Both the position numbers and the translations under genes were made by a program. A model generated the notes under the pieces. That model had not been told where the DNA came from. It ran no database searches and was given only the letters and a program-made list of their open reading frames with translations. From Gemmatimonadales bacterium (lineage in GTDB: Bacteria; Gemmatimonadota; Gemmatimonadetes; Gemmatimonadales; GWC2-71-9): a DNA stretch of 64,000 bases. This document shows positions 1-64,000 of this stretch, one piece after another. Position 1 is the stretch's first letter; each line of letters begins with the position of its first letter. The stretch lies in the NCBI GenBank assembly GCA_036741715.1, contig DAINRR010000006.1, positions 11,106 through 75,105 of the forward strand. Reading direction: 5' to 3'.

Positions 1-578
1 ATGCGCCCACTCGCCAGGTCCTCGACATAGAGGTTGTTCTCACGCACATACGCGACCCGGCCGCCGTCCGGCGAGAACTTGGCGAACATCAGCGTGGACG
101 GCTTCGCCTCCGTTCCGCCGAGCTTGCTGAGCTTCCCGGCCTGGCGATCGAGGACCCAGTAATCACCACGCGTGTTCGTGCGCCAGACCGGCTGCGAGTT
201 CGTGAAGATGAGGAGCCGGTTGCGGTCGGGAGACCAGATGTAGTTCTCGATGGCGAGCGGAACGCTGTCGCCCGGGGCGGTGAGCTGGGCCGCGCTGATG
301 AGCACGGAGCGCGCCCCCTTCTCGGTATCGTAGCGGACGATCTCGCGCCCGCGGCCCCCCTCCGCACGCTCCACCGTCGTATAGGCGGCACCGTCTTCGA
401 GCCACCGGATCGGCCCGAACTGCTGGGACGCGAACTCCGTGCTCCCATAGATGCGCGCGACGGTGAGGACCGCCGAGTCGGCGACGACCGGGGCCGACGG
501 CGCCGACGGCGTACCCTGCGCAAGGAGCGGCTGCGCGACCAGGGCGAGAAGGAGCGGGATGCGGAGGAGCCTGACCAT
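1..578 (-). CDS. Dipeptidyl-peptidase IV (S9B) family peptidase, N-terminal part; gene continues past window start
   Basis: Own translation from ATG at 578-576. It is absent from the ORF track because no stop falls in the window. Signal peptide MVRLLRIPLLLALVAQPLLAQG, then IYGSTEFASQQFGPIRWLEDGAAYTTVERAEGG ... RVAYVRENNLYVEDLASG, typical of the DPP-IV N-terminal propeller. The listed ORF 89..1282 is an out-of-frame Arg-rich artefact. Confidence 0.7.
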   Translation of the reverse strand, partial: MVRLLRIPLLLALVAQPLLAQGTPSAPSAPVVADSAVLTVARIYGSTEFASQQFGPIRWLEDGAAYTTVERAEGGRGREIVRYDTEKGARSVLISAAQLTAPGDSVPLAIENYIWSPDRNRLLIFTNSQPVWRTNTRGDYWVLDRQAGKLSKLGGTEAKPSTLMFAKFSPDGGRVAYVRENNLYVEDLASGR

Positions 579-660
579 AGGAAGACGAACCGGGATGAAG
601 GTGAGCCCATGACAGGGCGCGCAGGATTTCGCGGGTGACCCGCGGCCGGACCGACGGAAT

Positions 661-3537
<2,877 letters not shown>

Positions 3538-3716
3538 AGCCCCGAAAGGTACCCGAAGCGGGCGGGTTCGCTCAAGGGTCAGGGGCGGGCGGTGTGCGAG
3601 AGAGGGATCGGGTTGGGGAGGACTGGGCACACGAAAACACGAAATGACGAATGGGGGCGGTGGCGGGCAGGGTCCCGATCGATGCTCGGGCATCGCGGTC
3701 GGCTCGGGGTTGCGCT

Positions 3717-3960
3717 GATCGCGAAAGTGCGAAAACGCGAAAGGAACTTCAAAAGCAAGAAATGCCTCCGCTCGAGGCACGGGCCCGGCTCGTCCGGCAG
3801 AGTCTGAAGCGGTTGTCTGTGGGCTCCCTGCACGCCCGGCTCATGGAGCCCGCGGGGAAGCCCACAAACCCCAGACGCTTCTATCCCACTACGGATTCGG
3901 AGCCGGCACGCAAACAGAACCTTTCGCGGTTTTCGCTGTTCTTTCGCGCTTTCGCGATTC
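3717..3960. repeat. Imperfect inverted repeat built from CGCGAAAG units (arms 3717-3747 and 3917-3960) flanking a GC-rich hairpin (3818-3866)
   Basis: Left arm is gatcgcgaaagtgcgaaaacgcgaaaggaac. The reverse complement of the right arm is gaatcgcgaaagcgcgaaagaacagcgaaaaccgcgaaaggttc. The 8-mer CGCGAAAG occurs 2x forward and 3x reverse. Central stem tgtgggctccctgc / gcggggaagcccaca. Confidence 0.5.
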
Positions 3961-4158
3961 ACCCACCGCCTCCCCGCACCTGACGCGCCGCCTGACACCG
4001 TACGCCCCGCCCGTCTTCTTACTTTCGTGTGCCGCCGTCCGGCCTGTCCCCATCGGGATCTCAGCCGAACGCGCGAGGACGGCAAGCCTCCACGCCTGTC
4101 CGCATGGGCGTCGCCCCATTACCATACGCACAGCGAATTATCGGAATCCGGAGTGCGA

Positions 4159-4836
4159 ATGGAACACGAGCGCCGCGATGCGCCCGGCGATCGCCCTGTC
4201 ATCGAAGAAGCCCCTCCCGCCCGGGAGGAGGAACGGCTCGTCCGCGAAGCGCTCGCCGCGTGGGACGCCGGGCGGTACCGCGAGGCGGGCGCGCATTATC
4301 GCACGATCCTCTCACGCGATCCGCGGCAGGTCGAAGCGCGCATCGGGCTCTCGCGCGCGCTCGAGGCCGATGAGCAGCCGGAGGCGGCCATCGCCACGCT
4401 GACCGAGGCGATCGAGCTGGCACCCGACCAGACCGAATTCCTCGTCGAGCGGGGCAGCGTCCTCGGTCGGCTCCGCCGCTTTCCCGAGGCGGAAGCCGAC
4501 CTGCGACGAGTGCTGAAGCTGCATCCCGCGCACGGGCCGGCGCTGCACGAGCTCGGGCTGCTGCTGCTCAAGAAGGGCCTGGCCGCGCCCGCCGCCGAGA
4601 TGCTGCAGCGCGCGGCCGCACTGCAGCCGGGGCGCCCCGATGCCTATCTTCACCTCGGCGACGCGCTCAATCGCGCCGGCGACCTGCGCGGCGCCGTCAC
4701 GGCGCTCGAGCGGGCGCTGGAGCTCGATCCCTCACATCGTCACACATACAATGTTCTCGGGCGTGTTCTCGACCGGCTCGGCAGGCCGACCGAGGCGGAA
4801 GCGCTCTACCGGCGGGCACAGGAACTCGATTCGTGA
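4159..4836 (+). CDS. Tetratricopeptide (TPR) repeat protein
   Basis: ORF 4027..4836 trimmed to ATG 4159 preceded by GGAG. Several 34-aa TPR-like units (AGAHYRTILSRDPRQVEARIGLSRALE; AEADLRRVLKLHPAHGPALHELGLLLLKKG; DAYLHLGDALNRAGDLRGAVTALERALELDP; TYNVLGRVLDRLGRPTEAEALYRRAQELD). Confidence 0.8.
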   Translation: MEHERRDAPGDRPVIEEAPPAREEERLVREALAAWDAGRYREAGAHYRTILSRDPRQVEARIGLSRALEADEQPEAAIATLTEAIELAPDQTEFLVERGSVLGRLRRFPEAEADLRRVLKLHPAHGPALHELGLLLLKKGLAAPAAEMLQRAAALQPGRPDAYLHLGDALNRAGDLRGAVTALERALELDPSHRHTYNVLGRVLDRLGRPTEAEALYRRAQELDS

Positions 4837-5327
4837 TCCAGGCCGTCGTCGATGATCTCGCCTTTCTCGAGGCGGAAGCCGTGCTGCGCCCGGCCGACGC
4901 GTCCCTCGAGCCGGTGACCGCCTCCGCCGTACGGCTCGACCGGCAGGCGGGACCGGCCTTTGCGGCGCAGCGCCGCGTGTCGACCCCGCTCGAGGCCGGC
5001 GCCGCCGTGATCACCGGGGCCGGCGACCTCGCTGCCGACTACGTGCTCCACGTCATCATCCAGGATCCCGAGACGCTCACCACCCGCGAGACGGTGCGCC
5101 GGGCGCTCGTCAGTGCCTGGGAGCGCTGCGCCGAGTGGGGCATCCATACCGTGGCGTCGGCGCCCGTCGGCGCCGGTGCCGGACTGCTCGATATCGAGGA
5201 AGCGGCCGAGCTGATGGCGGCCACGTTCCCGCCGGCGGCGGCCTGCCCGGCCTCGCTCACGATCGTGCTCGAGCGCGAGGAAGACCGTGCGATGGTGGAG
5301 GCCGTGCTGCGGCGCCGCGGCGGATGA
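4833..5327 (+). CDS. Macro-domain-like protein (divergent, tentative)
   Basis: GTG start overlaps the TPR stop (GTGA). About 164 aa with macro-like layout (AAVITGAGDLAADYVLHVI; IHTVASAPVGAGAGLLDIEEAA). The canonical NAAN/GGG ADP-ribose contacts are not recognisable. Confidence 0.55.
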   Translation: MIQAVVDDLAFLEAEAVLRPADASLEPVTASAVRLDRQAGPAFAAQRRVSTPLEAGAAVITGAGDLAADYVLHVIIQDPETLTTRETVRRALVSAWERCAEWGIHTVASAPVGAGAGLLDIEEAAELMAATFPPAAACPASLTIVLEREEDRAMVEAVLRRRGG

Positions 5328-6694
5328 AACCGCGGAAGCTGCACGTTGCGGGCGCGCTCATCATCCTCGCGTGGCTGGCCTCGCTCGGCTGGCTCGTGCG
5401 ACGGGAATATTTCGGCGGCACGCCGGGCGACGTGGCCGCGTCGGCGCGAGTGACGCCGGGTGCCGTCTTCTTTGCGGTCTACCTCAACGATCGTCAGATC
5501 GGCACGGGCGCGACGACGGTCGATACGTTGAGCGACGGCGTCCGCATCTCCGGCCGCACCGACGTGCTCCTTCCCGACGGGAGCGCCTCACGCCGCATTC
5601 GTACGGCCAGCGAAGTCCGCCTGGCGCCCTCGCTCGCACTCACCTCGTTCCGGCACGGCGTGACCGGCGACGCCCCCGACGTGGTCGTGCTCGCGCAGCG
5701 GGTCGACGGCAGCCTCCGCGTGTCACTCGAGTGGCCGGGCCGCGCCGCCGCATCGCGCCCCGCCCCATCCCATGCGCTGCCCGAGATTGCCCTGCCCGTC
5801 AGGATCGTCGCGGATGGACCTCTCGAGGAGGGCCGGCGAGTCGAGGTGCCGCTCATCGAGCCGCTCTCCGGCGCCGTACGTCAGGCGAGCTTCCTCATCG
5901 GCGCGCCCGTGCAATTCGTGGTACCGGACAGCGCCATGCTCGACTCGAACCGGCGACTCTGGGTACCTGCGCACATGGACTCGGTGGTAGCGTGGAGCGT
6001 CACCGAGGAGGGCAGCACGGTGAACGCGCGGATGTGGATCGACCAGCAGGGCTTCGTCGTGCGGGCGGAGACGCCGCAGGGATGGACGATCGTCCGGACC
6101 GCCTTCGAGATCGCGCAGCTCAATCTGCGCGCGGGCCGGGGCGGCCGCATGCCGACTCCGCCATTGAGCCTCGGGGATCTTCGATTCGCGGAATACCCTG
6201 CCGACGTCCAGCCCGGCGATACCGCCCCTGGCCCGCTCGTGCCTTCGGATGCGGTCGCGATCGATTCGGTGGCTGCCAGGCTCGCACCGGATACGCTCGC
6301 CGGCGAGGCTCGGGCGCGCGCCCTCTTCGACTACGTCGCACGGCGGATCGCCGCGGGTGACGGTCCCCCGGACGCCGAAGCCGCGCTGCGGACCCGGCGC
6401 GGGTCCGCGGTGTCGCGGGCACTGCTCCTGACCGCGCTTGTACGCGCCGCCGGTATTCCCGCTCGCAGCGTGAGCGGCGCGCGTTTTGCCGACGGCGTGT
6501 GGCGGCCCGACGCCTGGGTGTCGGTGTACCTGGGCGAATGGATCGACGTGGACCCGGCGCGCCGGGCCTGGCCCGCCGATTCCCTGCGGTTCCCCGTCCA
6601 GCGCGATGGCGGAGGACACCCGCTCGAGGTCCTGGCCCCCGCAGCCCGGCTCACCCGGCCGCGGTTTCCCGACTCCCCCGGCAGAACGCCATGA
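5324..6694 (+). CDS. Membrane-anchored transglutaminase-like domain protein with degenerate catalytic triad
   Basis: ORF 5135..6694 trimmed to ATG 5324, which overlaps the upstream stop (ATGA). N-terminal TM helix HVAGALIILAWLASLGWLV. C-terminal transglutaminase-core pattern RRGSAVSRALLLTALVRAAGIPARSVSG...PDAWVSVYLGEWIDVDPA. Confidence 0.75.
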   Translation: MKPRKLHVAGALIILAWLASLGWLVRREYFGGTPGDVAASARVTPGAVFFAVYLNDRQIGTGATTVDTLSDGVRISGRTDVLLPDGSASRRIRTASEVRLAPSLALTSFRHGVTGDAPDVVVLAQRVDGSLRVSLEWPGRAAASRPAPSHALPEIALPVRIVADGPLEEGRRVEVPLIEPLSGAVRQASFLIGAPVQFVVPDSAMLDSNRRLWVPAHMDSVVAWSVTEEGSTVNARMWIDQQGFVVRAETPQGWTIVRTAFEIAQLNLRAGRGGRMPTPPLSLGDLRFAEYPADVQPGDTAPGPLVPSDAVAIDSVAARLAPDTLAGEARARALFDYVARRIAAGDGPPDAEAALRTRRGSAVSRALLLTALVRAAGIPARSVSGARFADGVWRPDAWVSVYLGEWIDVDPARRAWPADSLRFPVQRDGGGHPLEVLAPAARLTRPRFPDSPGRTP

Positions 6695-7449
6695 TCGAAG
6701 TCATCGACCTGGTCAAGCGATACGGTTCGTTCACCGCGGTGGACTCGCTCTCGCTCACCGTCCCTCGCGGAACGCTGTTCGGCTTCCTCGGCCCCAACGG
6801 CGCCGGGAAGACGACCACGATGCGGATGATCGCCCAGATTCTGCGGCCCACGTCGGGCGAGATCCGCATCGCCGGCCGCCCCACCTGGGACCAGCCGCAG
6901 GCGATCAAGTCCATCATCGGCTATATCCCCGACCGCCCGTTCGTCTACGACAAGCTGACGGGTGCGGAGTTCGTCCGGTTCGTGGCCGCACTCTACGGCC
7001 AGTCGGGTCCGGCGCTCGACCGGCGCATGCTCGAGCTGCTCGAGCTCTTCGAGCTGACACCATGGAAGGATGAGCTCACCGAGTCGTACAGTCACGGCAT
7101 GCGGCAGAAGCTGATCATCGCGAGCGCCTTCGCCCACCGGCCCGAGGTCATCGTGGTGGACGAGCCGATGGTCGGCCTCGATCCCAAGAGCGCTCGGCTC
7201 CTCAAGGATCTCTTCCGGCAGTTCGTCGATCGCGGGGGCACCGTCCTGATGAGCACCCATACCCTCGAGATCGCCGAGGGGATGTGCGACCGGATCGGCA
7301 TCATCCAGGGCGGGCGCCTCATCGCCGAGGGCACGATGGACGAGCTGCGGTCGCAGTCCGCCTCGGGCGACGAGAGCCTCGAGGAGCTCTTCCTCCGGCT
7401 CACGGGTGGCCTCCGTCCCAACGCGCTCGACTCGATCTTCGATGCATGA
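6691..7449 (+). CDS. ABC transporter ATP-binding protein
   Basis: ORF 6499..7449 trimmed to ATG 6691 (ATGA overlap). Walker A GPNGAGKTT, signature YSHGMRQK, Walker B IIVVDEP, H-loop MSTHT. Confidence 0.9.
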   Translation: MIEVIDLVKRYGSFTAVDSLSLTVPRGTLFGFLGPNGAGKTTTMRMIAQILRPTSGEIRIAGRPTWDQPQAIKSIIGYIPDRPFVYDKLTGAEFVRFVAALYGQSGPALDRRMLELLELFELTPWKDELTESYSHGMRQKLIIASAFAHRPEVIVVDEPMVGLDPKSARLLKDLFRQFVDRGGTVLMSTHTLEIAEGMCDRIGIIQGGRLIAEGTMDELRSQSASGDESLEELFLRLTGGLRPNALDSIFDA

Positions 7450-9157
7450 CGTGATTCCCGCGACCGCGCCCCGGCAGCCGGGGCTCGGTGCGGTGCTCGC
7501 GCCCAAGTGGCGAAGCGCGCTCGCGCGGGCGCGCACCACGCAGCGCGGCCGCGGCGCACGGCTGGTGCTGCTGCTCGGCGTCGGCGGCCTCTTCTGGACG
7601 GCGGCCTTCGGGATCAGCTACCGCGTGCTCCGGTACATCAGCGTCCAGCAGGACATCGGCTTCCTGATCGCCTCGAAGATGCTGGGCGTCATCCTCCTCG
7701 CCTTCGCGGCCATCCTGCTCCTGTCGAACCTCATCACCGCGCTCTCCAGCTTCTTCCTCGCGAAGGATCTCGACCTGCTCGTGGCGGCGCCGCTCCACTG
7801 GTTCCGCCTCTACGTCGCCAAGCTGTTCGAGACCGCGGCGCATTCGAGCTGGATGGTGGTGCTGATCGCCCTGCCGATCCTCACGGCATACGGCATCGTG
7901 TACGACGGCGGCGTCCTGTTCCCGTTCGTGGCGCTCGCCGCGCTGATCCCGTTCGTCATCCTGCCCGCCGTCATCGGCTCCGCGATCACGCTCGTCCTGG
8001 TGAACGTCTTCCCCGCCCGCCGCGCGCGGGACCTGCTGAGCCTCGTGGCGATCGGCGCCGTCGGCGGGCTCGTGCTGATGCTTCGCGTGATGCGGCCCGA
8101 GCAGCTCGTCCGGCCGGAGGGCTTCGCGAGCCTGGTCGAGTTCCTGGCGGTCCTTCGCGCGCCGACCAATCCGTTCCTGCCGACGGAATGGGTGGCCGAC
8201 ATGATCATGAACTGGCTGCGGCACGTGGCCGATCCGTTGCCGATCACGCTGCTCTACACCACCGCCGCGGCGTTCGTGATCATGGGCGGGTGGCTGCATG
8301 GGCGGCTCTTCCGCGAAGGGTACAGCAAGTCGCAGGAGGGGGCCGAGCGGTTCGTCCGGGGCCGCAGACTCGGCGCTGCCGCAGGCTGGCTGCTGGCCGG
8401 CGTTCCGGCCGAGCGGCGCGAGTTCCTCCTCAAGGACCTCCGGCTCTTCTTCCGCGATCCGACCCAGTGGAGCCAGCTCATCCTCCTCGGCGTGCTGGTG
8501 GTGGTCTACCTCTTCAACATCCGGTCGCTCCCGCTCTTCTCGGGCGAGCGGGTGCCGTTCTTCCTGATCACGGTCATCGTCTTCCTGAATCTCGGCCTCG
8601 CGGGATTCGTGCTGTCGGCGATCGCGGCGCGCTTCGTCTTTCCGGCCGTGTCGCTCGAGGGCCGGCAGATGTGGCTCATTCATTCGAGCCCGCTGAAATT
8701 CAGCTCCCTCCTCTGGAGCAAGTACTGGCTCGGCACGCTGCCGCTCCTCCTCCTCGCCGTGTTCATCACCGTCGCGACCAACCTCCTGCTCGAAGCGTCC
8801 GGCTTCATGATGGCGGTCAGCGTGGCGACGCTCATGCTCTTCACGTTCGCCGCGAGCGCGATGGCCCTCTGCTTCGGGACGTACTACCCGAAGTTCGACA
8901 CGGAGAACGCCGCGCAGATTCCCACGAGCTTCGGCGGGCTCGTCTTCATGATGAGCGCGATCACGCTGCTCGGGCTCGTGATCGCGATCGAGGCCGTGCC
9001 GGTCAGCTCCTACCTGCGCGCGCGGCAGAGCGGTGAACCGCTCGGGTTCTCCGCCGAGCTGCTCGTGGCGGGCGCGCTGGTGATCGGTCTCTGCGTATCG
9101 GCGACCGTGATCTCCCTCCGCCTCGCCGTGCGAAAGCTCGATACGCTCGAATCGTAG
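7442..9157 (+). CDS. Large polytopic ABC-exporter permease (putative ABC exporter family)
   Basis: ORF 7406..9157 trimmed to ATG 7442, giving an 8-nt overlap with the ATPase stop. About 570 aa with 10 or more hydrophobic helices throughout. Confidence 0.8.
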   Translation: MHDVIPATAPRQPGLGAVLAPKWRSALARARTTQRGRGARLVLLLGVGGLFWTAAFGISYRVLRYISVQQDIGFLIASKMLGVILLAFAAILLLSNLITALSSFFLAKDLDLLVAAPLHWFRLYVAKLFETAAHSSWMVVLIALPILTAYGIVYDGGVLFPFVALAALIPFVILPAVIGSAITLVLVNVFPARRARDLLSLVAIGAVGGLVLMLRVMRPEQLVRPEGFASLVEFLAVLRAPTNPFLPTEWVADMIMNWLRHVADPLPITLLYTTAAAFVIMGGWLHGRLFREGYSKSQEGAERFVRGRRLGAAAGWLLAGVPAERREFLLKDLRLFFRDPTQWSQLILLGVLVVVYLFNIRSLPLFSGERVPFFLITVIVFLNLGLAGFVLSAIAARFVFPAVSLEGRQMWLIHSSPLKFSSLLWSKYWLGTLPLLLLAVFITVATNLLLEASGFMMAVSVATLMLFTFAASAMALCFGTYYPKFDTENAAQIPTSFGGLVFMMSAITLLGLVIAIEAVPVSSYLRARQSGEPLGFSAELLVAGALVIGLCVSATVISLRLAVRKLDTLES

Positions 9158-9286
9158 CGCGCCGTAGCCGCGCCTTTTTCCTCACCGACATGCGTAGCGA
9201 TGGTGCCGGTCCGGCGAGCTCGATCGCCGACCTTGGGGCCGCTGTACCGCCATCCCACCCGGGAGGCGGCCACCCAAGGAGGCCCC

Positions 9287-10465
9287 ATGCGTCGCACGCT
9301 CACGCTGCTGTTTCTCATCCTCGGCGCCGCCTGCGCCGGAGACATGCCGACCACCGAAAGCGAGCTGAGCCTCGCATCCGCCCGCTCCGACCACGCACGC
9401 GAGGCGCTCGCGCGCCGGTTCGCGCGCGCCCTCGCCGAACCCGCCTTCCGTTCGGCAGTGGGAACCGCGCTCGGCGCGTCCCGCCATCCGGAAGGCAAGA
9501 TCCATGTGGGTCGCTTTCTCCGTGCGGATGGCGGGCGCGCGGCCCGCGCCCTCGGCGCCGATGCTGCCGAGCTCGCCCGTGCCGAAGGGCTCGAGGCGTA
9601 CTTCCCGGTGCCGGCGCATCGCGCGGCATGGCAGGGCGGAGCCGATCTCCTCGTCGGGACGATCGGCGCGGACGCCGATCAGCCCGTCGGGTTCGACATG
9701 CGGGGTCAGCGCATCGCGCTCGACCCGAAGGCACCCCCGGTGGCTCCCGTGCTCGCGGTGGTGCCGGTGGAAACCGATTTCGGGCCGGAAGGGGGCGGGC
9801 TCAGCGCGGCCGAGATGTGCGCAGGATGTGACGACGGCGAGGGTGGCGTCGGGTCCGGCGGGGGCGGCTCGTCGATCACGCCGGGCCTGTACCTTCGCAC
9901 GAGTCACCTCAGGGAGAGCTTCGAGTCCTGGCTCAAGGGCAGCCCGGAAATCGAGATCCTCGTGCTCGGGCAGAAAGGCGCCACGGATTCCCTCACGAAG
10001 TACCAGTGCGCCGGCAACTTCGCCCCGGGGGCCTATTATTTCGACCAGAACTCGCTCGACTGGAGCGGCACCGCGCTCATCATGTCGCAGGCACAGCTCG
10101 ACGCATACAATGCCCAGCACCCGGGTCAGGCCGTCCGCCTCTTCTTCATGGAGGACGACGACACATCGTGCGAGGTCCGCGCGAACAACACCGACCTCCG
10201 CCAGCTGCTCACCAGCGTGGACTCGCTCGTCAAGGGATTGTCCGGCGGGCACGCCGAAGAGTCGGCGACGGGAAGGGCCTTCCGCTATTTCAAGGCCGCG
10301 CAGAAGATCCTCAGCGTCGTGGCTTCCGCCATCAGGACCAATGACGACCTGATCGGCAACGCCGTCGAGGACGTGACCACCACCGAGCGGTATGCGGGCT
10401 ACAACTGGATCATCAAGGGAGCGGACGGCAGGACCAATGGGTACGTGAAGCTCGAAATGCGGTGA
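9287..10465 (+). CDS. Hypothetical lipoprotein
   Basis: ORF 9200..10465 trimmed to ATG 9287 preceded by AGGAGG. Lipobox LFLILGAAC. No family recognised. Confidence 0.7.
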   Translation: MRRTLTLLFLILGAACAGDMPTTESELSLASARSDHAREALARRFARALAEPAFRSAVGTALGASRHPEGKIHVGRFLRADGGRAARALGADAAELARAEGLEAYFPVPAHRAAWQGGADLLVGTIGADADQPVGFDMRGQRIALDPKAPPVAPVLAVVPVETDFGPEGGGLSAAEMCAGCDDGEGGVGSGGGGSSITPGLYLRTSHLRESFESWLKGSPEIEILVLGQKGATDSLTKYQCAGNFAPGAYYFDQNSLDWSGTALIMSQAQLDAYNAQHPGQAVRLFFMEDDDTSCEVRANNTDLRQLLTSVDSLVKGLSGGHAEESATGRAFRYFKAAQKILSVVASAIRTNDDLIGNAVEDVTTTERYAGYNWIIKGADGRTNGYVKLEMR

Positions 10466-10486
10466 GGACCATTCGCGCAGCGACCG

Positions 10487-10518
10487 GAGGCCGGCACATC
10501 GACGGGTGTGCCGGCCTC
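10487..10518. terminator. Bidirectional stem-loop between convergent genes
   Basis: gaggccggcaca-tcgacggg-tgtgccggcctc is a perfect 12-bp stem. It lies between the stop at 10465 (+) and the stop at 10524 (-). Confidence 0.55.
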
Positions 10519-10523
10519 GTCCA

Positions 10524-11033
10524 TCAGGGCGGCGAAGCCGCGAATGGCTCCCGTTCCCAGCGCCACACGGGACCGTCCTCCGGATCGACGACGGTGGCGG
10601 TCCGGGCAAAGCCCAGCCGCGCAAGGAGCCGGGCGGAGGCTCCCGGCTCGGGCAGCGTGTGTGCGCGGAGCGTACGGACGGGGTGGCCACTCGCCAGCGC
10701 ACAGAGCGCGCGCGCCATGGCGGTCGCGATGCCCCGCCCTTCCCCGCCCGGAAAGGTGAAGTACGCGATCTCAACGGCACCCTCCGCGTCGGGCGCCCCC
10801 TTGAACCCGCAGGTGCCTACGACCAGTCTCGTCGACGGATCCACTGCGAGGTAACCACCCCAGGGTGGATCGATCCCTTCGCGCTCCTGAAAGGCGGCGG
10901 AATTCGTGGCCACGACCTGAATCAGGGCGGCATGGGCCCCCATGCCGAAGCCGGCGCTCCGCGAGTAGCGGATCGGATCTTCGGCCAGCCGGCGGAACTC
11001 GGCGGCGCTGAACTCCAGCAGATCGATCTCCAT
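10524..11033 (-). CDS. GNAT family N-acetyltransferase
   Basis: ORF 10524..11138 trimmed to MEIDLLEFSAAEF. Acetyl-CoA motif region EGRGIATAMARAL and ARLLARLGF. Confidence 0.8.
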   Translation of the reverse strand: MEIDLLEFSAAEFRRLAEDPIRYSRSAGFGMGAHAALIQVVATNSAAFQEREGIDPPWGGYLAVDPSTRLVVGTCGFKGAPDAEGAVEIAYFTFPGGEGRGIATAMARALCALASGHPVRTLRAHTLPEPGASARLLARLGFARTATVVDPEDGPVWRWEREPFAASPP

Positions 11034-11136
11034 GCATCCGACTCCCAGTCGAAACCTCGGGCCCCTCTCTTCCGTCCCATTGCGATATACTCTCTCCGTA
11101 CGGGCGGAATCGCCACCCTGAACCAAGGAGCAGTGC

Positions 11137-13509
11137 ATGGCGACCTTGCGTCACAGATCGACCGTTCTCTTCCTCCTGGCCGCGGCTTCGCCGGCAGCGG
11201 CGCAGGAATTCGGTGCCGCCGCCGCCGTTGCGGGCCGGGATGTCATCATCGGCCAGGCGTCGAATCAATATGCGCCGGGCTATGTCTACATTTTCCGCGC
11301 GAACGCGCAGGGTGCGTGGCGCGTCGCGTCCCGATTTGCCGCGCCGGACTCCGCGCGCCATACCGGCTTCGGCCGCCGCATCGCCGTGGACGGCAATACG
11401 ATGCTCATCGCCGAGAGCCCGCTCGACAGCGCCACGGCAGGACGGGTTCACGTGTATGAGCGCAATCAGGCAGGCACCTGGCGACATGCGGGCATGCTGG
11501 CCCCGACCCCGGTTGCCAACGGAGACCGGGTCGGCCGTGGCCTGGCGCTCAAGGGGAATGTCGCGATCATCGGCGCCAGCCGGACCGACAGCATGCGCGG
11601 TGAGGCCTGGGTGTTCCGGAAGCAGGGGAACCAGTGGCGCCAGGAAGCCCGGCTCCGCCCGGCGGACGTAGCGCCCGGCTCGGCCTTCGGCAATACGGTG
11701 GCGTACGACGGCCGCCTGATCGCCGTTGCGGCCCAGCAGGCCGACTCGAACGCCGGGGCGGTGTACATCTTCCGTGACAGCGCGGGGACGTGGAAGCAGG
11801 AGCAGAAGCTCACCATCCCCGTCCAGCCGGCGTTTCGGCCGAATGCGCAGTTCGGGGCGGCGTTGCTCTGGCACGAGGGCATGCTCTACGTCGGCGCCCC
11901 GGGCCTGACCAACGGCATGGGCGCGATCATCCGCTTCACGCACGACTCCGCCAACAACCGCTGGAACCCCGTCGGCGGACTGCTCCCCTTCGACGCCACG
12001 CCCGGTGCGCAGTTCGGCACGACGATGACGATGATGGGGAACGAGCTCTGGGTCGGCGCGCCCTTCCTGGCACAGGGGCGCGGCCGCGTCTTCCGCTACC
12101 TGCGGGACACCTCGGGCGCGTTCACCAGGGCCACGAAGGTCGCGTACGATTCGGCCGACGCGCAGGTCGCATTCGGGGGGGTACTCGCCGGCCAGGGCAA
12201 CCTGGCGGTCGTCGGGATGAGCAACGCGGACTTCGGCGAAGGCCGCGCCTCGATCCTTGCGATCGCATCGAACGGCAGCGTCACTCAGCGGACGGTGAGC
12301 GGCGAAGTCTTCCGGCCGGCGGCCGTCGCAGGACGCGAAGTGAACTGCAGTTCCGGCAAGGCGAGCGAGTTCGGGTGCGAGAAGGTCAACCTTCTCGCGC
12401 TCCTGCCGGTCTCGGCGATGGGAGGCAAGCAGGGCACGCGACTGAACGATGTCTGGGGCTGGACCGATCCGGAAAGCGGCAAGGAGTACGCGATCGTGGG
12501 ACGGTCGGACGGCACGTCGTTCGTCGACGTGTCCAATCCGAATCAGCCGCGCTACCTGGGCGACCTTCCGAAGACCGCGGGCTCACCGTCCGCCGTCTGG
12601 CGGGACATGAAGGTCTACCGCAACCACGTGTACATCGTCGCCGATGGATCCCAGGCGCACGGCATGCAGGTCTTCGACCTCACCCGGCTGCGCCGCATCA
12701 CGGCGCCGCAGACCTTCACGCCCGATTACCACTACACCCGCATCAACAGCGCGCACAACATCGTCATCGATACGGCGTCCGGATTCGCCTATATCGTCGG
12801 GGCGGGGTCCGGAGGCGAGACCTGCGGCGGCGGATTGCATATGGTCAACATCAAGGACCCGAAGAACCCCTCCTTTGCCGGCTGCTTCCAGGACAAGGCG
12901 ACAGGCCAGGCGGGAACGGGCTACTCGCACGACGCACAGTGCACGGTCTATCATGGCCCCGATACGCGCTACACCGGGCGGGAGATCTGCATCGGGGCGA
13001 ACGAGAATGCGATCAGCATCGCCGACGTGACCGACAAGCAGAATCCGGTGGCCGTGGGCCGGGGCACCTACCCGGACGTCGGGTACGCGCACCAGGGCTG
13101 GTTCAGCGACGATCACCGCTACTGGTACCAGGACGACGAGCTCGACGAGCTGCAGGGGAAGACGAAGGGCACGCGCACGATCATCTGGGACCTGCAGAAG
13201 CTCGACGATCCCGTGGTGGTCGGCCAGTACGAGGCGCCGGTCAACGCGAGCGACCACAACCTCTACATCGTCGGCGACCGGATGTACAACTCGAACTACA
13301 CGAGCGGCCTCCGCGTGGTGGACATCAGTGACCGGACCAAGCCGAAGGAAGTCGGTTTCTTCGACACGGTACCGGTCGGTCCGGAAGCCCCGGGCTTCGG
13401 AGGGTCGTGGAGCAACTATCCGTTCTTCAAGAGCGGGACGATCCTCGTCACGAGCGGCAATGAGGGTCTCTTCCTCGTGAAGGACCAGACCACCAACCTG
13501 ACGCCATGA
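11137..13509 (+). CDS. Secreted beta-propeller protein, FG-GAP-like N-terminal half plus choice-of-anchor-B/LVIVD-type C-terminal half
   Basis: ATG preceded by AAGGAG. Signal peptide LFLLAAASPAAAQE. C-terminal half NDVWGWTDPESGKEYAIVGRSDGTSFVDVSNPNQPRYLG...VYRNHVYIVADGSQAHGMQVFDLT...GLRVVDISDRTKPKEVGF. Confidence 0.8.
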   Translation: MATLRHRSTVLFLLAAASPAAAQEFGAAAAVAGRDVIIGQASNQYAPGYVYIFRANAQGAWRVASRFAAPDSARHTGFGRRIAVDGNTMLIAESPLDSATAGRVHVYERNQAGTWRHAGMLAPTPVANGDRVGRGLALKGNVAIIGASRTDSMRGEAWVFRKQGNQWRQEARLRPADVAPGSAFGNTVAYDGRLIAVAAQQADSNAGAVYIFRDSAGTWKQEQKLTIPVQPAFRPNAQFGAALLWHEGMLYVGAPGLTNGMGAIIRFTHDSANNRWNPVGGLLPFDATPGAQFGTTMTMMGNELWVGAPFLAQGRGRVFRYLRDTSGAFTRATKVAYDSADAQVAFGGVLAGQGNLAVVGMSNADFGEGRASILAIASNGSVTQRTVSGEVFRPAAVAGREVNCSSGKASEFGCEKVNLLALLPVSAMGGKQGTRLNDVWGWTDPESGKEYAIVGRSDGTSFVDVSNPNQPRYLGDLPKTAGSPSAVWRDMKVYRNHVYIVADGSQAHGMQVFDLTRLRRITAPQTFTPDYHYTRINSAHNIVIDTASGFAYIVGAGSGGETCGGGLHMVNIKDPKNPSFAGCFQDKATGQAGTGYSHDAQCTVYHGPDTRYTGREICIGANENAISIADVTDKQNPVAVGRGTYPDVGYAHQGWFSDDHRYWYQDDELDELQGKTKGTRTIIWDLQKLDDPVVVGQYEAPVNASDHNLYIVGDRMYNSNYTSGLRVVDISDRTKPKEVGFFDTVPVGPEAPGFGGSWSNYPFFKSGTILVTSGNEGLFLVKDQTTNLTP

Positions 13510-14624
13510 TCCGATCGCTTCGCGCCCTCGTGGCGCTCGCCGTCGGGGCCGCCTGCGCGGCCCCGGGGGCGACGCGCCAGACCCCCACGCCGGCCGGGAC
13601 GGGCGTGGGGGTCCGGCTTTACGTCCCGAATCAGAACGACGCCTCGGTGACCATTCTCGATGCGGCGTCCGGCACCACGCTCACCACCGTCGACCTGCGG
13701 ACAGCGGGCTTCACCGCGAATGCCAAGCCCCACGCGGTCGTCGCCGAGCCCGACGGCTCGGCGTGGTATGTCTCCCTGATCGGTGACAACTTCGTCGCCA
13801 AGTTCGATTCCGCAAACCGGTACGTCGGCCGAGTCCCGATGGAAACGCCGGGGATGCTGGCACTCGACGCGAGGCACGATCGCCTGTACGCGAGCCGGTC
13901 GATGACCGCGGTGAGCCCGCCGGCCAGCATCGGCGTGATCCGCCGGAGCGACATGCGGCTCCTCGAAGAGCTCGACGTCCTCTTCCCTCGACCGCACGCG
14001 ATCGCGGCCGCGACGACCTCGGGACGCGTGTACGTCTCGGGACTCGGCGACAACCGGATCGCGGTGGTGGATACGGCCGGACGTGTCGAACTGGTGCAGG
14101 TCCCGGGTCCACTGCATGCCTATGTGACGTTCGCGCTCTCGCCGGACGGGTCCCGGCTCGCGGCCACGACGCAGCTGACGTCGAGCCTCGTCGGGTTCGA
14201 TGTGCGGACCGGCAGGCCGGTGCCGGCCGCCTCGGTCCAGGTTCTCCCCTTCGGCTATCAGGTGAGCTGGTCGCCGGACGGGCACTCGATCTGGCTCGGC
14301 AACCAGCGGAGCGGGGCCGTCACGATGGTGGATGCCCGGACCTGGGCCGTGCGTGACGTGATCCGCGATTCCGCATTCGCGGAGCCGCATGGGGTCGCGA
14401 TCTCGCGGGACGGTGCCACTGTCTACGTCTCGAGCCACGGCGTTCAGGCCGGCTCGTCGACACCCACCCCGGCCGACACGATGCACGGTGGCATGCACGC
14501 CGGTGAGGGTGCCGCGCGCGGTGGCGGCACGCTCGCGATCATCGATGCCGGTACCCGCACCGTCCGCAGGGTGGTCCGAGTCGGGCGTTACGCCGTGGCC
14601 ATCGATCTCGGCGGGACCCGATGA
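13506..14624 (+). CDS. YVTN/YncE-type beta-propeller repeat protein (secreted)
   Basis: ATGA overlap with the upstream gene. Signal peptide LVALAVGAACAAP. Repeats such as LYVPNQNDASVTILDAASG, VYVSGLGDNRIAVVD, ALSPDGSRLAATT and AISRDGATVYVSS. Confidence 0.8.
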   Translation: MIRSLRALVALAVGAACAAPGATRQTPTPAGTGVGVRLYVPNQNDASVTILDAASGTTLTTVDLRTAGFTANAKPHAVVAEPDGSAWYVSLIGDNFVAKFDSANRYVGRVPMETPGMLALDARHDRLYASRSMTAVSPPASIGVIRRSDMRLLEELDVLFPRPHAIAAATTSGRVYVSGLGDNRIAVVDTAGRVELVQVPGPLHAYVTFALSPDGSRLAATTQLTSSLVGFDVRTGRPVPAASVQVLPFGYQVSWSPDGHSIWLGNQRSGAVTMVDARTWAVRDVIRDSAFAEPHGVAISRDGATVYVSSHGVQAGSSTPTPADTMHGGMHAGEGAARGGGTLAIIDAGTRTVRRVVRVGRYAVAIDLGGTR

Positions 14625-16489
14625 AGGGAGCCAGGCTGCTGGTGCTCGCGGCCGCGGCACTCGGCTGCGCGTCGCGGTCCGCAGCGACGCAGGGCGCGGC
14701 ACCGTCATTCATGCCGGGTCTCGAGCGGCGCGTTGCCTCGATTCCGATTGCCGACAGCGCGGGCCGGCAGTTTGCACTCCCGTTCCTGGGCGGTCTGGAG
14801 CGGCCGCGGCCGCAGCTCGTGGACATCGACGCGGATGGGGACCTCGACCTGTTCGTGCAGGAGTTCACGAACCGGATGACGTTCTTCGAGCGCACCGATT
14901 CGGCGGGGGAGGCGCGCTGGACGTGGCGTACCGATATGTGGGAGCAGCTCGAGATCGGCGACTGGAGCCGGTTCATCGACCTCGACGGCGACGGCGACCA
15001 GGACGTGCTCGCCGAATCGCCCTACAGCTTCATCCGCTGGTACCGGAACGACGGCTCGGCGCGCCAGGCGCGGTTCACGCTCGCGGCGGACACGCTCTAC
15101 GACGTGAGCGGCGAGCCGATCTTCGCGGACCGGCAGAACATCCCGCAACTCGCCGACCTCGACTGCAACGGGAGGATCGACCTCATGCTGGGTCGAGTGG
15201 ACGGCACGATCACGCGCTTCGAGCTGCGCAACATCGAGGGGAACGCCCCGCGCTTCGGGTTCATCACCGATCGCTTCGAGGGAATCCAGATTCTCGGCGG
15301 GGACGCGACGCCCGGCGGTCCGCCACCAATGGCCATCCCCGGAGCCGGTGGCGTCACGCCGAGCCTGCACGGCGCGAACACGATGGCGCTGGTGGACCTC
15401 GACCGCGACAGCGACCTCGACATCCTCTGGGGCGATTTCTTCGAGCCGGGCCTGCTCTGGATCCGGAACGATGGCGGATGTGGCGGGCCGTCGATGCGCG
15501 AGCCGCCGGTCCCCTTTCCGGCGGGAAGCCCGATCCGGACCAGCGGCTACAACGCGCCGACCGCGGGCGACCTCGACCGCGACGGGGATCTCGATCTTCT
15601 GGTCGGCGTGCTGGGCGGGGCATACAATCCGACCCGCACCTCCCGCGACAACCTGTACCTTCTCGAACAGACCGCGCCGCGCACGTTCACGGTTCGCACC
15701 ACCCGCTTTCTCGACGGCTTCGACCTCGGCAGTGAGACCAGCCCGGCCCTGTTCGATCTCGACGCCGACGGCGATCTCGACATGCTCGTGGGGAACAAGA
15801 TCGAGCCGGAAGGGGATGTGGCCGGCCTGTACCTCCTGGAGAACGTCGGATCGGCGCAGGCCCCGTCGTTCCGGATGCGGCCGCGGCTCCCGATCGGCCC
15901 CGCATATCACTATTCCCCCGCGCTCGGCGACCTCGACGGCGATGGTGATGCGGATCTCGTGCTCGGCACGTGGCGCGATGCGCTGCTCTATTACCGCAAC
16001 GATGGCTCCCGGGAGGAGCCGCGCTTCGTGCTCGCCGATTCGATGCTCGCGCAGCTCTCGCGCGGGAGCCACGCCTCCCCGACGCTCGGTGATGTCGACG
16101 GCGACGGCGATCTCGACCTCTTCGTCGGAGAAGCCTCGGGAACGATCAACCACTTCCGGAACGACGGCAGCCGATCCGCGCCGAAGTTCAGCCTGGTGTC
16201 CGACGAGTGGAACGGATTGCAGGAGGGCCGGCGGACGGCACCGCGCCTCGTCGACATCGATGGCGACACTGACCTGGACCTGGTCATCGGCACCGAGGCG
16301 GGAACACCGGTGCTGTTTCGCAATACCGGGTCCGCGAGGCGTGCCGAGTTCATCCGGGAGCGCGAGGCGGCGGCATGGCCGGCGCTGTCGGTGCCGGCGT
16401 TCGGCGATCTGGATGGAGACGCGGATCTGGATGTCGTGATCGGGAACGCGGCGGGCGGGCTGATGCACCTGGAGGGAGCCGGGAGATAG
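14621..16489 (+). CDS. FG-GAP/VCBS repeat protein (CRTAC1/ASPIC-like) lipoprotein
   Basis: ATGA overlap with the upstream gene. Lipobox LAAAALGC. At least 8 repeats of the D-x-D-G-D-G-D-x-D calcium-loop type (DIDADGDLDLFV, DLDGDGDQDVL, DLDRDGDLDLLVG, DVDGDGDLDLFVG ...). Confidence 0.85.
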   Translation: MKGARLLVLAAAALGCASRSAATQGAAPSFMPGLERRVASIPIADSAGRQFALPFLGGLERPRPQLVDIDADGDLDLFVQEFTNRMTFFERTDSAGEARWTWRTDMWEQLEIGDWSRFIDLDGDGDQDVLAESPYSFIRWYRNDGSARQARFTLAADTLYDVSGEPIFADRQNIPQLADLDCNGRIDLMLGRVDGTITRFELRNIEGNAPRFGFITDRFEGIQILGGDATPGGPPPMAIPGAGGVTPSLHGANTMALVDLDRDSDLDILWGDFFEPGLLWIRNDGGCGGPSMREPPVPFPAGSPIRTSGYNAPTAGDLDRDGDLDLLVGVLGGAYNPTRTSRDNLYLLEQTAPRTFTVRTTRFLDGFDLGSETSPALFDLDADGDLDMLVGNKIEPEGDVAGLYLLENVGSAQAPSFRMRPRLPIGPAYHYSPALGDLDGDGDADLVLGTWRDALLYYRNDGSREEPRFVLADSMLAQLSRGSHASPTLGDVDGDGDLDLFVGEASGTINHFRNDGSRSAPKFSLVSDEWNGLQEGRRTAPRLVDIDGDTDLDLVIGTEAGTPVLFRNTGSARRAEFIREREAAAWPALSVPAFGDLDGDADLDVVIGNAAGGLMHLEGAGR

Positions 16490-16522
16490 CACCGCCGTTG
16501 CGGGTGCCGGCGGTGAGATGCA

Positions 16523-16574
16523 GACGAGGGATCTGCTCCGCGAGTCCTGGGACTCGCCGGGCAGATCCCTCGTC
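16523..16574. terminator. Long nested palindrome between convergent genes
   Basis: The outer stem gacgagggatctgc / gcagatccctcgtc is 14 bp. It encloses an inner stem gcgagtc-ctgg-gactcgc. The whole element is a nearly continuous hairpin of about 23 bp. Confidence 0.55.
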
Positions 16575-16588
16575 ACTTGTCCGCCTCG

Positions 16589-16620
16589 GGACGACCGCGG
16601 GTGCCAGCCCCCGGTCGTCC
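16589..16620. terminator. Second stem-loop between convergent genes
   Basis: ggacgaccg-cgggtgccagccc-cggtcgtcc is a 9-bp stem. It lies just 3' of the minus-strand stop at 16627. Confidence 0.45.
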
Positions 16621-16626
16621 GGTCGA

Positions 16627-18690
16627 TCAGGGTGTCAGTGGCTGCTTCGCCTCCAGCTTCGCCGACCAGAGTCCCGAGTTGAAGTCGGTGAAGAGGATGT
16701 GCCCCTTCCACGGCATCGCGTTCATGACGAAGGAGGCGTTCGGCGTATACCCCTGCGGATCGTACGGTTTGTACACCGCGATCTCGCGCCGCTGGTCCGC
16801 AAGGTTTCCGACCAGCTCGCCCGAGACGTCCACCACCCGCAGGCCGCCATCGTAGTAGGCCTGGTACATCACGTCGTCCTCGACGATGATGTCGTGGGAG
16901 CCGAACTCCTCCTGGTGGTACTTCGCGATGTTCCGCGGATGGCGCGGGTCGGTGAAGTCGACGATGTGGGTATACCCGGCGGACGTCTGCGGGACGCCGC
17001 CACGCTCCGGGTTGACGGCGCTCAGGCCGTAGTTCGTGCCCTCCCAGACGCGTCCGGAGCGCGACATGATTTCGTCACCGAGGAAGAGATAGACCTTCCC
17101 GGTCGACTTCTGGTGATAGGGAAAGATCTCGTGCGTCGCGCCGCTCGTGGTCGGGTAGGTGGCGATGAGCACGGGCTTCTCGATCGTCCCGCCGTACTTG
17201 CCGTTGCCGACATCCACCGCGACGACCCCGGTGCCCCATTCCGACGAATAGGCGATGCCGTCGTGGACCCAGACGTCGTGCACGCGCGACTGCGGGTGAT
17301 CGTACTCGCTGACGAATTTCGGCTGATAGATGTCGCGCACGTCCACGATGACGTACTTGTCGCCGCCCGAGATCGCGAACAGGTAGTCGTTGGTGGCGAA
17401 CATGTTGTGCACGCCGCCGGTCAGCTGCTCGTTGAAGGTGGCGGCCACCTTCGGGTGCGCCGGATTGGCGAGATCGAGGATCACGACGCCGTTCACGCGA
17501 TTCGATGCGCCTTCACGGGACAGCACCCCGTACCGTCCGTCCGGTGACACCGTGACGTCGTTGATGATGCGGGCATCCACCTTGATCGAGTCGGACCGCA
17601 CCGGGTTGCCGAGGTCGGTGATGTCCATGACGTAGGCCCAGCCGTCCCCGCCCCACGTGCCGACGAGGGCGTAGTCCCGGCCATCCTTCCCCGTGAACGG
17701 CCAGAAGTCGGAGGTATGCACGTGAGTGATCGAGCCCCGGCCCGTGATGTTGATCCGGCGGCGCGCCTCCCTCGGCCGCACCTCGAGCACGCGGCGCGCG
17801 GTGGCCGTACCGGCCGATGCCAGGAGGGTGTACCGGCCGGGCACTTCCGCGGCGAAGAGACCGCGATCGATGATTCCGGTCGCGCCGGGAGCGGCGATCG
17901 TGTCGTCGGGCGTGTAGGTGTAGCTCCAGGTGATCGGCACGTCGGGCACCGCGACGCCGTTGGCCCGCTTGGCCGCGGCCTTGAGATGAATCACATCGCC
18001 CGTCCGGATGCTCGATTCGTCGAGCGTGATCGATACGCTTGCGACCGGGTTGGCCGCGACCGTATGCGCCACCTGCGCCGAGGAGCCCTCAGCTTCGGCA
18101 GTGATGGTGACGGGGCCGGGCCGATGTGCGGTGACGTGGCCAAAGCGATCCACGCTCGCCACCGATTCGTTCGAGCTGCGCCAGCGCCAGTTGAGGTCGC
18201 GCCCGGGGCGCTCGCTGCCGTCCGCGTGCAGCGCGCGGGCGCGGTGCGGCAGGGTCACGCCCGTGTAGAGGCGGCCGGAGTCGGCCACGAGCTCGACCTT
18301 CGCGAGGGGCGGCCACTTCACCGTGACCGGAATGGTGAGGGTCACCGGCGGCGTTGCCGTGTCCGGGGGGACGGTGGACACGTTCACCTGGTACGTGCCG
18401 GCGCGCACGCCGCGAATGCCGTCGAAGGTGATCTGCAGGCCGTTCCGGGCACCGCTCACTCGCAGCGGCGGGTTTTCGACCACCCCGCCCCGCGCATCGA
18501 AGGCCGTCAACTTGACCGGCACGACCGAGTCGCCGGCGACGATCTCGAGGCTGGCCGGCTCCGCGACGAGGCGGGTCACGACGCGCACCGAATCCCGTCC
18601 CTGCTGGGCAGCGAGAGGTGCGGCGAGGCCGAGCGCCAGCACCGCCGGCGCCATGCGCCTGACGAAGCACCGGGCATGCGTTACGTTCAT
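16627..18690 (-). CDS. Secreted Ig-like (Big_2-type) domains plus LVIVD-repeat beta-propeller protein
   Basis: 687-aa ORF with signal peptide APAVLALGLAAPLAAQQ. N-terminal Ig-like repeats (VTLTIPVTVK, VTITAEAEGSSAQVAHTV). C-terminal propeller segments AYVMDITDLGNPV, VVILDLANPAHPK, YVIVDVRDIYQPK and GLRVVDVSG. Confidence 0.8.
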   Translation of the reverse strand: MNVTHARCFVRRMAPAVLALGLAAPLAAQQGRDSVRVVTRLVAEPASLEIVAGDSVVPVKLTAFDARGGVVENPPLRVSGARNGLQITFDGIRGVRAGTYQVNVSTVPPDTATPPVTLTIPVTVKWPPLAKVELVADSGRLYTGVTLPHRARALHADGSERPGRDLNWRWRSSNESVASVDRFGHVTAHRPGPVTITAEAEGSSAQVAHTVAANPVASVSITLDESSIRTGDVIHLKAAAKRANGVAVPDVPITWSYTYTPDDTIAAPGATGIIDRGLFAAEVPGRYTLLASAGTATARRVLEVRPREARRRINITGRGSITHVHTSDFWPFTGKDGRDYALVGTWGGDGWAYVMDITDLGNPVRSDSIKVDARIINDVTVSPDGRYGVLSREGASNRVNGVVILDLANPAHPKVAATFNEQLTGGVHNMFATNDYLFAISGGDKYVIVDVRDIYQPKFVSEYDHPQSRVHDVWVHDGIAYSSEWGTGVVAVDVGNGKYGGTIEKPVLIATYPTTSGATHEIFPYHQKSTGKVYLFLGDEIMSRSGRVWEGTNYGLSAVNPERGGVPQTSAGYTHIVDFTDPRHPRNIAKYHQEEFGSHDIIVEDDVMYQAYYDGGLRVVDVSGELVGNLADQRREIAVYKPYDPQGYTPNASFVMNAMPWKGHILFTDFNSGLWSAKLEAKQPLTP

Positions 18691-18734
18691 GGAACTCCCC
18701 CAGAAGGCTGGACGACGACAATGACGCGGAAGCT

Positions 18735-19952
18735 GTGATTATGGTCTTCGCACAATCGCATCGCAAGCGGCTGGTCCGTGTGGCCACCACCGCACTCGCG
18801 GGCGGAATGCTCCTGGCCGCCTCCGGTTGCGCATCGCCGAACGCCGGCGCCGACGCCGTCCGGTCCCCCGGACCGGCCGGTACCCGTCCGGTCCCTTCGA
18901 ACGACTACTGGGTTTACGTCGGGGCGGAATCCGCGGACCTCATCCACCGGATCCGGTTCGGCCCCGCCGGAGCCACGGTGGAGCGCACCATCCCCGTGGG
19001 CGAATCGCCGGTCGAGATGGAGGGGCCACACGGCCTGCAGATCTCGCGCGACGGCCGCTATCTCCACATGACCACGGGCCACGGCTCACCCGACGGCAAG
19101 TACTGGCGCTACGACCTGGGCCCCGACACCCTGACCGCGCCCGGGATCTTCCTCGGCTACTTCCCCGCCTCGCTCGACGTCACGCCGGACGGGCTGTACG
19201 CCTTCGTGGTCAACTTCAACCTGCACGGACGAATGGAGCCGTCGAGCGTCTCGGTGATCCATACGCCGTCGAACACCGAGGTGGCGCGTCCGATCACCTG
19301 CACGATGCCGCACGGCAGCCGGGTCTCGCCCGACGGCGCCCATCACTACTCCGCGTGCATGATGGACGACCAGCTGGTGGAGATCGATACCCGTACGTTC
19401 CAGGTGTCGCGACGTTTCAGCGTTGCCCCGGGACGCGAAGGCCCCCTGCCACTGGACGCGGGGCCGGAGCATGCAGGCCACGCAGGGGCATCGATGCCGG
19501 CGCCCGGCTGCTCGCCGACCTGGGCCCAGCCGTCGGCGGACGGGAAGAAGGTCTTCGTCGCCTGCAACAAGGCGGACCAGATCCTCGAGGTGGATCGGGA
19601 GGGGTGGAACGTTTCGCGCCGCTTCGCAACGGGACGCGGGCCGTACAATCTCGCGGTCAGTCCGGACGGCCGATTCCTCCTCGCCTCGCTCAAGCAGGGT
19701 GGCGGTGTGCAGCTTTTCGACCTGGAGTCGGGCAGCAGCGTCCTGCAGGAGAAGAGCTCGACGACCGTCACCCATGGTACGGTCATCACGCCGGATTCGC
19801 GCTACGCGTTCGTGACCAGCGAGGGCGTGGGCGCTGAGCCGGGAAAGGTCGATATCTACGACCTGCAGACTCTGCAGCGTGTCGCGTCCGTGGACGTGGG
19901 CCAGCAGGCGGGCGGTATCGCGTTCTGGAAGATGGCGGCCGGGGGAAGCTGA
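18735..19952 (+). CDS. YVTN/cytochrome-D1-like beta-propeller lipoprotein
   Basis: GTG at 18735 (an alternative ATG lies at 18741). Lipobox MLLAASGC. Repeats ISRDGRYLHMTT, VTPDGLYAFVVN, VSPDGAHHYSAC, VSPDGRFLLASL and ITPDSRYAFVTS. Confidence 0.8.
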   Translation: MIMVFAQSHRKRLVRVATTALAGGMLLAASGCASPNAGADAVRSPGPAGTRPVPSNDYWVYVGAESADLIHRIRFGPAGATVERTIPVGESPVEMEGPHGLQISRDGRYLHMTTGHGSPDGKYWRYDLGPDTLTAPGIFLGYFPASLDVTPDGLYAFVVNFNLHGRMEPSSVSVIHTPSNTEVARPITCTMPHGSRVSPDGAHHYSACMMDDQLVEIDTRTFQVSRRFSVAPGREGPLPLDAGPEHAGHAGASMPAPGCSPTWAQPSADGKKVFVACNKADQILEVDREGWNVSRRFATGRGPYNLAVSPDGRFLLASLKQGGGVQLFDLESGSSVLQEKSSTTVTHGTVITPDSRYAFVTSEGVGAEPGKVDIYDLQTLQRVASVDVGQQAGGIAFWKMAAGGS

Positions 19953-19956
19953 CCCG

Positions 19957-20358
19957 CTAGTGGCGCGCCGCCGAGCGATCGGTGCCGAGCAGTTCGATCC
20001 GCTCGCGCGGCGCGATGCCGTTGCTCGTGAGGTCCACCCCCCAGTAGACGACGTGATCGCGTCCGGCTTCGACGACGATCACCGGCTCGCAGCTCGTACG
20101 GTCGGCATCCCGGAGAAACGCGTACTGCGGCACGGCGACCTCCGGGTCGGCGGAGACCGGCAGGGCGCGCACCGAGTCCGCAAGCGCGCTCGAGTCGAAC
20201 GACGGGCGCGCCGCGATGGCCTCGACCGTCGGCAGCGCGGGCCAGACGGCAGGGGGGTCGCACGGGGCTCCTGACCGGTCCACGCCATCGCGCGCGCCCT
20301 CCGGCGCACATGCCAGTACGAGGAGCAGGGCGCCTGTCGCGGGGCCGACGCGTATCAC
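19957..20358 (-). CDS. Hypothetical lipoprotein
   Basis: ORF 19957..20406 trimmed to GTG 20358, just after the upstream stop. Lipobox GALLLVLAC. Start choice is uncertain. Confidence 0.5.
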   Translation of the reverse strand: MIRVGPATGALLLVLACAPEGARDGVDRSGAPCDPPAVWPALPTVEAIAARPSFDSSALADSVRALPVSADPEVAVPQYAFLRDADRTSCEPVIVVEAGRDHVVYWGVDLTSNGIAPRERIELLGTDRSAARH

Positions 20359-20359
20359 G

Positions 20360-20593
20360 CTATGCCTGCTCGGTCTTGGCGGTCCCGCGAATGTTGAGCG
20401 CCGCAAGACAGACCTGCAGGATGAGCAGCGCCCACGCCTGCTGCTGCCAGCCCCAGATCGCCCACAGGACGTTCCCGACGAGGAAGCACCAGAAACCGTA
20501 GTTCCGTTTGTATGTTCGGCCAGAGGCCACGAGCCAGGCGCCGATGACGGTCGCGACCATGGCGGGCCATTGCAGCACGTCGATCCATTCCAT
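20360..20593 (-). CDS. Small Trp-rich 3-TM membrane protein
   Basis: ORF 20360..20752 trimmed to MEWIDVLQWPAMVATVIGAWLVASGRTYKRNYGFWCFLVGNVLWAIWGWQQQAWALLILQVCLAALNI. Three predicted helices. Confidence 0.55.
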   Translation of the reverse strand: MEWIDVLQWPAMVATVIGAWLVASGRTYKRNYGFWCFLVGNVLWAIWGWQQQAWALLILQVCLAALNIRGTAKTEQA

Positions 20594-20625
20594 CGGTGCA
20601 GAGTAAGGGAGCCATTCGCCAGCGT

Positions 20626-21180
20626 CTACTCCAGCGCTCGCGCCATCACCAGATCGGTCTGCACGTCCCGCCCCAGCTGGAAGGGCGTGGTCCCGATCTC
20701 GCGGAAGCCGTATTTCCGATAGAACGCGAGGGCGCGGCCATTTTCGCCCCACACGCAGAGCCAGAGCACGCCACCGCCGAGACGGACCGCCTCGCCGGTG
20801 ACGGCACGCATCAGTGCCTGGGCAACGCCACGACCCTGCCAGCCCTGACCGACATAGAACCGCATCAGCTCGACCGGCCGAGCGCCGGCGGCCGCGGGCG
20901 GCGCGCGGCGCGCCGAGAGCTGGGCATATCCGGCGAGCGCACCGTCGGCGTCGGCCAGGAGCGTGACGATCGCCGGGTCGGCGAGCTCACGCGCCTGCTG
21001 CGGCTCGCCGAACGCCTCATCCATGTACGCCCGCATGTCGGCGGGATCGTTGAAGCGGCCGAACGTCTCGTCGAAGATGTGGCGCGCGAACGACGCGAGC
21101 GACGCCGCGTCATCCGGGCGCGCTCGCCGGATCAGGACTTCGCGTACTTCCAGTGTCTCGGCTTTCCCTCCTCGAGCCAT
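20626..21180 (-). CDS. GNAT family N-acetyltransferase
   Basis: Only the C-terminal 184 aa of ORF 20626..21975 look like protein. Motifs VLIRRARPDDAASL, QGWQGRGVAQALM and ALAFYRKYGF. The ATG at 21180 overlaps the upstream gene by 49 nt, so the start is uncertain. Confidence 0.75.
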   Translation of the reverse strand: MARGGKAETLEVREVLIRRARPDDAASLASFARHIFDETFGRFNDPADMRAYMDEAFGEPQQARELADPAIVTLLADADGALAGYAQLSARRAPPAAAGARPVELMRFYVGQGWQGRGVAQALMRAVTGEAVRLGGGVLWLCVWGENGRALAFYRKYGFREIGTTPFQLGRDVQTDLVMARALE

Positions 21181-21734
21181 TCGATCGTCGTGGTGAGGCG
21201 CTTCTCCCGCGTCTCCTCCCGCTTCGCTTCGGTGATCCATTCGATGTACTCCCGCTGGTGGCTCGGGCTGAACGACTCGAACGCTTCGCGCGCCTTCCGG
21301 TTGCGGCGGAGCGCGGCCGCAAGATCGGCCGGAACCTGCACGGGCTTCGGGGATTTCGCGCGCGGCGCCCTCGGGGCTTTCACCCCCGCTTCGTTCAGCT
21401 TTGCTGCCTTCCGTACGTAACCTGCCAGTGTCCGCTTCGCGGGGAGATCCTCGAGGCTCCGGATCTGGCCGAAGTGCCCCATTGCCTCGCGACTCACCGC
21501 GTCCTGATCCAGGATCAGCTTCGCCTTCCAGAAGCCGAAGCTGCAGTGTCCCTTGAACGCGGCCATCCCCGCGAGCATCCCGTGATACGTGAAGTGCGGC
21601 ATGCGCCACTTCATCTCCTCGACCACCTCCGGACAGGCAGCATGCACGACGTCGCGCAGGTGCTCGAGGATCGGCCGCGCGAACGGTTGTGCCCTGGCGA
21701 TGTACGCATCGACCAGCGGGCTTCTCTCTCCCAT
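21132..21734 (-). CDS. DUF1801 plus YdeI/OmpD-associated family protein
   Basis: 200-aa ORF. ARPILEHLRDVVHAACPEVVEEMKWRMPHFTY matches the DUF1801 pattern. C-terminal PADLAAALRRNRKAREAFESFSPSHQREYIEWITEAKREETREKR matches the YdeI pattern. Confidence 0.8.
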   Translation of the reverse strand: MGERSPLVDAYIARAQPFARPILEHLRDVVHAACPEVVEEMKWRMPHFTYHGMLAGMAAFKGHCSFGFWKAKLILDQDAVSREAMGHFGQIRSLEDLPAKRTLAGYVRKAAKLNEAGVKAPRAPRAKSPKPVQVPADLAAALRRNRKAREAFESFSPSHQREYIEWITEAKREETREKRLTTTIEWLEEGKPRHWKYAKS

Positions 21735-21764
21735 GCGAAAACCTCCCTCGAACCCGGATGTGCT

Positions 21765-22133
21765 TCAGCGCGATCGCCCGTCGAGCTGCGCAAGGACCCG
21801 CCTGGGCGCGGTCATGCGATAGGATTCCTCGATGAGCTCCCTGAGCTCCTTCCAGTCGGTATCGCCGTCGAGATAGATCCCGACCCATCCGCTTGGCCCG
21901 ACGTACGGCGGCCGGAAGAACTTCGCAGGCGCCATCCGGACCATGAGCTCCTGATCGCCGGGCGGCGCCTTGCACCAGACGGCATGCCGGCCGGCCCCGT
22001 GCCGTGCGGCACCGGCATACATCGCGAACAGCTTGTTCCGGATCCGGAACGTCGGCTCACCCCACGCCTCGACCTCGTGCGCCTCCGGAAAGGCGAGACA
22101 CAGCTTGCGAAGGCGCGGCAGCGGCGAGGCCAT
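21765..22133 (-). CDS. MmcQ/YjbR family DNA-binding protein
   Basis: ORF 21765..22142 (GTG) trimmed to ATG 22133. Motifs LRKLCLAFPEAHEVEAWGEPTFRIRNKLFAMY and GWVGIYLDGDTDWKELRELIEESY. Confidence 0.8.
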   Translation of the reverse strand: MASPLPRLRKLCLAFPEAHEVEAWGEPTFRIRNKLFAMYAGAARHGAGRHAVWCKAPPGDQELMVRMAPAKFFRPPYVGPSGWVGIYLDGDTDWKELRELIEESYRMTAPRRVLAQLDGRSR

Positions 22134-23104
22134 CAGCCGCACCCCTCGACGTATTCGGCCGCCGGAAGCACACCGGTCCGGTAGCGCGTGACCATCTGCC
22201 CATCGGTCTCGAACACCAGGCGAAGCGAGTCGCCGCCCTCCCCGGGGACGAGGACGAGGTATCGCCCGGCGCTGTCGTACTTGTGCGGCCGAGCTTCGAG
22301 TGCGTCACCATAGAGCGACTGTACCTCGCGCTCGGTCATTCCGATGCGCGCGCCGTGCGCCGTCGAGAGCGTGCCCGAGATGACGTCTCCCCGGACGATC
22401 CTGCCTCGCTCGACCATGAACTGCAGGCCTTCCGGCATTCCCTGCAGGCGCAGGTAGCTGCACTCGTCGGACGCCGGCGGGGCTTCGATCGAGTCGCCCA
22501 CAGCAGCCGCGGCGTCGGCGATGCTCATCCCGTAGCGGATCGGGCCGGCGCCATCGAGCCGGACAGCCCATGCCGATGAGTCCGCGGGTGCCGGGTCGGT
22601 TCCCGGCGGATCGATTCGGCCTTGCTCGTCCGCATCAGCGCAGCCCGTCCCGACTGCCACCGCGAGAACGAGACCTGCGACCCGGGCACTCCGCGCTCCG
22701 CGGGCGAGACGGCCCCAGGCCCAGCGCGGCGCGATCAGCGTGACGATCGGCACGAGGATCCAGAGGCGGCCGGCGGCGACGTCGTATTCGCTCAGGATTC
22801 GCTCCCAGGTGTTGCCGAAGAGATAGCGGCCCGCAAGGAACTCGAACGCCAGCGTGAGGACGAGCCAGATGATACCGATCCGCCACGCCACCCGGCCCTC
22901 ACCGGGCGATATCCAGCGGATCGCGAGGCGAGCGACCAGCAGGATCAGCACGCAGAGAAGGAGTGTGCTCATCGCATGCGCCCAGGCCGGACCGAGCCGT
23001 GGCCGCAGCACCAGCTCGCGAAGCGCGCCGTTGGCGTTGGCGGCGGCCAGGATTCCGAACCAGACCGTGGCGCCGCGGAGCAGCGCCCGATCGGGAGCCG
23101 TCAT
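22133..23104 (-). CDS. Hypothetical protein: 4-TM N-terminal region plus lipoprotein-like C-terminal domain
   Basis: ORF 22133..23593 trimmed to ATG 23104 (ATGA overlap with the upstream stop). TM helices WFGILAAANA, LLLCVLILLVARLAI, IIWLVLTLAFEFLA and LWILVPIVTLIA. An internal lipobox-like LAVAVGTGC is followed by a soluble domain. Confidence 0.6.
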   Translation of the reverse strand: MTAPDRALLRGATVWFGILAAANANGALRELVLRPRLGPAWAHAMSTLLLCVLILLVARLAIRWISPGEGRVAWRIGIIWLVLTLAFEFLAGRYLFGNTWERILSEYDVAAGRLWILVPIVTLIAPRWAWGRLARGARSARVAGLVLAVAVGTGCADADEQGRIDPPGTDPAPADSSAWAVRLDGAGPIRYGMSIADAAAAVGDSIEAPPASDECSYLRLQGMPEGLQFMVERGRIVRGDVISGTLSTAHGARIGMTEREVQSLYGDALEARPHKYDSAGRYLVLVPGEGGDSLRLVFETDGQMVTRYRTGVLPAAEYVEGCG

Positions 23105-23517
23105 GCGGGGTAGTGCTCCTCCATGTGGTGAGCCGATCGCCGGATGAGCTGCTCGAGCACCTGCACGTCCACGTCGGCGAGCGAACGGAGATAGAGGCAC
23201 ACCTTTCCGTTCCGGTACGGTCCGAGCTTCGACAGCAGGTCCGGGTAATGGTCCACATTCGGAGCGATGTAGATCGTCAGGTCCTTCTTCCGCGGCGAGA
23301 AGGCGAGCCGGGGCCACTCGCCTGCGTGGCCACTCGCGTACCTGTAGTGGTACGTCCCGAACCCGACGATCGCCCCCCACATCACGGGTGGCTCGCCACT
23401 GATCTCCTGCATCATCGCGGCAACCTTGCGGCAGTCGGCGTGGCGCGATGGCTCGACGGCGCGCGCGAGGAACTGCTCGAGCGTTTCGGCCGTTGGCCTG
23501 GTCTTCTGCTCTGCCAT
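23101..23517 (-). CDS. DUF1801 (YdhG-like) domain protein
   Basis: 138-aa ORF with MAEQKTRPTAETLEQFL, GEPPVMWGAIVGFGTYHYRY, KKDLTIYI and GKVCLYLRSLADVD. Confidence 0.8.
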   Translation of the reverse strand: MAEQKTRPTAETLEQFLARAVEPSRHADCRKVAAMMQEISGEPPVMWGAIVGFGTYHYRYASGHAGEWPRLAFSPRKKDLTIYIAPNVDHYPDLLSKLGPYRNGKVCLYLRSLADVDVQVLEQLIRRSAHHMEEHYPA

Positions 23518-23522
23518 GGGCG

Positions 23523-23981
23523 TCAGGGGCTCGGCGCGTCGGGATGGGATCCAGGCTCGCCGATGTGAAGCGGCGTGAATGCCGGCGGATCACTCGCGGG
23601 GAAACTCAGGTCCGAAGCCATATCCACGACCGCCGACGCCTCCTCGGCGGCGCGAAGCTCGGCATCGGCCAGGAGGAGGCGAAGGTCCGTGATGAACTCG
23701 ACCGCGCGCGCGCGGTCCTCCCGGGCGATTCGCATACTGCACTCGGTGGCGCTCGCGCCGGGAAACCCCGCGAGCGCGCCCACGTCGCTGACGCGGAGCC
23801 GAAGGCCGGGACGCCACCACCGCCGACGAAGCGTCACCTCGAGAATTCGACGCGCGGGGATGACGAGGCGCATGACCGGGAGCTGCTCCGTCCGGGACGC
23901 GACGCTGCCGCCCTTCACGTCGGTATGCTCGCGCCGGCCGCTCCACTCGAGGTGCAGCGCAGTCTCCGAGAGTCGCGCCAC
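23523..23981 (-). CDS. Hypothetical protein
   Basis: 152-aa ORF with GTG start. It sits tightly between neighbouring minus-strand genes. No family recognised. Confidence 0.4.
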   Translation of the reverse strand: MARLSETALHLEWSGRREHTDVKGGSVASRTEQLPVMRLVIPARRILEVTLRRRWWRPGLRLRVSDVGALAGFPGASATECSMRIAREDRARAVEFITDLRLLLADAELRAAEEASAVVDMASDLSFPASDPPAFTPLHIGEPGSHPDAPSP

Positions 23982-24081
23982 GCCGGCGTACCGCTCCTCG
24001 ACGGATTGGACTCGACCGTGCGGACCGTGAACGGCAAGGCCGAAGGCATGACCCTAGGATACCTCCGAGCGGATCGCGGTG

Positions 24082-24531
24082 CTAACCCCCGCCGAGTCCG
24101 CGTGCCATGGTCACGGCCGCACCCACCATCGCGACGACGATCGCGGCCTCGATCGCGCTGATGGTCGACATGCGCCCGGCGCGGTCGAGCGAGGGGACCC
24201 GGCCTTTCGAGAGCTCCTGCCTCCACCTGATGAGCGTCGCCATGGGGCTCACCTCGAGGAGGAGGATCACCACGAACAGGCCCATCTTGAGCAGGAACGC
24301 GTGATTCGTGAAGTAATAGTCGGTCCCCTTCTCGGTCTCGCCGAAGAGACGCCAGAGTCCGGTCACGAGCCAGAGCGCCGCGGCCACGCCCCACCAGGTG
24401 TCCGCCACGAGCGCGCGCCGCACGTCCGCGGGCTGGACTTCGCCGCGGAGCGCGCGCGAGCGGGCCCAGACCGCGCCAAGGCCGATGCCGAGCGCGAGCA
24501 GATGCGCGGCCGCGAGGATGAGTCGCATCAT
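24082..24531 (-). CDS. DUF2214-like integral membrane protein
   Basis: 149-aa ORF with 4 TM helices (LILAAAHLLALGIGLGAVW, WWGVAAALWLVTGLW, LLKMGLFVVILLLEV, AIEAAIVVAMVGAAV). Confidence 0.65.
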   Translation of the reverse strand: MMRLILAAAHLLALGIGLGAVWARSRALRGEVQPADVRRALVADTWWGVAAALWLVTGLWRLFGETEKGTDYYFTNHAFLLKMGLFVVILLLEVSPMATLIRWRQELSKGRVPSLDRAGRMSTISAIEAAIVVAMVGAAVTMARGLGGG

Positions 24532-25016
24532 CGGGTGAGTCCGGCCTGCGGCGAAGGCGCCTCGCGTGCGATCCTGCCGAGTCGCTCGAGCTCTTCCCCG
24601 TAGATTCTCGGGAGCACCTGGCTCGCGAGCCAGCGTTCGACCAGGCCCGCGATGCCGCCCTTCTGCTCGAGCTCGGTCGCGATCGTCACATCGGCACCCC
24701 GTCCCGACGGCTCCACGCGAAACGTGGTGACGACCGCCCCGCCCTTCACGATTTCGACCAGCACCCGCCCGGGAACCGGCTCCGTGATGTCGGCCACCAC
24801 GCGCTGCGCCCGGCCGGCGACGATCATCGTGAATTCGATTTCGGTGCCCGCCCCGTATCCTCCCTGCCGCACGACGAAGTCGCGGAAGTACTTCGGCGGC
24901 ACGATCCGGGGATGCCCCTGCACGTAATCCGCGATGAGCCCGTAGATCCGCTCGGGCGGTGCATCGAGATGACGGGTCCGGGATACCGAGTAGGTGCGGC
25001 GCGCGCTGTCAGCCAT
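24528..25016 (-). CDS. SRPBCC (polyketide cyclase/START-like) family protein
   Basis: C-terminal 162 aa of ORF 24528..25724, starting at MADSARRTYSVSRTRHLDAPPERIYGLIADY. The stop overlaps the downstream start. Confidence 0.8.
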   Translation of the reverse strand: MADSARRTYSVSRTRHLDAPPERIYGLIADYVQGHPRIVPPKYFRDFVVRQGGYGAGTEIEFTMIVAGRAQRVVADITEPVPGRVLVEIVKGGAVVTTFRVEPSGRGADVTIATELEQKGGIAGLVERWLASQVLPRIYGEELERLGRIAREAPSPQAGLTR

Positions 25017-25305
25017 AGAATGTTCCCAGGTGCCGTTCGGCGAGAGTGAGGCCTGACGTCGCTTGATCGAGCGCGGCGTACGCCGCCGCGTGGACGATCC
25101 GGAATTCCTCGTAGGCCGCGCGTGAGGTCCAGCGATCCAGCGTGAGATAGATCTCCGGGGACGAGACGCTCCGGAGCAGCATGGTCTCGCGAAAGCCTGG
25201 GCCCTGACGGAAGAGGCGCACCCAGTCGCCTTCCGGGCCGTACGCCGCTTCGAAGTCGGCCCGCCGCGCTTCCGGAACCTCGTACTCCCAGACGGTGGTG
25301 AACAC
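25009..25305 (-). CDS. Antibiotic-biosynthesis-monooxygenase (ABM)-like domain protein
   Basis: 98-aa ORF MFTTVWEYEVPEARRADFEAAYGPEGDWVRLF...YLTLDRWTSRAAYEEF. Confidence 0.7.
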   Translation of the reverse strand: MFTTVWEYEVPEARRADFEAAYGPEGDWVRLFRQGPGFRETMLLRSVSSPEIYLTLDRWTSRAAYEEFRIVHAAAYAALDQATSGLTLAERHLGTFYG

Positions 25306-25323
25306 GTTCCCGTCCTTCTCGAG

Positions 25324-25785
25324 TTATTCGCCCTGATGCGGAGCCAGGTGAACGATCTCCACCGGTACGAGCGACGAAACGGCAGCCGCGACCATCGTTC
25401 GGTGGCAGTGGCCATGGTCCGCCTCGAAGCACAGGAGACAGCAGCGCCTGTCAGTGCCGATGATACGGGCGAGCTCATCCAGCTCGTCCTGCGCGGCCGG
25501 CATCGACAGGTGACCGCCGAAGATCCGTCGCATCTCCTCATGGCGTCCGGCCCGCGCGGCCGCCCGCCCCTCCGCCGGAGTACCGAGGCCGCGCAGGTGG
25601 AGGTAACCGATTCCGGCCTCCTCGAGGTGCGCGGCAAGACGGGTCTTCGAAAATCCGGGCCGCCGGGAGCTCGCGACGGCCCGGACATCGACCAGCAGCT
25701 CGATGCCCGCGTCCCGCAGCACATCCACCACGCGCTGGATCGTCGCCCCTTCGTACCCGATCGTCGCGAGCAGCGCGGGCTTCAT
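25324..25785 (-). CDS. DUF488 family protein
   Basis: ORF 25324..25917 trimmed to MKPALLATIGYEGATIQRVVDVLRDAGIELLVDVR. Also carries RCCLLCFEADHGHCHR. Confidence 0.85.
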   Translation of the reverse strand: MKPALLATIGYEGATIQRVVDVLRDAGIELLVDVRAVASSRRPGFSKTRLAAHLEEAGIGYLHLRGLGTPAEGRAAARAGRHEEMRRIFGGHLSMPAAQDELDELARIIGTDRRCCLLCFEADHGHCHRTMVAAAVSSLVPVEIVHLAPHQGE

Positions 25786-26345
25786 GTCCGCCCTTCGCAG
25801 CCGAAAACCAGGACCCGCTCGATGGTCGCGGTGTCTGGCATCCGCTCGGCCGCGCGCTCCGGCGGAAGCGCGAGCAGCTCGCGCGGCACCGCGCCCACCT
25901 CGAAGCTGAGGCCGCATTCATCGGGCAGCGTGACGAAGAGCCGGCCTTCACCGCCGATGATCCGGCTGCCGGCGCGCGCCAGCAGTTCCGCTGCCGGCGA
26001 GCCCACACCCAGACCATCGTGCGTCCGGAGAGTGCGGGACACGACATCGAGGCGCCAGATCGAATCCCCGACGACGGTGGCGGCGACCGTGTCCGCGCCG
26101 ACGACCACGTCGACCCGCCGCTCCTGCGATCCCTCCGGGCCCGGCACGATCCGGTCGCCGACGATGCGGCATTCCGGAGGCAGCGCGGCCAGAGGGAAGC
26201 CGATCGCGAGACACCCGACGCCGCGCCCGGAGATCGCCGTGGGCGGGGACGGGGGCGCGGAGGGCGACGAGCCGGGCGGGCGCTTCGCCTCCCGGCAGCC
26301 GGTCGCCAGCAGCAGGACGAGGATCAGGGCCCCTGCAGGCGCCAT
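25782..26345 (-). CDS. Hypothetical lipoprotein
   Basis: C-terminal 187 aa of ORF 25782..26705. Lipobox LVLLLATGC. ATGA overlap with the downstream DUF488 start. Confidence 0.65.
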   Translation of the reverse strand: MAPAGALILVLLLATGCREAKRPPGSSPSAPPSPPTAISGRGVGCLAIGFPLAALPPECRIVGDRIVPGPEGSQERRVDVVVGADTVAATVVGDSIWRLDVVSRTLRTHDGLGVGSPAAELLARAGSRIIGGEGRLFVTLPDECGLSFEVGAVPRELLALPPERAAERMPDTATIERVLVFGCEGRT

Positions 26346-27052
26346 TGGCCCGTCACCCGTGCAACGACTTCGATGTTCTGCGGAGCCGGCACCGCATTCG
26401 CAACGGCCTCCCCCATCCCCGCGTTCCGGCTGTACATCGCCACGTCCATATAGGCGAGCGGCCTCGGATCGGCGCCGGCCGACGACAGCGCGACGAGCGG
26501 GCCGAGCGTGCGGCCCGTAGCCGCAGCGAGCGCCCTCGCATCGAGCTCTGCGGCGCGGAAGGCTTCGGCGAGTGCTCGGCGCCGGCCGGCGTCGAGACTG
26601 TCCGCCTCGAACTGGACATTGTCCACCGACGTCGCACCGCTCCGCAGCGCCGCGTCGAGCACCTCGCCGAGCTGAGGCAGCTGGCGGGCGATGGCCTCGA
26701 TCCACGCCGTGGCCTGGAAGTCCACGATCCGGCGGTTCTCGTTCTCGTTCGCGGACACGTGCACGCGCACCACGCGTGCAGAGTCCACGCCGGCGGCCGC
26801 CCGCAAGGCGCCGAGGACGCGGCCCACCGCCGCATCGTTCTGGCGGCTCGCGGCGGCTGCCGTCGCCCCGCGCGAGCTCACGGCGACGACGATGCGCGCA
26901 CGGCTGGGCGGCAGGGTGACACGGCCTTCGCCCGATGTCGTCACTGACGGCACGGCGGACGCGGGCTGTGGCATCTCGGGCGTCGCCTGGGCCGAGGCAC
27001 AGGCAGGCGCTGCGACAGCGAGCAGGGAGAGGGCGAGGTATCGGCGAAGCAT
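26324..27052 (-). CDS. SIMPL (DUF541) domain protein, secreted
   Basis: 242-aa ORF with signal peptide LALSLLAVAAPACASAQ. Motifs GEGRVTLPPSRARIVVAV, SVDNVQFEADS and RALAEAFRAAELDARALAAATG. Confidence 0.8.
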   Translation of the reverse strand: MLRRYLALSLLAVAAPACASAQATPEMPQPASAVPSVTTSGEGRVTLPPSRARIVVAVSSRGATAAAASRQNDAAVGRVLGALRAAAGVDSARVVRVHVSANENENRRIVDFQATAWIEAIARQLPQLGEVLDAALRSGATSVDNVQFEADSLDAGRRRALAEAFRAAELDARALAAATGRTLGPLVALSSAGADPRPLAYMDVAMYSRNAGMGEAVANAVPAPQNIEVVARVTGQWRLQGP

Positions 27053-27071
27053 GCGTATCCTCCGCTCCCGG

Positions 27072-27536
27072 TCAGGGAGCGATCGTATAGGTGAATTCGT
27101 ACCGGTGATCGGGCCCGGTGATCGTGATCGTCATCGTCCCCGCGATCCCGGTGAGCTCTCCGGTGCCGGAGTCGGGGACGACCGACACCACGAGTGCGGG
27201 CACACCGCGGTTCATGGTGCCGTTGTGCTGCAGCGCGAAGGTCCCGGTTCGGCCGTGCAGGGTGCCCCGCACCTCCTCCATGGCGACGTACCCCGCCGAC
27301 CCGTCGACGCTCGTCATCTTCGCGAGCATCTGTCCGACACTCGTGCCCTCGAGGTCGCCGTGGAACTGCTTGGCGATGGCCATCCGGCTGATTGCCGTCG
27401 CGCCTGAGTCCGCTGCCATCGGCGTGAGCTCGACATCGAAGGTTCCGGTGGCGGTACGTGCCTGGGCGTGCACGCTCACCGGCACCAGCACGAAGAGCAG
27501 CGCGAGCGGAATCTGCAGCAGCCGGGAACGCGGCAT
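27072..27536 (-). CDS. DUF3224 domain protein, secreted
   Basis: C-terminal 154 aa of ORF 27072..27923. Signal peptide, then GTFDVELTP...IAKQFHGDLEGTSVGQML...GTFALQHNGTM...ITITGPDHRYEFTY. Confidence 0.75.
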   Translation of the reverse strand: MPRSRLLQIPLALLFVLVPVSVHAQARTATGTFDVELTPMAADSGATAISRMAIAKQFHGDLEGTSVGQMLAKMTSVDGSAGYVAMEEVRGTLHGRTGTFALQHNGTMNRGVPALVVSVVPDSGTGELTGIAGTMTITITGPDHRYEFTYTIAP

Positions 27537-27558
27537 GCGGGACACCTCCAGGCGGGAG

Positions 27559-28782
27559 TCAGCGTCGTACCCGGTAGATCCGTACGTGCTCAATATCATC
27601 GGCATCGCGCCAGAGGGCGAGGATGCGGTCTCCGCGGATCGCCATCGGCCGCGAGCGTGGCGGCATTGCTGCGCGCGCCGTGAGGCGTCCCGCCTCATCG
27701 AACACGAAATAGCGTCGCGGATCTCCGCGGCGCCAGCGAAACACCTCGACCCAGAGCGCACCGTCCTCGGCGACGAGCAGATCGTCGATGAAGGGGAAAT
27801 GCGTCGAGACGCGCTGCTCGCGCAATGCCGTGCGCCATTGCTCCCGGAAGACTTCGGGCGCGCCCGCGTTCTGCTCGTCGATGGCCCGCAGCTCCTGCGC
27901 GACGTACTCGGCACGATCGGCATCGGACACGGCGCGCCGCGGCAGCAGGAGCCGGATCAGGCGCTGCAGCGTTCCCTCCGCATCGTATTCGGCGATCTCG
28001 AATGCATCGTTGGTGGCCGCCAGGATCCGCGACCCGTCGGCGCGCAGGATCGTCGCCTTCCCGAAGAGCGGCATCGATTGCGCCGGAAAGGTCGCGTCGC
28101 CCTCCCGGCCGAGGAGCGGATAGGTTTCGAGCGCGGGCAGGGTGAGGATCGTGTCGAGGTGAATCGAATCGCGCTCGGTGAGGGTAACCGTGAGCCTCGA
28201 CCGCGTCGTCGGACCGCTCGTCGCGCGCGACGAATCGACCGGGATGAAGCCGAGGAGCATGCGGCTCCCGCCCAGGGGCTGGACGGTATAGGTATATGAC
28301 AGGGTCCGGAGGGATGTCACAGCTCCGGGCTCACCGGTCCGCGACATCACCGTGACACGGCGGAGGACGTTGTCGTATATCCCGATCGAGTCAGGGGGTA
28401 CCGGCCACATGCGTGAAATGCTCCTGAACTCGCCGGGCCCGTCTCCATTGCGTCCCCAGGTCGCGAGGTGGCGGCCGGTCGAGTCGAAGCGCCGGGCCTC
28501 GCGCGTCGCGCCATCGCCGATCAGGATGGTCCCGTCCCGATCCCACAGCACCGCCCTGACCTGCTGAAGGGCGGCCGGCCCGTCCTCATCTCCGCCGATG
28601 TCCACCACCGGGGAATCGGGAATCTGCCACACGGCCAGTCGCGCCGTGTCGAGTGTGCTCTCGACGATGGCGACGCCCGCACTGTCCCGCGCCGCCGTTG
28701 CTGATGTCGCCGGCACCTCTCGGCCGCACGCCTGGACGGCGATCACCGCGACAAGCAGGCGTCCGTACGAGAACGAACACAT
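27559..28782 (-). CDS. 6-bladed beta-propeller (TolB-like) lipoprotein
   Basis: ORF 27559..28812 trimmed to the Met before the lipobox VAVIAVQAC. Motifs ILIGDGATREARRFDSTGRHLATWGRNGDGPGEF and IDDLLVAEDGALWVEVF. Confidence 0.7.
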   Translation of the reverse strand: MCSFSYGRLLVAVIAVQACGREVPATSATAARDSAGVAIVESTLDTARLAVWQIPDSPVVDIGGDEDGPAALQQVRAVLWDRDGTILIGDGATREARRFDSTGRHLATWGRNGDGPGEFRSISRMWPVPPDSIGIYDNVLRRVTVMSRTGEPGAVTSLRTLSYTYTVQPLGGSRMLLGFIPVDSSRATSGPTTRSRLTVTLTERDSIHLDTILTLPALETYPLLGREGDATFPAQSMPLFGKATILRADGSRILAATNDAFEIAEYDAEGTLQRLIRLLLPRRAVSDADRAEYVAQELRAIDEQNAGAPEVFREQWRTALREQRVSTHFPFIDDLLVAEDGALWVEVFRWRRGDPRRYFVFDEAGRLTARAAMPPRSRPMAIRGDRILALWRDADDIEHVRIYRVRR

Positions 28783-28869
28783 CCTGACCTCCTTGCAGGT
28801 GACATGCACCACATCGCCGCGACCTCCCCATCGATTACGTAGCGAGGAACGCCAGCACTGGAGGCAAGC

Positions 28870-29061
28870 GTGTCAGAGAAATCATCCCGCCGCGAAACGA
28901 TCGAGCCGAATCCCGGAGACAAGCGCTATGTCCGCCGGAACGAGGAAGGCGAATTCACCGAGCAGGACGACGTGGGCCGGTCGCTGGGCCAGGACGTTCG
29001 CCGGAAAGCGAAGGAGGAGAGCAAGCCCGGCCAGGGAGACCGCGGCGACAGGAAATCCTGA
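28870..29061 (+). CDS. Small hydrophilic conserved-looking protein
   Basis: 63-aa ORF with a GTG start 7 nt after GGAGG. Highly charged sequence (KRYVRRNEEGEFTEQDDVGRSLGQDVRRKAKEESKPGQGDRGD). Confidence 0.5.
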   Translation: MSEKSSRRETIEPNPGDKRYVRRNEEGEFTEQDDVGRSLGQDVRRKAKEESKPGQGDRGDRKS

Positions 29062-29114
29062 GGCGAGTGATGACCGGGCGCCCACGCCGCGCCCGGTTCC
29101 CCTCCCCGACGATG

Positions 29115-29573
29115 TCACCCGGCGGAGTCCGCGACGATGGTGAACGGTTCGCTCGTCGTGCCGACGGACGGATCGGCCGCATCCTCGATCCGGATCCGCA
29201 CCGCATCCGAGCGCCGTGGGCCGAACCCGCTGATGAAGCCGAGGGGCACGCGCCACTCGAGCGAGTCGTTTCCGACCGGGAGGCGCATCGCGAGATGCCC
29301 CCGGTCCTTGCCCCCCACGGCGACGCTGACGTTCACTTCTCCCGGTCTCTTCGAAGTCCAGCGGATCGTGTAGCGGGCACCTTCGCGCAGCACCTCCCCG
29401 GGTGCCGGGCTCAGGACCTGCCAGGCGGCCAGCGTGTCCGGCGCTGACGCCACGCTGTCCTGACGCGCATCGGGCCGGACCGGCAAATGATCATCCGCCT
29501 GGCAGGCGGTCACCAGCAGCAAGCCGGCAACGATTCTCAGCCGACTGTGCCGCGTCTGGGAATGACGCGTCAT
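29115..29573 (-). CDS. Hypothetical lipoprotein
   Basis: 152-aa ORF with lipobox GLLLVTAC. The start overlaps the upstream stop (ATGA type). Confidence 0.6.
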   Translation of the reverse strand: MTRHSQTRHSRLRIVAGLLLVTACQADDHLPVRPDARQDSVASAPDTLAAWQVLSPAPGEVLREGARYTIRWTSKRPGEVNVSVAVGGKDRGHLAMRLPVGNDSLEWRVPLGFISGFGPRRSDAVRIRIEDAADPSVGTTSEPFTIVADSAG

Positions 29574-30085
29574 CCCGCGATCCCGGGCGCAGCGTCCGGG
29601 AGTTGCAGGCCGTCGCCGCCGGCGTCGAGGTGGAGCTTCATGCCGACATGCGTCGGCCTGAAGCCGAGCCGCTCATAGAAGCGATGCGCGTCCGTCCGCG
29701 AGCGATCCGTGGTGAGTTGCACGATGGCGCAGCCCCGCGCCCGTGCCCGCCCGATCGCTTCCCGAACCAGCGCCTCGCCGATGCCCATTCCCCGCAGTCC
29801 GGATGCAATCCGCACCCCCTCGATCAGTGCGCGCGTGCTCCCCTGCCACGTGAGCGACGCGATGAACGTCAGCTGGAGGACACCTCCGACACGACCGGCG
29901 TGCTCCGCGACGATGAGGTCCTGGTTCGGGTCGCGATCGATCGCTTCGAACGCGCGCAGGTATGCCTCTGGGAGCGGCTCCTCTAATCGCTCGCGTGTCG
30001 TGTCGAGCGCGTCGTCCGCCAGCATGGCTACGATGGCCGAGAGGTCGTCGCTCCGCGCGGAACGGAAGGCTAGGGGGTCCGTCAT
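29570..30085 (-). CDS. GNAT family N-acetyltransferase
   Basis: C-terminal 171 aa of ORF 29570..30391. Motifs FRSARSDDLSAIVAML, RGMGIGEALVREAI and AHRFYERLGF. Confidence 0.85.
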   Translation of the reverse strand: MTDPLAFRSARSDDLSAIVAMLADDALDTTRERLEEPLPEAYLRAFEAIDRDPNQDLIVAEHAGRVGGVLQLTFIASLTWQGSTRALIEGVRIASGLRGMGIGEALVREAIGRARARGCAIVQLTTDRSRTDAHRFYERLGFRPTHVGMKLHLDAGGDGLQLPDAAPGIAG

Positions 30086-30308
30086 GCTGCGTGCAGCGCG
30101 CCGGCCGGCAGCCGCGCCCCCGGAAGCTCGACGAGGCGACTCCCGGCGAGTCGCAGCCTGTGGACCGTCGCGTGCCGGAAGTCGCGAATCGTATGCCGGA
30201 AACGGATCACCTGCGTGCGCCTCCTCTGCGCAAAGAAAGTCGAGGCCCGGGGTGCGGCGTGGAACGAGCGCGATGCAACGCGTCATGGAGGCGAGGTCGA
30301 GGTGCGGC

Positions 30309-30944
30309 TCAAGACACCACGACCGTCGCCCGGCGGGAAGGACGTCCAGTAACTCCGACGACGCCCGCGATCGCGCGCGCGATCTTCGCACCGCCGCGCG
30401 ACGAGGGTTCGATCGGATTCGCGTAATCCGCTGCCTCAGTGCACACGTAACGCAGGTCGATGACGCTGAGGCCGTTTTCGAAAGCCATCCGGAGTATTAC
30501 GTCGTTGAACAGGGTGAGTGCAGTCATCGCGCGGCGCTGGAACGCGAGATCCGGCGCATTGCCGTTATAGATCGTACACAAGGTCGTCGGCAGCCCCTTC
30601 GCGAGAACGGCGTCCAGCCCGGCACGATAATCGGCTTCGAACCCCGCTGCGACTTCGGCGAGCTCGTCCAGGACATCCGCCGCTGAATGCGCCGGGGCAT
30701 CGAGCAGGGCGCGGTGGCGAAGGGCGTCGTTGCCGCCCGCGCTCACGATGAGATGGCTCGCGCCGCGCGCAACCCGCGACGCCTGGGCCACGAGGTCCTC
30801 CGCGATGTTGCCGTCGATCGCGAGCAATGTCGCCGTCCACCCCTCGGGAAGGAGGGCGCGAAGCTGCGTGATGACATCGGGACCGCTGCCCGTGTACGCG
30901 CCGTTGTCGAGGATCGAATCGCCGAGGAGAACGACATGGCCCAT
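30309..30944 (-). CDS. SGNH/GDSL-type hydrolase
   Basis: C-terminal 211 aa of ORF 30309..31439. Block I VVLLGDSILDNG, block III VSAGGNDAL. A C-terminal D-x-x-H equivalent was not verified. Confidence 0.75.
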   Translation of the reverse strand: MGHVVLLGDSILDNGAYTGSGPDVITQLRALLPEGWTATLLAIDGNIAEDLVAQASRVARGASHLIVSAGGNDALRHRALLDAPAHSAADVLDELAEVAAGFEADYRAGLDAVLAKGLPTTLCTIYNGNAPDLAFQRRAMTALTLFNDVILRMAFENGLSVIDLRYVCTEAADYANPIEPSSRGGAKIARAIAGVVGVTGRPSRRATVVVS

Positions 30945-31315
30945 CAGGCAGCCTTGCCCTCCCGCTTCGGTGCTTCCCAATCGGTCAGCGAGGTGACGAG
31001 CAACGTCACGGCGCCGAGCGCAAGGAAATAGTTCCTCGAGGCGCGGTGCGATGCGAAGCCGAGGAGCCAGGGAAGCGCCGGGAGCGCGACGATGAGCGCC
31101 TTGTCGACAGTGCCATGGGCCCGAAACGGGATGAGGCGACGCACCGCCGCCGGCGTATCGGTGAGCGCGGCCATGGGCGTATAGGCGGCGACGAATGCCT
31201 GGCAGGCACGGGTGGCAGTGGGAGGCATGTCGAAGAGGTGTGGCGCCACGGCCGTGGCCGCCGCGCTCGCATAGTCGAGTGCGCTGTGAATCGCGGGTGT
31301 GATCGGTCGCTGCAT
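30944..31315 (-). CDS. Hypothetical membrane protein
   Basis: ORF 30944..31483 trimmed to MQRPITPAIH, preceded by GGAGG. Hydrophobic segments LIVALPALPWLLGF and FLALGAVTLLVTSL. Confidence 0.55.
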   Translation of the reverse strand: MQRPITPAIHSALDYASAAATAVAPHLFDMPPTATRACQAFVAAYTPMAALTDTPAAVRRLIPFRAHGTVDKALIVALPALPWLLGFASHRASRNYFLALGAVTLLVTSLTDWEAPKREGKAA

Positions 31316-31404
31316 GGACGACCTCCGGTGACGGCTGCGGCCCTGGTGGCCGCAGCCAATCGTGGCACGGCGGACGGTGAGCCGCAATCGGGACGGGCCG
31401 CGAT

Positions 31405-31782
31405 CTAGGCGGCTCCCACTCGACGCCGGACCGACGCAATTTCCCGAACCGGTCGGACCTCCACGCACCCGGTTCGTGCCCACGGGAAACCGGCTGCGAT
31501 GCGCACCGCCTCCTCCATGTCCGCGGCCTCGATGAGATTGAAGCCGCCCAGCACCTCCTTCGCTTCGGCGAATGGTCCGTCGGTGGCCCTCATCCGGCCG
31601 TTCCGAATGCGAACCGAGCGCGCCGCCGAGGCATCCTCGAGCATTTGCGATTCGAGAAGGACTCCGTTGCGCTGCAGCTCGTCGGCATGTGAAAGGCAGT
31701 CGCGCATCATGTCATCCGCTTTGCCGTCCGGCAGGGACTGGAGGAGCGCGTCTTCGTTGTAGATCAGCAGCAGGAATTTCAT
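31405..31782 (-). CDS. YciI-like (DGPF domain) protein
   Basis: 125-aa ORF MKFLLLIYNEDALL...TDGPFAEAKEVLGGFNLIEAADMEEAVRIAAGFP. Confidence 0.85.
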   Translation of the reverse strand: MKFLLLIYNEDALLQSLPDGKADDMMRDCLSHADELQRNGVLLESQMLEDASAARSVRIRNGRMRATDGPFAEAKEVLGGFNLIEAADMEEAVRIAAGFPWARTGCVEVRPVREIASVRRRVGAA

Positions 31783-31876
31783 GCCCCGTGTCCGCGATCG
31801 AGGAGGGTCAGCCCGCCTGTGGCCGATGCATGAGTGCCATCAAGCGGTCGAAGGGCCTGATTCACGAGAGACAATA

Positions 31877-32044
31877 ATGTACTCTGGATCACCGCCGCAT
31901 CCGCCGGCCTGGCCCAGAGTTGGGAACGCCATTCGGGAGAGGCTCTTGCCGGTACGGATACGGACGTCGGGCTGCGTATTCAGCATCATCGCATCCATCG
32001 TGCTCACGATCGTGCTCAATCTGCTCATCCGAAGCTGCGCCTAG
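31877..32044 (+). CDS. Possible small single-TM protein
   Basis: Internal Met of ORF 31781..32044. The C-terminal helix VFSIIASIVLTIVLNLLI has good GC3 codons. The only supports are the hydrophobic helix and its position in a gap. Confidence 0.3.
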   Translation: MYSGSPPHPPAWPRVGNAIRERLLPVRIRTSGCVFSIIASIVLTIVLNLLIRSCA

Positions 32045-32057
32045 GCGATGCGCGGGG

Positions 32058-32417
32058 TCATTCGACGACCTCGTTCGTGCCGCGCACCGGGAACCAGGCC
32101 TCCGCTCCGGAGGCAAAGCCGGCAATAGTCCCGTCCTCCAGATTGACAGCCACGGTGAGCGTGAAGCCGGAAGGCGCCAGGTACGACACGAGATGAATGT
32201 GCTCGGCGAGGCGAAGTGCCGCGTAGGTCGCTCGCTCACCTCCATGACCCGGATCGGCGGGCCGCGCGGGCAGCTCGTCCGCCTTGACGCTTCGCCAGGT
32301 GACGATCCCATCCTCACCGAACCGATGCTCGTGTGTTTGGTCGCGGGTGGGACCCTCGGTCCAGCTCCAGCGCAGCGTCCTGCCGCGGATGGCGGCGTCA
32401 CGCTCTATTTCGGGCAT
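32058..32417 (-). CDS. MoaF-like / lipocalin-like small protein (tentative)
   Basis: ORF 32058..32435 trimmed to MPEIERDAAIRGRTLRWSWTEGP...IVTWRSV...YAALRLAEHIHLVSYLAPSGFTLTVAVNLEDG. Confidence 0.5.
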   Translation of the reverse strand: MPEIERDAAIRGRTLRWSWTEGPTRDQTHEHRFGEDGIVTWRSVKADELPARPADPGHGGERATYAALRLAEHIHLVSYLAPSGFTLTVAVNLEDGTIAGFASGAEAWFPVRGTNEVVE

Positions 32418-32470
32418 CGTTCTCCCTCCGATCACCCTCGTAACGTGCCGGCCTCGGCACTCGAGGGCCT

Positions 32471-32896
32471 CTATTCAGCATGCTCCGGCTCGGACACGAC
32501 CTCGATGCGCACGCGCGTGCGCCCCTCCCGGATGAACTCCAGGCGCTCGGCGGCGGCTTCCGACAGGTCGATCACCACCCCTGCCCTTCGCGGCCCAGCT
32601 GCGGGCCCGCGGTCGACGATCTCGACCTCCACGCTCCGACCGGTCGAGACCCGGTGCACGCGTACCCGCGTGCCGAAAGGAAGCGTGGGATGCGCCGCGA
32701 CCATCGCATGCCGATCGAACGGGATGCCGCTCGCCGTCGTCCTTTCATGGAACGCGCCGCCGTACCAGCTGGCGAGTCCCTCCTCTTCGCGCTCCGCACC
32801 AGGTGCGTAGGCAGCCGGATTGGTGCTCCCCGTTGCGGGCGCGCAGGCGGTCGCGAGGAACCCGAGCATGACGAGGCAGGCACGGCGGAAGCTCAT
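32471..32896 (-). CDS. rlpA: Septal-ring lytic transglycosylase RlpA-family (DPBB) lipoprotein
   Basis: 141-aa ORF with lipobox GFLATAC. DPBB motif GLASWYGGAFHERTTASGIPFDRHAMVAAHPTLPFGTRVRVHRVSTGRSVEVEIVDRGP. Confidence 0.85.
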   Translation of the reverse strand: MSFRRACLVMLGFLATACAPATGSTNPAAYAPGAEREEEGLASWYGGAFHERTTASGIPFDRHAMVAAHPTLPFGTRVRVHRVSTGRSVEVEIVDRGPAAGPRRAGVVIDLSEAAAERLEFIREGRTRVRIEVVSEPEHAE

Positions 32897-32900
32897 GCGA

Positions 32901-33848
32901 TCACGCCTCCGCCGCGGCGATCGCTTCGATCTCGAGGAGCCAGGGCGCCTCGAGCGTCTGGGCCACGACGACCGTCAGCGCCGGCCGATGTGCGCCGAGA
33001 TACTCCCGCCGGATCCGGCCATTGGTTTCGGACTGGCCCCGGTCCGTCAGCCAGGTCGTGACTTTCACCAGGTGCTCGGTGCCGAGGCCCGCGGAATCCA
33101 GCACTGCGAGCACATTCGCCCAGGCGGCTCGGCACTGCCCCTCGAAGTCGGCGGGCACGGAGCCATCGGGGCGCACCGGTATCTGCCCGCTGATGAACAG
33201 AAGCCGATGGCCCGCCGGCAGCTCGATTCCATGCGCATAGCCGCCTTCCGGCGGCGCCACAGTATCGGGATTGTGCATTCGCTTCATTCGTTCACGCCTC
33301 GCACATCGGATGGCTCCCTCATGCCAGAGGCCAGGATAGTCGGTGATGTACCCGTCGGCGTTCACCCGAAGCAATCCTTCGTAGCCAGCCTCAGGCGACT
33401 CATACCACCACGCATCGGCTCCGCGCCGCTCGTAGCGCTGAGGGAGCCGCCGGAGCACCCATCGCTCATCGTCCAGCCAGGCAGCCGCCGCGTCGGCCGA
33501 CTCGCCGATCGGCAGCGCCAGGCGGCGAAGAGGGAACAGGTTGGTGGCCGGCGTGAAGCCGAGATCGAGGTCGACGAGGCCGTCGAGATCCGGCGCCGGG
33601 CGGCCATTCACCCACCACCGATCATCCTGCCTGCGCTCGATCTCGAGCGCAACCGGCCGGCTTCCGATCGTGCCGCGGACAGTCCCCCACGTCGTGCGCC
33701 ATCCATCATCAACCGTCACACCGTAAGCCAATCGGGCATCTCCACGCAAATCGGCGAAGACCGCTTCCCCTTCGAGGCGCCATCCGGGAGCAAGGCGGAC
33801 GAGGTGACAATGATCCGTGCCCGGCACATCCAGGCGGCGCCAGCGCAT
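32901..33848 (-). CDS. Fusion: putative glycolipid-binding domain (N) plus RidA/YjgF-family deaminase domain (C)
   Basis: Single 315-aa ORF. The N-terminal part carries DLDLGFTPATNLFPLRRL...QRYERRG...GYITDYPGLW. The C-terminal part, from about 33287, carries GYAHGIELPAGHRLLFISGQIP...VKVTTWLTD...PALTVVVAQTLEAPWLLEIEAIA. No stop lies between the modules. Confidence 0.75.
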   Translation of the reverse strand: MRWRRLDVPGTDHCHLVRLAPGWRLEGEAVFADLRGDARLAYGVTVDDGWRTTWGTVRGTIGSRPVALEIERRQDDRWWVNGRPAPDLDGLVDLDLGFTPATNLFPLRRLALPIGESADAAAAWLDDERWVLRRLPQRYERRGADAWWYESPEAGYEGLLRVNADGYITDYPGLWHEGAIRCARRERMKRMHNPDTVAPPEGGYAHGIELPAGHRLLFISGQIPVRPDGSVPADFEGQCRAAWANVLAVLDSAGLGTEHLVKVTTWLTDRGQSETNGRIRREYLGAHRPALTVVVAQTLEAPWLLEIEAIAAAEA

Positions 33849-33852
33849 CGCG

Positions 33853-34224
33853 TCACACCCTCGCCGCGGAACCGCTCGCCATCGGCCGGGACATCACCCC
33901 CAGGCGCCAGGCGAGATATCCGAGCACGATGGGTGATCCCAGCGCCACGAACGCCGCAACGAGGAGAAGGCGCCGCGACGACTGCCACCCGGCGCGCGCC
34001 GTGTCGAGCCACATCAGCACCAGCACGAGCCCCGCGAGCATCAGATGGTCGGTCACGACCACGAGCAGCATCCAGTCGTGCGTGAGCGAGTCCCGGAAGC
34101 GACTTGCAGCCGCGCCGAGCCCCCCGGCGTCCACCACCCACCGCAATGCGCCGTACGCTTCCCATGCCAGGAAGAGCATTGCCAGCGAAAGGAGGAGTGG
34201 ACGAAGTGCGCTGTCCCGGCTCAT
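33853..34224 (-). CDS. Small 4-TM membrane protein
   Basis: 123-aa ORF with hydrophobic helices LLLSLAMLFLAWEAY, WMLLVVVTDHLMLAGLVLVLMWL and LLLVAAFVALGSPIVLGYLAW. Confidence 0.6.
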   Translation of the reverse strand: MSRDSALRPLLLSLAMLFLAWEAYGALRWVVDAGGLGAAASRFRDSLTHDWMLLVVVTDHLMLAGLVLVLMWLDTARAGWQSSRRLLLVAAFVALGSPIVLGYLAWRLGVMSRPMASGSAARV

Positions 34225-34320
34225 CGGGTCTCCCGGGGCTCCGCCCGTGAGACCCGGTCCATGAACCCGCCGGGAGTGACGACAACCATGATCTCGCGGG
34301 TGGCGATCATGCGAGTCTCC

Positions 34321-35049
34321 TCAGGTGGAGTCGGCATGGGGCAGGTCGCGCTGGTGCGCGCCGAGGTAATCCCGCTGAAAGCGCCAGTCGGCCTGTGCGG
34401 ACGCAACCGACGGATACTCGACCGTGGCGCCGTCGGCGCACCAGGCCACGACGTCCGCGATGTCGAGCACCGCAGCGACTTCATGTCCGGTTACGACGAT
34501 CGCGCATCCGTCGCGCGCCAGCGACCGCAGCGACTCGCTGATCGCCTCGGCATCGAGCGGGGAGATGCCCCGGTAGGGCTCGTCCGCGAGCAGGCAGCGC
34601 GGCCGCCGGACACAGGCGAGCGCGATCTCGGCGCGCCGCGTTTCCCCTCCGGACAGGCGCGGCGGCACCAGGTGAAGGCACTCGGAGAGGCCGAGCGCCG
34701 CCGCCACGGCGGCGGTGCCGCGGGACGAGCCGAAGCGCCGTTCCACGACGGTCAGCTGCCGGCCAAGCGCTATCCCCGGCGCGAGAATCGCGCGGTCAGG
34801 GAGGAAGAAGAGCCCGCGCTCCGCCAGCGTGGGGAGCCGCGGACGCAGCCATGACTCGCCGGCGAAGTGGATGGTGCCGGTATCTGCATGTACCCATCCG
34901 GCTGCAATGGCAAGCAGCGTGGATTTGCCGCTCCCATTCCTTCCGCAGAGCGCGGTGATCGAACCCGGATACGCGCGCAGCGACGCGGCCGTAAGCACCC
35001 GGCGAGCCCTGAACGCCTTGCCGATCCCGTCAGCCTCGAGCAGCGGCAT
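34321..35049 (-). CDS. ABC-type ATPase (LptB/LivF-like)
   Basis: 242-aa ORF. Walker A GRNGSGKST, signature LSGGETRR, Walker B CLLADEP, H-loop VVTGHE. Confidence 0.85.
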   Translation of the reverse strand: MPLLEADGIGKAFRARRVLTAASLRAYPGSITALCGRNGSGKSTLLAIAAGWVHADTGTIHFAGESWLRPRLPTLAERGLFFLPDRAILAPGIALGRQLTVVERRFGSSRGTAAVAAALGLSECLHLVPPRLSGGETRRAEIALACVRRPRCLLADEPYRGISPLDAEAISESLRSLARDGCAIVVTGHEVAAVLDIADVVAWCADGATVEYPSVASAQADWRFQRDYLGAHQRDLPHADST

Positions 35050-35371
35050 CGACCGTCAGGAGCGCGACTGCAACTTCGCCGAGCAGCGCCGGCACCGCGG
35101 CGATCACGGCGAGCGTCGCCTGCATGATCCCGAGGTTGGCGAGGAGCAGATGCTCGCGTCGCCGCCGGATCTCGATCGCGCCGAGCACGCCGACGAGCAA
35201 GGTGATCCACACCGCTGCGGCCGGAGTTATCGCGATCGACAGTGGCTCGGTCCTGGCAGACATGAGCCAGCCGGCCAGGGCCAGCGAGGCACGCGCACTG
35301 CCCCAGATCACGATCCCACGGCCCAGCATGGGAATGGTGAAGATCCGATCGGGGAGCGCGGGCAATCTCAT
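35030..35371 (-). CDS. Small 3-TM membrane protein
   Basis: ORF 35030..35557 trimmed to MRLPALPDRIF. Helices GIVIWGSARASLALAGWL, AAVWITLLVGVLGAI and ATLAVIAAVPALLGEVAVALL. 20-nt overlap with the ATPase start. Confidence 0.5.
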   Translation of the reverse strand: MRLPALPDRIFTIPMLGRGIVIWGSARASLALAGWLMSARTEPLSIAITPAAAVWITLLVGVLGAIEIRRRREHLLLANLGIMQATLAVIAAVPALLGEVAVALLTVDAAARG

Positions 35372-35382
35372 GAGGGCGTCGC

Positions 35383-35727
35383 TCAGCCGAAGTCGCCGCG
35401 CTCGGAGCGCCGGACGAGCCACCCGAGCACGGTGAAGTAGATCCCGCCGAATCCGACAGCCGGACCGACCCGCTCCAGAATCTGCGAGATCATCATGTCC
35501 GGCGTGCGCACGCTGAGCGCGAGGCACCACGAGCCGAGCAGAACCCATCCCCAGCAAACAGCAACCAGCACGATCGTCTCCCGCCGGGTCTGCCGGTCAT
35601 ACCGCTCCGCCGCTTCGGCGCACTCGCGCTCCGATTGCCTCCGTTCCTCCGGAATCGTCAGCAACGGACCCGAGGCGGTCATGTGGTCCATGGCCATGAT
35701 CGGCGAGTGAAAGTGAGGGTCATCCAC
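35383..35727 (-). CDS. Small 2-TM membrane protein
   Basis: 114-aa ORF with a charged N-terminus, then IVLVAVCWGWVLLGSWCLALSV and VGFGGIYFTVLGWLV. Its start overlaps the cupin stop by 8 nt. Confidence 0.5.
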   Translation of the reverse strand: MDDPHFHSPIMAMDHMTASGPLLTIPEERRQSERECAEAAERYDRQTRRETIVLVAVCWGWVLLGSWCLALSVRTPDMMISQILERVGPAVGFGGIYFTVLGWLVRRSERGDFG

Positions 35728-36058
35728 CCACCGATTCCTGAATGAAGTGGGGACTCAGGTGCACATCGACCTGGACCAGCCGTTCGTCGCCGATCGCCTT
35801 GAAGCTGTGGACCTCGCCCGCCTTGATCACGAGGATGTCGCCCGCCCCCGCCTCGAACTCCCGGCCGTCCACGACATAGCGGGCGCGGCCCTCGCGAATG
35901 AACTGGACTTCGTCGTACGGGTGCCGGTGGGGGCCGGGCCCGCGTCCTGGAGCGGCATCGAGGAGAAACACCGAAATGCCGACGTTTCCCTGATCCGCGC
36001 CGACGAAGTGGTGCGAGCTCCCCGCGAACGGGAGCGCTTCCTGTCTCACGCGATGCAT
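35720..36058 (-). CDS. Cupin domain protein
   Basis: 112-aa ORF with cupin motifs GPGPHRHPYDEVQFIREG and GDILVIKAGEVHSF. Confidence 0.8.
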   Translation of the reverse strand: MHRVRQEALPFAGSSHHFVGADQGNVGISVFLLDAAPGRGPGPHRHPYDEVQFIREGRARYVVDGREFEAGAGDILVIKAGEVHSFKAIGDERLVQVDVHLSPHFIQESVGG

Positions 36059-36098
36059 TCGCGGACTCCGGTTCGAGTGAGGTGTCCGGTCCCGCGGC

Positions 36099-36761
36099 TC
36101 ACCAGAATCTCCACCACGGACGGACCGTGCCGGCCGGGCGCTCGCCCCGTTCGGGGCGGCCCATGAGCCTGAAATCGGTCAGGAGGCAGGTAATTTCGCC
36201 GCCGGCATCGTACCCCCAGTACGAGACGTAGGCGCCGTCGCCCAGGCCGCTCGAAAATGCGGCCACGTTGAGCCCATCCGTCCCCGGAATCGGCACGACG
36301 GCCCATTCGCGGGTCGGGACGTATTCCGCCTCCATTCGTGCCTGGAACTCCTCGATCGAATCATCGCCGAGTTGCGCGGCCAAGGGGGCCGCCCCCTCCG
36401 CGCTGACGAACCCGCCCGTGCCGGAGTCGACTCCGTAGGCCGGCGACTCGCGATGTGGCCTCCCGGCGAGCTGCGCCGGTTCCCACCGGATGGGAGCATC
36501 GTCCGAGATCCTGATCCAGGCTGCGGCGATCCGCTCGTCATCCGGGAGGCGCGCGATGGTCACTCCCACCGGCCACGCGCCGGGCGGCACCGCTCTCGCA
36601 AATGCCGGGAGGTCGGGCTCGACGACCGGGTCGCAGGCGACGATTCGTCCGGACGGAAGCTTCAGCTCCCCGATGATGCGGCATTCGAGCCGGCCCGGAC
36701 CGAGCTCGGTATTCGCCTCGGGCGTGTCGACCAGAAGCTGCGACAGGTAGGCGGGGATCAT
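36099..36761 (-). CDS. DUF4241 domain protein
   Basis: ORF 36099..36809 trimmed to MIPAYLSQLL. Motifs GRIVACDP, YGVDSGTGGF and AFSSGLGDGAYVSYWGYD. Confidence 0.75.
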   Translation of the reverse strand: MIPAYLSQLLVDTPEANTELGPGRLECRIIGELKLPSGRIVACDPVVEPDLPAFARAVPPGAWPVGVTIARLPDDERIAAAWIRISDDAPIRWEPAQLAGRPHRESPAYGVDSGTGGFVSAEGAAPLAAQLGDDSIEEFQARMEAEYVPTREWAVVPIPGTDGLNVAAFSSGLGDGAYVSYWGYDAGGEITCLLTDFRLMGRPERGERPAGTVRPWWRFW

Positions 36762-37360
36762 GCGTCGTCCGATGCGGCGCCAGGCTCGATGGCCCGCACC
36801 ACCCGGCACGGGTTGCCCACCGCGAGGACGCCGGCCGGGAGATCACGCACCACCACGCTGCCGGCCCCGACTACCGTATCCGCTCCGATCGCGACGCCGG
36901 GGCACACGATGACGCCACCGCCGAGCCAGGCGCGCGCGCCGACCCTGATCGAGCGGGCAAGCTCGGGCCCCGCGGTTCGAAGCGCGGCGTCGAGCGGATG
37001 AGTTGCGGTGAGAAGCTGCACTCCGGGCCCGAGCTGGGCCAGGTCGCCGATCTCGATCGGAGCAGGATCGAGGAAGGTGCAGTTCATGTTCACGAAGACG
37101 GCTGCGCCGAGGCGGACCTGCGAGCCGTAGTCGCAATGGAAGGGCGGCTCGATCCAGGCGCCATCGCCGAGCTCGCCGAGCAGCTCGCGGAGAATCGCGA
37201 GGGCCACCGCGCGTTGCGAGGGATCCGACGCGTTGAAGCGCCGTGTGAGGTGGCGCGCCCGGGTCCGCGCCGCGGTGAGGTCGGGATCCGTCGCGAGGTA
37301 GAGATCCCCGCGCAGCATCTTGTCGCGTTCGGTCCCGACACTGCGGCGCGGCCGCGTCAT
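36758..37360 (-). CDS. Maltose/galactoside O-acetyltransferase-like (left-handed beta-helix) protein
   Basis: ORF 36758..37438 trimmed to MTRPRR, because the longer form would overlap the tRNA. Motifs MLRGDLY, FHCDYGSQVRLG, hexapeptide repeats VGARAWLGGGVIVCPGVAIGADTVVGAGSVVVRDLP and AVGNPCRVVR. Confidence 0.85.
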   Translation of the reverse strand: MTRPRRSVGTERDKMLRGDLYLATDPDLTAARTRARHLTRRFNASDPSQRAVALAILRELLGELGDGAWIEPPFHCDYGSQVRLGAAVFVNMNCTFLDPAPIEIGDLAQLGPGVQLLTATHPLDAALRTAGPELARSIRVGARAWLGGGVIVCPGVAIGADTVVGAGSVVVRDLPAGVLAVGNPCRVVRAIEPGAASDDA

Positions 37361-37411
37361 GCGGACGACCGATCGCGGATCGGGCACATCAGGGAGGAGA
37401 GAATCGGAAGA

Positions 37412-37484
37412 CTGGGGCGGCAGGATTCGAACCTGCAACTTCCGGATTAACAGTCCGGCGGTCTGCCAGTTGACCTACACCCCA
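37412..37484 (-). tRNA. tRNA-Asn (anticodon GTT)
   Basis: The minus strand reads TGGGGTG-TA-GGTC-AACTGGCA-GACC-G-CCGGA-CTGTTAA-TCCGG-AAGTT-GCAGG-TTCGAAT-CCTGC-CGCCCCA-G. This folds into a perfect cloverleaf of 73 nt. CCA is not encoded. Confidence 0.95.
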
Positions 37485-37543
37485 TCGGAGCACGATTGCC
37501 TCCCGCAAGCGGCAGGCCACGCCATCGCTGCCGCAGATCGTGG

Positions 37544-37753
37544 TCACGGCGCCCTGGAGGCCTGCGGCCGGTCTCGATAGGGACCGGAGAGGCCGGTGCC
37601 CTGGCAACCCGAGTTCCACTCGAAGCGAATCGCCGCCCCGCCATCGACGGCCACGTGGAGGTCGGAGCCACAGGCGTTCGGCTCGAGACCGGACGTGCAG
37701 CCTCCGATGCCAGCGACCACCGTGACCAGCGCCCAGCATGTCCTTCGCCTCAC
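37544..37753 (-). CDS. Possible short lipoprotein or 5' gene remnant
   Basis: 69-aa ORF with lipobox VTVVAGIGGC. It ends 60 nt before the tRNA. Confidence 0.35.
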   Translation of the reverse strand: MRRRTCWALVTVVAGIGGCTSGLEPNACGSDLHVAVDGGAAIRFEWNSGCQGTGLSGPYRDRPQASRAP

Positions 37754-37756
37754 CGG

Positions 37757-38347
37757 TCAGCCTCCCTGCCGATCCAGGATCGGAAGGTATGCCCGCCACG
37801 GGCCTACCCCTTCACGATACCGCTTCGCCATCACGCGCGCGACCTGCGCGACGTGTCCCAGGTCGTGGACGACCCAGGCTGCGAGAAGCTGCCTGAGCGT
37901 CACCGGGCCGAAATCGGGATGGATTCCCTCCAGCTCCAGCTGCGCGTCCGTGAGCCGCCAGGCGCGCAAGGTCTCCAGATTCGCCGCCCGCAGCGCGGTG
38001 AACTCGTCGAGCAGGTCAGGAAGCGATTTCCCCCGGCTTTCGTGGAACTGGGCGAACCGGTCGTATGGCGTGAACCGCCGGTCCGCGCCCTGCTCGAGCA
38101 CGATCCGCGCACGAGGGAGCCAGTCGGTGCGCTCGCCATGAATGAGGTGGCCGACCACGACGAAGGGACTCCATCCATCGGGGCCTTCGGTCGCGTCGAC
38201 CCACCCCGCCGGAAGTCCCTCGAGCAAGGCGCGCAGCGACGGCGGGGTGCGCTGCAGCACGGGCAGGCCATCGGTCAGCTCGAAGCGCATCACGTCGCTC
38301 CTCCCGGAGATACGGATCGGCCCCTCCGTCACTGCAGGATCGATCAT
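37757..38347 (-). CDS. DinB family protein
   Basis: 196-aa ORF with WSPFVVVGHLIHGERTDW and LLAAWVVHDLGHVAQVARVM, the conserved His triad pattern. Confidence 0.85.
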   Translation of the reverse strand: MIDPAVTEGPIRISGRSDVMRFELTDGLPVLQRTPPSLRALLEGLPAGWVDATEGPDGWSPFVVVGHLIHGERTDWLPRARIVLEQGADRRFTPYDRFAQFHESRGKSLPDLLDEFTALRAANLETLRAWRLTDAQLELEGIHPDFGPVTLRQLLAAWVVHDLGHVAQVARVMAKRYREGVGPWRAYLPILDRQGG

Positions 38348-38353
38348 GTCTGA

Positions 38354-39217
38354 CTACTCATCCGCGGGAGCCGGGGGAAAGAGCCGGCGGAATGCCCGCA
38401 GGGCCGCCGGGTGGTAGATGGTGGCGTGCGACTCCTCGGGCATCGGCGCGTGGTGCACGGTCACTCCGCCCTCGTGCGCCCTGACGAGCTCGGCGAGGCG
38501 AGCCGTCAACCGGGCGATTTCCACTTCACCGCTGCTCGCGAGGTAGAGTGTGCGGCCCGGAGTCCGGGTCCGCGCTTCGGCCCGCTCCAGGAGTTTGCCA
38601 CCATTCCACCAGAGACTCGGATCGAACGCGATCCAGGTGTCGAAAAGATCGGGCTCCAGGAAGTATGTCTCCACGATGAAGAGCCCTGCGAGCGATTCGC
38701 CGATGATCGCCGTCTCGTCCGTCGTCCGATAGCGGGCACGCACCGCCGGCATCAACTCGGTCCGGATGAACCGGCGGAACGCCTCGGACCCACCGACCAC
38801 GGGAGCGATCCGCCGGTCCTCCTCGCGGTCGGTCGGTCCGGTCAGGTCCCGGCGACGGGCCGTGTTCTCGATGCCGACAAGAATGAACGGGCGCATCGTT
38901 CCGTTGCCGGCGGACACCTGCACCAGCCCGGCGACATGGAGGAAATCTTCGGCGAGGCCGCCATCCGGCATGTAGAGAACGGGGAGATGGGCCGTGTCTC
39001 CATAGGCCGCCGGCAGGTAGACGTTGATCCGCCGCTCCTCGCCGAGCACCTTCGACGGAAGGGTGAACGTCTCGCCTATCGCAAGGGGGGCAGTAGCGGC
39101 ACGAGCGTGCGCGGCATCATTCAGGGCCTGGGCCCTCACCGGGGCGGGGTGTGCGGCCACTATCAGGGCGAGCAGCGCTGCCGGCCTCCGGGCGGCGAAT
39201 GAGGCCGGGCTAATCAT
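38354..39217 (-). CDS. Secreted alpha/beta hydrolase (putative esterase family)
   Basis: ORF 38354..39373 trimmed to MISPASF with signal peptide ALLALIVAAHPAPVRAQ. Motifs INVYLPAAY, PVLYMPDG and nucleophile elbow GESLAG. An alternative start lies at 39235. Confidence 0.8.
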   Translation of the reverse strand: MISPASFAARRPAALLALIVAAHPAPVRAQALNDAAHARAATAPLAIGETFTLPSKVLGEERRINVYLPAAYGDTAHLPVLYMPDGGLAEDFLHVAGLVQVSAGNGTMRPFILVGIENTARRRDLTGPTDREEDRRIAPVVGGSEAFRRFIRTELMPAVRARYRTTDETAIIGESLAGLFIVETYFLEPDLFDTWIAFDPSLWWNGGKLLERAEARTRTPGRTLYLASSGEVEIARLTARLAELVRAHEGGVTVHHAPMPEESHATIYHPAALRAFRRLFPPAPADE

Positions 39218-39623
39218 TCCGCGCTCCCGCGACATCCGGGGCCGTGGAGTGCCCGAAGCAGAGACGGTACCCGTTGCAGTCGTCGATCTCGAAGTCGCGG
39301 CACCCGTAGATCTGGTCGCAGATGTCGCGCGCCACGACGACGCCCCTGGCCTCGAACTCGGCGAGCAGCGCATCGGCGTCGTTCACCCAGACATAGGCGT
39401 CCCACGCGCCACCCTCGGGATCGACGGTCCGGTTCGGCCGCATGGCTCCGCGGCGCTCCAGTTGCGCGAGCATGATGACGACACCGCTGCGCCAGACCAT
39501 GCAGAAGGAGGGGGGATCGCCCCAGAAGCGATCGTAGCGGAAGCCGAGGCGGTCGCGATAGTCGTCCGCGCTCGCCACGACATCGTCGACGATGAAATAG
39601 GGGGCAATGCTCCAGTCAGTCAT
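39210..39623 (-). CDS. VOC/glyoxalase-bleomycin-resistance family protein
   Basis: ORF 39210..39731 trimmed to MTDWSIAPYFIVDDVVASADDYRDRLGF. Also carries DAYVWVNDADALLAEF and RDFEIDDCNGYRLCFG. Confidence 0.8.
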   Translation of the reverse strand: MTDWSIAPYFIVDDVVASADDYRDRLGFRYDRFWGDPPSFCMVWRSGVVIMLAQLERRGAMRPNRTVDPEGGAWDAYVWVNDADALLAEFEARGVVVARDICDQIYGCRDFEIDDCNGYRLCFGHSTAPDVAGARND

Positions 39624-40158
39624 GTCCGCTCGCTCGTTGGGGATCCTGCGGGAGAAAGGCGGCGCGCTCGAGCCCGTACACGACCGATTCCCGCCCGTTC
39701 TCCTCGATCCGTGAGCCGATGAGGGTCGCACCGATTTTCTCGACCGCGCGCCTCGACCGGAGATTGCGTGGGCCGATGACGAAGATCACGCGATCGACGA
39801 AGCCGAAGGCATGGTCGAGCATCAGCCGCTTCATCTCGCCGTTGTAGCGCCCGCCCCAGTACGCCCGCGCGAGGAAGGTCCAGCCGATCTCGACTTCCCG
39901 CTTGAGCGGATCATACCCGTGATACCGGGACGACCCGATGATGGCGCCGGTGCGGCGATCGATGGCGACGAGTCCGCCGCCGGATTCCAGACCGGTCCGG
40001 AAGAAATCCCGGAAGACCTCCACCTTGTACCGGTCACGCACCGGATGCTGCTCCCAGATGAGGGGATCCGCGGCCACGGCGTGAAGCGCGTCGAAATCGT
40101 CGGGCCGGAGCGGGCGAAGCTCGAGGAGCTCGCCGCGAAGGACGGGCTGCAGGTTCAC
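39616..40158 (-). CDS. GNAT family N-acetyltransferase (RimJ/RimL-like)
   Basis: 180-aa ORF with LRGELLELRPLRPDDFDAL, VEIGWTFLARAYWGGRYNGEMKRLML and SRRAVEKIGA. Confidence 0.85.
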   Translation of the reverse strand: MNLQPVLRGELLELRPLRPDDFDALHAVAADPLIWEQHPVRDRYKVEVFRDFFRTGLESGGGLVAIDRRTGAIIGSSRYHGYDPLKREVEIGWTFLARAYWGGRYNGEMKRLMLDHAFGFVDRVIFVIGPRNLRSRRAVEKIGATLIGSRIEENGRESVVYGLERAAFLPQDPQRASGHD

Positions 40159-40209
40159 TGGCGGCGCCGCGCGAGGGTGCGCGAGAGTCGTCGGATTACC
40201 ACGTCCCCC

Positions 40210-40716
40210 TCAATCCGGCAGACGCTCCAGCGTGTACACGCGCTGCTGCGGATTTCCGGCGGCATCGCGCGACTCGAGTGTCGCCGTCCAGCTGTCCGGC
40301 GTCGACCGGCGCCAGGTGAAGGCGCGGCCCGCATGCTCCACCGACTCGAACCGCCAGCTCGTGGAGTCGAATGCGGTGACATGCCATTCGGGATCGTCGA
40401 CAGGGTCGAGCACCTTGCCGTCGCGCAGACCGATCCGGGTGGAATCGCTCACGGAACCGAGCGTGGAATCGCTGAACGAAAGGCGGAGCAGAGTCGAATC
40501 GTCCACGAACCGGTAACGCTCATGGAAGGGATCGACGCCCCCACCCGTGCCGCGCCACGTTCCCTCGATCCAGCGGAAGGTCTCGAAATCAGCGGCCGTC
40601 ACAGTCGCCGGGGTAGCCCGCTCCGCGGGTCGCGAGGCCCCGGAGCCTTTGGCCGGCGAATCGGCCGGCTGGCAGGCGAGAACCAGTGCCAGCGGCGCGA
40701 TGTACCTTATCGTCAC
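40210..40716 (-). CDS. Hypothetical lipoprotein
   Basis: C-terminal 168 aa of ORF 40210..41133. GTG start 5 nt after AGGAGG. Lipobox LALVLAC. Confidence 0.6.
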   Translation of the reverse strand: MTIRYIAPLALVLACQPADSPAKGSGASRPAERATPATVTAADFETFRWIEGTWRGTGGGVDPFHERYRFVDDSTLLRLSFSDSTLGSVSDSTRIGLRDGKVLDPVDDPEWHVTAFDSTSWRFESVEHAGRAFTWRRSTPDSWTATLESRDAAGNPQQRVYTLERLPD

Positions 40717-40889
40717 GATCCCCTCCTGTCGTGGGCGGCCCGCACCGCCCGAAAGCCGATCGTCATCGGCGCGCGATGCTCCGCGCCATGGCGCGGAGCG
40801 CGGCCCAGTGAAACGGCGCGAGCAGCAGCGAAGGACTTTCGGGCAATTCCCCGCAGCCGCCAGGTCGATCAGGGCGAAGACGACGCGCG

Positions 40890-41510
40890 TCATATGCGGA
40901 GCGTCCCTGCCGCACTCGACTCTGCCCCAGGCACGCCATCGTGCTCGGCGGTGACGCCACGTCGCCGCTCCGCGACCCGGCGGAGGTGGTGCGCCGTGTG
41001 ATAGACGCTGAAGGCCACCATCTCCCGCACCGTCAGGAGGCCGAGCACCGGATGCGGAAGGCGGTACCGGTCGAGCGATCGTTCCGCCCAACGATCCACA
41101 GCGCCTCCCAACGCCCGGTTCGCCGCCCGCCATTCGGCGATCACCTCCGCACGACCGGCCTCCGCGTCCGGTGGTATCGGCTTCGCGCGGGGCGAGAAAC
41201 GGCCCGCCTGCGCACCTGCCGCGAGGCCTGCAAGGTAGCGATCACGCAGATGCGCGAAATCCGGCGAGGGTCCCCGGTGAAGTCCGAAGCGGAATGCGAG
41301 CACGATCCGCGGGGCCGCGAGCGCACGCGCAACCGGTCGCGCCGATTTCGCGAGATGCCTCGCGTGCTCGGCGGGCGACCATGCGGCACGCTGCGGCTCG
41401 AAGAACTCGGCACCCGGAATCGAGCCCCAGAACGCCGCTCCATCGACGTCGAGCCGGCGGAGCGCCTCGACGAGATCGCTCCCCGCATACGGCTCACCAG
41501 TCTCGAACAT
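40890..41510 (-). CDS. DinB_2-type family protein
   Basis: 206-aa ORF with WSPAEHARHLAKS and MVAFSVYHTAHHLRRV. Confidence 0.8.
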   Translation of the reverse strand: MFETGEPYAGSDLVEALRRLDVDGAAFWGSIPGAEFFEPQRAAWSPAEHARHLAKSARPVARALAAPRIVLAFRFGLHRGPSPDFAHLRDRYLAGLAAGAQAGRFSPRAKPIPPDAEAGRAEVIAEWRAANRALGGAVDRWAERSLDRYRLPHPVLGLLTVREMVAFSVYHTAHHLRRVAERRRGVTAEHDGVPGAESSAAGTLRI

Positions 41511-42524
41511 CTACGGCGCCTCGACGGCCACCGCGCCACTCGGCCAGTGACCGGTGAGGAAGCGATCGACGGCCGGAAAGAATCGGTCCGGCGCCTCGAC
41601 GTACGGGAAATGCCCGACCCCGTCCAGCACGAGCAGGCGGCTCTCCGGGAGCGTGGCGGCCCATTCCCGCGCATACTCCAGAAGGAGCGGATCCTCGCTC
41701 CCGTGAATCACCAGCGTCGGAGCGCGCACGTTCCGCATCATGGCGCGCCAGTCGAACCGCCCGAGCGACGGAAATACGAAGCGGTCCACGCTCGCCATCT
41801 TGTTCCGCATCGATTCGGGCGATCCGGCGCAGACGTCGCCCCGGCTCCTCCGTGCGGCGCCCGCGTCGGCGAAGAACGGCCGGAACCAGATCGCGTAATA
41901 GGCACGGCAGGCGGCGTGGTCGGCCGGATCCGCCTGCCGCGCGGCCATCGCCGCCTCCATGCGTGTCACTTCCGCGGTGTCCCGAGCCGACCGCATCATG
42001 GCGAACGACTCCTCGAGCCCAGCCATCGTGAGCGGAATGCCGGCCACGATCAGGAGCCGGCCGAGGCGCTCGGGATATCTCTGCGCATAGAGCGCGACCA
42101 CCGCAGCGCCCCAGGAATGGCCCAGGAGGTTGACTCGCTCCAGGCGGAGGTGGCGGCGAACGGCCTCGAGATCGTCGGCGAAGAGCTCCGCTGCGAGCGC
42201 GGCCGAATCTGCGATCAGCGTGGACCGTCCGGTGCCGCGCTGGTCGTAGAAGACGAGCGCGTGGCGCGCAGCGAGTGGCTCGAAATCGGTGGCGAGGTAA
42301 TCGAACGTGAATCCGGGACCGCCGTGGACGACGATGAGCGTATCGGGGCCGTGCCCCGCGATGCGGTATCCGAGGCGCACGCCGCGCCCTGCTTCGAGAT
42401 GCCCTTCGCTCACCGCGGCCCGCGCTGACATCGCCGGCACTGCAGCGGCGCCGCCAGTCCGTGCGCACGCGGATGCCAACCCGCCAAGCAGCAGCAGAGA
42501 CGCGGCACGCGTCGCTGCATTCAT
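41511..42524 (-). CDS. Secreted alpha/beta hydrolase (proline iminopeptidase-like)
   Basis: 337-aa ORF with a signal peptide. Motifs LIVVHGGPG, FYDQRGTGRS, nucleophile elbow GHSWGA, and the GSEDP plus GHFPY tail. Confidence 0.85.
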   Translation of the reverse strand: MNAATRAASLLLLGGLASACARTGGAAAVPAMSARAAVSEGHLEAGRGVRLGYRIAGHGPDTLIVVHGGPGFTFDYLATDFEPLAARHALVFYDQRGTGRSTLIADSAALAAELFADDLEAVRRHLRLERVNLLGHSWGAAVVALYAQRYPERLGRLLIVAGIPLTMAGLEESFAMMRSARDTAEVTRMEAAMAARQADPADHAACRAYYAIWFRPFFADAGAARRSRGDVCAGSPESMRNKMASVDRFVFPSLGRFDWRAMMRNVRAPTLVIHGSEDPLLLEYAREWAATLPESRLLVLDGVGHFPYVEAPDRFFPAVDRFLTGHWPSGAVAVEAP

Positions 42525-42570
42525 GACACGGACCTGGGCCAGGGGTACGCGGCGCGGCGTGGCGCGCCTG

Positions 42571-42936
42571 TCATACGTGCTGATCCACGAGAATCACGTT
42601 CCCGTCCGGATCCGCGAGCATGAAATGCGCCGGCCCCGTCGAAGTCTCATCCGCCTCCACGGTCAGGGTCACGCCGTCGTTCTTCAGCCGGCGCTGCAGT
42701 TCGCGCACGTCGGTGAATTTCTCCACCGGCTGCGCCTCCTTGTTCCACCCCGGGTTGAACGTGAGGATATTCGTGTCGAACATGCCCTCGAAGATCCCGA
42801 TCGTGTGGTCGCCGTTGCGCAGGATCTGCCATTTTGCGCCGCCACCGAGTGCCTTGAATCCGAGCTTTTCATAGAACTGCCGCGACGCCTCGATGTTCCT
42901 GACGGCGAGGCTGACCGAGAACGCGCCGAGATCCAT
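42571..42936 (-). CDS. VOC/glyoxalase family protein
   Basis: ORF 42571..42978 trimmed to MDLGAFSVSLAVRNIEASRQFYEKLGF. Also carries HFMLADPDGNVILVDQH. Confidence 0.8.
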   Translation of the reverse strand: MDLGAFSVSLAVRNIEASRQFYEKLGFKALGGGAKWQILRNGDHTIGIFEGMFDTNILTFNPGWNKEAQPVEKFTDVRELQRRLKNDGVTLTVEADETSTGPAHFMLADPDGNVILVDQHV

Positions 42937-43107
42937 ACATGCCTCGCAGATGGGTTCGTGCCACGTGGTGGAATGCACCGGGAAGCCGTTTGAGTTTGCA
43001 CGCGGATTGAACGACTTGCAACGTTGCGGCCCATGGGCCGATATCGCGGACTCGAGACCGTGCGTTCAGGAACGAAACACGCGCCCCGCAACGAGCCGGG
43101 AGTCGCT

Positions 43108-43614
43108 ATGTTAGCCGTCGCCCCCAACTCTCGAGGACCCGTGCGCACACCCTTCGCCTCGTTCGCGGTCGCGCTCCTGATCGGCGTCACTCCGCTCTCG
43201 GCTCAACAATTCGGCCCCCAGCCGGATTCCGCGGCGCAGCGCGAGATCCTGCAACTCCGCGAGCAGGCGTGGCGGACGTGGTTCGCCAACGATCGCGCCG
43301 GGTTCGAGCAGGTCGTGCCGGACGAGCTCATCGCGCTCGGCTGGGATGGCGGCCCCTGGGGAGATCGCCAGCAGACCCTGGCCGACATGGCGAGTTTCGC
43401 GACACGCGGCATGAGGCTCACCGAGCTCGAGTTCCCGCGGAATGTCTTTCAGCAGTATGGCGATGCAGTGGTCCTGTATACCCGCTTCCGGCTGGTCCTC
43501 ACCGACGGCGAGGGCATCGAGCACGAGACCGTGGGCCGCGGCACCGAGATCTTCGTCCGCCGGAACGACCGCTGGGTCCACACGGGCTGGCATCTCGACA
43601 AGGTCCCGGACTGA
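43108..43614 (+). CDS. SnoaL-like/DUF4440 (NTF2 fold) secreted protein
   Basis: ORF 43024..43614 trimmed to the Met before the signal peptide FAVALLIGVTPLSAQQ. Motifs REILQLREQAWRTWFANDRAGFEQVV and TEIFVRRNDRWVHTGWH. Confidence 0.75.
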   Translation: MLAVAPNSRGPVRTPFASFAVALLIGVTPLSAQQFGPQPDSAAQREILQLREQAWRTWFANDRAGFEQVVPDELIALGWDGGPWGDRQQTLADMASFATRGMRLTELEFPRNVFQQYGDAVVLYTRFRLVLTDGEGIEHETVGRGTEIFVRRNDRWVHTGWHLDKVPD

Positions 43615-43641
43615 GGCTTTGTAATCCGACTCCTGGCCCCG

Positions 43642-44457
43642 TCACCGCTGACGCGTCACGGTGATGGGCTTGAACATGCCGAGAGCAACGTGCGGCTCGT
43701 CCGAGCGGGGGTCGGCTATCAGGCACGTCAAGAGGTAGTCCCCGGGCTCCAGGTCGAGCCGCAGGTAGGCCGTGCCTCCGGGGCCCAACCTCGCAACTCC
43801 CGCGACCTCTTCTACCAGTCTGCCCTTTCTCTCGGCATCAAGCCACGCGCGCACCGACGCTCCCGGTTTGAACCGCGCGAGCCTGAGCTGATGATCCTGG
43901 GACCCAGCGTTTTCGACTCTCAGCATGTGTGCGCCTGGGGGCCAGGTCGTGTTCAGGTGATAGGCGAATTCCGTCATGCGGACCGTATCGGTCGCCGTGG
44001 GCATTTCACCCTCAGGCTCGCCCGTAACCACCACCACGCTCGCCTCACCCAGACTCGCGTGTCGGCGGCCCTCGCGATCGCGCCGCACGCACCCGAACAC
44101 GTGGACGCCTGGCCTCAGGTCCAGCACCACCTCACCTGTGTCTCCGACTTCGGGGCCCCCAAGCGCCAGGGCACCCGCCGGCGTCATGGACGCCGTGTCG
44201 AGCGCCGCAATAAAGCGTTCCGGGTCCGCCATAGCACCGGTGTCGGCGAGCCGGAACGCGACGACGATGTGCCCCGCTCCATCTTCCTCGACCCGCACAC
44301 GCCTCCACCCGGGCGGCACCGAATCGTCCACGTCGATCACCCCGGCGCGGACGGCCACGAGAATCGGCCTCGCAGCGGGACCCTGCGTAACCTCGGCACA
44401 TGAGAGGGCCGCGACGGCCGACGACGCGTACAATGCGGCGCTGAAGCGGAGACGCAC
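43642..44457 (-). CDS. Secreted two-domain protein, cupredoxin-like (tentative)
   Basis: 271-aa ORF with a signal peptide. It has two related domains. The second ends with GDYLLTCLIADPRSDEPHVALGMFKPITV, a Cys...His...Met spacing reminiscent of type-1 Cu sites. Confidence 0.6.
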   Translation of the reverse strand: MRLRFSAALYASSAVAALSCAEVTQGPAARPILVAVRAGVIDVDDSVPPGWRRVRVEEDGAGHIVVAFRLADTGAMADPERFIAALDTASMTPAGALALGGPEVGDTGEVVLDLRPGVHVFGCVRRDREGRRHASLGEASVVVVTGEPEGEMPTATDTVRMTEFAYHLNTTWPPGAHMLRVENAGSQDHQLRLARFKPGASVRAWLDAERKGRLVEEVAGVARLGPGGTAYLRLDLEPGDYLLTCLIADPRSDEPHVALGMFKPITVTRQR

Positions 44458-44635
44458 GGCATTGACCTTTCTGCCTGCGGAACGCGGTCACCCGCACCGA
44501 AATTTCCGGCGCCCGACTTTATCGCTGCGAACGGCATGTCGGGTCGGAGCCACCCTTCACGCACTTCTCCTGTCATCCCTGACCAGCTCGCCGGCGACCG
44601 GCAGCCGACATCCATGATCATCGAGGAGAAGCACC

Positions 44636-45205
44636 GTGAACGTCCTGAGACTGCGGATTCGCCAGACGCTCGTTCCTGCGCTGATCGCGCTCGCCGGCTG
44701 CGCCACCGAGGCGCCGCTCGGCCCTGAACAATCCGTTTCGCTTGCCGCTGCCCCCGCAGCCGACCGGGGACCCGATCTCGGCGCCTGCGACAGCCTTCGC
44801 GCTCCCGAGGGAAGTATCCTCGCGTTTCACGCGTACGCCAGTGGCGTACAGGTCTATCGGTGGACCGAAGGCGCGTGGGTCTTCAGCGGGCCGATCGCGA
44901 CGCTCTACGCCGATGCCGGAGGCCACGGCATCGTCGGTACCCACTTCGGCGGGCCGACATGGAAGGGAAACAGCGGCGGCTTCATCGTCGGAGAGCTGAG
45001 CAAGCGCTGTGACGTCGCGCCGGCCGACATCCCCTGGCTGTTGCTGAACGTGGTACGGAACGAGGGGCCAGGCGTCTTTCGCGGCGTGACGCACATCCAG
45101 CGGGTCAATACGGCCGGCGGCCAGTTCCCGACGGGAAGCGGCTTCCCGGGAGAGGTGCGGAACGTCCCCTACACCGCCGAGTACTACTTCTATCGGGCGC
45201 CCTGA
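44636..45205 (+). CDS. DUF3455 domain lipoprotein
   Basis: 189-aa ORF with a GTG start after GAGGAG. Lipobox LIALAGC. Motifs GVQVYRW, GPTWKGNSGG and HIQRVNTAGG. Confidence 0.7.
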   Translation: MNVLRLRIRQTLVPALIALAGCATEAPLGPEQSVSLAAAPAADRGPDLGACDSLRAPEGSILAFHAYASGVQVYRWTEGAWVFSGPIATLYADAGGHGIVGTHFGGPTWKGNSGGFIVGELSKRCDVAPADIPWLLLNVVRNEGPGVFRGVTHIQRVNTAGGQFPTGSGFPGEVRNVPYTAEYYFYRAP

Positions 45206-45217
45206 CGTCGCGGAGTA

Positions 45218-45625
45218 TCAGGCAGGAAGGAACTCGAGCGTTGCGGCCTCACGCGCGGGCTCCGCAAAGCCACGCACCCATTTCCCGGAGGCCTTCGTCG
45301 GGTACTTGACGGCGTAGGCCTCCGAGACCGCGCGCCTGAGCCACTCGCTTCGCACCGGACGGGCTCGAACCCGACGCTCGCGATCGCCGAACACGATCGA
45401 CCCGCACGGCTCGGCGCAGAATGCACGGTACCAGCCGGTCGGCTTGTCGTTCCACGTGCGGACGAAGACCCGGCGCTCGACGACGACGACCCACACCGGG
45501 GTATGGCGGTGAGCCGCGCCTGCCCGGACGCCCAGGATCTTTGCGCCGGCGAGGAGCGTGAGATCGCGACTCGAGAAAGGAGCGGCCGCGGTTATCCCCC
45601 CTTCCGGGTGGCTACGCCGAAGCAA
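45218..45625 (-). CDS. DUF2255 family protein
   Basis: 135-aa ORF with [28 protein letters not shown] and [17 protein letters not shown]. The start is uncertain because it overlaps the upstream gene by 34 nt. Confidence 0.65.
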
Positions 45626-45990
45626 TGTGAATAGCCGTCATCGTCCGTGACGAAGAACTCCGCCTGGCCGTAGTCGCGCTCCTCGACCGCCGACGTGGCG
45701 AATCCCAGGCTTTCCAGGCGCGTCCGCAACTCGTGAAGATCGCGTGGTGCCCAGTAGAGACGGAGCCCTTCGCAGCCTGTCGGCAGCTTCGACGCGCCTT
45801 CGCGCTGATTGAGCCAGAAGGTCAGTTCCCCGCCTTCCAGCATGCAACCGACGAGCCGCCCATCGATCCGCATCGGCCGACTCACGGTGAAACCGAGGCC
45901 ATCCACCCAGAACCGGAGGCTCCGCTCGAGGTCCGCGCTCGGAACGACGGGTGTGCACCCCCTGACCTGCACTGCGGAATCCTGCGCCAT
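45592..45990 (-). CDS. VOC/glyoxalase family protein
   Basis: 132-aa ORF with [23 protein letters not shown] and [15 protein letters not shown]. Confidence 0.8.
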
Positions 45991-46008
45991 CGTCGTGACC
46001 TCTTCTCG

Positions 46009-46902
46009 TCAGCGCGGCATCCGTGAAGCTGCCTTCATCGCGGCTTCGACCATGGCCCGTTCCTCGGAGCCGAGTGGCTGGAGCGGTCGGCGCGGAGCGC
46101 CACCGGGCAGCCCCAGGAAATCGAGTGCTGCCTTGATCCCGGGCACGCTGAACCGTCCGACCACGGCCTTGTGAAGATCGGCCGCCGCGCCCTGGGCGCG
46201 CGCGCATTCCTCGCGCTCGCCTGACCGCCAGAGCCGGTAGAGCTCCGTGCATCCGTGCGGTGCGATCGCGGCGAGAGCGAGGATGCCGGCCGAAGCACCG
46301 GCGTCGAGCGCGTCCCGCAGTACCGCGGCAGTTCCGACGATGACCGCGAACTCGTCGGCGCACGTACGCGAGAGCTCGCGAAGTGCAGCGACATCTCCCG
46401 ACGAATCCTTGACGCCGACGATGTTGGGATGCTCCGACAACCGCGCGATGAGCGCCAGGTCGAGGTCGACCGATCGGAACGCGACCGGAACCTGGTAGAG
46501 AATGAGCGGTACGGGAGAGGCGTCGGCCACACGCGTGTAATGATCGAGCAGTGCTGACGGCGTCATCAGCGACCGGAAGAACCCTGGCGGCTGCGCCAGC
46601 ACGGCATCGGCGCCAGCGGCGGCCGCCTCCCTGCAGAGCCGCATCGTGGCCCGCGTGGACTCCGCACCCGTACCCGCAAGCAGGAGGCGATCACCGAGCA
46701 ACTCACGCCCTGCCGCCAGCATCCCGCCGCGCTCGTCCCCGTCGACGAGCACCCCTTCCCCGGTCGACCCGAAAAGCACGAGTCCTGCCAGCGGCGCGTC
46801 GAGGAGGAACCGCGCGCTCAGCCGGAAGGCCGCGACATCGACATCTCCGGACGTCCCGTCGAATGGCGTGGTGGCTGCAGCGAAGATGCCTTTCAGGTCC
46901 AT
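46009..46902 (-). CDS. Dihydrodipicolinate synthase/N-acetylneuraminate lyase (DapA) family lyase
   Basis: ORF 46009..47043 trimmed to MDLKGIFAAATTPF. Motifs GSTGEGVLV, ILYQVP and VGVKDSSGD (Schiff-base Lys context). Substrate is not assignable. Confidence 0.85.
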   Translation of the reverse strand: MDLKGIFAAATTPFDGTSGDVDVAAFRLSARFLLDAPLAGLVLFGSTGEGVLVDGDERGGMLAAGRELLGDRLLLAGTGAESTRATMRLCREAAAAGADAVLAQPPGFFRSLMTPSALLDHYTRVADASPVPLILYQVPVAFRSVDLDLALIARLSEHPNIVGVKDSSGDVAALRELSRTCADEFAVIVGTAAVLRDALDAGASAGILALAAIAPHGCTELYRLWRSGEREECARAQGAAADLHKAVVGRFSVPGIKAALDFLGLPGGAPRRPLQPLGSEERAMVEAAMKAASRMPR

Positions 46903-47043
46903 GCCGTGTCGCTCCGATGACAGAGTCGTCCGATATTGCTCCAGGCGGGCCGGGCACGGCGTCGGCGATGCGACCGATCCGGCCATTTCGCGGAAGTTAC
47001 CGGGCACGGGATCACCCGGCCATGGATCGTCCACGGCGGGCAT

Positions 47044-47553
47044 TCACTCTTCGAGCTGATTCGCTGGTCCCGGTCGCGATTCGACGCGAGGCTGGAGCGC
47101 ATATTCATAGACGGGGAGCTCGCGTGCCTCGCCGAGGACCGGGGCCGCGATCATGCCCACTCGCCGGGCACCACAGCGTTCGTAGAACCCCGCCGCGAAC
47201 GGGTCGGATTCGATTCGCAATCGCCCCGGTCTCCGGCGGGCTGCCCGGCAGGCGACGGCCGAAAACAGCGCACGCCCGACTCCCTGCCCCTGAACATCCG
47301 GTTCCACCCAGAGATGCTCGAGCTCCCAATGTGTGCCTGCATCGCGGACCGCGGCAAAGCCGAGCATGTCGCCGGCCCGTTCGACGATGAGCACCGTATG
47401 CTCGATGAGATAAGCGGCAGAGATCGTGAGCGCCGGGCGCCATGCCTCGAGCCATTCCGGCGGGTATCCCCAGTGCGCCTTTGCCCGCTGGGCCAGGGCT
47501 GACAGCATGCGCGCGTCCGCGGGAACACCTGCTCGCACGACCAGCGCGCTCAT
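47044..47553 (-). CDS. GNAT family N-acetyltransferase
   Basis: 169-aa ORF with LEHLWVEPDVQGQGVGRALF and AAGFYERCGA. Confidence 0.8.
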   Translation of the reverse strand: MSALVVRAGVPADARMLSALAQRAKAHWGYPPEWLEAWRPALTISAAYLIEHTVLIVERAGDMLGFAAVRDAGTHWELEHLWVEPDVQGQGVGRALFSAVACRAARRRPGRLRIESDPFAAGFYERCGARRVGMIAAPVLGEARELPVYEYALQPRVESRPGPANQLEE

Positions 47554-47569
47554 CCGGGAGACAACGCCG

Positions 47570-48133
47570 TCAGCGGCCGCGATCGAGTTCCGCAGCGCTC
47601 ACCTCCCGCTCGACGCCCACGTCCGGAGGAGATCCCGTCACCATGGCCTTCGCGACCTCGAAGAGTACCACGGGCTGCGGCTTGTCCAGCTTGAGGTAGA
47701 CGACCGACTCCACATCCACCAGGATGAGCGCGAGCCGGGGATCGTCGGGTCCGCCGTCGCGCTCGCCGCCGGCGTCGCCGAACCAGGCCTTCCAGTCCCT
47801 GCGGTACAGCTCGTGGATAAGCCTCCGGTCCTGCGTGACCCTGGCGATGCCGCTCACCGATACCCACTCACGCGTCCTGTCCTTGTAGTAGGCGAGGTTG
47901 ACCTGCGGGTCGAACGCGAGCTCGTCGAGCTTGTCCGACTCGATGTCGGTCACGAACCAGAGGTCGCTGCCCTCGGCCTGGGTCTGGGTGGCCATCGGGC
48001 GGGAAACGAGGCGGCCGTCCCGGCGCCGCGTGGTGAACATGGCGATCTCGATCCCCTCGATGAGTCCGTAGAGCTCGTCGAGCTTCTTTTCGAGTGAGAT
48101 CGGTGGGGCGTTCCGTTCGTTGGATCGGCTCAT
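47570..48133 (-). CDS. Pyridoxamine 5'-phosphate oxidase-like / general stress protein 26 family
   Basis: 187-aa ORF with IAMFTTRRRDGRLVSRPMATQ, LWFVTDIESDKLDEL, VNLAYYKD and WVSVSGIARV. Confidence 0.85.
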   Translation of the reverse strand: MSRSNERNAPPISLEKKLDELYGLIEGIEIAMFTTRRRDGRLVSRPMATQTQAEGSDLWFVTDIESDKLDELAFDPQVNLAYYKDRTREWVSVSGIARVTQDRRLIHELYRRDWKAWFGDAGGERDGGPDDPRLALILVDVESVVYLKLDKPQPVVLFEVAKAMVTGSPPDVGVEREVSAAELDRGR

Positions 48134-48241
48134 GGGCTCACGGCTCGCAGAAAAGGGGGGATTGACGGCTTCCCCTATGCTCGGCGATTCGCCGCGAGTG
48201 CGATAGGACCCGGATCACAACCAGGCGTGAGTCACCGGGGC

Positions 48242-48865
48242 TCAGCAACAGGCGTGCAGGAGCCGGAGCCGCCCGCTCGCCCGATCCCACGCAAGCACCA
48301 CAGTCGTCTCGTAACCGTACGTGAACGACACCTGCTGGACGGGGGGCTGCCGCAGAATTGTGGAATCGATCGTCCGGGCCATGCTGACGTAGGCCATCGA
48401 GTCGAAGGGCTCCACCTCGACACTCGCCAGCGTGCGGTCGAGCCGACGTCGCAGATGCGCTGCCCGCGCCAATGGATCCGCGGGTGGCGGCGGCACCACC
48501 AGCTCGTAATCGCTCGCCCATTCTTCCTGCCAGCGCTCCGCGCCCGCGGACCAGAACGTCAACTGAATCCGCAGGCTGTCGACAGCGGCCCCGATGGCAC
48601 GCAGGTGCACCGTATCGACAACGCCGTCGCCGGTAAAATCGAGGGTCCGGTGCTGCGCATGCCAGATCGCGGTACCGCCGCCACCGGATGAGGGCGGAGC
48701 CGCGGGCGCTCCGGCTTGCGAGGACTCTGGCAGCCCCGAGTCGGTCGGCGATTCGTTTCGCCGCTGCTCACTTCCGCACGCTAGAGCGAAAACGAAGGCC
48801 GCGGCGCAAGCGACCTGCATACCGAGGCAGTTGAGGATCGTCGCCTTGAGGGTCGGGTCTTTCAT
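48242..48865 (-). CDS. Hypothetical lipoprotein
   Basis: 207-aa ORF with lipobox FVFALAC. Contains a DFTGDGVVD (FG-GAP-like) segment. Confidence 0.6.
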   Translation of the reverse strand: MKDPTLKATILNCLGMQVACAAAFVFALACGSEQRRNESPTDSGLPESSQAGAPAAPPSSGGGGTAIWHAQHRTLDFTGDGVVDTVHLRAIGAAVDSLRIQLTFWSAGAERWQEEWASDYELVVPPPPADPLARAAHLRRRLDRTLASVEVEPFDSMAYVSMARTIDSTILRQPPVQQVSFTYGYETTVVLAWDRASGRLRLLHACC

Positions 48866-48887
48866 CGTTTGCGTGCGACAGCGCGGA

Positions 48888-49274
48888 TCACTGCCCGACC
48901 GGTGGCTGCCAGAGCTCGAGCTTGTTTCCTTCCGGATCGATCACCCAGCCGAACTTTCCGTACTCCGAATCGTCGACTTTCTCGAGCACGTTGCACCCTT
49001 CGGCCCGCAGGACCGCGAGGAGCGCCTGAAGGTCCTCGACACGGTAATTCACCATGAAGGGCGCCGTGCTTGGCGCGAAGTAGTCGTTCTGCGACGAGTT
49101 GATCGACCAGACGGTCGTTCCGCCGACCGGCTTGCCTTCACCGTCGGTCCAGCTGAATGCCGCCCCGCCCCACTCCTGAACATCGATTCCGAGGTGCTGC
49201 TTGTACCAGGCCCGGAGCGCGGTGGCGTCGCTCGCTTTGAAGAATATGCCGCCGATGCCGGTGACTCGCTTCAT
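48888..49274 (-). CDS. VOC/glyoxalase family protein
   Basis: C-terminal 128 aa of ORF 48888..49481. Motifs MKRVTGIGGIFFKASDATALRAWYKQHLG and GKFGWVIDPEGNKLELWQP. Confidence 0.8.
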   Translation of the reverse strand: MKRVTGIGGIFFKASDATALRAWYKQHLGIDVQEWGGAAFSWTDGEGKPVGGTTVWSINSSQNDYFAPSTAPFMVNYRVEDLQALLAVLRAEGCNVLEKVDDSEYGKFGWVIDPEGNKLELWQPPVGQ

Positions 49275-49485
49275 GGGACCTCCGAAGGTGGGTGGTCGAG
49301 ACTTCCGGATATCGCGCCGCCCGGAGGCGGGCGCCAGACCCGACGGTCGCTCGGGCTTGTGGGACGGCCGGGGACCCTGCATAGTCGAGGAGATACCCCC
49401 CCAGACAGCCCATGCGCGCCGGACGTCGCCTGAAAGCCGGCGGATCGGGCCGTGGTCGCGCCTGCATGAAGGAGGATTCACCCGT

Positions 49486-49499
49486 AATTCACGTGATTT
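49486..49499. promoter_or_regulatory. Candidate operator: 14-bp near-palindrome AATTCACGTGATTT upstream of the hydrogenase operon
   Basis: 12 of 14 positions are self-complementary around a central CACGTG. It lies in an AT-enriched patch about 115 nt upstream of the small-subunit ATG, inside a 340-bp divergent intergenic region. Confidence 0.3.
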
Positions 49500-49614
49500 A
49501 AACGCGAGGTTTCTGACGCGCGCGTATCGTGTCGGGAAGCATCCCGTGAGGCCCCGGCTCCCACCGGTCCCCCGGCTTCACCCGCAGCTCCCCTCCAGCG
49601 GAGCGATCGATACG

Positions 49615-50775
49615 ATGTTCTCACCCAATTCCCATCCCTGGTCGGCCGACGAGACCCTCGGCCGGCATCTGGAGCGGCGGGGCGTTTCCCGGCGCGAGTT
49701 CCTCGAATTCTGCGGCGGGCTCTGCGCGATGCTCGGGCTCGGCAGCAGCTTCGTTCCCCGCATGGCGCACGCGCTCCAGACGATGAAGCGCCCGAGCGTC
49801 ATCTGGCTCCAGCTGCAGGAATGTACCGGCTGCGTGGAGAGCGTGATCCGTACGTCGGAGCCGACCATCGGCAACCTCCTCCTCGACCTCATCTCCCTCG
49901 ACTATCAGCACACACTCATGGCGGCCGCTGGGCACCAGGCCGAGGGGGCGCTGCAGGCGGCCATGAAGGAAAACGCGGGCAAGTACCTGCTCGTGGTGAC
50001 CGGCTCGGTTCCGCTCGCGGAGAACGGGATCTACCTCACGATCGGGGGCCGCACGGCGAAGACGATCCTCGAAGAGGCCGCCGTCGGGGCGGCCGGCGTC
50101 ATCGCGGTCGGCGCCTGCGCCCACTGGGGCAGCGTGCAGGCGGCGCGACCGAACCCGACCGGGGCCGTCGGCGTCGGCGACATCGTCAAGGACAAGCCGG
50201 TGGTGAACATCGCGGGGTGCCCGCCGATTTCCGATGTCGTCACCGCCACCATCGTCCACTACCTGACCATGGGCCGGATGCCCGCCACCGACGGCGACGG
50301 GCGTCCCACCTTCGCCTATGGCTCACGGATTCACGACCAGTGCTCCCGGCGCGCCAACTTCGACGCCGGTCAGTTCGTGACGAGCTTCGACGACGAGGCC
50401 GCCCGCAACGGATGGTGCCTCTATACCGTCGGCTGCAAGGGCCCGTCGACGTTCTCACCCTGTCCGATCTTCCAGTGGAACAGCGGGACCAGCTGGCCGA
50501 TCGGCGCGGGGCATCCCTGCATCGGCTGCACCGAGCGTCAGTTCTGGGATACGATGACGCCGTTCTATCACCGACTGCCCGACGTCGCCGGCTTCGGGGT
50601 CGAACGGACAGCCGACCTCATCGGCGCGGCCCTCGCCGCTGGTGCCACGGCTGGCGTCGCGGCCCATGCCGCCGCGACTGCGATCCATCAGTCCCGGCGC
50701 CGGCCGCTGCCGGTCATCGATGCACCACCCGTGCGATCCGATCCGCCGGCCCCGCCAACGACTGGAAAGGAGTGA
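49615..50775 (+). CDS. hyaA: [NiFe]-hydrogenase small subunit (Tat-exported, membrane-anchored)
   Basis: ORF 49201..50775 trimmed to ATG 49615. Twin-arginine signal RRGVSRREFLEF. FeS ligand motifs LQECTGCVES, GACAHWGSVQAARPNPTGA, GCPP, HDQCSRR, CLYTVGCKGP and CIGC. C-terminal hydrophobic anchor LIGAALAAGATAGVAAHAAATAI. Confidence 0.95.
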   Translation: MFSPNSHPWSADETLGRHLERRGVSRREFLEFCGGLCAMLGLGSSFVPRMAHALQTMKRPSVIWLQLQECTGCVESVIRTSEPTIGNLLLDLISLDYQHTLMAAAGHQAEGALQAAMKENAGKYLLVVTGSVPLAENGIYLTIGGRTAKTILEEAAVGAAGVIAVGACAHWGSVQAARPNPTGAVGVGDIVKDKPVVNIAGCPPISDVVTATIVHYLTMGRMPATDGDGRPTFAYGSRIHDQCSRRANFDAGQFVTSFDDEAARNGWCLYTVGCKGPSTFSPCPIFQWNSGTSWPIGAGHPCIGCTERQFWDTMTPFYHRLPDVAGFGVERTADLIGAALAAGATAGVAAHAAATAIHQSRRRPLPVIDAPPVRSDPPAPPTTGKE

Positions 50776-50779
50776 CGCG

Positions 50780-52491
<1,712 letters not shown>

Positions 52492-52495
<4 letters not shown>

Positions 52496-53211
52496 GCACC
52501 ACGACCGCGCCGGTCGAGCATCTCCCGCGCACCGGCAACTACCGGTGGGTCCAGCTTTGGGGCGTGCCGCTCCGGGTCATGCACTGGGCCGCCGCGATCG
52601 CGATCGTCCTGCTCGTCGTGACCGGGCTGTACATCGGCAGGCCGTACTTCATGACGAGCGGGGAGGCCAGCTCCCACTTCCTGATGGGATGGATGCGGCT
52701 CCTGCATTTCATCGCGGCCGGCACCCTCGTCATGACGGCGATCGTCCGGATCTACTGGCTCGTCGCCGGGAACCGGTACGAGCGGTGGAGCGCGCTCATC
52801 CCCTGGCACCCGCGCGACATCCGGAACCTCTTCCGGCAGGCACGCGCGTACCTGCTCGTCCGCCCGGAGGACGCGCCACCGTACCTCGGCCACAATCCGC
52901 TCCAGCAGCTCAGCTATACGTCCCTGTATGCGGTGGCACTGATACAGGTGATCACCGGATTCGCGCTGTATGGGCAGTACGATTCGTCGAGCATCTTCTT
53001 CCGCCTCCTCAACTGGATCGGCCCGATGCTCGGCGGGATGCCGAACGTCCGCTTCCTGCATCACGTGCTCACGTGGGTGTTCGTGATCTACATCCCGATC
53101 CATGTGTACATGTCGATCCGCGCCGACGTGCTCGATCGCAACAGCACCATTTCGTCGATCGTGACCGGGGGTCGCATGGTACGCGCCGACGAGGAGTTCG
53201 AGGATGACTGA
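52492..53211 (+). CDS. hyaC: Ni/Fe-hydrogenase b-type cytochrome subunit
   Basis: C-terminal 239 aa of ORF 51592..53211. ATGA overlap with the large-subunit stop. 4 TM helices with conserved His (RVMHWAAAIAIV, RLLHFIAAG, LGHNPLQQ, VRFLHHVLTWVFVIYIPIHVY). Confidence 0.9.
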
Positions 53212-53713
53212 CGTGCGCACGGGAACCTTCGTGATCGGTCTCGGCAACCCGCTGATGCTGGACGACGGTATCGGCCTCGCGGCGCTCGAGCGGCTCTCCT
53301 GCCGGCCCGACATCCCGGAAGGCATCCAGCTCGTCGATGGGGGCACCTGGGGGATGAACCTCCTCCCGCTCATCGAAACCGCCGGCACCGTGATCTTCCT
53401 CGACGCCATCCGGCTCGGGTGCGAGGCCGGCACGATCCACGAGCTCGAGGGCGACGCCGTTCCGCGGCGCCTCGCCCACAAGCTCTCGCCCCATCAGATC
53501 GACCTCGGCGAAGTACTCGCGATCGCCATGCTGCGCGGGACGCTCCCTACGCGGCTCCTCGCGCTGGGCATCGAGCCAGCTGAAGTCGAGATGGGAACGG
53601 GGCTCAGCCCCGCGGTCGAGGCGGCCATGCCGGAGCTCCTCGCGCGGGTCGTGAGGCGGATCGAGCACTTCGCGGCGGGCGACTTGGAGGGCGTGCCGGC
53701 TTGCACGAGCTGA
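53204..53713 (+). CDS. hyaD: Hydrogenase maturation endopeptidase
   Basis: 169-aa ORF with VIGLGNPLMLDDGIGL, FLDA and SPHQ motifs. Overlaps the cytochrome b stop by 8 nt. Confidence 0.9.
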   Translation: MTDVRTGTFVIGLGNPLMLDDGIGLAALERLSCRPDIPEGIQLVDGGTWGMNLLPLIETAGTVIFLDAIRLGCEAGTIHELEGDAVPRRLAHKLSPHQIDLGEVLAIAMLRGTLPTRLLALGIEPAEVEMGTGLSPAVEAAMPELLARVVRRIEHFAAGDLEGVPACTS

Positions 53714-53961
53714 GCCTCGCGCTCGAGGTCTGCCGCATCGCGGAAGCCCGCCTCGACGGCGCGGAGGCCCGCAGGCTGCGGCGCGTCGGCATCGAGGTCG
53801 GCGAGGACGCCAATATCGAGGTCGCCAACTTCGAGTTCTGCCTCGAGGCGCTGCTGGGCGCGCCGCCCTTCGGCGCGGCGACGCCCATCGTTACCCGCTG
53901 CCCGGGCGAGGATCTCCGGCTCGCATTCATGGAGGTGGACGATGACGGTCCGGACGATTGA
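53701..53961 (+). CDS. hypA: HypA-like nickel metallochaperone lacking the zinc-finger module
   Basis: 86-aa ORF with a TTG start. The N-terminal MHELSLA is the Ni-binding MHE motif and the C-terminus is EDLRLAFMEVDD. It has no CxxC pairs, only 3 isolated Cys. Confidence 0.7.
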   Translation: MHELSLALEVCRIAEARLDGAEARRLRRVGIEVGEDANIEVANFEFCLEALLGAPPFGAATPIVTRCPGEDLRLAFMEVDDDGPDD

Positions 53962-54613
53962 CGTGCGCGAGCGGGTCATGGCGAAGAACGACGAGATCGC
54001 CGCCGAGGTGCGTCGACGTCTCGCCGCTGCCGGTGTGCCGGCGCTCAACCTCGTTTCGTCGCCCGGCTCGGGAAAGACCACCCTCCTCGAGCGCACCCTG
54101 GATACCCTCGGGCGCGAGCTCAGGATCAGCGTCGTGACCGGTGACGTCCAGACGCAGAACGACGCCGACCGGCTCGCTGCGCGCACGACCCGGCTCGTCC
54201 AGGCGGTCGTCACCGGAGGCGCCTGCCACCTCGACGCGCGACAGGTGCAGGAAGCGCTCGACGCGCTCGACCTCGACGACACCGACCTTCTCTTCATCGA
54301 GAACGTCGGCAACCTCGTCTGCCCGGCGGGGTGGGACCTCGGGGAAAGCGCCAAGGTCGTTCTCTTCTCGGTCACCGAGGGCGAGGACAAGCCGCTCAAG
54401 TATCCCGCCATGTTCCGCAACTCGACGACGGCCGTGCTCACGAAGATCGACCTCCTGCCGCACGTTCCGTTCGATGTCGAGCGCGCCGTCGCAGCCGCTC
54501 GGAGCGTCAATCCGGGCCTCGAGTTCTTCTTCGTCTCGGCGCTCACGGGCGAGGGGATGGAGGCGTGGTTCGACTTTCTCCGGTCCCGCGCACGGATGGT
54601 CACGGCGTCGTGA
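53942..54613 (+). CDS. hypB: Hydrogenase nickel-incorporation GTPase HypB
   Basis: 223-aa ORF with P-loop SSPGSGKTTLL, GGACHLDA, ENVGNLVCP and TKIDLL. Confidence 0.95.
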   Translation: MTVRTIDVRERVMAKNDEIAAEVRRRLAAAGVPALNLVSSPGSGKTTLLERTLDTLGRELRISVVTGDVQTQNDADRLAARTTRLVQAVVTGGACHLDARQVQEALDALDLDDTDLLFIENVGNLVCPAGWDLGESAKVVLFSVTEGEDKPLKYPAMFRNSTTAVLTKIDLLPHVPFDVERAVAAARSVNPGLEFFFVSALTGEGMEAWFDFLRSRARMVTAS

Positions 54614-56919
54614 CCGCCTCCGCCGCAGCACCGGCCGCACGGCGGATCCGGGTGACGGGCGTCGTCCAGGGGGTGGGGTTTCGCCCCTTCGTCCATCGCC
54701 TCGCCGTTCGGCACGGGCTTGGCGGATGGGTGAGGAATGCCGGTGGGGAGGTCGAGATCACGGTCGCAGGCGCGGAATCCGCCATCACCGCGTTCATCGG
54801 TGCGATCGAGCTGGAGGCGCCGCCACTCGCGCGGATCGAAACGGTTCACGTCGAGCCGTCGATGGATGCGCCGGCGGATGGTTTCGCCATCGTGCCGAGC
54901 CGGGACCCCGCGGGGATGCGGGAGCCGGTCTCGCCCGATGTGGCGCTCTGCGCGGCGTGCGAGGCGGAGCTGTTCGACCCGGCCGACAGGCGGTTCCGCT
55001 ACCCCTTCATTACTTGCACCGACTGCGGACCGCGCTTCACGGTGATCGAGGCCATGCCGTACGACCGCGTCCGCACGAGCATGCGCGCCTTTGCGCAGTG
55101 CCCCGCCTGCGAACGGGAATATGCGTCACCCTCCGACCGGCGCTTCCACTCCGAGACCAACAGCTGCCCTGCCTGCGGGCCGAGGCTCTGGCTCGAGCGG
55201 GGGGACCAGGTCGTCGATGGTTCGGCGCATGCGCTGGAGTCCGCCGCAGGCCTTCTCCGCGAGGGAGCCATCGTGGCCCTGCGCGGGCTCGGAGGCTTCC
55301 ATCTGGCCGTCGATGCCACGTCGGACCGAGCGGTAGTTCGCCTTCGCTCGCGCAAGCGGCGGGATGCGAAGCCGCTGGCGGTGATGGTGCAGAGCGTGTC
55401 CCACGCCGCCGAGCTGGTCGAGCTGACTGATGAGGCGAGTGCGCTGCTCCAGTCCCCGGTGCGCCCGATCGTGATCCTGCCCGAACGCGAGGCAAGTCCG
55501 GTCAGCCGGTTCATTGCGCCCGGGATCGGGTCCGTCGGCGTTATGCTGCCATCCACCCCGCTGCATCATCTGCTGCTCGACCTCGTGTGCCACCCCCTCG
55601 TCATGACGAGCGGGAACCTGAGTGACGAGCCCATCGCGACCGGCAACGCAGAGGCGCGCGCGCGGCTCGCCGGAATCGCGGACGCCTTCCTCCTGCACGA
55701 CCGCGAGATCGTTTCCCGATACGACGACTCGGTGATCCGGCCGGTGCGGCAGGGCCGCGTCATCATCCGGCGCGCCCGGGGCCTCGCCCCGCTTCCGCTC
55801 CGCCTGCCGCTCGCGAGCCCGGTGCCACTCGTCGCGGTCGGGGCGGATCTCAAGAACACCTTCACGGTGGTAGACGGCTCCCGCGCCTATGTGAGCCAGC
55901 ACATCGGCGACCTCGACAGCCTGGAAACAGTCACGCATTTCAGGGAGACGCTCGCCCGGTTCGAATCGCTCTTCCGGATCGCGCCGTCCGCGGCAGCGCG
56001 GGACCTGCACCCTGGATATCTCTCGACGCGCCTCGCCGAGGAGCTCGGGCTGTCGCCGGTCATCGGCGTGCAGCACCATCATGCGCACATCGCCGCAGTG
56101 CTGGCCGAGCATGGTGAGCGGGATGCCGTCGTCGGCCTGGCATTCGACGGCACCGGCTACGGCGACGACGGAAACGTCTGGGGCGCGGAGGTGCTGCTCG
56201 CCGACCTGCACGGCTACCGGCGACTGGCGCAGCTGCGCTACGCCCCGATGCCCGGCGGCGACCTCGCCGCCCGCGAGCCCTGGCGTGCCGCGCTCGGCTA
56301 CCTCTCGCTCGAGCCGGATCGTGCCCGCGCCTTCGAGGGGGCGTTCGAAAAAGTACCGCCGCGTGAGCTCGCGATGGCGCGTGCCCAGCTGGACCGCCGC
56401 CTCAATGCGCCGCTCGCTTCGTCCCTCGGCCGCCTCTTCGACGCGGCGGCCGCGGTGATCGGTGTCCATCACGGGGGGCAGTTCGAGGGGCAGGCTGCGA
56501 TGGAGCTCGAGGCGCTCGCCGGCAATCTCGCGGGGATTGCGCGCGAAGTGCCGATCGACGACGCGGGCGCCGTCTGGCAGATGGACCCGCTGCCGCTGCT
56601 CGGTGAATTGGGCGAGCGCCAGAGGTCGGGCGCGGATCGAGCCGACCTCGCCGCGGATTTCCATGCGAGCCTCATCGCGGCCACCGTGCGACTGGCGACG
56701 GCGAGCTGCGAGCGGTGCGGAATCGGCACGGTGGCCCTCGGCGGCGGCGTCTTCCAGAATGCACGGTTCGCCACGCAGATCCCTGCGGCCCTCGAAGCTC
56801 GCGGAATGCGGGTGCTCCTTCCGCGCGAGCTTGGGCCGAACGATGGCGCCGTGAGCTATGGTCAGGCGGCAGTCGCGGCAGCGCGGCTGGCGGGCACCAG
56901 CGCTTCCTTCTCGAACTGA
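54610..56919 (+). CDS. hypF: Carbamoyltransferase HypF
   Basis: ORF 54331..56919 trimmed to GTG 54610 (GTGA overlap). Acylphosphatase domain VTGVVQGVGFRPFV. Two zinc fingers, CAACEAE...CTDCGPRF and CPACERE...CPACGPRL. YrdC-like GLGGFHLAVDA and a Kae1-like C-terminus. Confidence 0.95.
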   Translation: MTASAAAPAARRIRVTGVVQGVGFRPFVHRLAVRHGLGGWVRNAGGEVEITVAGAESAITAFIGAIELEAPPLARIETVHVEPSMDAPADGFAIVPSRDPAGMREPVSPDVALCAACEAELFDPADRRFRYPFITCTDCGPRFTVIEAMPYDRVRTSMRAFAQCPACEREYASPSDRRFHSETNSCPACGPRLWLERGDQVVDGSAHALESAAGLLREGAIVALRGLGGFHLAVDATSDRAVVRLRSRKRRDAKPLAVMVQSVSHAAELVELTDEASALLQSPVRPIVILPEREASPVSRFIAPGIGSVGVMLPSTPLHHLLLDLVCHPLVMTSGNLSDEPIATGNAEARARLAGIADAFLLHDREIVSRYDDSVIRPVRQGRVIIRRARGLAPLPLRLPLASPVPLVAVGADLKNTFTVVDGSRAYVSQHIGDLDSLETVTHFRETLARFESLFRIAPSAAARDLHPGYLSTRLAEELGLSPVIGVQHHHAHIAAVLAEHGERDAVVGLAFDGTGYGDDGNVWGAEVLLADLHGYRRLAQLRYAPMPGGDLAAREPWRAALGYLSLEPDRARAFEGAFEKVPPRELAMARAQLDRRLNAPLASSLGRLFDAAAAVIGVHHGGQFEGQAAMELEALAGNLAGIAREVPIDDAGAVWQMDPLPLLGELGERQRSGADRADLAADFHASLIAATVRLATASCERCGIGTVALGGGVFQNARFATQIPAALEARGMRVLLPRELGPNDGAVSYGQAAVAAARLAGTSASFSN

Positions 56920-56929
56920 GGACCTTCCC

Positions 56930-57229
56930 ATGTGCCTTGGCATTCCCGGACGAGTCGTCGAGGTGCACGACGACCGCGGACTCGCGATGGGCGTCGTGGA
57001 CTTCGGCGGCGTACGCCGCGAGGTCTGTCTCGCCTATATCGCGGATCAGGTGCAGCCCGGCGACTACGCGCTGGTGCACGTCGGCTTCGCCATCTCGCGC
57101 ATCGACGAGGCGGAGGCGCGGCGCACGTTCGAGGCGCTCCGGGAGATGAGCCAGCTGGACGAGCTCGACTGGCTGCGTGAAGTTGCGGATCAGGAGCTCG
57201 TGGAGCTGGAGCAGCGAGCGGCACCATGA
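56930..57229 (+). CDS. hypC: Hydrogenase assembly chaperone HypC
   Basis: ORF 56858..57229 trimmed to [12 protein letters not shown], the invariant N-terminal Cys motif. Confidence 0.9.
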
Positions 57230-58338
57230 GATACCTCGACGAGTACCGGGACGGCACCATCGCCCGCTCCCTCGCGGCGCAGATCCGGCGCACCGCGACG
57301 CGCCGGTGGGTGCTGATGGAAGTCTGCGGCGGGCAGACCCACACGATCGTCAAGCAGGGACTCGACGAGCTCCTCGGCGATGCCGTCGAGATGATTCACG
57401 GCCCCGGCTGTCCCGTGTGCGTCACGCCGCTCGAGCAGATCGACAAGGCGCTCGAGCTCGCGGCGCGTCCCGAGGTGATCTTCACCTCGTTCGGGGACAT
57501 GCTCCGCGTTCCGGGGAGCGAGTGCGACCTCCTGCAGGTGCGCGCACGCGGTGGCACCGTGCGCATCGTCTACTCGCCGCTCGACGCCCTCGAGCTCGCC
57601 GTGCGGAACCCCGACCGCGAGGTCGTCTTCTTCGCCGTCGGGTTCGAGACCACCGCCCCCGCGAATGCCATGGCCGTCTGGCGCGCACGCCAGCTCGGGA
57701 TCCGCAACTTCAGCGTCCTCGTCTCCCACGTGACCGTGCCCCCGGCCATGGTGGCGCTCCTGAGCGACCCGGCCAACCGCGTCCAGGCGTTCCTTGCCGC
57801 CGGGCATGTCTGCACCGTGATGGGGTGGAGCGAGTACGAGCCGATCGCGGCAGGATTCCGGGTGCCGATCATCGTCACGGGCTTCGAGCCGCTCGACATC
57901 CTCGAAGGGATTCACCTCGCGGTCCGCCAGCTCGAGGAGGGCCGCCACGAGGTCGAGAACCAGTATGCGCGCGCCGTGACCCGGGAGGGCACGGTTCCCG
58001 CTCGAACGCTCGTCGAGGAGGTCTTCGAGCTGGCGGACCGGAAATGGCGCGGGATCGGCGAGATTCCGGCCAGCGGCCTCGCCCTGCGGGCGGAGTTCGC
58101 AGCATTCGACGCCGAGCGGCGCTTTTCCCTTGCGACGACGTCGGTGCCGGAGCCGGTTGAGTGCCGGGCCGGCGCCGTGCTGCGTGGCCAGCTCAGGCCG
58201 CACCAGTGTCCCGCCTTCGGCCGGAGCTGTACGCCCGAGCACCCGCTCGGCGCGCCGATGGTCTCGTCCGAAGGTGCGTGCGCTGCCTATTACAACTACG
58301 GGAGGTTCCGCGCGTCGGAGCCGTTGGAGGTCACATGA
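57226..58338 (+). CDS. hypD: Hydrogenase formation protein HypD
   Basis: 370-aa ORF with ATGA overlap. Motifs [18 protein letters not shown] and FETTAP. Confidence 0.95.
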
Positions 58339-59399
58339 CCACGACCGTGCGACTGGCCGGTGGCGTCGCCTGCCCGGCGCCCGCGATCCCGACCGAGCGC
58401 GTGCAGCTGGGCCACGGATCGGGAGGAAAGCTGAGCGCGGCCCTCGTGCGAGAGCGCTTTCTTCCGCAGCTCTCGAATCCCGCGCTCCGGCAGCTGGGAG
58501 ACGCCGCCATCCTGCAGGTGTTCGATGGCGACATCGCGATGTCGACCGACACCTTCGTCGTGAGCCCGATCGAGTTTCCCGGCGGCAACATCGGCTCGCT
58601 CGCGGTGCACGGCACGCTGAACGACATCGCGATGATGGGCGCGGAGCCGAGGTTCCTCTCGGCGGGCTTCGTGATCGAGGAGGGATTCGAGCTCGAGGTG
58701 CTCGATCGCGTGGTCGCCGCGATGGCCGGCGCAGCGCGTGCCGCCGGTGTCCCGCTGGTCACCGGAGACACCAAGGTCGTCGAGCGGGGCAAGGCGGACC
58801 GGATCTACATCAACACGACGGGCATCGGAACGCTGGAGGGAACCTGCCGGCCCGCACCCGATCGCGCCGCAGGCGGCGACGCGGTCATCGTGAGCGGGGA
58901 GATCGGCCGGCACGGCATGGCGATCATGTCGGCGCGCGAGGGTCTCGGCTTCGAGACGGAGATCGAGAGCGACTCGGCAGCGCTCTATCCGCTGGTCGCG
59001 CGGCTGGCCGGACGGTTCGGTACGCACGTCCACGTGCTGCGGGATCCCACCCGCGGCGGGGTCGCGAGTGCGCTCAACGAGATCGCGGCCGCCTCGAAAC
59101 GCGGCGTCGTGCTCGACGAGGAATCGCTGCCGGTTCCGGGGCCCGTCGGAGCCGCCTGCGCCGTCCTGGGCCTCGACCCGCTCTATGTGGCCAACGAGGG
59201 GATCATGGTGGTGATGCTTCCGGACCGGTTCGCGGACGATGCCGTCGCAGCGCTCCGGGCGCTGCCGCTCGGCGCGCACGCCCGCCGCATCGGGCGCGTG
59301 GTGGACGACCATCCGGGCATGGTCGTGATGCGGACGGCCATGGGCGGCACCCGCGTCGTGGACATGCTGCCGGGCGACCAGCTCCCCCGCATCTGCTGA
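58335..59399 (+). CDS. hypE: Hydrogenase expression/formation protein HypE
   Basis: ORF 58161..59399 trimmed to ATG 58335 (ATGA overlap). AIR-synthase-like fold motifs GHGSGG and DPTRGG. C-terminal PRIC. Confidence 0.95.
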
Positions 59400-59469
59400 C
59401 TGCGGAGATGGCAGGACGCACCGGCACTGAATCCAGGGTGACTTCACTTCGACTGTATAGGGGGCGATC

Positions 59470-60009
59470 ATGGCGTTGCAGCGTGGCATCTACATCGTGC
59501 CGACCGACCGGTGGTACATCGAGCGCACCGTGTGGCTCATCGCAGGGTGCGTCCTGCTCGGTGCCACTGCGCTGGCGCTCCTGGCCGATCCACGCTGGGT
59601 GCTTCTCGTCATTGCGACTGCGCTCGCCTCGATTGCCGTTTCGCTGACGGGATTCTGCCTGGTCGGCAATGCGCTCCATCGCGCCGGGCTCGAGCCGATG
59701 CTGGGCCGGCCCTCGACGACGAGACCGCGCTGGTACTTCATGCAGACGGACAGCTGGTACCTGGAGCGCCGCATCTACCTCGCCGTCGGCATCAATCTCA
59801 CGATCGCGTCGATGCTGTCGCTCGTGCACAGCCCATGGTGGCTGGCCTTCACGGGTTTCGTCGGAGCCGCGATGGTCTGGTTCGCCGCGACTGGATTCTG
59901 CATCATGGCCAACGGCCTGTACTGGCTGGGCGCAGAGCCGCGACTCGCGCCAGGCTGTGCTCCCGCCGACGCGCCCGCGGCGACTCCCACGGGGACATCG
60001 GCTGCGTAA
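59470..60009 (+). CDS. Tandem YgaP-like (DUF2892) transmembrane domain protein
   Basis: 179-aa ORF with two homologous halves, each ending in a T-G-F-C motif: WYIERTVWLIAG...SLTGFCLVGNALHRAGLEP and WYLERRIYLAVG...AATGFCIMANGLYWLGAEP. Confidence 0.7.
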   Translation: MALQRGIYIVPTDRWYIERTVWLIAGCVLLGATALALLADPRWVLLVIATALASIAVSLTGFCLVGNALHRAGLEPMLGRPSTTRPRWYFMQTDSWYLERRIYLAVGINLTIASMLSLVHSPWWLAFTGFVGAAMVWFAATGFCIMANGLYWLGAEPRLAPGCAPADAPAATPTGTSAA

Positions 60010-60011
60010 CT

Positions 60012-60560
60012 TCATCGCCTCGGCCTGGCTGACCGCGACCGCCACCGGCCGATCCGGGGGAGCCAGCGCGGGACCTCGGCGGAGTAGCGCCGGTAGCTCT
60101 CCCCGAAACGGCGCCGGAGACCAGGCTCCTCCAGTGCGATGAAATAGAAATGGTTCACCAGCACGAACGTTCCGGACCATGCCGTGAGGCGCCACGACCG
60201 GAAGTAGAGCGCCTCGGCGGCGAGAATCAGTGCGACGCCGATGATCATCGGGTTCCGCACGTGCCGATACGGCCCCGCCGCCACCAGCGCCCGCGTCGGG
60301 TCCCACGGCGCCAGGGTTCCCTTCCCCACGCGCACGAAGAGCGCGACGCACCAGGCAAAGAGCGCGATCCCGGCACCGAACGCGATCAGGCCAGCCGCCC
60401 GAACGATCGGGGCGAGCGCGCCATCCGCAGCCCAGCGGGTATCGCCGGGACGGGAGAGGAGTGAGACCGGAACGAGCACCGTCACCACGAACGGAAGCAG
60501 CAGGATCGACGCAAGATGACGCCCCGCGAGCGCCAGGCGTGACGGGCTAGACCTGCGCAT
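60012..60560 (-). CDS. Isoprenylcysteine carboxyl methyltransferase (ICMT)/PEMT-family membrane methyltransferase
   Basis: 182-aa ORF, polytopic. Motifs LVAAGPYRHVRNPMIIG and EEPGLRRRFGESYRRY. Confidence 0.8.
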   Translation of the reverse strand: MRRSSPSRLALAGRHLASILLLPFVVTVLVPVSLLSRPGDTRWAADGALAPIVRAAGLIAFGAGIALFAWCVALFVRVGKGTLAPWDPTRALVAAGPYRHVRNPMIIGVALILAAEALYFRSWRLTAWSGTFVLVNHFYFIALEEPGLRRRFGESYRRYSAEVPRWLPRIGRWRSRSARPRR

Positions 60561-60602
60561 TCACCGGGATGACCGGACGAGCGACCGAAAGGTGCCTGCC
60601 CC

Positions 60603-60874
60603 TCATCGAGTCTGCCTGTAGAGCAGACCGATCACGGCACCCACGACGGTCCACTCGACGAAATACGCAGCCGCCTGCATCAGCATCAGCCTCGCGCCGA
60701 AGTTCAGGTTCACGTAGTTGCACGAACGCGCAGACTACGAACAACCCCGACCAGCGCGCCGAAACGCACCCCTTTGCCGAGCGTCGAACCCTCCCGATGG
60801 CCCATCGCGTAAAGCACGGCCATCACGAAGATGGCGACCAGCGTCGCGACCATGATCACCGGCATGCGCGCCAT
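60603..60874 (-). pseudogene. Decayed DUF1761-like small membrane protein gene (5'-truncated, two frameshifts)
   Basis: Three consecutive frames carry pieces of one membrane protein. Frame A (60874-60710) reads MARMPVIMVATLVAIFVMAVLYAM...GVRFGALVG. Frame B reads LFVVCAFV. Frame C (60734-60603) reads NYVNLNFGARLMLMQAAAYFVEWTVVGAVIGLLYRQTR. The family call is from memory of the DUF1761 pattern. Confidence 0.4.
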
Positions 60875-60979
60875 CTGCTCCTCCGGCGGCCGGAAGAGCC
60901 CCGTGCGTAGCGCATGTCGGGTCCGGGACCGAGTGGAGGTGGCCGGTCGATGTCACGACGGGCCGTCGGCGAAAACCCC

Positions 60980-61327
60980 TCAGCGTGGGGGAGCCTGGCC
61001 TCCGCTCCCCGGTGACCGATACGGCAAAGCCTGCGCCCGCTTCAGCATGTCGATGGTCTCTTCGACCGTCAGCAGCGGTGTGGTCTCCGCCGAGCGAAGC
61101 GCACCGCCTGCGGCGATTCCCACCGAGAAGGCTGCCGCGGCGACGTTGTCCGGCGCCTCGATCAGCACGAAGCCATCATGCTCGCCGAACCCATACCAGA
61201 AGCCGTGCAGCTTCCCTCCGAGATTCTCCACTACGGCTCGGGCGACCGTGCGACGGTCTTCGGGCGCCTTGATGAGGCGCGCCCACGCCTCGGGTGTATA
61301 GCTGAATCGCATGAGGTAATGCGGCAT
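60980..61327 (-). CDS. GYD domain protein
   Basis: 115-aa ORF MPHYLMRFSYTPEAWARLIKAPEDR...GGKLHGFWYGFGEHDGFVLIEAPD. Confidence 0.8.
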   Translation of the reverse strand: MPHYLMRFSYTPEAWARLIKAPEDRRTVARAVVENLGGKLHGFWYGFGEHDGFVLIEAPDNVAAAAFSVGIAAGGALRSAETTPLLTVEETIDMLKRAQALPYRSPGSGGQAPPR

Positions 61328-61407
61328 GCCAACCTCCTTCGGGGGTTCACCGGTCCATGCTTACCGACACCTCTCCTAAACGAACTGACTTGCGCTTCAG
61401 GCAATGA

Positions 61408-61950
61408 TCAGACGGCACGGTCCCGGATCGCCCGCAGCCGCTCCACTTCGACGGCGAGCGCATCGGTGACGGCCGCTATCGACCGGCCGGTCGTGTCGAC
61501 CACCGGCAACTCCAGCGCGTCGGCCTGGCCACGCAGATAGGCGGCCCAGGCGCTCATCTGCGCAGTCGCGAGCTCTGGCTGGCCGCGTGGGCCGGCAAGT
61601 CGTCGGGCTCGTTCGTCGAAGGAACAATCCAGAAGCGCGACCTGCGCAGTGACCGGCCCGGCCCCCGCCAGGACGACACGAATGACCGATGGTCGGGCCT
61701 GGCCATCGAGAACGGCCACGTCGACTGGTTCCGCCACGAGCCGACGCACCCAGTGGGAGGTCATGGCCGCCTGCCAGGCATCGCCGCTGCCGTACTCGCG
61801 GATCATCTCGTCGGGTCCCGGCACCCCGACGTCGTCGAAATAGTAGCAGCGCACCCCAGGTAGCGATCGCGCCTCCAATGCCCGTACGGCCGCCGTCTTT
61901 CCCGCGCCCGATGCGCCCGTGACGAAGAGGAGCGCCGGCACTGCCATCAT
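61408..61950 (-). CDS. P-loop NTPase (kinase-like AAA domain protein)
   Basis: ORF 61408..62091 trimmed to MMAVPALLFVTGASGAGKTAAVRAL, which contains the Walker A motif. Confidence 0.7.
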   Translation of the reverse strand: MMAVPALLFVTGASGAGKTAAVRALEARSLPGVRCYYFDDVGVPGPDEMIREYGSGDAWQAAMTSHWVRRLVAEPVDVAVLDGQARPSVIRVVLAGAGPVTAQVALLDCSFDERARRLAGPRGQPELATAQMSAWAAYLRGQADALELPVVDTTGRSIAAVTDALAVEVERLRAIRDRAV

Positions 61951-61960
61951 GCGCCTGACC

Positions 61961-62398
61961 TCACCGCTGAAAAGTCGCACGGATCTGATCGGATCCGGGT
62001 CCTTCGTCCCCATAGAGCAACGTGATCCTTTCACCGTCGGTCGAGACGGTACCGGTACCCAGCAGGTAGGGGAAGCCCTCACCTCCGCCACCGGTGCGCG
62101 AGAAAATCAATGCATTCCCCTCCCGTGCATACGAACCCTGCTCGGAATTCTCGAAGGTGATCCCGTTGTTCTTGTTCCGGTGCGAAGTCCGGAGATCATA
62201 CGTGCTGGTGGTGAGGGTCAGCGACCCGCTCAAGGTGAGGCAGCAGCCGAACGGCGCGCTCGGATCGGACGGCAATGGCTCGTCGTTCTCGGCTACGAGC
62301 GTGTAGGACCCTTCCAGGTCTTGCGGAGCGGTGGTGCCTCCGTTGCATGAGCACGCCACGAGGCAAATGGCGGTGAAGAAGAACCGGAAATGTCGCAT
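61961..62398 (-). CDS. Hypothetical lipoprotein (lower-GC gene)
   Basis: ORF 61961..62467 trimmed to MRHFRFFFTAICLVACSC (lipobox). Visibly lower GC and atypical codons compared with its neighbours. Confidence 0.6.
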   Translation of the reverse strand: MRHFRFFFTAICLVACSCNGGTTAPQDLEGSYTLVAENDEPLPSDPSAPFGCCLTLSGSLTLTTSTYDLRTSHRNKNNGITFENSEQGSYAREGNALIFSRTGGGGEGFPYLLGTGTVSTDGERITLLYGDEGPGSDQIRATFQR

Positions 62399-62513
62399 GG
62401 GGTCCCAGTCTTTCCGATCGCCGCGCCGCCTCTCCGGCAATCGCTTCAGTCGAGGTCGGTGATGCACGGCGGCTCGCGCAACCGCGGGGTGTGCTGATCC
62501 CCGGGCGGGTGAT

Positions 62514-64000
62514 TCATGCTCGCGAATCTTCGAGCAGCTCGGCCAGCGCCGCCACGCCGTCCTGAATCATCCGTGGGGGACTTCCGGCGTAGTGAATGAG
62601 AAGGCCGGAAGACGCCGGCGAACCTGCGTAGTACCGGGAGAGCGCGGGCAGGTCGAGACGCGCGCGCGCCGCGCGCGCCGAGAGTGCCCGGTCGTCCCGG
62701 GCGTCACCGAGGTGAGCGGCGACGTGGAGCCCGGTGTCCGCCGGACCGAGCGTGATCGCACCGCCGAGACGTGCGCGCGCGGCGTCGAGCAGCGCCGCAC
62801 GGCGTTCGCGGAACAGGTCACGCAGCTTGCGCAGATGACCTGCGAACTGTCCGCTGTCCATGAACTCGGCGACCGCCGCCTGCAGGAAGGTCGGAGGCCC
62901 GCCGCCGGTGACGTCCTGGGCCGAAGCGAAGGCATCGAGCAGTCCCGTGGGCAATACCAGGTATGCGAGACGGATGGAGGGGAAAAGGACCTTGCCGAAC
63001 GTGCCCGCATAGATCACACGTCCCGCCGGATCGAGCCCCTGGATCGAGGCGAGCGGTCGGCCGATGTAGCGGAACTCGCTGTCGTAATCGTCCTCGATGA
63101 TCCAGGCGTCCCGCCGCTCGGCCCACTCGAGGAGCGACGCGCGACGCTCCAGGCTCAGCGTAAAACCGAGGGGGTATTGGTGCGACGGCGTCACGTAGGC
63201 CAGGCGGGCCCGCGGAGCGAGCCGCTCCCCGGCCTGGACATCGAGACCCTCCGCGTCCACGGGCACGGGCACGATGCGCGCATTGCCCGCCGCGAATGCG
63301 GTCCGCGCGCCGGGATACCCCGGCTCCTCGAGCCAGACGGCATCGCCCGGATCGAGAAGCAACCGGGTGAGGAGCGTGATCCCCTGCTGTACGCTGGCGA
63401 GCACCTGAACCTGGGTCCAGTCGCAGCGGACACCGCGGGAGGAGACGAGATAGGTCGCGATCGCTTCACGCAGCGCTCGGTAGCCCGCCGGGTCGGGCGG
63501 CAGCGCCTCGACTCCCGACCAGCGGCGGCTTCGCCTCGCCAGGATCTGACGCCATGGCTCCACCGGGATGGTCGCGGGGTCCGGAACGCACGGCGCGAAC
63601 GTGAAGCCGGCCGTCGAGGCAATGAGATGGTTCGCGCCCAGGACCTCGCGTCCGCGCTCCGACAGCGCCTCCCGCCCGCGCGGGGGCGGAGCAGTCGCCG
63701 GGCCGCGGTGCCCGGAGCGCAACGTTCGTGGCGTGCGCAAGGCTCGCGCAAGGCTCGGAGAAACCTGGGTCCCCCTGCCCACCGCCCGCACGATGAAGCC
63801 CTCGGCGCGGAGCTGGTCGAGCGCCGACTCCACCGTGTTTCGCGAAACCTGCAGATCCTCGGCCAGCGTACGGCTCGCCGGCAGGCGGTGGCCCGGAGGC
63901 AGTGCCCCACTCACGATGCCGTCGCGCAGATGCCGGTAGAGTCTGAGGTACTTCGGGGCGTCGCCCGTGTGTCGCAGACCGTCAGGGATCTGAACCAGAG
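62514..64000 (-). CDS. MocR/PdxR-type regulator: GntR wHTH fused to PLP-dependent aminotransferase-like domain (5' end at or beyond window end)
   Basis: The frame stays open to position 64000 (...GDAPKYLRLYRHLRDGIVSGALPPGHRLPASRTLAEDLQVSRNTVESALDQLRAEGFI). The aminotransferase-like body carries YVTPSHQYPLG, AWIIEDDYDSEF and YAGTFGKVLFPSIRLAYLV. Confidence 0.85.
   Translation of the reverse strand, partial: LVQIPDGLRHTGDAPKYLRLYRHLRDGIVSGALPPGHRLPASRTLAEDLQVSRNTVESALDQLRAEGFIVRAVGRGTQVSPSLARALRTPRTLRSGHRGPATAPPPRGREALSERGREVLGANHLIASTAGFTFAPCVPDPATIPVEPWRQILARRSRRWSGVEALPPDPAGYRALREAIATYLVSSRGVRCDWTQVQVLASVQQGITLLTRLLLDPGDAVWLEEPGYPGARTAFAAGNARIVPVPVDAEGLDVQAGERLAPRARLAYVTPSHQYPLGFTLSLERRASLLEWAERRDAWIIEDDYDSEFRYIGRPLASIQGLDPAGRVIYAGTFGKVLFPSIRLAYLVLPTGLLDAFASAQDVTGGGPPTFLQAAVAEFMDSGQFAGHLRKLRDLFRERRAALLDAARARLGGAITLGPADTGLHVAAHLGDARDDRALSARAARARLDLPALSRYYAGSPASSGLLIHYAGSPPRMIQDGVAALAELLEDSRA

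Follow-up and report, generated by a model that had tools for sequence, protein, structure and literature searches.

A conserved transglutaminase-like protein, ABC ATPase, and permease trio within a tightly coupled five-gene operon of Gemmatimonadales

In the 64,000-nucleotide stretch of Gemmatimonadales DNA analyzed here (the window), sequence inspection shows five plus-strand genes chained at positions 4159-9157 that encode, in order, a TPR protein, a Macro-domain protein, a transglutaminase-like protein (TGL), an ABC ATPase, and a PF16949 permease. These five genes form a real and tightly coupled operon of the Gemmatimonadales; however, the conserved unit, found in several phyla, is the TGL-ATPase-permease trio and not the five-gene set. 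The operon encodes an ABC-2 (type V fold) transporter in which one 12-helix permease carries both transmembrane domains, and we tentatively read the whole as an exporter or extractor of a hydrophobic envelope molecule with a periplasmic acceptor and two cytoplasmic add-ons, a reading that we hold with somewhat less than even confidence. The first-pass annotation did not recognize the combination as a described system, and we likewise found no study of this operon in the literature, no matching NCBIfam equivalog or PADLOC system, and no match between the cluster and annotated transporter families with known accessory proteins. The features of the region are:

Positions 3781-4158, no strand assigned: intergenic region separating the operon from the divergently oriented uvrA (minus strand), presumed to hold the promoter and 5' leader
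Positions 4159-4836, plus strand: TPR protein, 225 aa, accessory specific to Gemmatimonadales, no signal peptide and predicted cytoplasmic
Positions 4833-5327, plus strand: divergent stand-alone Macro-domain protein, 164 aa, no signal peptide and predicted cytoplasmic
Positions 5324-6694, plus strand: TGL, membrane-anchored transglutaminase-like protein, 456 aa (PF01841 and AF2 model)
Positions 6691-7449, plus strand: ABC ATPase (nucleotide-binding domain), 252 aa, ABC-2/DrrA-like subfamily, presumed homodimer
Positions 7442-9157, plus strand: permease, 571 aa, two fused ABC-2 (type V) transmembrane domains (PF16949)
Positions 9157-9182, plus strand: terminator-like hairpin GCGCGCCGTAGCCGCGC (9157-9173), then the T run CTTTTTCC
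Positions 9287-10465, plus strand: predicted lipoprotein, 392 aa (MRRTLTLLFLILGAAC...), no known family

The gene content and overlaps described in the first-pass annotation are all present in the sequence. The TPR gene starts at an ATG at 4159 with a GGAG (4150-4153) 5 nt upstream, and stop and start codons then overlap as GTGA at 4833-4836 (TPR/Macro), ATGA at 5324-5327 (Macro/TGL), and ATGA at 6691-6694 (TGL/ATPase); the permease ATG at 7442 and the ATPase stop at 7447-7449 give an 8-nt overlap, and the permease stop codon is at 9155-9157. With the chosen starts, Macro, TGL, ATPase, permease, and the lipoprotein farther downstream are identical to public gene products, while the TPR start has no matching public call but has the best Shine-Dalgarno sequence. 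In a survey of up to 84 Gemmatimonadota loci, scored for a start codon exactly 4 nt before the upstream stop, this junction was found between TPR and Macro in 43 of 47 loci, between Macro and TGL in 20 of 30, and between TGL and ATPase in 40 of 51. It is also re-formed after gene loss, joining Macro to ATPase where TGL is missing (18 of 19 loci) and TPR to TGL where Macro is missing (11 of 16). The ATPase and permease genes overlap in 33 of 79 Gemmatimonadota loci and are separated by a gap of 0-20 nt in another 41, and the 4-4-4-8 nt pattern of the window recurs in public gene calls of relatives whose TGL is only 28-36% identical. Because the 4-nt junctions are conserved across Gemmatimonadota loci, the overlaps are not due to chance. 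Judging from these conserved junctions and the terminator-like end, we read the region as one operon. The hairpin with its T run at 9157-9182 is probably its end, with the caveat that four terminator-like sites occur in the region against 2.1 expected, so that the hairpin is only suggestive as a terminator. In the intergenic region upstream (3781-4158), no sigma-70 consensus site was found, and an Rfam scan returned no family above threshold.

Pfam profile searches confirmed each of the proposed domain assignments (TPR, Macro-like, transglutaminase fold, ABC ATPase, and permease). The ATPase matches ABC_tran (E 8.5e-27, 95 bits) and carries a Walker A motif (GPNGAGKTT), a signature motif (YSHGM), a Walker B motif (VIVVDEP), and an H-loop (STH); its cognate orthologues score 200-364 bits, versus at most 153 for other ABC ATPases at the same loci. 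The permease matches PF16949 over profile positions 9-541 of 542 (E 4e-106, 356 bits). It had been described as a giant permease, a label that must be dropped, as the protein is an ordinary fused pair of type V transmembrane domains with 12 helices. Its AF2 model is all-helical, and the top Foldseek matches are to Rv1217c (8K1P, 8K1O; probability 1.0, TM 0.44-0.50), followed by NosY, ABCG25, ABCG2, and CcmB, all of them statistically weak (best E 6e-3, TM about 0.45-0.5, model pLDDT 74.5). Rv1217c is a single-chain transmembrane-domain pair of type V fold served by an ATPase homodimer (PMC11406275), and by analogy with Rv1217c-Rv1218c, an ATPase homodimer would serve the single-chain permease of the operon.

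TGL is predicted to consist of an N-terminal membrane helix (residues 5-30), a beta-spiral or open-barrel domain (about 46-260), and a transglutaminase-like core (about 310-445; Transglut_core PF01841, E 3.5e-14, 53 bits against a cut-off of 23). In Foldseek searches with its AF2 model (pLDDT 92.9), the N-terminal domain matched EipB/DUF1849 (6NTR, E 2e-6, target-normalized TM 0.56-0.58) and 2H1T, and the C-terminal domain matched transglutaminase-like cysteine proteases (3ISR, 9CRN, and CPR-C4). No Pfam match above cut-off to the EipB/DUF1849, DUF1089, or DUF3108 models was found for the window TGL, and an orthologue exceeds the DUF3108 cut-off. The open beta-barrel or beta-spiral is shared with EipB (DUF1849, 6NTR), PA1994 (DUF1089, 2H1T), and DUF3108 proteins (YmcC fold); however, these are stand-alone and soluble, whereas the TGL domain is membrane anchored and continues into a transglutaminase-like core in the same chain. 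EipB, a periplasmic protein of envelope integrity, has been described as LolA/LolB-like (bioRxiv 10.1101/551135). The charge bias across the TGL helix (net about +2.3 on the N-terminal flank and about +0.75 on the C-terminal flank), together with the periplasmic structural relatives, suggests that the N terminus lies inside and the bulk of the protein in the periplasm; PA1994, also a structural relative, is cytoplasmic, which speaks against this placement.

The suspicion that this transglutaminase is dead was well founded for the window: the catalytic Cys is replaced by Ala362 and the His by Asp396, leaving only Asp410, and the motifs read GSAVSR, DAWVS, and WIDVDP in place of the family GDCNEH, HAWPE, and VDPT. 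In contrast, of 80 alignable TGL copies taken from loci beyond the window's own set, 79 have an intact Cys-His-Asp. The TGL family therefore looks ancestrally active, and the window-lineage protein, which also lacks a segment of about 70 aa, is a degenerate derivative. The Cys is lost in most Gemmatimonadales lineages, and the gene is absent from 15 of 61 Gemmatimonadales loci. The permease is at least 59% identical across the best 80 Gemmatimonadota species representatives; across the Gemmatimonadales it stays at 59-96%, while TGL falls to 28-36%. Since the permease is conserved while TGL diverges, loses its Cys, or is absent, the transporter appears to work without TGL catalysis.

Conservation of the gene order reaches well past close relatives. 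When contexts outside the Gemmatimonadales were sampled by their permease, six of seven (L086, L087, L088, L089, L090, and L091) contained TGL (483-528 aa) followed by ATPase and then permease, and their TGL partners are full-length orthologues of the window TGL (hhalign probability 100, E 1e-59 to 1e-64); near the seventh permease (L085), neither TGL nor ATPase is present. When loci were sampled by their TGL, 38 of 50 informative metagenome loci contained the trio (35 adjacent and 3 with an insertion), with TGL standing alone in 9 and only the ATPase nearby in 3. Given the lone TGL genes, the ATPase-only loci, and L085, the trio is frequent rather than obligate. TGL and ATPase are the tightest-coupled pair. 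Apart from lineage-level synteny with SMC, no other neighbor of the trio recurs, and the neighborhood survey found no biosynthetic or precursor gene consistently linked to it. A link to the envelope is weakly indicated by MlaE, MlaF, and MlaD genes inside the module in L088 and by a GldA/F/G-like ABC system after it in L087. Within the Gemmatimonadales, the whole neighborhood is syntenic, with uvrA upstream and ccm genes downstream; therefore, adjacency within this order is by itself weak evidence.

The TPR and Macro genes were seen only in the Gemmatimonadales and similar loci and are additions specific to this order. The TPR protein matches TPR_2, TPR_16, TPR_1, and related Pfam models at about 1e-26 to 1e-28 and falls under the cut-off of every NCBIfam equivalog; homologues occur in most Gemmatimonadales loci and are absent from all seven contexts outside the order. 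The Macro protein matches PF01661 (E 1.2e-11, 45 bits against a cut-off of 22), and its closest solved structure by sequence is TTHA0132 of Thermus thermophilus (2DX6, E 1.3e-14), likewise a small stand-alone macro domain, aligned over 154 residues. In TTHA0132, NAAN is intact and loop 1 contains glycine, whereas the operon family has RPAD in place of NAAN and has lost the Gly-rich loop 1, retaining the Asp that corresponds to the one in GD(I/V)T. As RPAD and a G-x-G-x-G motif are conserved in 52 orthologues, the Macro family is under selection rather than decaying.

The first-pass annotation further took the overlaps to imply co-translation and probably a complex. The coupling is upheld by the conserved overlaps; however, with the trio as the conserved unit and with Macro or TGL individually absent within the Gemmatimonadales, an obligate five-protein complex is unlikely. 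Among 61 loci, 31 have both genes, 15 have only TGL, the Macro gene being truly absent, and 15 have only Macro. None of the 61 lacks both, a distribution that is not explained by simply assigning one accessory to the periplasm and the other to the cytoplasm.

In our tentative reading, ATP hydrolysis would power extraction or export, through the permease, of an envelope component that is hydrophobic or amphipathic, for example a lipid, a lipopeptide, or a molecule resembling a lipoprotein, and the permease would pass it to the beta-spiral cup of the membrane-tethered TGL. In lineages with an intact Cys-His-Asp, the transglutaminase-like domain may process this cargo by cleavage or transamidation; in the window lineage, with Cys and His gone and the segment of about 70 aa deleted, TGL would only bind or scaffold. 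The Gemmatimonadales have added the TPR scaffold and the divergent Macro protein, both predicted to be cytoplasmic, and translate the five genes as a coupled chain; on the cytoplasmic side, TPR and Macro would probably bind the ATPase or regulate it, and Macro may be a sensor, not a hydrolase, of a ligand of the adenine-nucleotide or ADP-ribose type. The proposed role resembles LolCDE-LolA and LptB2FG-LptC, in which an ABC machine hands inner-membrane lipidic cargo to a beta-structured hydrophobic acceptor; the LptC tether is a single membrane helix, as predicted for TGL, and the TGL N-terminal domain resembles the LolA/LolB-like EipB. However, LolCDE (type VII) and LptB2FG (type VI) differ from the operon in permease family and fold and have no sequence relationship to it, and TGL adds an enzyme-like domain.

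A different but unlikely possibility is a mechanotransducer, in which nothing is translocated and ATP-driven motion of the ABC-2 module is relayed across the membrane to turn the periplasmic TGL enzyme on or off, following the logic of FtsEX with PcsB, RipC, or EnvC, NosFY with NosD, and CcmAB with CcmE. FtsEX controls hydrolases with CHAP and NlpC/P60 domains, which are papain-like, as is the TGL enzyme domain, whose triad is intact in most lineages outside the Gemmatimonadales. NosY and CcmB are among the structural neighbors of the permease model, and the 4-nt overlap between TGL and ATPase recurs in L086, L087, and L090. NosDFY(L) and CcmAB(CD) also set a precedent for a type V module serving a dedicated extracytoplasmic partner; however, NosD is a beta-helix protein and Ccm uses CcmC, CcmD, and CcmE, all unrelated to TGL, the Nos and Ccm permeases are separate half-size proteins, and their copper/sulfur delivery and heme handling have no counterpart in the operon. 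FtsEX, with PcsB, RipC, CwlO, or EnvC, is a genetic and physical coupling of an ABC module to an extracytoplasmic papain-fold hydrolase or its activator, and the operon likewise joins an ABC module to a papain-fold partner, but FtsX, of type VII, has 4 helices plus a large periplasmic domain and is of a family to which the PF16949 permease does not belong, and its partners are secreted peptidoglycan hydrolases, whereas TGL is a bitopic beta-spiral plus transglutaminase-like protein. Moreover, TGL is catalytically dead in most Gemmatimonadales lineages and missing from a quarter of them, yet permease and ATPase are highly conserved, so at least in this order, the ABC module must have a role independent of TGL catalysis.

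It is distinctly unlikely that the operon encodes an ordinary ABC-2 drug or toxic-metabolite efflux pump of the DrrAB or Rv1217c-Rv1218c kind with its neighbors as loose passengers of a syntenic housekeeping region, as the uvrA-to-ccm synteny would allow. The best NCBIfam match of the ATPase is the DrrA subfamily (TIGR01188), but at 234.9 bits, it falls under the cut-off of 312. The rifampicin-resistance pump Rv1217c-Rv1218c of Mycobacterium tuberculosis (8K1M to 8K1P), the closest solved fold, shares with the operon the type V (ABC-2) fold, a one-chain 12-helix permease with a separately encoded ATPase, and a noncanonical signature motif (YSKGN there, YSHGM here). However, this pump, described as one for drug efflux, belongs to another Pfam family, has no detectable sequence similarity to the operon (no PDB sequence match), and has no TGL-like, Macro, or TPR partner. 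Loose passengers are also at odds with a linkage of TGL to ATPase and permease that is kept in other phyla among completely different surrounding genes and with start-stop overlaps that are conserved and rebuilt after deletions, and at least 569 species representatives carry the module, as would suit a housekeeping function better than a resistance island.

Peptide export with TGL as a separately encoded leader peptidase or cross-linking enzyme acting on a secreted peptide, comparable to the C39 domains of bacteriocin exporters, is improbable: the papain-like Cys-His-Asp domain, intact in most lineages, and structural neighbors such as Streptococcus pyogenes TglA and the CPR-C4 protease would suit it, but no gene for a precursor peptide or for its modification recurs in the neighborhood, the predicted side of TGL is the periplasm while C39 domains are cytoplasmic, the permease is of type V and not of the type IV fold of C39-bearing exporters, and the window TGL lacks its nucleophile. 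An anti-phage or stress-defense module is scarcely credible, for although Macro domains and ABC-like ATPases occur in defense systems, the weak PADLOC matches of the ATPase to mad3 and AriA reflect generic P-loop similarity, the other four proteins match nothing, and the operon occupies a fixed core-genome site beside uvrA across the Gemmatimonadales, unlike a variable defense island.

The predicted lipoprotein gene downstream of the hairpin has no Pfam match, and its exact protein sequence exists in public collections. Homologues are absent from the loci outside the Gemmatimonadales; within the order, a same-strand homologue lies 3' of the permease in 52 of about 65 loci with enough DNA, making this conserved downstream neighbor a possible sixth component.

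The five genes of the operon encode products of 225 (TPR), 164 (Macro), 456 (TGL), 252 (ATPase), and 571 (permease) amino acids. Within the window, which has a G+C content of ~69%, a reading of the sequence from 3700 to 9400 places their start, junctions, and end as follows.

Start, junctions, and end of the operon
4159, plus strand: TPR start codon (ATG), with GGAG upstream
4833, plus strand: TPR to Macro junction, GTGA overlap
5324, plus strand: Macro to TGL junction, ATGA overlap
6691, plus strand: TGL to ATPase junction, ATGA overlap
7442, plus strand: ATPase to permease junction, permease ATG at 7442 and ATPase stop at 7447-7449, 8-nt overlap
9155-9157, plus strand: permease stop codon; a terminator-like hairpin comes next, then a T run

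The first-pass annotation had described five genes chained by exactly these overlaps, and the chain holds at each position. Across Gemmatimonadales, 4-nt start-stop overlaps are kept at every junction, including junctions newly formed by gene loss, and their frequency is far above the ~5% at which a start codon would fall on any one given position. Gene calls on public contigs whose TGL is only 28 to 36% identical give the same 4-4-4-8 nt pattern. Because the overlaps are both conserved and re-formed, far over chance, the sequences argue for selection on translational coupling. Upstream of the operon, no riboswitch or leader RNA matched at gathering score and no sigma-70 promoter consensus was found.

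Pfam profile searches assign the five products to TPR, Macro, Transglut_core, ABC_tran, and PF16949 (ABC_tran_2), respectively, and none of them has an NCBIfam equivalog. For four of the five, and for the protein of the gene that follows, public assemblies already contain an identical call; the public names of related proteins are generic ("ABC-2 type transport system permease protein," "transglutaminase-like domain-containing protein," "hypothetical protein").

The operon carries an ABC-2-type ATPase-permease pair. In translation, the ATPase (ABC_tran, E 8.5e-27) has complete Walker A (GPNGAGKTT), Walker B (VIVVDEP), and H-loop (STH) motifs and a non-canonical signature (YSHGM), and judged by its motifs (Walker A/B, catalytic Glu, signature, H-loop) it is predicted to be a competent nucleotide-binding domain. 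The permease matches PF16949 over profile positions 9 to 541 of 542 (356.4 bits vs 25.7, E 4e-106); a PDB sequence search with it returned no match. Its AF2 model is all-helical (pLDDT 74.5), and Foldseek places it (probability 0.9 to 1.0) nearest to Rv1217c, then NosY, ABCG25, ABCG2, and CcmB, at modest scores (best E 6e-3, TM 0.44 to 0.50). All of these neighbors are type V (ABC-2), defined here by six helices per transmembrane domain, no domain swapping, and the ABC-2 fold; a type V fold is therefore likely, rather than proven, for the modeled permease. In the Rv1217c-Rv1218c structure, two transmembrane domains in one chain are combined with an ATPase homodimer (PMC11406275).

Several known transporter types were considered and rejected. 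The closest NCBIfam model of the ATPase is the DrrA subfamily, below its cut-off (234.9 bits vs 312.45 for TIGR01188), and DrrAB daunorubicin transporters use a six-helix DrrB/ABC2_membrane permease, whereas the permease here belongs to PF16949, has 12 helices, and gives no ABC2_membrane match. The GldAFG gliding-motility transporter is excluded by the GldA score (176 bits vs 402.6) and by the operon having no GldF or GldG homologue. For an FtsEX-type (type VII) system, the FtsE model scores 106 bits vs 264.85, and permeases of the FtsX/MacB type have four helices and a periplasmic domain, in contrast to the 12 helices, PF16949 assignment, and type V neighbors of the operon permease.

The permease family runs to thousands of sequence clusters. 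Among 1.84 billion representatives, searched exhaustively with HMMER, 3312 clusters (50% identity) are related to the permease at E up to 1e-3, 885 of them at E up to 1e-30. Beyond Gemmatimonadales there are full-length relatives at 30 to 40% identity, and a profile search built on 16 of these returned proteins labeled by their submitters as Nitrospirota, Deltaproteobacteria, Betaproteobacteria, Pseudomonadota, and a distinct Gemmatimonadota lineage. In six of seven contexts outside the order, TGL (483 to 528 aa), ATPase (242 to 273 aa), and permease (561 to 571 aa) stand in that order; the seventh has the permease alone, and Macro and TPR are in none of the seven. A TGL-seeded metagenome scan gave 50 loci with enough downstream DNA, among which the trio is adjacent in 35, interrupted by an insertion in 3, reduced to TGL and ATPase in 3, and reduced to TGL alone in 9. 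TPR and Macro occur in only three metagenome loci, which resemble Gemmatimonadales; Macro was counted there only above 50 bits, as over-long ORFs in the profile produced spurious 20- to 30-bit matches inside TGL. Of the five-gene module proposed in the first-pass annotation, the conserved unit is thus the trio TGL-ATPase-permease, which crosses phyla, and TPR and Macro were seen only in Gemmatimonadales and loci that resemble them.

The insertions in the metagenome trios look unrelated (a SulP-STAS transporter gene in two, a restriction-modification pair with an M48 peptidase in one). In L088, one of the contexts outside the order, mlaE, mlaF, and mlaD (phospholipid transport) and an uncharacterized 157-aa gene separate the cognate ATPase from the PF16949 permease (3754-6987); in another, L087, the trio is followed by a GldA/F/G-like ABC system with DUF4340. 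All-against-all clustering of neighbors outside the order yielded no further recurrent partner, SMC alone recurring as lineage synteny. Metagenome locus L118 is a single case with two features: an M48 (CAAX/HtpX-like) peptidase gene directly 5′ of the cognate ATPase (8362-9603, plus strand) and a canonical Macro-domain gene (130 bits) convergent just past the permease (12152-12733, minus strand).

TGL is a dedicated, predicted bitopic partner of the ABC pair, with a predicted beta-spiral and a transglutaminase-like domain, and is conserved across phyla. Its family profile can be aligned end to end to the TGLs of other lineages (hhalign probability 100, E 1e-59 and 1e-64). The AF2 model (pLDDT 92.9) has a helix at residues 5 to 30, a beta-rich domain at ~46 to 260, and an alpha/beta core at ~310 to 445. 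Charge bias around the membrane helix is suggestive, not proof, of an N-in orientation with the bulk of the protein outside. By Foldseek, the N-terminal domain resembles EipB/DUF1849 (6NTR; E 2e-6, target-normalized TM 0.56 to 0.58), as well as PA1994 (2H1T) and, weakly, RseB; the C-terminal domain resembles transglutaminase-like cysteine proteases (3ISR, TglA, 9CRN, CPR-C4). EipB acts in the periplasm in envelope integrity, and its beta-spiral has been likened to LolA and LolB (bioRxiv 10.1101/551135). At the sequence level, PF01841 is matched by all 69 family members, in the window copy at 53.4 bits (cut-off 23) with Transglut_core spanning only the C-terminal third. The predicted beta-spiral domain of the window TGL has no Pfam match (DUF3108/DUF1849), DUF3108 is absent at Pfam significance from this protein and its 68 closest relatives, and a PDB sequence search with it found no match; the L088 orthologue reaches DUF3108 at 33.4 bits (cut-off 26).

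Within Gemmatimonadales, TGL has undergone catalytic decay and occasional loss. When copies from loci beyond the window's own set are aligned to the family profile with hmmalign, 79 of the 80 that can be aligned have a complete Cys-His-Asp triad, a count in which His, not Cys or Asp, was part of the scan's seed pattern. In Gemmatimonadota, ~9 of 50 copies retain all three residues, and the triad motifs GDCNEH, FYYHAWPE, and VDPT are found in the TGLs of other lineages and in this minority. Most Gemmatimonadales lineages have replaced the Cys; in the clade of the window, the His has been replaced as well. The window copy, with Ala362 for the catalytic Cys and Asp396 for the His beside Asp410, accordingly deserves the label "dead" transglutaminase given to it from the sequence alone. 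This clade also lacks, relative to the family consensus, a ~70-residue segment that links the predicted beta-spiral to the transglutaminase core (in the window copy, between residues 290 and 291). The TGLs of two other Gemmatimonadota loci (L001 and L002) are shorter still than the window's, at 431 aa.

TPR and Macro are two order-specific, predicted cytoplasmic add-ons, with no signal peptide in either. Macro scores 45 bits against PF01661 (cut-off 22), and its closest structure is 2DX6 (E 1.3e-14), that of TTHA0132, a macro domain on its own. Its NAAN motif has become RPAD, and loop 1 has changed from GAGVAG to PVTASA, with no glycines; Asp8 aligns with the adenine-contacting Asp of the GD(I/V)T motif, and loop 2 (GAGAG, G-x-G) is kept. 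Since the substitutions are conserved across 52 orthologues, the sequence record indicates a selected, non-canonical pocket and not a decayed one. A MacroD-type ADP-ribosylhydrolase is unlikely, as NAAN and the Gly-rich loop 1 are missing and the best NCBIfam scores (MacroD/O-acetyl-ADP-ribose deacetylase type) are 33 to 40 bits against cut-offs of 200 to 246. A ligand-binding role, with ADP-ribose or an adenine nucleotide, is plausible for the predicted pocket.

Gene content varies within the order. Species-representative genomes were scanned with peptide patterns derived from the permease alignment, which are order-specific and so informative within the order only; at least 569 Gemmatimonadota species representatives carry permease relatives, and the best 80 are all Gemmatimonadota, which places the window in a Gemmatimonadales bacterium. 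Gene content was then assigned by jackhmmer with the window proteins against six-frame ORFs at the 61 loci with enough upstream DNA. Macro and TGL are both present in 31 of these; 15 have TGL without Macro, with TPR directly abutting TGL, and 15 have Macro without TGL, with the end of Macro coinciding with the ATPase start. TPR is missing from a few. None of the 61 lacks both Macro and TGL, where ~3.7 would be expected if losses were independent; as the loci share ancestry, the count does not amount to a formal test. Macro is predicted to be cytoplasmic and TGL periplasmic, yet in these loci they are never both missing. The first gene of the operon is CutA1 in some Gemmatimonadota, lying before the TPR homologue in L003 (6391-6723) and in place of it in L004 (6431-6766).

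What these proteins do together may be proposed as follows: the pump would extract or export a hydrophobic envelope molecule and hand it to the TGL cup, where the cargo would be processed if the triad is intact, and TPR and Macro would regulate the ATPase. The main alternative is a pure mechanotransducer, in which the ABC pair would serve to activate the TGL enzyme. This is argued against, at least in this order, by the permease remaining 59 to 96% identical among the best 80 relatives (the nearest at 96%) while TGL is fast-evolving and dispensable, which instead suggests that the ABC module has a transport function of its own. Readings as a drug efflux pump or a peptide-processing system are less well supported than envelope export, as is anti-phage defense, for which PADLOC gave no match for four proteins and only generic P-loop matches for the ATPase.

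A bolder version of envelope export, which we consider a long shot, is that the trio represents a new class of envelope machine. A type V transporter would take lipidic cargo from the inner membrane and pass it to a tethered LolA/EipB-like beta-spiral, and the transglutaminase-like enzyme would then cut or cross-link it covalently; in Gemmatimonadales, periplasmic catalysis would have been exchanged for cytoplasmic control by a ligand-sensing Macro on a TPR scaffold. Such a replacement, if true, would account for loss of Macro or TGL being tolerated, and never of both, in the 61 loci.

It is well established that some ABC transporters have dedicated partners outside the cytoplasm. Literature searches on PF16949, PF09847, ABC_tran_2, and transglutaminase-like plus macro domain plus ABC transporter found nothing relevant. 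With no publication found on the permease family or the gene combination, the initial impression that this is not a described system stands; we found no description of the TGL partner or the Macro-TPR extension, nor a described case of a Macro with a conserved non-canonical pocket beside an ABC ATPase. Identifying the cargo would give bacterial envelope biogenesis or export a further component, in soil and sediment phyla that have received little study. A single order also offers a natural series, from intact enzyme through loss of Cys and of Cys and His to loss of the gene, and this series is a comparative handle on what the periplasmic partner contributes.

Outside the operon, uvrA is the divergent upstream neighbor in almost all Gemmatimonadales loci (661-3780, minus strand, in the window), and ccmE, ccmF, and ccmH often lie downstream. 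The uvrA-operon-ccm region is a conserved core-genome block, and adjacency within the order is therefore weak evidence of function. Three genes noted after the permease in the window are listed below.

Genes downstream of the permease
9287-10465, plus strand: predicted lipoprotein, 392 aa (MRRTLTLLFLILGAAC...), no Pfam family
11137-13509, plus strand: 790-aa protein, FG-GAP and LVIVD repeats, signal peptide
13506-14624, plus strand: 372-aa beta-propeller protein (NHL/lactonase-like)

The lipoprotein gene begins 130 nt after the permease, past the terminator-like hairpin, and a same-strand homologue lies 3′ of the permease in 52 of ~65 Gemmatimonadales loci; it could be a sixth component or could reflect synteny only. 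The genes for the 790-aa and 372-aa proteins are joined by a further 4-nt ATGA overlap.

Follow-up and report, generated by a model that had tools for sequence, protein, structure and literature searches.

Two exported propeller modules of a Gemmatimonadales genome contain distant relatives of the Sphingobium phosphotriesterase Sb-PTE

Within 8.8 kb of the 64,000-nucleotide stretch of Gemmatimonadales DNA that we analysed (the window) lie five genes for exported propeller proteins, A to E, which our analysis confirms to be real. The LVIVD-type propellers of A and D are distant relatives of Sb-PTE, the phosphotriesterase/haloalkylphosphorus hydrolase of Sphingobium sp. TCM1 (PDB 5hrm, 5ioj), an enzyme active on man-made flame retardants that folds as a seven-bladed propeller and holds a binuclear Mn centre on its axis. 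We lean towards a model in which the locus encodes two exported modules, each pairing an Sb-PTE-like metalloenzyme with propeller partners. The analysis directly establishes the gene structure, the homology, the fold, the conservation of ligands and the conserved adjacency, and from these we infer metal binding, catalysis and complex formation. The first module is a translationally coupled operon, A-B-C, encoding a fusion of an integrin-like and an LVIVD propeller (A), a YVTN propeller (B) and an FG-GAP/VCBS protein (C); the second is a divergent pair, D-E, encoding Ig-like domains joined to an LVIVD propeller (D) and a second YVTN propeller (E).

Gene structure and export signals

The first-pass annotation of this DNA placed all five open reading frames correctly (Table 1), and metagenome gene callers predict the same five genes, with E at 403 aa there as against 405 aa for the open reading frame here. 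Its three-gene overlapping operon is borne out by the sequence ATGA at both junctions, where the stop codon of A overlaps the start codon of B and the stop codon of B overlaps that of C. The signal peptide or lipobox that it assigned to each of the five proteins can likewise be read from the sequence, A and D having Sec-type signals and B, C and E fitting the PROSITE lipobox rule. The sole sigma-70-like match for D, a consensus match only, is at 18766-18738, where it falls within the 5' end annotated for E. The region shows a flat GC content (0.67-0.69), and on this ground we rejected a horizontally acquired island.

We also considered an anchor in trans, with the lipoproteins B, C and E tethering soluble A and D. 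This is not a general arrangement: a lipobox-like motif is found in only 13 of 49 E orthologues and in roughly every second orthologue of B and C, and most E orthologues have Sec-type cleavage sites.

Table 1. Positions of the five genes and of selected features in the window
Feature	Position	Strand	Description
Gene A	11137..13509	+	790 aa; heads the A-B-C operon
A choice-of-anchor-B propeller domain	12343..13485	+	TIGR04312 454 bits; candidate metal residues; six invariant Cys
Gene B	13506..14624	+	372 aa; YVTN-type seven-bladed propeller; lipobox-type signal
Gene C	14621..16489	+	622 aa; FG-GAP/VCBS repeat protein; lipobox-type signal
Gene D	16627..18690	-	687 aa; Sec signal peptide, Big_2 region and LVIVD-type propeller
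D propeller domain	16630..17784	-	AF2 pLDDT 83.9; Foldseek rank 1 is 5hrm
D/E divergent intergenic region	18691..18734	.	44 bp
Gene E	18735..19952	+	405 aa; YVTN-type propeller, divergent from D

Domains and families of A and D

Protein A comprises a Sec signal peptide (aa 1-22), an integrin-like FG-GAP_2 propeller (about aa 23-384) and a choice-of-anchor-B/LVIVD propeller (aa 403-783). The last of these had been recognized in the first-pass annotation and the call stands: A is a full member of TIGR04312 (choice_anch_B; cutoff 100 bits), matching model positions 1-364 of 364, and it passes the Pfam LVIVD model (PF08309) with 26.8 bits against a gathering cutoff of 20.2. What had been overlooked is the second, N-terminal propeller, which scores 90.3 bits against FG-GAP_2 (PF14312), above the gathering cutoff; the A-family profile matches integrin alpha propellers (E 6.6e-14). 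The AF2 model of A aa 385-790 has a pLDDT of 90.6. TIGR04312 is defined by association with surface anchors, a variable C-terminal sorting or anchor signal following the domain. Although A is a full member, domain searches found no such signal in it, the protein ending 7 residues past the domain with no further domain; D, for which the same searches found no C-terminal anchor domain, ends with its propeller. Both thus lack the signal that gave the family its name.

Like other bacterial integrin-type FG-GAP/VCBS propellers, the N-terminal half of A matches FG-GAP_2 and aligns to integrin alpha propellers, and C matches FG-GAP_3. Unlike integrins, neither has an integrin beta partner here, and unlike other bacterial propellers of this type the FG-GAP module is accompanied by an Sb-PTE-like propeller, within one polypeptide in A and by co-transcription in the case of C.

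In D, a Sec signal peptide is followed by three Ig-like (Big_2) domains at about aa 30-302 and an LVIVD-type propeller at aa 303-687. D itself falls under both family cutoffs: the propeller alone scores 19.9 bits against LVIVD, just under 20.2, and D scores 47.1 bits against TIGR04312 (cutoff 100), so that it is not a member by this test. Its family is nevertheless a sister group, with LVIVD matched by 13 of its 16 members (best E 1.1e-24). Among the 120 clusters listed, D homologues are 69-94% identical to D, and all those with a named source are from Gemmatimonadota; the propeller is 80-96% identical across the close family. At E<1e-3, D-type propellers amount to over 5,500 cluster representatives. 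The D propeller alone has no sequence-level match in the PDB.

By profile alignment A and D carry paralogous LVIVD propellers of ancient divergence, with 329 columns in register at 22% identity (hhalign, probability 99.65%, E 4.6e-25). The pairwise signal between them is weak (BLASTP, 28% over 123 aa, E 3e-5), and it is the profile comparison that establishes homology over the whole propeller. The similar C-terminal endings reported in the first-pass annotation are genuine and run through the family: all of 120 close D homologues terminate in Pro, as do 87 of 120 A homologues.

Relationship to Sb-PTE

Foldseek ranks 5hrm first in the PDB for both models (A, E 1.9e-13, TMq 0.65; D, E 4e-11, TMq 0.70), the other matches being generic WD40 propellers. 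Aligned by hhalign to a Sphingobium homologue of Sb-PTE as a single-sequence template, the D family gives a probability of 82% (E 1e-5, 334 columns) and the A family 91.6% (E 8e-7), in the latter case with several His offset by a few positions. Identity of A and D to Sb-PTE is 14-17%, and Sb-PTE itself matches the LVIVD model only below threshold. The first-pass annotation held that LVIVD proteins have no established function. The family indeed has no assigned function, but that premise was incomplete, since the nearest solved structure, Sb-PTE, is a characterized enzyme.

Mabanglo et al. (2016) reportedly identified the metal ligands of Sb-PTE as H258, H317, H389, E407, H475 and the bridging E201. 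Our analysis confirmed the residue types at these positions in the 583-aa Sphingobium homologue. D H428, H471, H520, E540 and H599 align exactly to H258, H317, H389, E407 and H475 (hhalign). The candidate metal residues of A are H540, H598, H652, E668/E671 and H707. H540 pairs with H258 in the global hhalign register; local phmmer and hmmsearch alignments set it against H389 and H258, which hold equivalent places in the repeats of two blades, and the remaining residues were assigned through the A-D alignment. In this pattern four blades supply one His each, where their first strand begins, and a single Glu completes the set. Of 95 A homologues, 94 keep these candidates; among 67 divergent D representatives, 48-57 do. 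Judged from sequence, five of the six Sb-PTE metal ligands therefore have aligned counterparts that hardly vary in the A family and that most D-family members retain. The sixth, bridging E201, is set by hhalign beside D R374/I375, and an invariant Asp (D378 in D, D490 in A) lies about 3 residues off register.

A and D thus share with Sb-PTE a seven-bladed propeller of LVIVD-like repeats, and five of the six metal ligands align to conserved residues in them that follow one another in matching order and at comparable distances. They differ from it in their disulfide pattern and in their N-terminal modules, Sb-PTE having no counterpart to the integrin-like propeller of A or the Ig-like domains of D. 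They also differ in context: the Sb-PTE homologue is encoded on a Sphingobium plasmid with no YVTN neighbour, whereas A and D each have genes for propeller partners alongside.

Proteins B, C and E

Both B and E are seven-bladed YVTN proteins that pass the YVTN repeat model (TIGR02276, cutoff 27.85) with 52.5 and 33.5 bits, respectively. Their best PDB match is 1l0q, an archaeal YVTN protein of the Methanosarcina S-layer (54-59 bits), and the B-family profile reaches it with E 3e-44. Each of the equivalog models tried was rejected for both: L-NosZ (NF052460, cutoff 700 bits; E 45.9, B 31.9), hydrazine synthase beta (NF052340, cutoff 560; B 48.7, E 33.3), YncE (NF052280, cutoff 400; B 55.1, E 21.3) and the PQQ-associated propeller (TIGR03866, cutoff 287; B 57.2, E 51.8). 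The E family is further set apart by several invariant His and four invariant Cys, in motifs such as TCTMPHG, CMMDD and CSPTW. C matches FG-GAP_3/VCBS (PF13517) in 7 stretches with 140.7 bits, above the gathering cutoff, and 142 positions of its family are conserved at 90% or more.

Conservation of the modules in other genomes

The two modules recur separately. B and C directly follow A at 39 of 80 A loci, in Gemmatimonadales, Longimicrobiales (Gemmatimonadota), Rhodothermales, Balneolaceae isolates and Acidobacteriota. Counted singly, B orthologues follow A at 41 of the 80 loci, in at least four lineages, and C orthologues (40-82% identity) are found at 43, so that C is retained more often than B. 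Two loci (L010 and L011) have the same A-B-C operon between different flanks. The D-E pair is found at 46 of the 62 metagenome loci with enough upstream sequence, E adjoining D divergently at 57-80% identity to E here, and it is also seen at L007-L009. No A, B or C gene lies near D at any of 80 D loci, a D-like gene occurs at a single A locus (L070), and at L014, where the relative of A is 87% identical, A-B-C is present with no adjoining D-E. A-B-C and D-E are thus two independent modules that happen to be juxtaposed here. Clustering of all flanking open reading frames yielded no further conserved neighbour of either module, only A/B/C or D/E and antisense shadow frames.

The first-pass annotation proposed a two-component LVIVD-YVTN module and named adjacency in other genomes as its test. 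That adjacency recurs, as the counts above document, and it supports a partnership within each module; the proposal needs amending in that the A module has three parts. About one third of A homologue loci lack B and C despite room for both, so that not every member of the family requires these partners. Some of these stand-alone A copies are second copies in genomes that also have A-B-C. In a neighbour-joining tree they are interspersed, which argues against a single clean paralogue clade.

Discussion

We propose A and D as periplasmic or surface metal-dependent hydrolases because they are relatives of Sb-PTE in which five of its six metal ligands have aligned, conserved counterparts. In such a scenario the substrate, probably macromolecular, would be bound or presented by the integrin-like or Ig-like part at the N terminus, along with the partner proteins, B and C in one module and E in the other.

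Classical annotation assigns Ig-like, FG-GAP, YVTN and LVIVD domains to surface adhesins or S-layers, and the proteins could instead be non-catalytic adhesion proteins of the surface or an S-layer-like coat, with propellers and Ig-like domains that bind ligands or build a layer and conserved His that are structural. Archaeal S-layer and surface proteins have these same types of domain, B and E being closest to 1l0q, and the integrin alpha-like N terminus of A and the intimin-like Ig domains of D would suit such a role. LVIVD proteins are treated as surface or attachment proteins in those parts of the literature that we covered, and TIGR04312 is defined by surface-anchor association. However, the conservation described above for the D propeller is unusually strong for adhesins, neither A nor D has a C-terminal anchor domain, both have Sb-PTE as their best structural match, and the invariant His, Asp and Glu occupy the same repeat positions as the metal ligands of that enzyme. 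We consider an adhesive role somewhat unlikely. If there is an enzyme, its active site might lie instead in the YVTN propeller, B or E serving as the catalytic or cofactor subunit of a periplasmic redox or copper enzyme, as in lactonase-type NosZ, thiocyanate dehydrogenase, hydrazine synthase or quinohemoprotein amine dehydrogenase. Weak NCBIfam and PDB matches of B and E to L-NosZ, hydrazine synthase beta, QH-AmDH beta and thiocyanate dehydrogenase hint in this direction, as do the invariant His and four invariant Cys of the E family. These scores are far under the family cutoffs (46 against 700 bits for L-NosZ), E has no cupredoxin or haem domain, and neither module has a conserved neighbour that encodes a cytochrome, a copper chaperone or a maturation factor. 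A redox function is accordingly quite improbable in our estimate.

The first-pass annotation viewed the locus as a duplicated LVIVD and YVTN gene pair, and a recent duplication grown into a local arsenal would account for two domain types each present twice in 8.8 kb and for the C-terminal ...TP ending common to both LVIVD proteins. The alignments do not sustain this. A and D are just 22-28% identical, and B and E share generic repeat similarity only: BLASTP relates them at E 0.003, phmmer finds no match between them, and each is nearer to archaeal 1l0q than to the other. By these comparisons the pair was not duplicated as a unit, and the YVTN partners are not specific paralogues. The modules are also found apart in almost all other genomes, and GC is flat over the region. 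The low identities and the independent distribution of the two modules refute any recent duplication, and we give the arsenal scenario almost no weight. Our preferred reading remains that of two separate, Sb-PTE-like enzyme modules.

A bolder extension, which we regard as speculative and rather unlikely, is that choice-of-anchor-B/LVIVD propellers at large constitute an overlooked class of exported binuclear-metal hydrolases of common stock with Sb-PTE, which in several phyla would form obligate heteromers with YVTN propellers (and, in A-B-C, with VCBS proteins). If so, they would represent a novel class of multi-propeller enzyme complex, located in the periplasm or at the surface, whose substrate would be natural and not xenobiotic. 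Proteins of the LVIVD and choice-of-anchor-B type occur widely, yet they are annotated only as surface or hypothetical proteins. We found no mention of "choice-of-anchor B" in the literature searched, and no description of the LVIVD-YVTN pairing in the abstracts and passages covered. The link to the metal centre of Sb-PTE provides a concrete and testable biochemical hypothesis for a poorly understood family, and kinship with the A and D families suggests an evolutionary origin for Sb-PTE. The conserved A-B-C and D-E modules pinpoint specific partner proteins, and Fodinibius and Aliifodinibius isolates are cultured hosts of A-B-C.

Results

The five genes for exported propeller proteins, A to E, were called as ORFs at exactly the positions assigned to them by the first-pass annotation (table), and gene calls on 6 metagenome contigs with an identical A protein include all five of them. 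ATGA stop/start overlaps at both the A/B and B/C junctions bear out its description of A, B and C as three overlapping genes. D and E are divergent, with 44 bp between their start codons, and the single sigma-70-like consensus match for D, at 18766-18738 on the minus strand, falls within the 5' end annotated for E. Export signals proposed for all five proteins can be recognised in the sequence: Sec-type signal peptides in A and D, and signals conforming to the PROSITE lipobox rule in B, C and E. Gene callers give E as 403 aa, however, so that its true start and lipobox are uncertain. GC content is high and flat (0.67-0.72 over the window and 0.67-0.69 over the A-E region), and the named sources of close homologues assign the window to Gemmatimonadales.

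Position in the window, size and domain content of the five propeller-protein genes
Gene	Position	Strand	Length	Domain content
A	11137-13509	+	790 aa	N-terminal FG-GAP_2 propeller, then full-length TIGR04312 choice-of-anchor-B domain (454 bits)
B	13506-14624	+	372 aa	YVTN propeller
C	14621-16489	+	622 aa	FG-GAP_3/VCBS protein
D	16627-18690	-	687 aa	Big_2 Ig-like domains, then propeller
E	18735-19952	+	405 aa	YVTN propeller

The N-terminal half of A, searched as an A-family profile, aligns to integrin alpha propellers (E 6.6e-14). The D propeller alone falls below the LVIVD and choice_anch_B cutoffs; LVIVD is matched by 13 of 16 D relatives. An ORF upstream of A (9200-10465; 421 aa from its first start, 392 aa as called in locus L001) has no Pfam match, is not conserved beside A-B-C in other genomes and is itself preceded by an ABC_tran/ABC_tran_2 transporter pair and by transglutaminase-like and macro-domain genes.

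AF2 models of the A propeller domain (pLDDT 90.6, pTM 0.90) and the D propeller domain (pLDDT 83.9, pTM 0.86) share the same best Foldseek match in the PDB, the phosphotriesterase of Sphingobium sp. TCM1 (Sb-PTE; 5hrm, E 1.9e-13 for A and 4e-11 for D), with generic WD40 proteins ranking after it. A matches Sb-PTE by sequence too (E 4e-7). This enzyme reportedly holds two Mn through E201, H258, H317, H389, E407 and H475 and is said to contain the disulfides Cys146-242, Cys411-443 and Cys542-559. As alignment template we used a full-length Sb-PTE homologue from a Sphingobium xenophagum plasmid, which is 100% identical to the Sb-PTE entry 5ioj over the 48 residues tested and carries the reported residue types at all 12 of these positions. 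The D family aligns to it over 334 columns (probability 82%, E 1e-5), with D H428, H471, H520, E540 and H599 falling exactly on the Sb-PTE ligands H258, H317, H389, E407 and H475. The A family aligns with a probability of 91.6% (E 8e-7), placing H540 on H258 and the DELDE acidic cluster beside E407, with the other His of A a few positions out of register; the A-D alignment pairs A H540, H598, H652, E668 and H707 with the five D residues. Each candidate-ligand His starts the first strand of a blade, and in local matches H258 and H389 of Sb-PTE occupy the same repeat position. For the bridging E201, the alignments to the Sb-PTE homologue gave no assignable counterpart. The candidate ligand residues are kept in 94 of 95 A homologues and in 48-57 of 67 D representatives (29-57% identity), and we infer that they cluster in space in both proteins.

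The locus had been read as a duplicated LVIVD plus YVTN gene pair, which by sequence comparison it is not. BLASTP aligns A and D at 28% identity over the last 123 residues, and profile-profile alignment extends their homology, blade for blade, over the entire propeller (probability 99.65%, E 4.6e-25, 329 columns). At no more than 22% identity over these columns, the two propellers are ancient paralogues. B and E reach E 0.003 in BLASTP and do not match each other in phmmer. The archaeal S-layer YVTN protein 1l0q matches each of them better than they match one another (54-59 bits with single sequences; E 3e-44 and 1.4e-21 against the B and E family profiles), and their profile-level similarity is that of any two YVTN propellers. 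Whole-propeller homology of A and D thus stands, and duplication of the pair does not. The C-terminal ending shared by A and D is real, but is a trait of each family: a terminal Pro, usually in hydrophobic-x-Pro, is present in 120/120 close D homologues and 87/120 A homologues (window 16630-16632 in D, 13504-13506 in A).

LVIVD-YVTN adjacency does recur in other genomes. An A-family alignment scan with one genome per species gave 80 loci, at 39 of which B (35-86% identity) and C (40-82%) lie directly downstream of A. A further 4 have A-C without B, 2 have B and then a contig end, and 35, about 9 of them truncated, have neither. The A-B-C loci span Gemmatimonadales, Longimicrobiales, Rhodothermales, Balneolaceae (including cultured Fodinibius and Aliifodinibius) and Acidobacteriota; at L010 and L011 the B and C orthologues follow A within unrelated flanks, and clustering of all flank ORFs revealed no further conserved neighbour. 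Stand-alone A copies are scattered through the tree, and some of them are a second A gene in a genome with A-B-C. Where A is directly followed by C (L022, L034, L035 and L051), the YVTN partner is therefore dispensable even though the VCBS partner is retained. At L024, L027, L033, L036, L042, L064 and L084 a single B-C pair adjoins two A paralogues in tandem (42-47% identity to A); at L036 and L064 the pair is upstream of both copies.

The D-E pair recurs as well. Divergent E (57-80% identity) adjoins D in 46 of the 62 metagenome-scan loci with enough upstream sequence and lies downstream of D in one more; no A, B, C or other conserved neighbour occurs near D in these loci. At L007-L009 an E orthologue (65-76% identity) divergently adjoins D amid different flanks without A-B-C. 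L009 also has a third YVTN-type propeller gene just downstream of D (12501-13469, 322 aa; 25% identity to E, 29% to B). Because D-E is absent from the 5 kb around A-B-C at L014, whose A is 87% identical, the 8.8-kb five-gene "arsenal" is a lineage-specific juxtaposition of two independent modules: the genes are adjacent here, but are not one unit. Besides the window, only L070 (Gemmatimonadales UBA1142) has a D-like gene by A-B-C, just upstream (5707-7545, minus strand, 35% identity over 650 aa), with no E orthologue near it.

Discussion

We propose that A and D are putative exported, Sb-PTE-like metal-dependent hydrolases with an N-terminal binding module, which would be the integrin-like propeller of A and the Ig-like domains of D. 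The propeller proteins encoded alongside A and D are probably their partners in a complex or present substrate to them, because A, B and C are translationally coupled, because adjacency is conserved across phyla and because sequence constraint is very strong, the D propeller retaining 80-96% identity within its close family and the E family having 142 positions at least 90% conserved. Four invariant Cys of the E family (C189, C208, C259 and C277) are among these and, with several invariant His, sit in Met-rich motifs (TCTMPHG, CMMDD, CSPTW and VACNK); they could form two disulfides or a metal site. Lack of lipobox conservation led us to reject anchoring of A and D by the lipoprotein partners.

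The main alternative, that A to E are purely adhesive or S-layer-like, agrees with their domain vocabulary and with the literature, but is a poor fit to the conservation of the ligand residues and to the slow evolution of these proteins, and we favor the hydrolase model. For the YVTN partners B and E as redox or copper proteins there are only sub-threshold matches, and the neighbouring genes lend the idea no support.

The literature searched held no mention of choice-of-anchor B, and the portions of it that were accessible no description of an LVIVD-YVTN pairing. The protein families of A to E are already known, and the fold and ligand set are those of a known enzyme; what is new is the proposed link between the two, together with the domains added to Sb-PTE-like propellers and the two conserved multi-propeller modules.

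The 583-aa Sb-PTE homologue that served as template is annotated "hypothetical protein" (L174, 1843-3594, S. xenophagum plasmid p3). Its plasmid is conjugative and has an IS6100 transposase about 0.6 kb away from the gene. Another 4 sphingomonad plasmids carry near-identical copies, and a Novosphingobium replicon has a more distant one (67%).

Follow-up and report, generated by a model that had tools for sequence, protein, structure and literature searches.

A stretch of 64,000 nucleotides from a Gemmatimonadales metagenome contig (hereafter the window) carries an operon at positions 49615–59399 that very probably encodes a self-contained, lineage-typical H2-uptake system, a periplasm-facing, membrane-bound and cytochrome-b-linked [NiFe]-hydrogenase, most probably of group 1f. 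The operon is the standard hydrogenase of this lineage, and its presence in the phylum has already been reported; as a genome feature the locus is ordinary and represents no new kind of system.

Organization of the hydrogenase operon

The 9.8 kb operon comprises three structural and seven maturation genes, all of which are co-directional and intact as judged from NCBIfam/Pfam profiles and motif reading. Adjacent genes either overlap at stop and start or are separated by 4–10 nt (Table 1). Ten out of ten hydrogenase-locus families were matched at high scores, and the public gene calls of the source contig agree with the ten-gene reading; family profiles, motifs and gene calls thus bear out the ten co-directional, mostly overlapping genes described in a previous sequence-only reading. 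The GC content is even along the locus, which therefore appears native. A horizontally acquired island was ruled out by this uniformity and by the presence of the locus throughout the order Gemmatimonadales, and a pseudogene or remnant by the finding that each gene is intact and conserved.

The inverted repeat TGAAGGAGGATTCA, a candidate operator, is located inside a 342-nt intergenic gap of the public gene calls. Its consensus, TGAAG-N4-YTTCA, is enriched 5′ of small-subunit genes: of 72 Gemmatimonadales loci, 10 contained TGAA-N6-TTCA in the 320 nt preceding the small-subunit gene, compared with 0.005 expected per locus. Scanning the locus for promoter and terminator consensus sequences gave matches at chance level only.

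Table 1. Features of the hydrogenase locus (positions in the window)
Feature	Position	Strand	Evidence and remarks
Candidate operator, inverted repeat TGAAGGAGGATTCA	49467..49480	.	148 nt 5′ of the small-subunit ATG
[NiFe]-hydrogenase small subunit, 386 aa	49615..50775	+	TIGR00391, 446 bits; TIGR01409 (TAT)
[NiFe]-hydrogenase large subunit, 571 aa	50780..52495	+	PF00374, 779 bits
HyaC/HoxZ-type di-haem cytochrome b membrane subunit, 239 aa	52492..53211	+	TIGR02125, 186 bits (cut-off 121.5)
HyaD/HupD-type maturation endopeptidase, 169 aa	53204..53713	+	TIGR00072, 145 bits
Mini-HypA, 86 aa, TTG start	53701..53961	+	PF01155, positions 1–54 only
HypB GTPase, 223 aa	53942..54613	+	TIGR00073, 260 bits
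HypF carbamoyltransferase	54565 (or 54610)..56919	+	TIGR00143, 769 bits; Pfam domains; start ambiguous, 54565 in the public call
HypC chaperone, 99 aa	56930..57229	+	TIGR00074, 87 bits
HypD, 370 aa	57226..58338	+	TIGR00075, 487 bits
HypE, 354 aa	58335..59399	+	TIGR02124, 423 bits

Structural subunits

The small subunit contains a Tat signal (RRGVSRREFLEF, matched by TIGR01409) and a C-terminal membrane helix that aligns with the anchor helix of the Ralstonia eutropha MBH small subunit, in agreement with the signal and anchor noted before. It was aligned to the small subunits of MBH and Allochromatium vinosum and, for the FeS ligands, to Escherichia coli HyaA, the numbering of which is used here. 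All 11 canonical ligands (11/11) align with HyaA and specify a [4Fe4S] proximal cluster with four Cys (C17/G19/C20/C115/S120/C149), a [3Fe4S] medial cluster (C230/P242/C249/C252) and a [4Fe4S] distal cluster with His and three Cys (H187/C190/C215/C221). Since positions 19 and 120 are occupied by Gly and Ser, the two supernumerary cysteines of group 1d enzymes are absent; this alignment had been suggested by the sequence-only reading and upheld its claim. In related loci with readable motifs, either Ser or Asn occupies position 120, and Cys was observed neither there nor at position 19.

The large subunit exhibits the L1 motif RICGVCTVVH and the L2 motif DPCMACGVH followed by a cleavable 15-aa tail after His556. 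Solved mature enzymes terminate at the His of the motif equivalent to DPCMACGVH, confirming the tail proposed initially along with both motifs. BLASTP identities to solved homologues were 58% (1e), 53% and 50% (1d), and 47% (1c); these homologues are all respiratory uptake enzymes. The cytochrome b has four transmembrane segments with His31, His72, His190 and His204 conserved with HyaC and HoxZ, and the endopeptidase, the gene of which adjoins the structural genes, has the motifs GNPLMLDDG and SPH. The FeS and haem ligand sets are thus complete and the maturation motifs intact, and the lineage motifs are near-invariant among related Gemmatimonadales loci.

Maturation proteins and a HypA without zinc finger

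HypB has the Cys-His/Cys metal site of the G-domain and is devoid of both the N-terminal CxxCGC and a His-rich stretch. HypF comprises an acylphosphatase domain, two zinc fingers, YrdC and a Kae1-like domain (Pfam), HypC starts with MCLGIPG, HypD contains one 13-residue motif plus GFETT, and HypE has the C-terminal motif PRIC.

The gene product initially termed hypA-like matched the N-terminal half of HypA, whereas the zinc finger is missing. This mini-HypA covers only the first 54 of the 112 positions of PF01155, with an NCBIfam score of 28 (cut-off 88), and alignment revealed a clean deletion of the entire CxxC...CxxC zinc-finger loop with retention of the nickel-binding domain and the MHE N-terminus, the latter being conserved in relatives. 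Of 64 related loci, 57 encode a HypA of 85–86 aa, and nearly all relatives listed (120 of the 426 found) have this length too. A frameshift in hypA was ruled out by this conserved length and by the lack of a CxxC remnant in any frame. The AF2 model (pLDDT 92.9) gave a Foldseek TMq of 0.81 to HypA 3A43. Mini-HypA is assumed to be competent in nickel insertion.

Conservation across the Gemmatimonadales

A search of the species-genome set yielded 358 related stretches, the best 80 of which were 77–96% identical. The core order small subunit-large subunit-cytochrome b-endopeptidase was present in all 71 of 71 related Gemmatimonadales loci, and the complete ten-gene order in 43 of 56. The gene context, which had been considered unusual for group 1, is therefore the norm across the Gemmatimonadales, as revealed by the synteny comparison that had been proposed at the same time. 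In general, cytochrome-b-linked group 1 enzymes are ordinarily encoded in this core order, with hyaE/F and hoxO-V being specific to 1d. A marine Gemmatimonadota study has reported HyaABCD to be widespread in the phylum (PMC11316326).

Partners sought in the window

No tblastn match at E<0.01 was obtained in the whole window for HoxO/Q/R/T/V/L, HypX, HoxA/J/N, HyaE/F, HybA/B/E or Isp1/2-like proteins, as expected from the earlier claim that accessory genes of 1d, 1c and 1e are missing; HyaE/HyaF and HoxO/Q/R/T/V are also absent from the operons of related loci. Likewise, Pfam scans of approximately 60 window ORFs identified neither a nickel transporter nor an H2 sensor, which agrees with the sequence-only reading. 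The nickel transporter, the regulator and the terminal acceptor of this enzyme are located outside the window. The assignment to an aerobic soil heterotroph is derived from the taxon, Gemmatimonadales, and has no basis in the respiratory genes of the window.

Probable assignment to group 1f

Neighbor-joining trees (200 bootstrap replicates) were calculated with references of 1c, 1d and 1e and with actinobacterial relatives. The Gemmatimonadales large subunits formed one clade with 100% support and a long stem. In these trees, which were built without 1f references (Geobacter Hya, Acidobacterium, Roseiflexus, Akkermansia, Frankia), the sister of this clade was a group of actinobacterial cytochrome-b-linked enzymes (82–88%), with which it has Ser120 and the cytochrome b motifs in common. 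HybC (1c, 47% identity) fell into a separate clade, and the deep nodes joining 1d, 1e and the Gemmatimonadales clade had values below 50%. The nearest fragment representative, P0122 (71%), was left out because of its frameshift-ridden assembly.

The actinobacterial sister clade has the layout small (424)-large (582)-cytochrome b-protease-hypA, which by gene order is that of Frankia synton-3, classed as 1f by HydDB (PMC11879354). Moreover, three of six Gemmatimonadales metagenome-assembled genomes (MAGs) checked in a soil MAG table (Bin78, PAD50000R3_10 and FLU20000R2_11, all genomes other than the source of the window) are listed with '[NiFe] Group 1f' as their sole group 1/2 enzyme (Table S5 in bioRxiv 10.1101/2020.11.15.383943). 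A literature search for Gemmatimonadota paired with '1f' retrieved nothing further. A search of plasmid proteins gave 1d/1e controls (rhizobia, pHG1, Alteromonas, Methylovirgula) and an unclassified BTAi1 relative and nothing identifiable as 1f, and a look-up of 50%-identity cluster representatives provided no 1f anchor. The enzyme most probably belongs to HydDB group 1f, a label that derives from the inferred sister clade and from the labels given by others to other MAGs.

The sequence-only reading had proposed either group 1f or an unclassified clade; the sister-clade layout and the MAG table fit the former, whereas the latter was unsupported. Placement in a recognized subgroup with the same gene order, named beforehand as the finding that would count against the locus being exceptional, was largely observed, although 1f is itself barely characterized. 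Recurrent gene order, clade and published labels together indicate a typical member of a known, biochemically uncharacterized class.

Alternative assignments and roles

The enzyme could be regarded as a group 1e catalytic dimer in which Isp1/Isp2 were swapped for a cytochrome b, i.e. as a Hyn-like, stable and bidirectional hydrogenase of sulfur or anaerobic metabolism. The highest identity of the large subunit to any labelled enzyme is indeed that to A. vinosum 1e (3MYR, the best PDB match with 773 bits; 58–61%, compared with 52–56% to the actinobacterial sister clade), 1e enzymes likewise have four Cys at the proximal cluster and a large subunit with a short N-terminus, and the similarity-based k-NN classification of HydDB has been shown to mix up 1d and 1e at the margin. 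However, none of the 200 bootstrap replicates grouped the enzyme with 1e references, the Ser at position 120 agrees with the actinobacterial clade and contrasts with the Gly of the 1e references, and the published pipeline keeps 1e, as assigned to a Steroidobacteraceae MAG, apart from Gemmatimonadales 1f (bioRxiv 10.1101/2020.11.15.383943). Furthermore, no NarI-like or HdrD-like gene was found in the window (tblastn, E<0.01), whereas a control Isp-type locus on a Methylovirgula plasmid carries both. Altogether, the 1e assignment is quite improbable. An O2-tolerant Knallgas-type 1d enzyme such as Hyd-1 or MBH would have the same small-large-cytochrome b-protease order and C-terminal anchor at 49–55% identity, but the defining Cys19/Cys120 are Gly/Ser and have no counterpart in the related loci with readable motifs, HyaE/F and HoxO/Q/R/T/V are absent from the window, and the large subunit is positioned apart from the clade of the 1d references, which itself is without bootstrap support; this assignment is extremely improbable. 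Membership in 1d or 1c was rejected as the defining features were looked for and found absent (no extra Cys; no HybA/HybB). An unnamed group 1 subgroup, restricted to Gemmatimonadales or including Actinobacteria and distinct from 1f proper, would be in line with identities of at most 61% to anything labelled, with a fully supported, long-stemmed clade in trees devoid of a true 1f reference, and with the breadth of 1f in the literature, which spans Geobacter, Acidobacteria, Chloroflexi, Akkermansia and Frankia. It is nevertheless improbable, as the HydDB-derived pipeline of other authors files Gemmatimonadales enzymes under 1f, the sister clade has the layout of Frankia 1f, and the subunit composition is as described for 1f.

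A further alternative concerns the role of the same enzyme, which might mainly deliver electrons for O2/ROS defence as proposed for Geobacter Hya ('oxygen-protecting' 1f). Such a role is given in the functional note of HydDB for 1f and was adopted in the marine Gemmatimonadota paper (PMC11316326). On the other hand, the 1f enzyme of Acidobacterium ailaaui is credited with aerobic H2 oxidation to sub-atmospheric levels, other work groups 1f with high-affinity soil hydrogenases, a quinone-reducing cytochrome b conserves energy whichever final acceptor is used, and nothing in the window connects ROS enzymes with the operon. We consider ROS defence an unlikely main role and favour respiratory H2 uptake by a 1f enzyme.

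Proposed function

For this enzyme, HypC, HypD, HypE and HypF would provide the Fe(CN)2CO unit, mini-HypA and HypB would insert nickel, and the endopeptidase would then cut off the 15 C-terminal residues that follow His556. We predict that the folded large/small dimer is exported by the Tat system via the RR signal of the small subunit and is held at the membrane by the C-terminal helix of the latter together with the four-helix di-haem cytochrome b. H2 would be split at the Ni-Fe site, and electrons would leave through the proximal [4Fe4S], the medial [3Fe4S] and the distal [4Fe4S] cluster, reach the haems and enter the quinone pool; the quinone of the phylum is menaquinone. Protons would be released on the outer and taken up on the inner side, adding to the proton-motive force, and the electrons could finally reach terminal oxidases or anaerobic reductases. 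It is from homology that we infer uptake direction, quinone coupling and O2 behaviour. Given the four-Cys proximal cluster and the Val of RICGVC, both standard, O2 tolerance, if any, would rely on a mechanism other than that of 1d.

Discussion

Soil trace-gas surveys count group 1f enzymes, and Gemmatimonadales belong to the most common soil bacteria; yet we know of no solved structure and of almost no biochemistry for 1f. As the operon is widely carried and 1f little characterized, the locus is a clean, complete, well-conserved template for producing and characterizing a 1f enzyme, and makes testable whether 1f tolerates O2 without extra cysteines, how high its affinity for H2 is, and whether the zinc domain of HypA is dispensable. 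More speculatively, the Gemmatimonadales 1f-type enzyme might work in air, down to atmospheric H2, with a four-Cys cluster and matured by a zinc-domain-free HypA. If true, the route to O2 tolerance would differ from both the 1d [4Fe3S] cluster and the 1h/2a enzymes, and a phylum ranking among the most abundant in soil would be a sizeable, overlooked sink of atmospheric H2.

Among known systems, canonical HypA/HybF (Thermococcus kodakarensis 3A43, Helicobacter pylori 6G81, E. coli) resemble mini-HypA in the MHE N-terminus, the α/β fold of the nickel domain (TMq 0.74–0.81) and a gene adjoining hypB. They differ by the zinc loop of approximately 33 residues with two CxxC pairs, to our knowledge present in every characterized HypA and missing here, and His2 is the sole histidine of mini-HypA. 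The closest solved structure of the hydrogenase itself, A. vinosum 3MYR (1e), shares the four-Cys proximal and [3Fe4S] medial clusters and the short large-subunit N-terminus; 1e enzymes, however, have Isp1 (NarI-like) and Isp2 (HdrD-like) partners and no cytochrome-b-type anchor helix, whereas a HyaC-type cytochrome b is encoded here. The 1d enzymes E. coli Hyd-1 (HyaABCDEF) and R. eutropha MBH (HoxKGZ) have the same gene order, Tat signal, anchor helix and four haem-ligand histidines. Unlike these, the enzyme described here is devoid of HyaE/F, HoxO/Q/R/T/V, HypX and the N-terminal extension of the large subunit and, lacking Cys19/Cys120, has no [4Fe3S] cluster.

The locus also resembles group 1f (Geobacter sulfurreducens HyaSLBP, Acidobacterium ailaaui/capsulatum, Roseiflexus and Frankia HupS3-HupL3-HupC-HupD-HypA3) as known from descriptions and labels: the order small-large-cytochrome b, followed by protease and hypA, a large subunit of approximately 571–582 aa, the standard four-Cys proximal cluster and aerobic soil hosts are the same. 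In contrast to group 1f, HypA is without a zinc finger. At 386 and 239 aa, the small subunit and cytochrome b are shorter than their counterparts in the actinobacterial relatives of the sister clade (424 and 409 aa), and the complete set of six hyp genes, hypB among them, is located downstream in this operon, whereas Frankia synton-3 is mostly without hypB.

Organization of the hydrogenase operon

Ten ORFs, all read in one direction between positions 49615 and 59399 with overlapping stops and starts or gaps of 4–10 nt, encode a [NiFe]-hydrogenase and its maturation proteins; the G+C content of the window is uniform at about 68%. Gene identities were assigned by NCBIfam and Pfam profile searches. 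Public gene calls for the ENA metagenome contig ERZ27298529:k141_721399 (91.8 kb), to which the window belongs, matched these ORFs with the exception of the hypF start (54565 in the public call versus 54610 here). Motif reading revealed intact signatures in the maturation proteins: HypC begins with MCLGIPG, HypD has GFETT plus a second 13-residue motif, HypE ends with PRIC, HypF contains two CxxC-N-CxxC fingers, and HypB carries the G-domain Cys-His and ENVGNLVCP. Profile matches, motifs and public gene calls together confirmed that the co-directional ten-gene hydrogenase and hyp locus is real and had been accurately described in the sequence-only reading.

Features of the hydrogenase locus and its surroundings (window positions)
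Feature	Position	Strand	Assignment
Small gene series	about 20000–49500	mostly −	Stress/detoxification type
Second repeat copy	46024–46037		
Inverted repeat	49467–49480		TGAAGGAGGATTCA
Small subunit			TIGR00391, 446 bits, plus Tat signal model
Large subunit	50780–52495		PF00374, 779 bits
Ni/Fe-hydrogenase b-type cytochrome			TIGR02125, 186 bits, above cut-off
Endopeptidase			HyaD/HupD family
HypA-like protein	53701–53961	+	86 aa, TTG start
HypB	53942–54613	+	
HypF, HypC, HypD, HypE (in this order)			NCBIfam/Pfam
YgaP-like gene	59470–60009	+	Two DUF2892-type transmembrane domains

The inverted repeat is found 148 nt before the start of the small-subunit gene, inside a 342-nt gap. Among 72 related loci (Gemmatimonadales hydrogenase loci from a set of species genomes), 10 have a repeat of the TGAAG-N4-YTTCA type ≤320 nt upstream of this gene, versus about 0.005 expected per locus, and the repeat described here is a plausible candidate operator. 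The YgaP-like gene is the first past hypE; about 15 related loci have a homologue near the hydrogenase operon, and its orientation varies.

Structural subunits and cofactor ligands

In the large subunit, the nickel-iron ligand motifs read RICGVCTVVH and DPCMACGVH, the latter followed by 15 residues. Mature enzymes of solved structures terminate at the final histidine of the second motif, which bears out the 15-aa tail proposed earlier; both motifs and the tail length are near-invariant among related loci. An alignment of the small subunit (E. coli HyaA numbering) placed the proximal cluster ligands at C17, C20, C115 and C149, with Gly19 and Ser120 at the positions of the two extra cysteines of O2-tolerant group 1d enzymes. 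The alignment confirms the absence of both extra cysteines, already noted from the sequence. ECTGCVES was found in 71 of 76 related loci, and position 120 was Ser or Asn, never Cys, wherever the motif could be read. The top small-subunit matches in the PDB were R. eutropha MBH variants with the extra cysteines mutated away. The medial cluster was assigned as [3Fe4S] because it has three cysteines (C230, C249, C252) and Pro242; the distal cluster ligands are H187, C190, C215 and C221. The Tat signal matched its model and the C-terminus aligned to the MBH anchor helix. Cytochrome b has four hydrophobic segments and keeps the four histidines common to HyaC and HoxZ.

A short HypA and the adjacent HypB

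The HypA-like protein matched only the first half of its family profile. In an alignment with six canonical HypA/HybF proteins, the zinc-finger loop and both of its CxxC pairs are cleanly deleted, whereas the strands on either side and the MHE nickel motif remain; the protein has no histidine beyond that of MHE, and no zinc-finger remnant was found in other frames. Its length is 85–86 aa in 57 of 64 related loci. A database search returned 426 relatives, nearly all of the 120 listed being 85–86 aa long, and several are named 'Zn finger protein HypA' at source. The AlphaFold2 model was confident (pLDDT 92.9) and superposed on 3A43, 6G81 and 5YXY (TMq 0.71–0.81). According to alignment and model, this HypA consists of the nickel-binding domain alone, a trait conserved across Gemmatimonadales. 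A 2025 review presents HypA as composed of two domains, one for nickel and one for zinc, without naming exceptions, and a zinc-less HypA is not described in this single review. HypB has the G-domain metal site and lacks both the N-terminal CxxCGC high-affinity nickel site and a His-rich stretch (only two His), which suggests that HypB and the mini-HypA may form a pared-down nickel-delivery pair.

Conservation of the locus in Gemmatimonadales

Large-subunit relatives number thousands in metagenomes, and those with names belong to Gemmatimonadales. In contigs of one genome per species, a relative is encoded on 358 stretches; identity is 77–96% for the best 80, and all but two of those 80 are labelled as gemmatimonads. 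The ten operon proteins were mapped onto the related loci, and loci with enough sequence were counted. The order large subunit–cytochrome b–endopeptidase was found in 71 of 71 loci, hypA-hypB came next in 60 of 68, and 43 of 56 have the complete ten-gene order. By these counts the arrangement is normal for the order Gemmatimonadales and no oddity. A MAG labelled Alphaproteobacteria (CBDCGJ010000022.1, 8842–19000) contains a version of the operon at 81% identity; the gene order is that of Gemmatimonadales and the HypA is short, which points to mis-binning or recent transfer.

The sequence-only reading had considered the gene context foreign to the usual group 1 types, a view at odds with this synteny and with the small–large–cytochrome b–protease core, which is the same in E. 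coli hya and R. eutropha hoxKGZM. The genes it listed as missing are indeed missing: tblastn at E<0.01 gave no match in the 64-kb window for HoxL/O/Q/R/T/V, HypX, HoxA/J/N, HyaE/F, HybA/B/E or Isp1/Isp2-like proteins, the sole cross-matches to the structural genes being regulatory hydrogenase subunits, and Pfam scans of about 60 window ORFs detected neither a nickel transporter nor an H2 sensor. The missing accessory and partner genes are extras specific to groups 1d, 1c or 1e. The Pfam content of these ORFs comprised UvrA, ABC transporters, FG-GAP and beta-propeller proteins and many small glyoxalase, GNAT, DinB or DUF proteins; apart from the hydrogenase operon, no respiratory genes were found among the window genes. 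The long series of small genes upstream includes four glyoxalase/VOC, two DUF1801, YjbR, YCII, DinB, SnoaL-like, PNPOx-like and DUF3455 members and three GNAT or hexapeptide acetyltransferases.

Phylogenetic position of the large subunit

Against solved structures, the large subunit scored highest with the A. vinosum enzyme 3MYR (773 bits), which we take to belong to group 1e, followed by Salmonella Hyd-5 (694 bits), E. coli Hyd-1 (648 bits), Desulfovibrio enzymes (about 600 bits) and Hyd-2 (551 bits); NiFeSe, Huc and the 1h enzyme scored far lower. BLASTP identities were as follows: A. vinosum (58%), plasmid enzymes of Bradyrhizobium BTAi1 (57.5%) and Methylovirgula (56%), actinobacterial relatives (52–54%), proteobacterial 1d references (49–53%), HybC of group 1c (47%), 1b references (43–45%) and the 1d reference from Hydrogenobaculum (43%). 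The Methylovirgula enzyme was confirmed as Isp-type: a NarI-like gene separates the genes of its small and large subunits, and an HdrD-like gene lies upstream. The locus on Bradyrhizobium sp. BTAi1 plasmid pBBta01 (7959–18109) encodes a 325-aa small subunit without anchor and, in place of cytochrome b, a 303-aa protein with a weak LTXXQ match; its hyp genes are ordered differently, and its enzyme groups with 1e references in neighbour-joining trees.

The similarity to 1e enzymes was not reflected in neighbour-joining trees built from trimmed MAFFT alignments, in which none of 200 replicates placed the Gemmatimonadales sequences with 1e references. They formed a clade with 100% support, with an actinobacterial clade as sister (88% in 100 replicates; 82% in 200 replicates with more taxa), and fell outside the clade of 1d references, which itself lacked bootstrap support; deeper nodes uniting the Gemmatimonadales/actinobacterial, 1d and 1e lineages were without support. 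Ser120 and several cytochrome b motifs are common specifically to the operon and the actinobacterial clade. Among 1.84 billion representatives clustered at 50% identity, the best full-length match was a protein, P0121, whose relatives are Actinobacteria (Nocardioides, Xylanimonas, Raineyella, Corynebacterium and Mobiluncus); its contig has the order small (424 aa)–large (582 aa)–cytochrome b (409 aa)–protease–hypA. In the actinobacterial sister clade, the 409-aa cytochrome b (ENA ERZ1407734 contig-100_3715, 4390–5619) is extended at its N-terminus by ~170 residues, which HyaC, HoxZ and the Gemmatimonadales protein lack.

Predicted function and probable assignment to group 1f

Beyond gene content and ligands, we infer the mechanism from solved and genetically studied relatives. 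HypCDEF would assemble Fe(CN)2CO, HypA and HypB would add nickel, and the endopeptidase would trim the large-subunit tail. The dimer would then be exported by Tat via the small-subunit signal and kept on the outward face of the membrane by the small-subunit helix and the di-haem cytochrome b. Electrons from H2 would pass along the three clusters, then the haems, to the quinone pool and so add to the proton-motive force by a redox loop. The sequence bears no sign of 1d-type O2 protection (a proximal cluster with four cysteines, Val in RICGVC). Aerobic, even sub-atmospheric, H2 oxidation is credited in the literature to the 1f enzyme of Acidobacterium ailaaui, and the HydDB label for 1f, after Geobacter, is 'oxygen-protecting'.

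A soil microcosm preprint (bioRxiv 10.1101/2020.11.15.383943) gives a per-MAG hydrogenase table from a HydDB-derived pipeline. Of the six Gemmatimonadales MAG rows retrieved, three bear the mark '[NiFe] Group 1f' and list no further enzyme of groups 1 or 2; these three belong to the families GWC2-71-9 and Gemmatimonadaceae AG2. A Steroidobacteraceae MAG is marked 1e. The Mycolicibacterium row decodes to 1h plus 2a, as the preprint text states, which validates our reading of the columns. A marine survey (PMC11316326) reported 'HyaABCD' as widely distributed in the phylum Gemmatimonadota, citing Geobacter Hya work. The cultured model G. aurantiaca has a group 2a enzyme only; the enzyme of the Gemmatimonadales lineage is therefore known from MAGs, not experiments. 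It is already recorded in MAG surveys and is not known to have been characterised.

The earlier suggestion of an enzyme escaping the usual classes is not supported. Rather, the operon encodes the cytochrome-b-linked hydrogenase typical of Gemmatimonadales, with a standard cluster and a predicted role in H2 uptake; it most probably belongs to group 1f and offers a compact template for characterising a 1f enzyme at last. Its tie to the name 'group 1f' is indirect but consistent: HupL3 of Frankia (about 573 aa; HupS3 410–420 aa) is 1f by HydDB, and the Frankia layout hupS3-hupL3-hupC(cytochrome)-hupD-hypA3 (PMC11879354) is that of the actinobacterial sister clade.

Follow-up and report, generated by a model that had tools for sequence, protein, structure and literature searches.

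In the HypA proteins described to date, the N-terminal MHE motif is the known nickel site, and a 2019 review attributes a zinc site to every HypA (PMC7055735); a 2025 review describes HypA likewise, with a zinc site (PMC12134894). In H. pylori HypA, single Cys substitutions in the zinc site lower hydrogenase activity, and in the HypA-HypB complex of T. kodakarensis the nanomolar nickel site uses His98 (PMC7055735). Since the H. pylori zinc-site Cys mutants lose hydrogenase activity, there is at least one canonical HypA for which the zinc domain matters. The role of this domain is still debated, and structural, regulatory, or pH/nickel-sensing functions have been proposed. No description of a zinc-less HypA was found in the full-text literature searched, a body of work outside which most subscription journals lie.

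Here we analyzed a short hypA-like ORF in the window, which is the whole stretch of 64,000 nucleotides from a Gemmatimonadales bacterium. The best explanation, to which we assign a probability of ca. 0.7, is that this ORF represents the hypA gene in a group-1 [NiFe] uptake-hydrogenase operon of ten genes, and that its zinc ribbon was removed in frame and exchanged for a four-residue beta-turn, leaving the nickel domain with its MHE motif. All ten genes lie on the forward strand (+). The genes encoding the small subunit of the [NiFe] hydrogenase (49615..50775; Pfam NiFe_hyd_SSU_C and Oxidored_q6; twin-arginine signal RRGVSRREFLEF), the large subunit of a group 1 membrane-bound uptake [NiFe] hydrogenase (50780..52495; Pfam NiFeSe_Hases, 778 bits), a HyaC/HupC-like b-type cytochrome (52492..53211; Pfam Ni_hydr_CYTB, 102 bits), and a HycI/HyaD-type maturation endopeptidase (53204..53713; Pfam HycI, E 4.9e-24) precede the short hypA (53701..53961), whose start is overlapped by the protease stop. 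Downstream are hypB (53942..54613), hypF (54610..56919; Pfam acylphosphatase, zf-HYPF, Sua5, and HypF_C; its GTG start overlaps the hypB stop), hypC (56930..57229; starting with MCLGIPG; Pfam HupF_HypC), hypD (57226..58338; Pfam HypD, 503 bits), and hypE (58335..59399; Pfam AIRS and AIRS_C). The best PDB relatives of the large subunit are 3myr and E. coli/Salmonella Hyd-1/Hyd-5, and the protein ends, after ...CGVH, with a 15-residue extension, VIDATGAPIVEVKIQ, that is predicted to be cleavable. The mechanically called ORF of the small subunit opens at TTG 49201, and its true start is likely ATG 49615 (MFSPNSHPW...), just before RRGVSRREFLEF. Directly 3' of hypE is an ORF with a YgaP-like transmembrane domain (59470-60009, +). 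The window also carries a regulator with GntR and aminotransferase domains according to Pfam (62514-63914, -), which we take to be MocR-like.

The short hypA encodes 86 aa (MHELSLALEVCRIAEARLDGAEARRLRRVGIEVGEDANIEVANFEFCLEALLGAPPFGAATPIVTRCPGEDLRLAFMEVDDDGPDD), corresponding to a nickel-binding domain without a zinc ribbon, and its TTG is the earliest usable start past the in-frame stop located 5' of it. The first three codons, TTG-CAC-GAG (53701..53709, +), specify Met1-His2-Glu3, the N-terminal motif that is nickel-binding by homology. The protein contains three Cys residues (11, 47, and 67) and no CxxC pair, and the two-CxxC structural zinc site is absent from the ORF. The position, TTG start, length, MHE beginning, and lack of CxxC given in the original prediction were all reproduced from the sequence, as were the overlaps of 13 nt with the protease gene, which ends at 53713, and 20 nt with hypB, whose ATG is at 53942. 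A GGAGG Shine-Dalgarno-like site (53686..53690, +) lies 10 nt 5' of the TTG; however, such a purine-rich site is present in only 32 of 81 hypA genes (80 loci described below plus the window), and the site is thus weakly supported. When aligned to the Pfam HypA profile PF01155, the short HypA scored 33.1 bits (E 6e-8) and passed the gathering cut-off of 28.9, covering only the N-terminal half of the profile (positions 1-54 of 112). Its score for NCBIfam TIGR00100 was 28.4, below the equivalog cut-off of 88.1, and none of the NCBIfam models captured it, every cut-off being missed.

To locate what is missing, we aligned the short forms to 54 zinc-containing HypAs and, separately, to the nearest family of full-length HypAs. 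Collinearity between short and full-length forms runs from residue 1 through the strand '..I.R.P' and resumes at 'G.dL.v..lEv', the strand that closes the nickel domain. Between these two strands, the 33 alignment columns that hold both CxxC pairs are absent from the short forms, a clean excision with a four-residue turn in its place. In the window, this turn is Pro68-Gly69-Glu70-Asp71 (53902..53913, +), which replaces the canonical CxxC...CxxC zinc ribbon of ca. 30 residues; Gly69 is nearly invariant in the family. The C-terminal strand, which had been said to be kept, aligns to the final strand of canonical HypA.

We also built an AlphaFold2 model on the family alignment. The model has a mean pLDDT of 91.3 and a pTM of 0.80, and consists of a helix (residues 3-17), a strand (26-34), a second helix (41-52), and two further strands (61-67 and 72-79) that the Pro68-Gly69-Glu70-Asp71 turn (pLDDT 94-96) joins as a hairpin. 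In a Foldseek comparison with the PDB, the top 14 matches were all HypA (3a43, 6g81, 5yxy, 5aun, 3a44, 5yy0, 5aup, and 2kdx), with a best query-normalised TM-score of 0.81 and a probability of 1.00 for the best matches. A single-sequence phmmer search of the PDB with the short HypA gave no match, and a profile search gave weak N-terminal HypA matches only (E 0.02-0.1); therefore, the fold was settled by the structural comparison. Based on the 33-column excision and on a model that matches HypA chains only, the short HypA is predicted to be a stand-alone HypA nickel-binding domain with the alpha/beta fold. The claim that this protein is a HypA homologue without its entire zinc-finger domain is upheld by the 33-column gap and the HypA-only PDB matches, and the predicted structure has the fold of the HypA nickel domain.

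To examine how widespread this form is, we sought relatives among 5.8 billion protein clusters and obtained 426 close relatives of the short HypA. Among the best 120 of these 426, 100 are exactly 86 aa long and nearly all are 85-86 aa; two CxxC motifs occur in none of them, and the protein starts with MHE or VHE in 114. These numbers put the resemblance far beyond chance. A scan of one genome per species detected a relative of the short HypA in 213 genomes, and the best 80 of these 213 were inspected at the level of the locus. Almost all of the best 80 are Gemmatimonadales/Gemmatimonadaceae MAGs obtained in many independent studies, and three, on contigs of 3.1-6.0 kb, were binned under other phyla. 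All carriers of the short hypA are uncultured MAGs. The ORF is intact in 80 of 80 loci and is exactly 86 aa long in 67 of them, as in the window. The start codon (ATG in 62 loci, GTG in 18, and TTG in the window alone) always abuts His2, and neither the 115 closest family members nor any of the 80 loci depart from M/V-H-E. The invariant or nearly invariant residues are M1, H2, E3, S5, A7, E9, C11, G34, F46, C47, L48, P55, P56, F57, G69, L72, and D81. The median pairwise dN/dS (Nei-Gojobori) was 0.32, with values of 0.12-0.13 against the two nearest relatives, and the alignments show identical deletion boundaries across the short clade of Gemmatimonadales.

These data bear on whether the short ORF arose from a deletion during sequencing or assembly, or is a pseudogene in decay, in either case limited to the contig of the window. 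The unusual TTG start, unique to the window, and a length 26 residues below that of the 112-aa canonical HypA of Gemmatimonadota would be in keeping with such an origin. However, the 86-aa form recurs in assemblies that were made independently, by many studies and on many sequencing platforms, none of the 80 ORFs is disrupted, dN/dS is ca. 0.3, and the deletion boundaries are uniform throughout the clade. A contig-specific deletion or pseudogene is ruled out by this recurrence, the integrity of the ORFs, and dN/dS, and we give it next to no probability. The short hypA is a real conserved gene, and a large group of Gemmatimonadales carries it as the standard form. Its original description as a maintained gene and not a remnant agrees with the family-wide conservation, purifying selection, the fixed position in the operon, and the confidently modelled nickel-domain fold.

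The gene order SSU-LSU-cyt b-protease-hypA-hypB-hypF-hypC-hypD-hypE was found in the window and in 80 of 80 loci, as far as the contigs extend. The protease stop and the hypA start overlap by 8 or 13 nt in 74 of the 80 loci, and of the 79 loci with a locatable hypB, 53 have a hypA stop that overlaps the first candidate start of hypB by 20 or 23 nt. Because the genes abut or overlap, the operon has no room for an unrecognised extra gene. No separately encoded zinc ribbon was found in the 64-kb window or within 10 kb in the 80 loci. A split HypA was also considered and rejected: C..C-x(8-25)-C..C motifs in the window are confined to HypF, a UvrA-like ORF, and one noise ORF. A 1059-aa ORF at 664-3840 (-) contains two C..C-x(19-21)-C..C motifs and presumably resembles UvrA.

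Cys11 (53731-53733), Cys47 (53839-53841), and Pro55-Pro56-Phe57 (53863-53871) are invariant in the 115 closest members, and neither Cys11 nor the PPF motif was seen among the canonical HypAs aligned. It is conceivable that these residues build a new metal or redox site in place of the zinc site, and their invariance together with the novelty of Cys11 speaks for it. In contrast, more distant short representatives carry Gly11/Ser47, Ala11, or Trp47, which weakens Cys11 and Cys47 as a substitute metal site. Furthermore, helices 1 and 2 carry positions 11 and 47 on their hydrophobic faces, and canonical HypA has Ile/Leu/Val and Cys/Ala there, which makes them look like core residues. We regard a replacement site as highly improbable; Cys11, Cys47, and PPF may be core packing residues.

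HypB of the window (223 aa) scored 260.5 bits with TIGR00073 (cut-off 121.2) and missed the PRK10463 cut-off (266.8 vs 385). It has the P-loop GSGKT at residues 42-46 and the G-domain metal site Cys95/His96/Cys127; CxxC is absent throughout, and there are only two His residues. In 71 loci, the N-terminus of HypB reads M-[A/T]-V-R-T-I-[D/E]-V-R-E-R-V, in which Met, Ile, Arg, and Glu never vary and Val, Leu, or Ile occupies the second hydrophobic position. The conservation of this N-terminus across the 71 loci identifies the upstream ATG, at 53942, as the true start of hypB. Ile6 and Val8 align with Leu78 and Val80 of E. coli HypB, residue 4 corresponding to position 76 of PRK10463. Leu78 and Val80 in E. 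coli HypB and Tyr4 and Leu6 in A. fulgidus HypB are needed for binding to HypA (PMC3287977). Because Ile6 and Val8 match the docking residues of E. coli HypB, the contact between HypA and HypB is very probably retained, judging from the alignment. The original prediction had also cited the lack of the N-terminal CxxCGC motif in this HypB as a sign of different nickel delivery. The motif is indeed missing; however, this high-affinity site has been described as a feature of E. coli HypB alone (PMC7055735), and HypB without an N-terminal metal domain is a recognised common type (PMC13202556), so its absence adds nothing to that argument.

At the hypA/hypB overlap (53942..53961, +), the bases that specify the hypB start M-T-V-R-T-I-D also encode, in a different frame, the C-terminal DDGPDD of HypA. 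The hypA of full-length relatives ends with '...LEVE-TGA' and its stop lies 3-5 nt before the hypB ATG (junctions of loci L081, L083, and L086). In the short clade, this TGA stop has been lost and hypA runs into the conserved hypB start in the other frame. The conserved acidic six-residue tail was considered as a functional motif and rejected, since it is the N-terminal coding region of hypB in another frame.

Among full-length HypAs, P0171 (112 aa, two CxxC) comes nearest to the short-family profile, and its family (P0171/P0296/P0318 family) likewise has its named members in Gemmatimonadota. This family shares 37-41% identity overall with the short HypA and 44% over the first 52 residues, and it keeps both CxxC pairs, whereas the short HypA has neither. 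Its hypA precedes a gene for a HypB of 222-223 aa that is 60% identical to HypB of the window, and it ends before hypB with no overlap, unlike the short hypA. In these genomes, hypA-hypB-hypF form a separate unit with hypC-hypD-hypE on the other strand, whereas the short hypA adjoins the protease gene; the SSU-LSU-cyt b-protease operon stops right after the protease, with no short hypA there. Between the window and one locus with full-length HypA, identity is 62% for the large subunit, 60% for HypB, 50% for the small subunit, and 44% for the first 52 residues of HypA. Among zinc-containing HypAs, the family closest to the short form comes from the same phylum and works for a homologous hydrogenase, so the zinc ribbon was probably lost within Gemmatimonadota, as far as can be read from the sequences. 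The simplest reading is that the loss took place in the lineage where the hyp genes joined the end of the structural operon.

Some differences in neighboring genes were also observed. In some genomes, a ZIP transporter gene (PF02535) lies directly 5' of the full-length hypA (L084 9094-9834, L085 9094-9834, and L086 1582-2322). No ZIP gene lies directly 5' of the short hypA, the upstream neighbor of which is the protease gene in every locus. A protein of ca. 940 aa in which multihaem cytochrome c motifs are joined to a Ni_hydr_CYTB domain (L081 16150-18972, -; L086 13900-16725, -) is encoded next to hyp or hydrogenase genes in genomes with full-length HypA.

The existence of a 112-aa HypA within Gemmatimonadota leaves room for the short HypA to be a redundant or specialised paralogue, with nickel insertion falling to a full-length HypA from another place in these genomes; hydrogenase-specific HypA paralogues are known in other bacteria (PMC12134894). 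However, the short gene fills the hypA slot of the sole hyp set within 10 kb in every locus, and genomes with the full-length form have no short form beside the hydrogenase. No second HypA-like ORF was found in the 64-kb window or within 10 kb in the 80 loci. Additionally, three complete or nearly complete chromosomes with the short form (3,326,502, 3,209,449, and 4,104,346 bp), the proteins of which belong to the collection searched, yielded no full-length HypA of the Gemmatimonadota type, a search that a divergent copy would escape. We therefore consider a paralogue of this kind quite improbable, and the preferred reading remains that the short gene is the hypA of its operon.

Outside the Gemmatimonadales clade, about two dozen other zinc-less HypA representatives of 77-91 aa with the same deletion boundaries were found (P0168-P0269). 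They are rare, with one to five sequences each in the ten 90%-identity clusters checked, all metagenomic. Two of them, P0170 and P0256, pass the Pfam HypA cut-off, as does the short HypA. P0256 (L088 3072-3314) is encoded directly 5' of a gene for a 222-aa HypB, with two ABC permease genes and a DUF6390 gene nearby. The nearest relatives of these sporadic forms (e.g., P0170, P0256, and P0262) are mostly zinc-containing HypAs, with up to 62% identity, so they look like independent losses. It seems from these relationships that the zinc domain was lost more than once and that its absence became the norm for a large group in Gemmatimonadales alone.

If the short HypA acts as its homologues do, HypB would bind nickel at Cys95-His96-Cys127 of its G domain, and its N-terminal Ile6-x-Val8 segment would dock onto the nickel domain of HypA. 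After GTP hydrolysis, nickel would pass to the site formed by the N-terminal amine and His2 of HypA, which would hand it to the large-subunit precursor already holding Fe(CN)2CO. The adjacent protease would then cut after ...CGVH, taking off the C-terminal 15 residues VIDATGAPIVEVKIQ. We infer each of these biochemical steps, as well as the dispensability of the zinc domain for them, from homologues. The residues and partners needed are conserved while the zinc domain is not, which suggests that this domain is unnecessary for making [NiFe] hydrogenase. In the complex structures from T. kodakarensis, it is reportedly the nickel domain through which HypA contacts both HypB and the large subunit, which would fit such dispensability.

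In contrast, a simple equivalence of the short HypA to canonical HypA is doubtful because of the H. pylori Cys mutants and the nanomolar site using His98. Judged by family conservation, the short family has no conserved His besides His2, and no His98-type residue was seen. It is possible, although we think it unlikely, that the short HypA cannot form the HypB-induced high-affinity nickel site as in T. kodakarensis, that the hand-over is arranged differently, and that the zinc domain of canonical HypA is a regulatory add-on. If so, HypB or the large subunit might complete the site in trans, or low-affinity MHE alone might relay the nickel. A further alternative is that the short HypA no longer carries nickel: it would recruit HypB to the large subunit, as an adaptor only, or nickel would be inserted independently of HypA. 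Such a role would agree with the loss of the zinc domain and of the His98-type ligand, and in laboratory strains high nickel in the medium can bypass HypA and HypB (PMC12134894). However, Met1-His2-Glu3 shows no variation at all, and His follows the start codon directly in every case; since these features are hard to explain otherwise, the metal site of the N-terminal amine and His2 is probably in use. We consider a HypA that carries no nickel improbable and retain the view of a nickel domain acting within the hydrogenase operon.

A clean natural deletion that keeps MHE, the HypB motifs, and the full operon provides a ready-made experiment on the need for the zinc domain in nickel insertion. 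Moreover, the short HypA is a minimal candidate nickel chaperone of 86 residues for structural and transfer studies. There is also an annotation issue: JGI records label the short HypAs 'Zn finger protein HypA/HybF' despite the lack of a zinc finger, and no NCBIfam model covers the family.

In comparison with known systems, HypB of the window has no notable difference from the type found in H. pylori, M. jannaschii, A. fulgidus, and M. maripaludis, which is likewise without an N-terminal metal domain and has the same aliphatic-x-aliphatic HypA-docking motif at the N-terminus; in M. jannaschii HypB, the Cys-His...Cys of the metal site is at the identical positions 95, 96, and 127. The short HypA shares the N-terminal MHE with canonical HypA/HybF (E. 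coli; H. pylori, 6G81 and 2KDX; T. kodakarensis, 3A43, 5AUN, and 5YXY), and its model has the same alpha/beta fold as the canonical nickel domain (Foldseek TMq 0.65-0.81, probability 1.00). The canonical gene is likewise located directly 5' of hypB in the hyp cluster. In contrast, canonical HypA has a CxxC-x(12-13)-CxxC zinc ribbon of ca. 30 residues where the short HypA has a four-residue turn, and the short HypA, unlike the canonical protein, ends in a six-residue acidic tail that results from reading into hypB.
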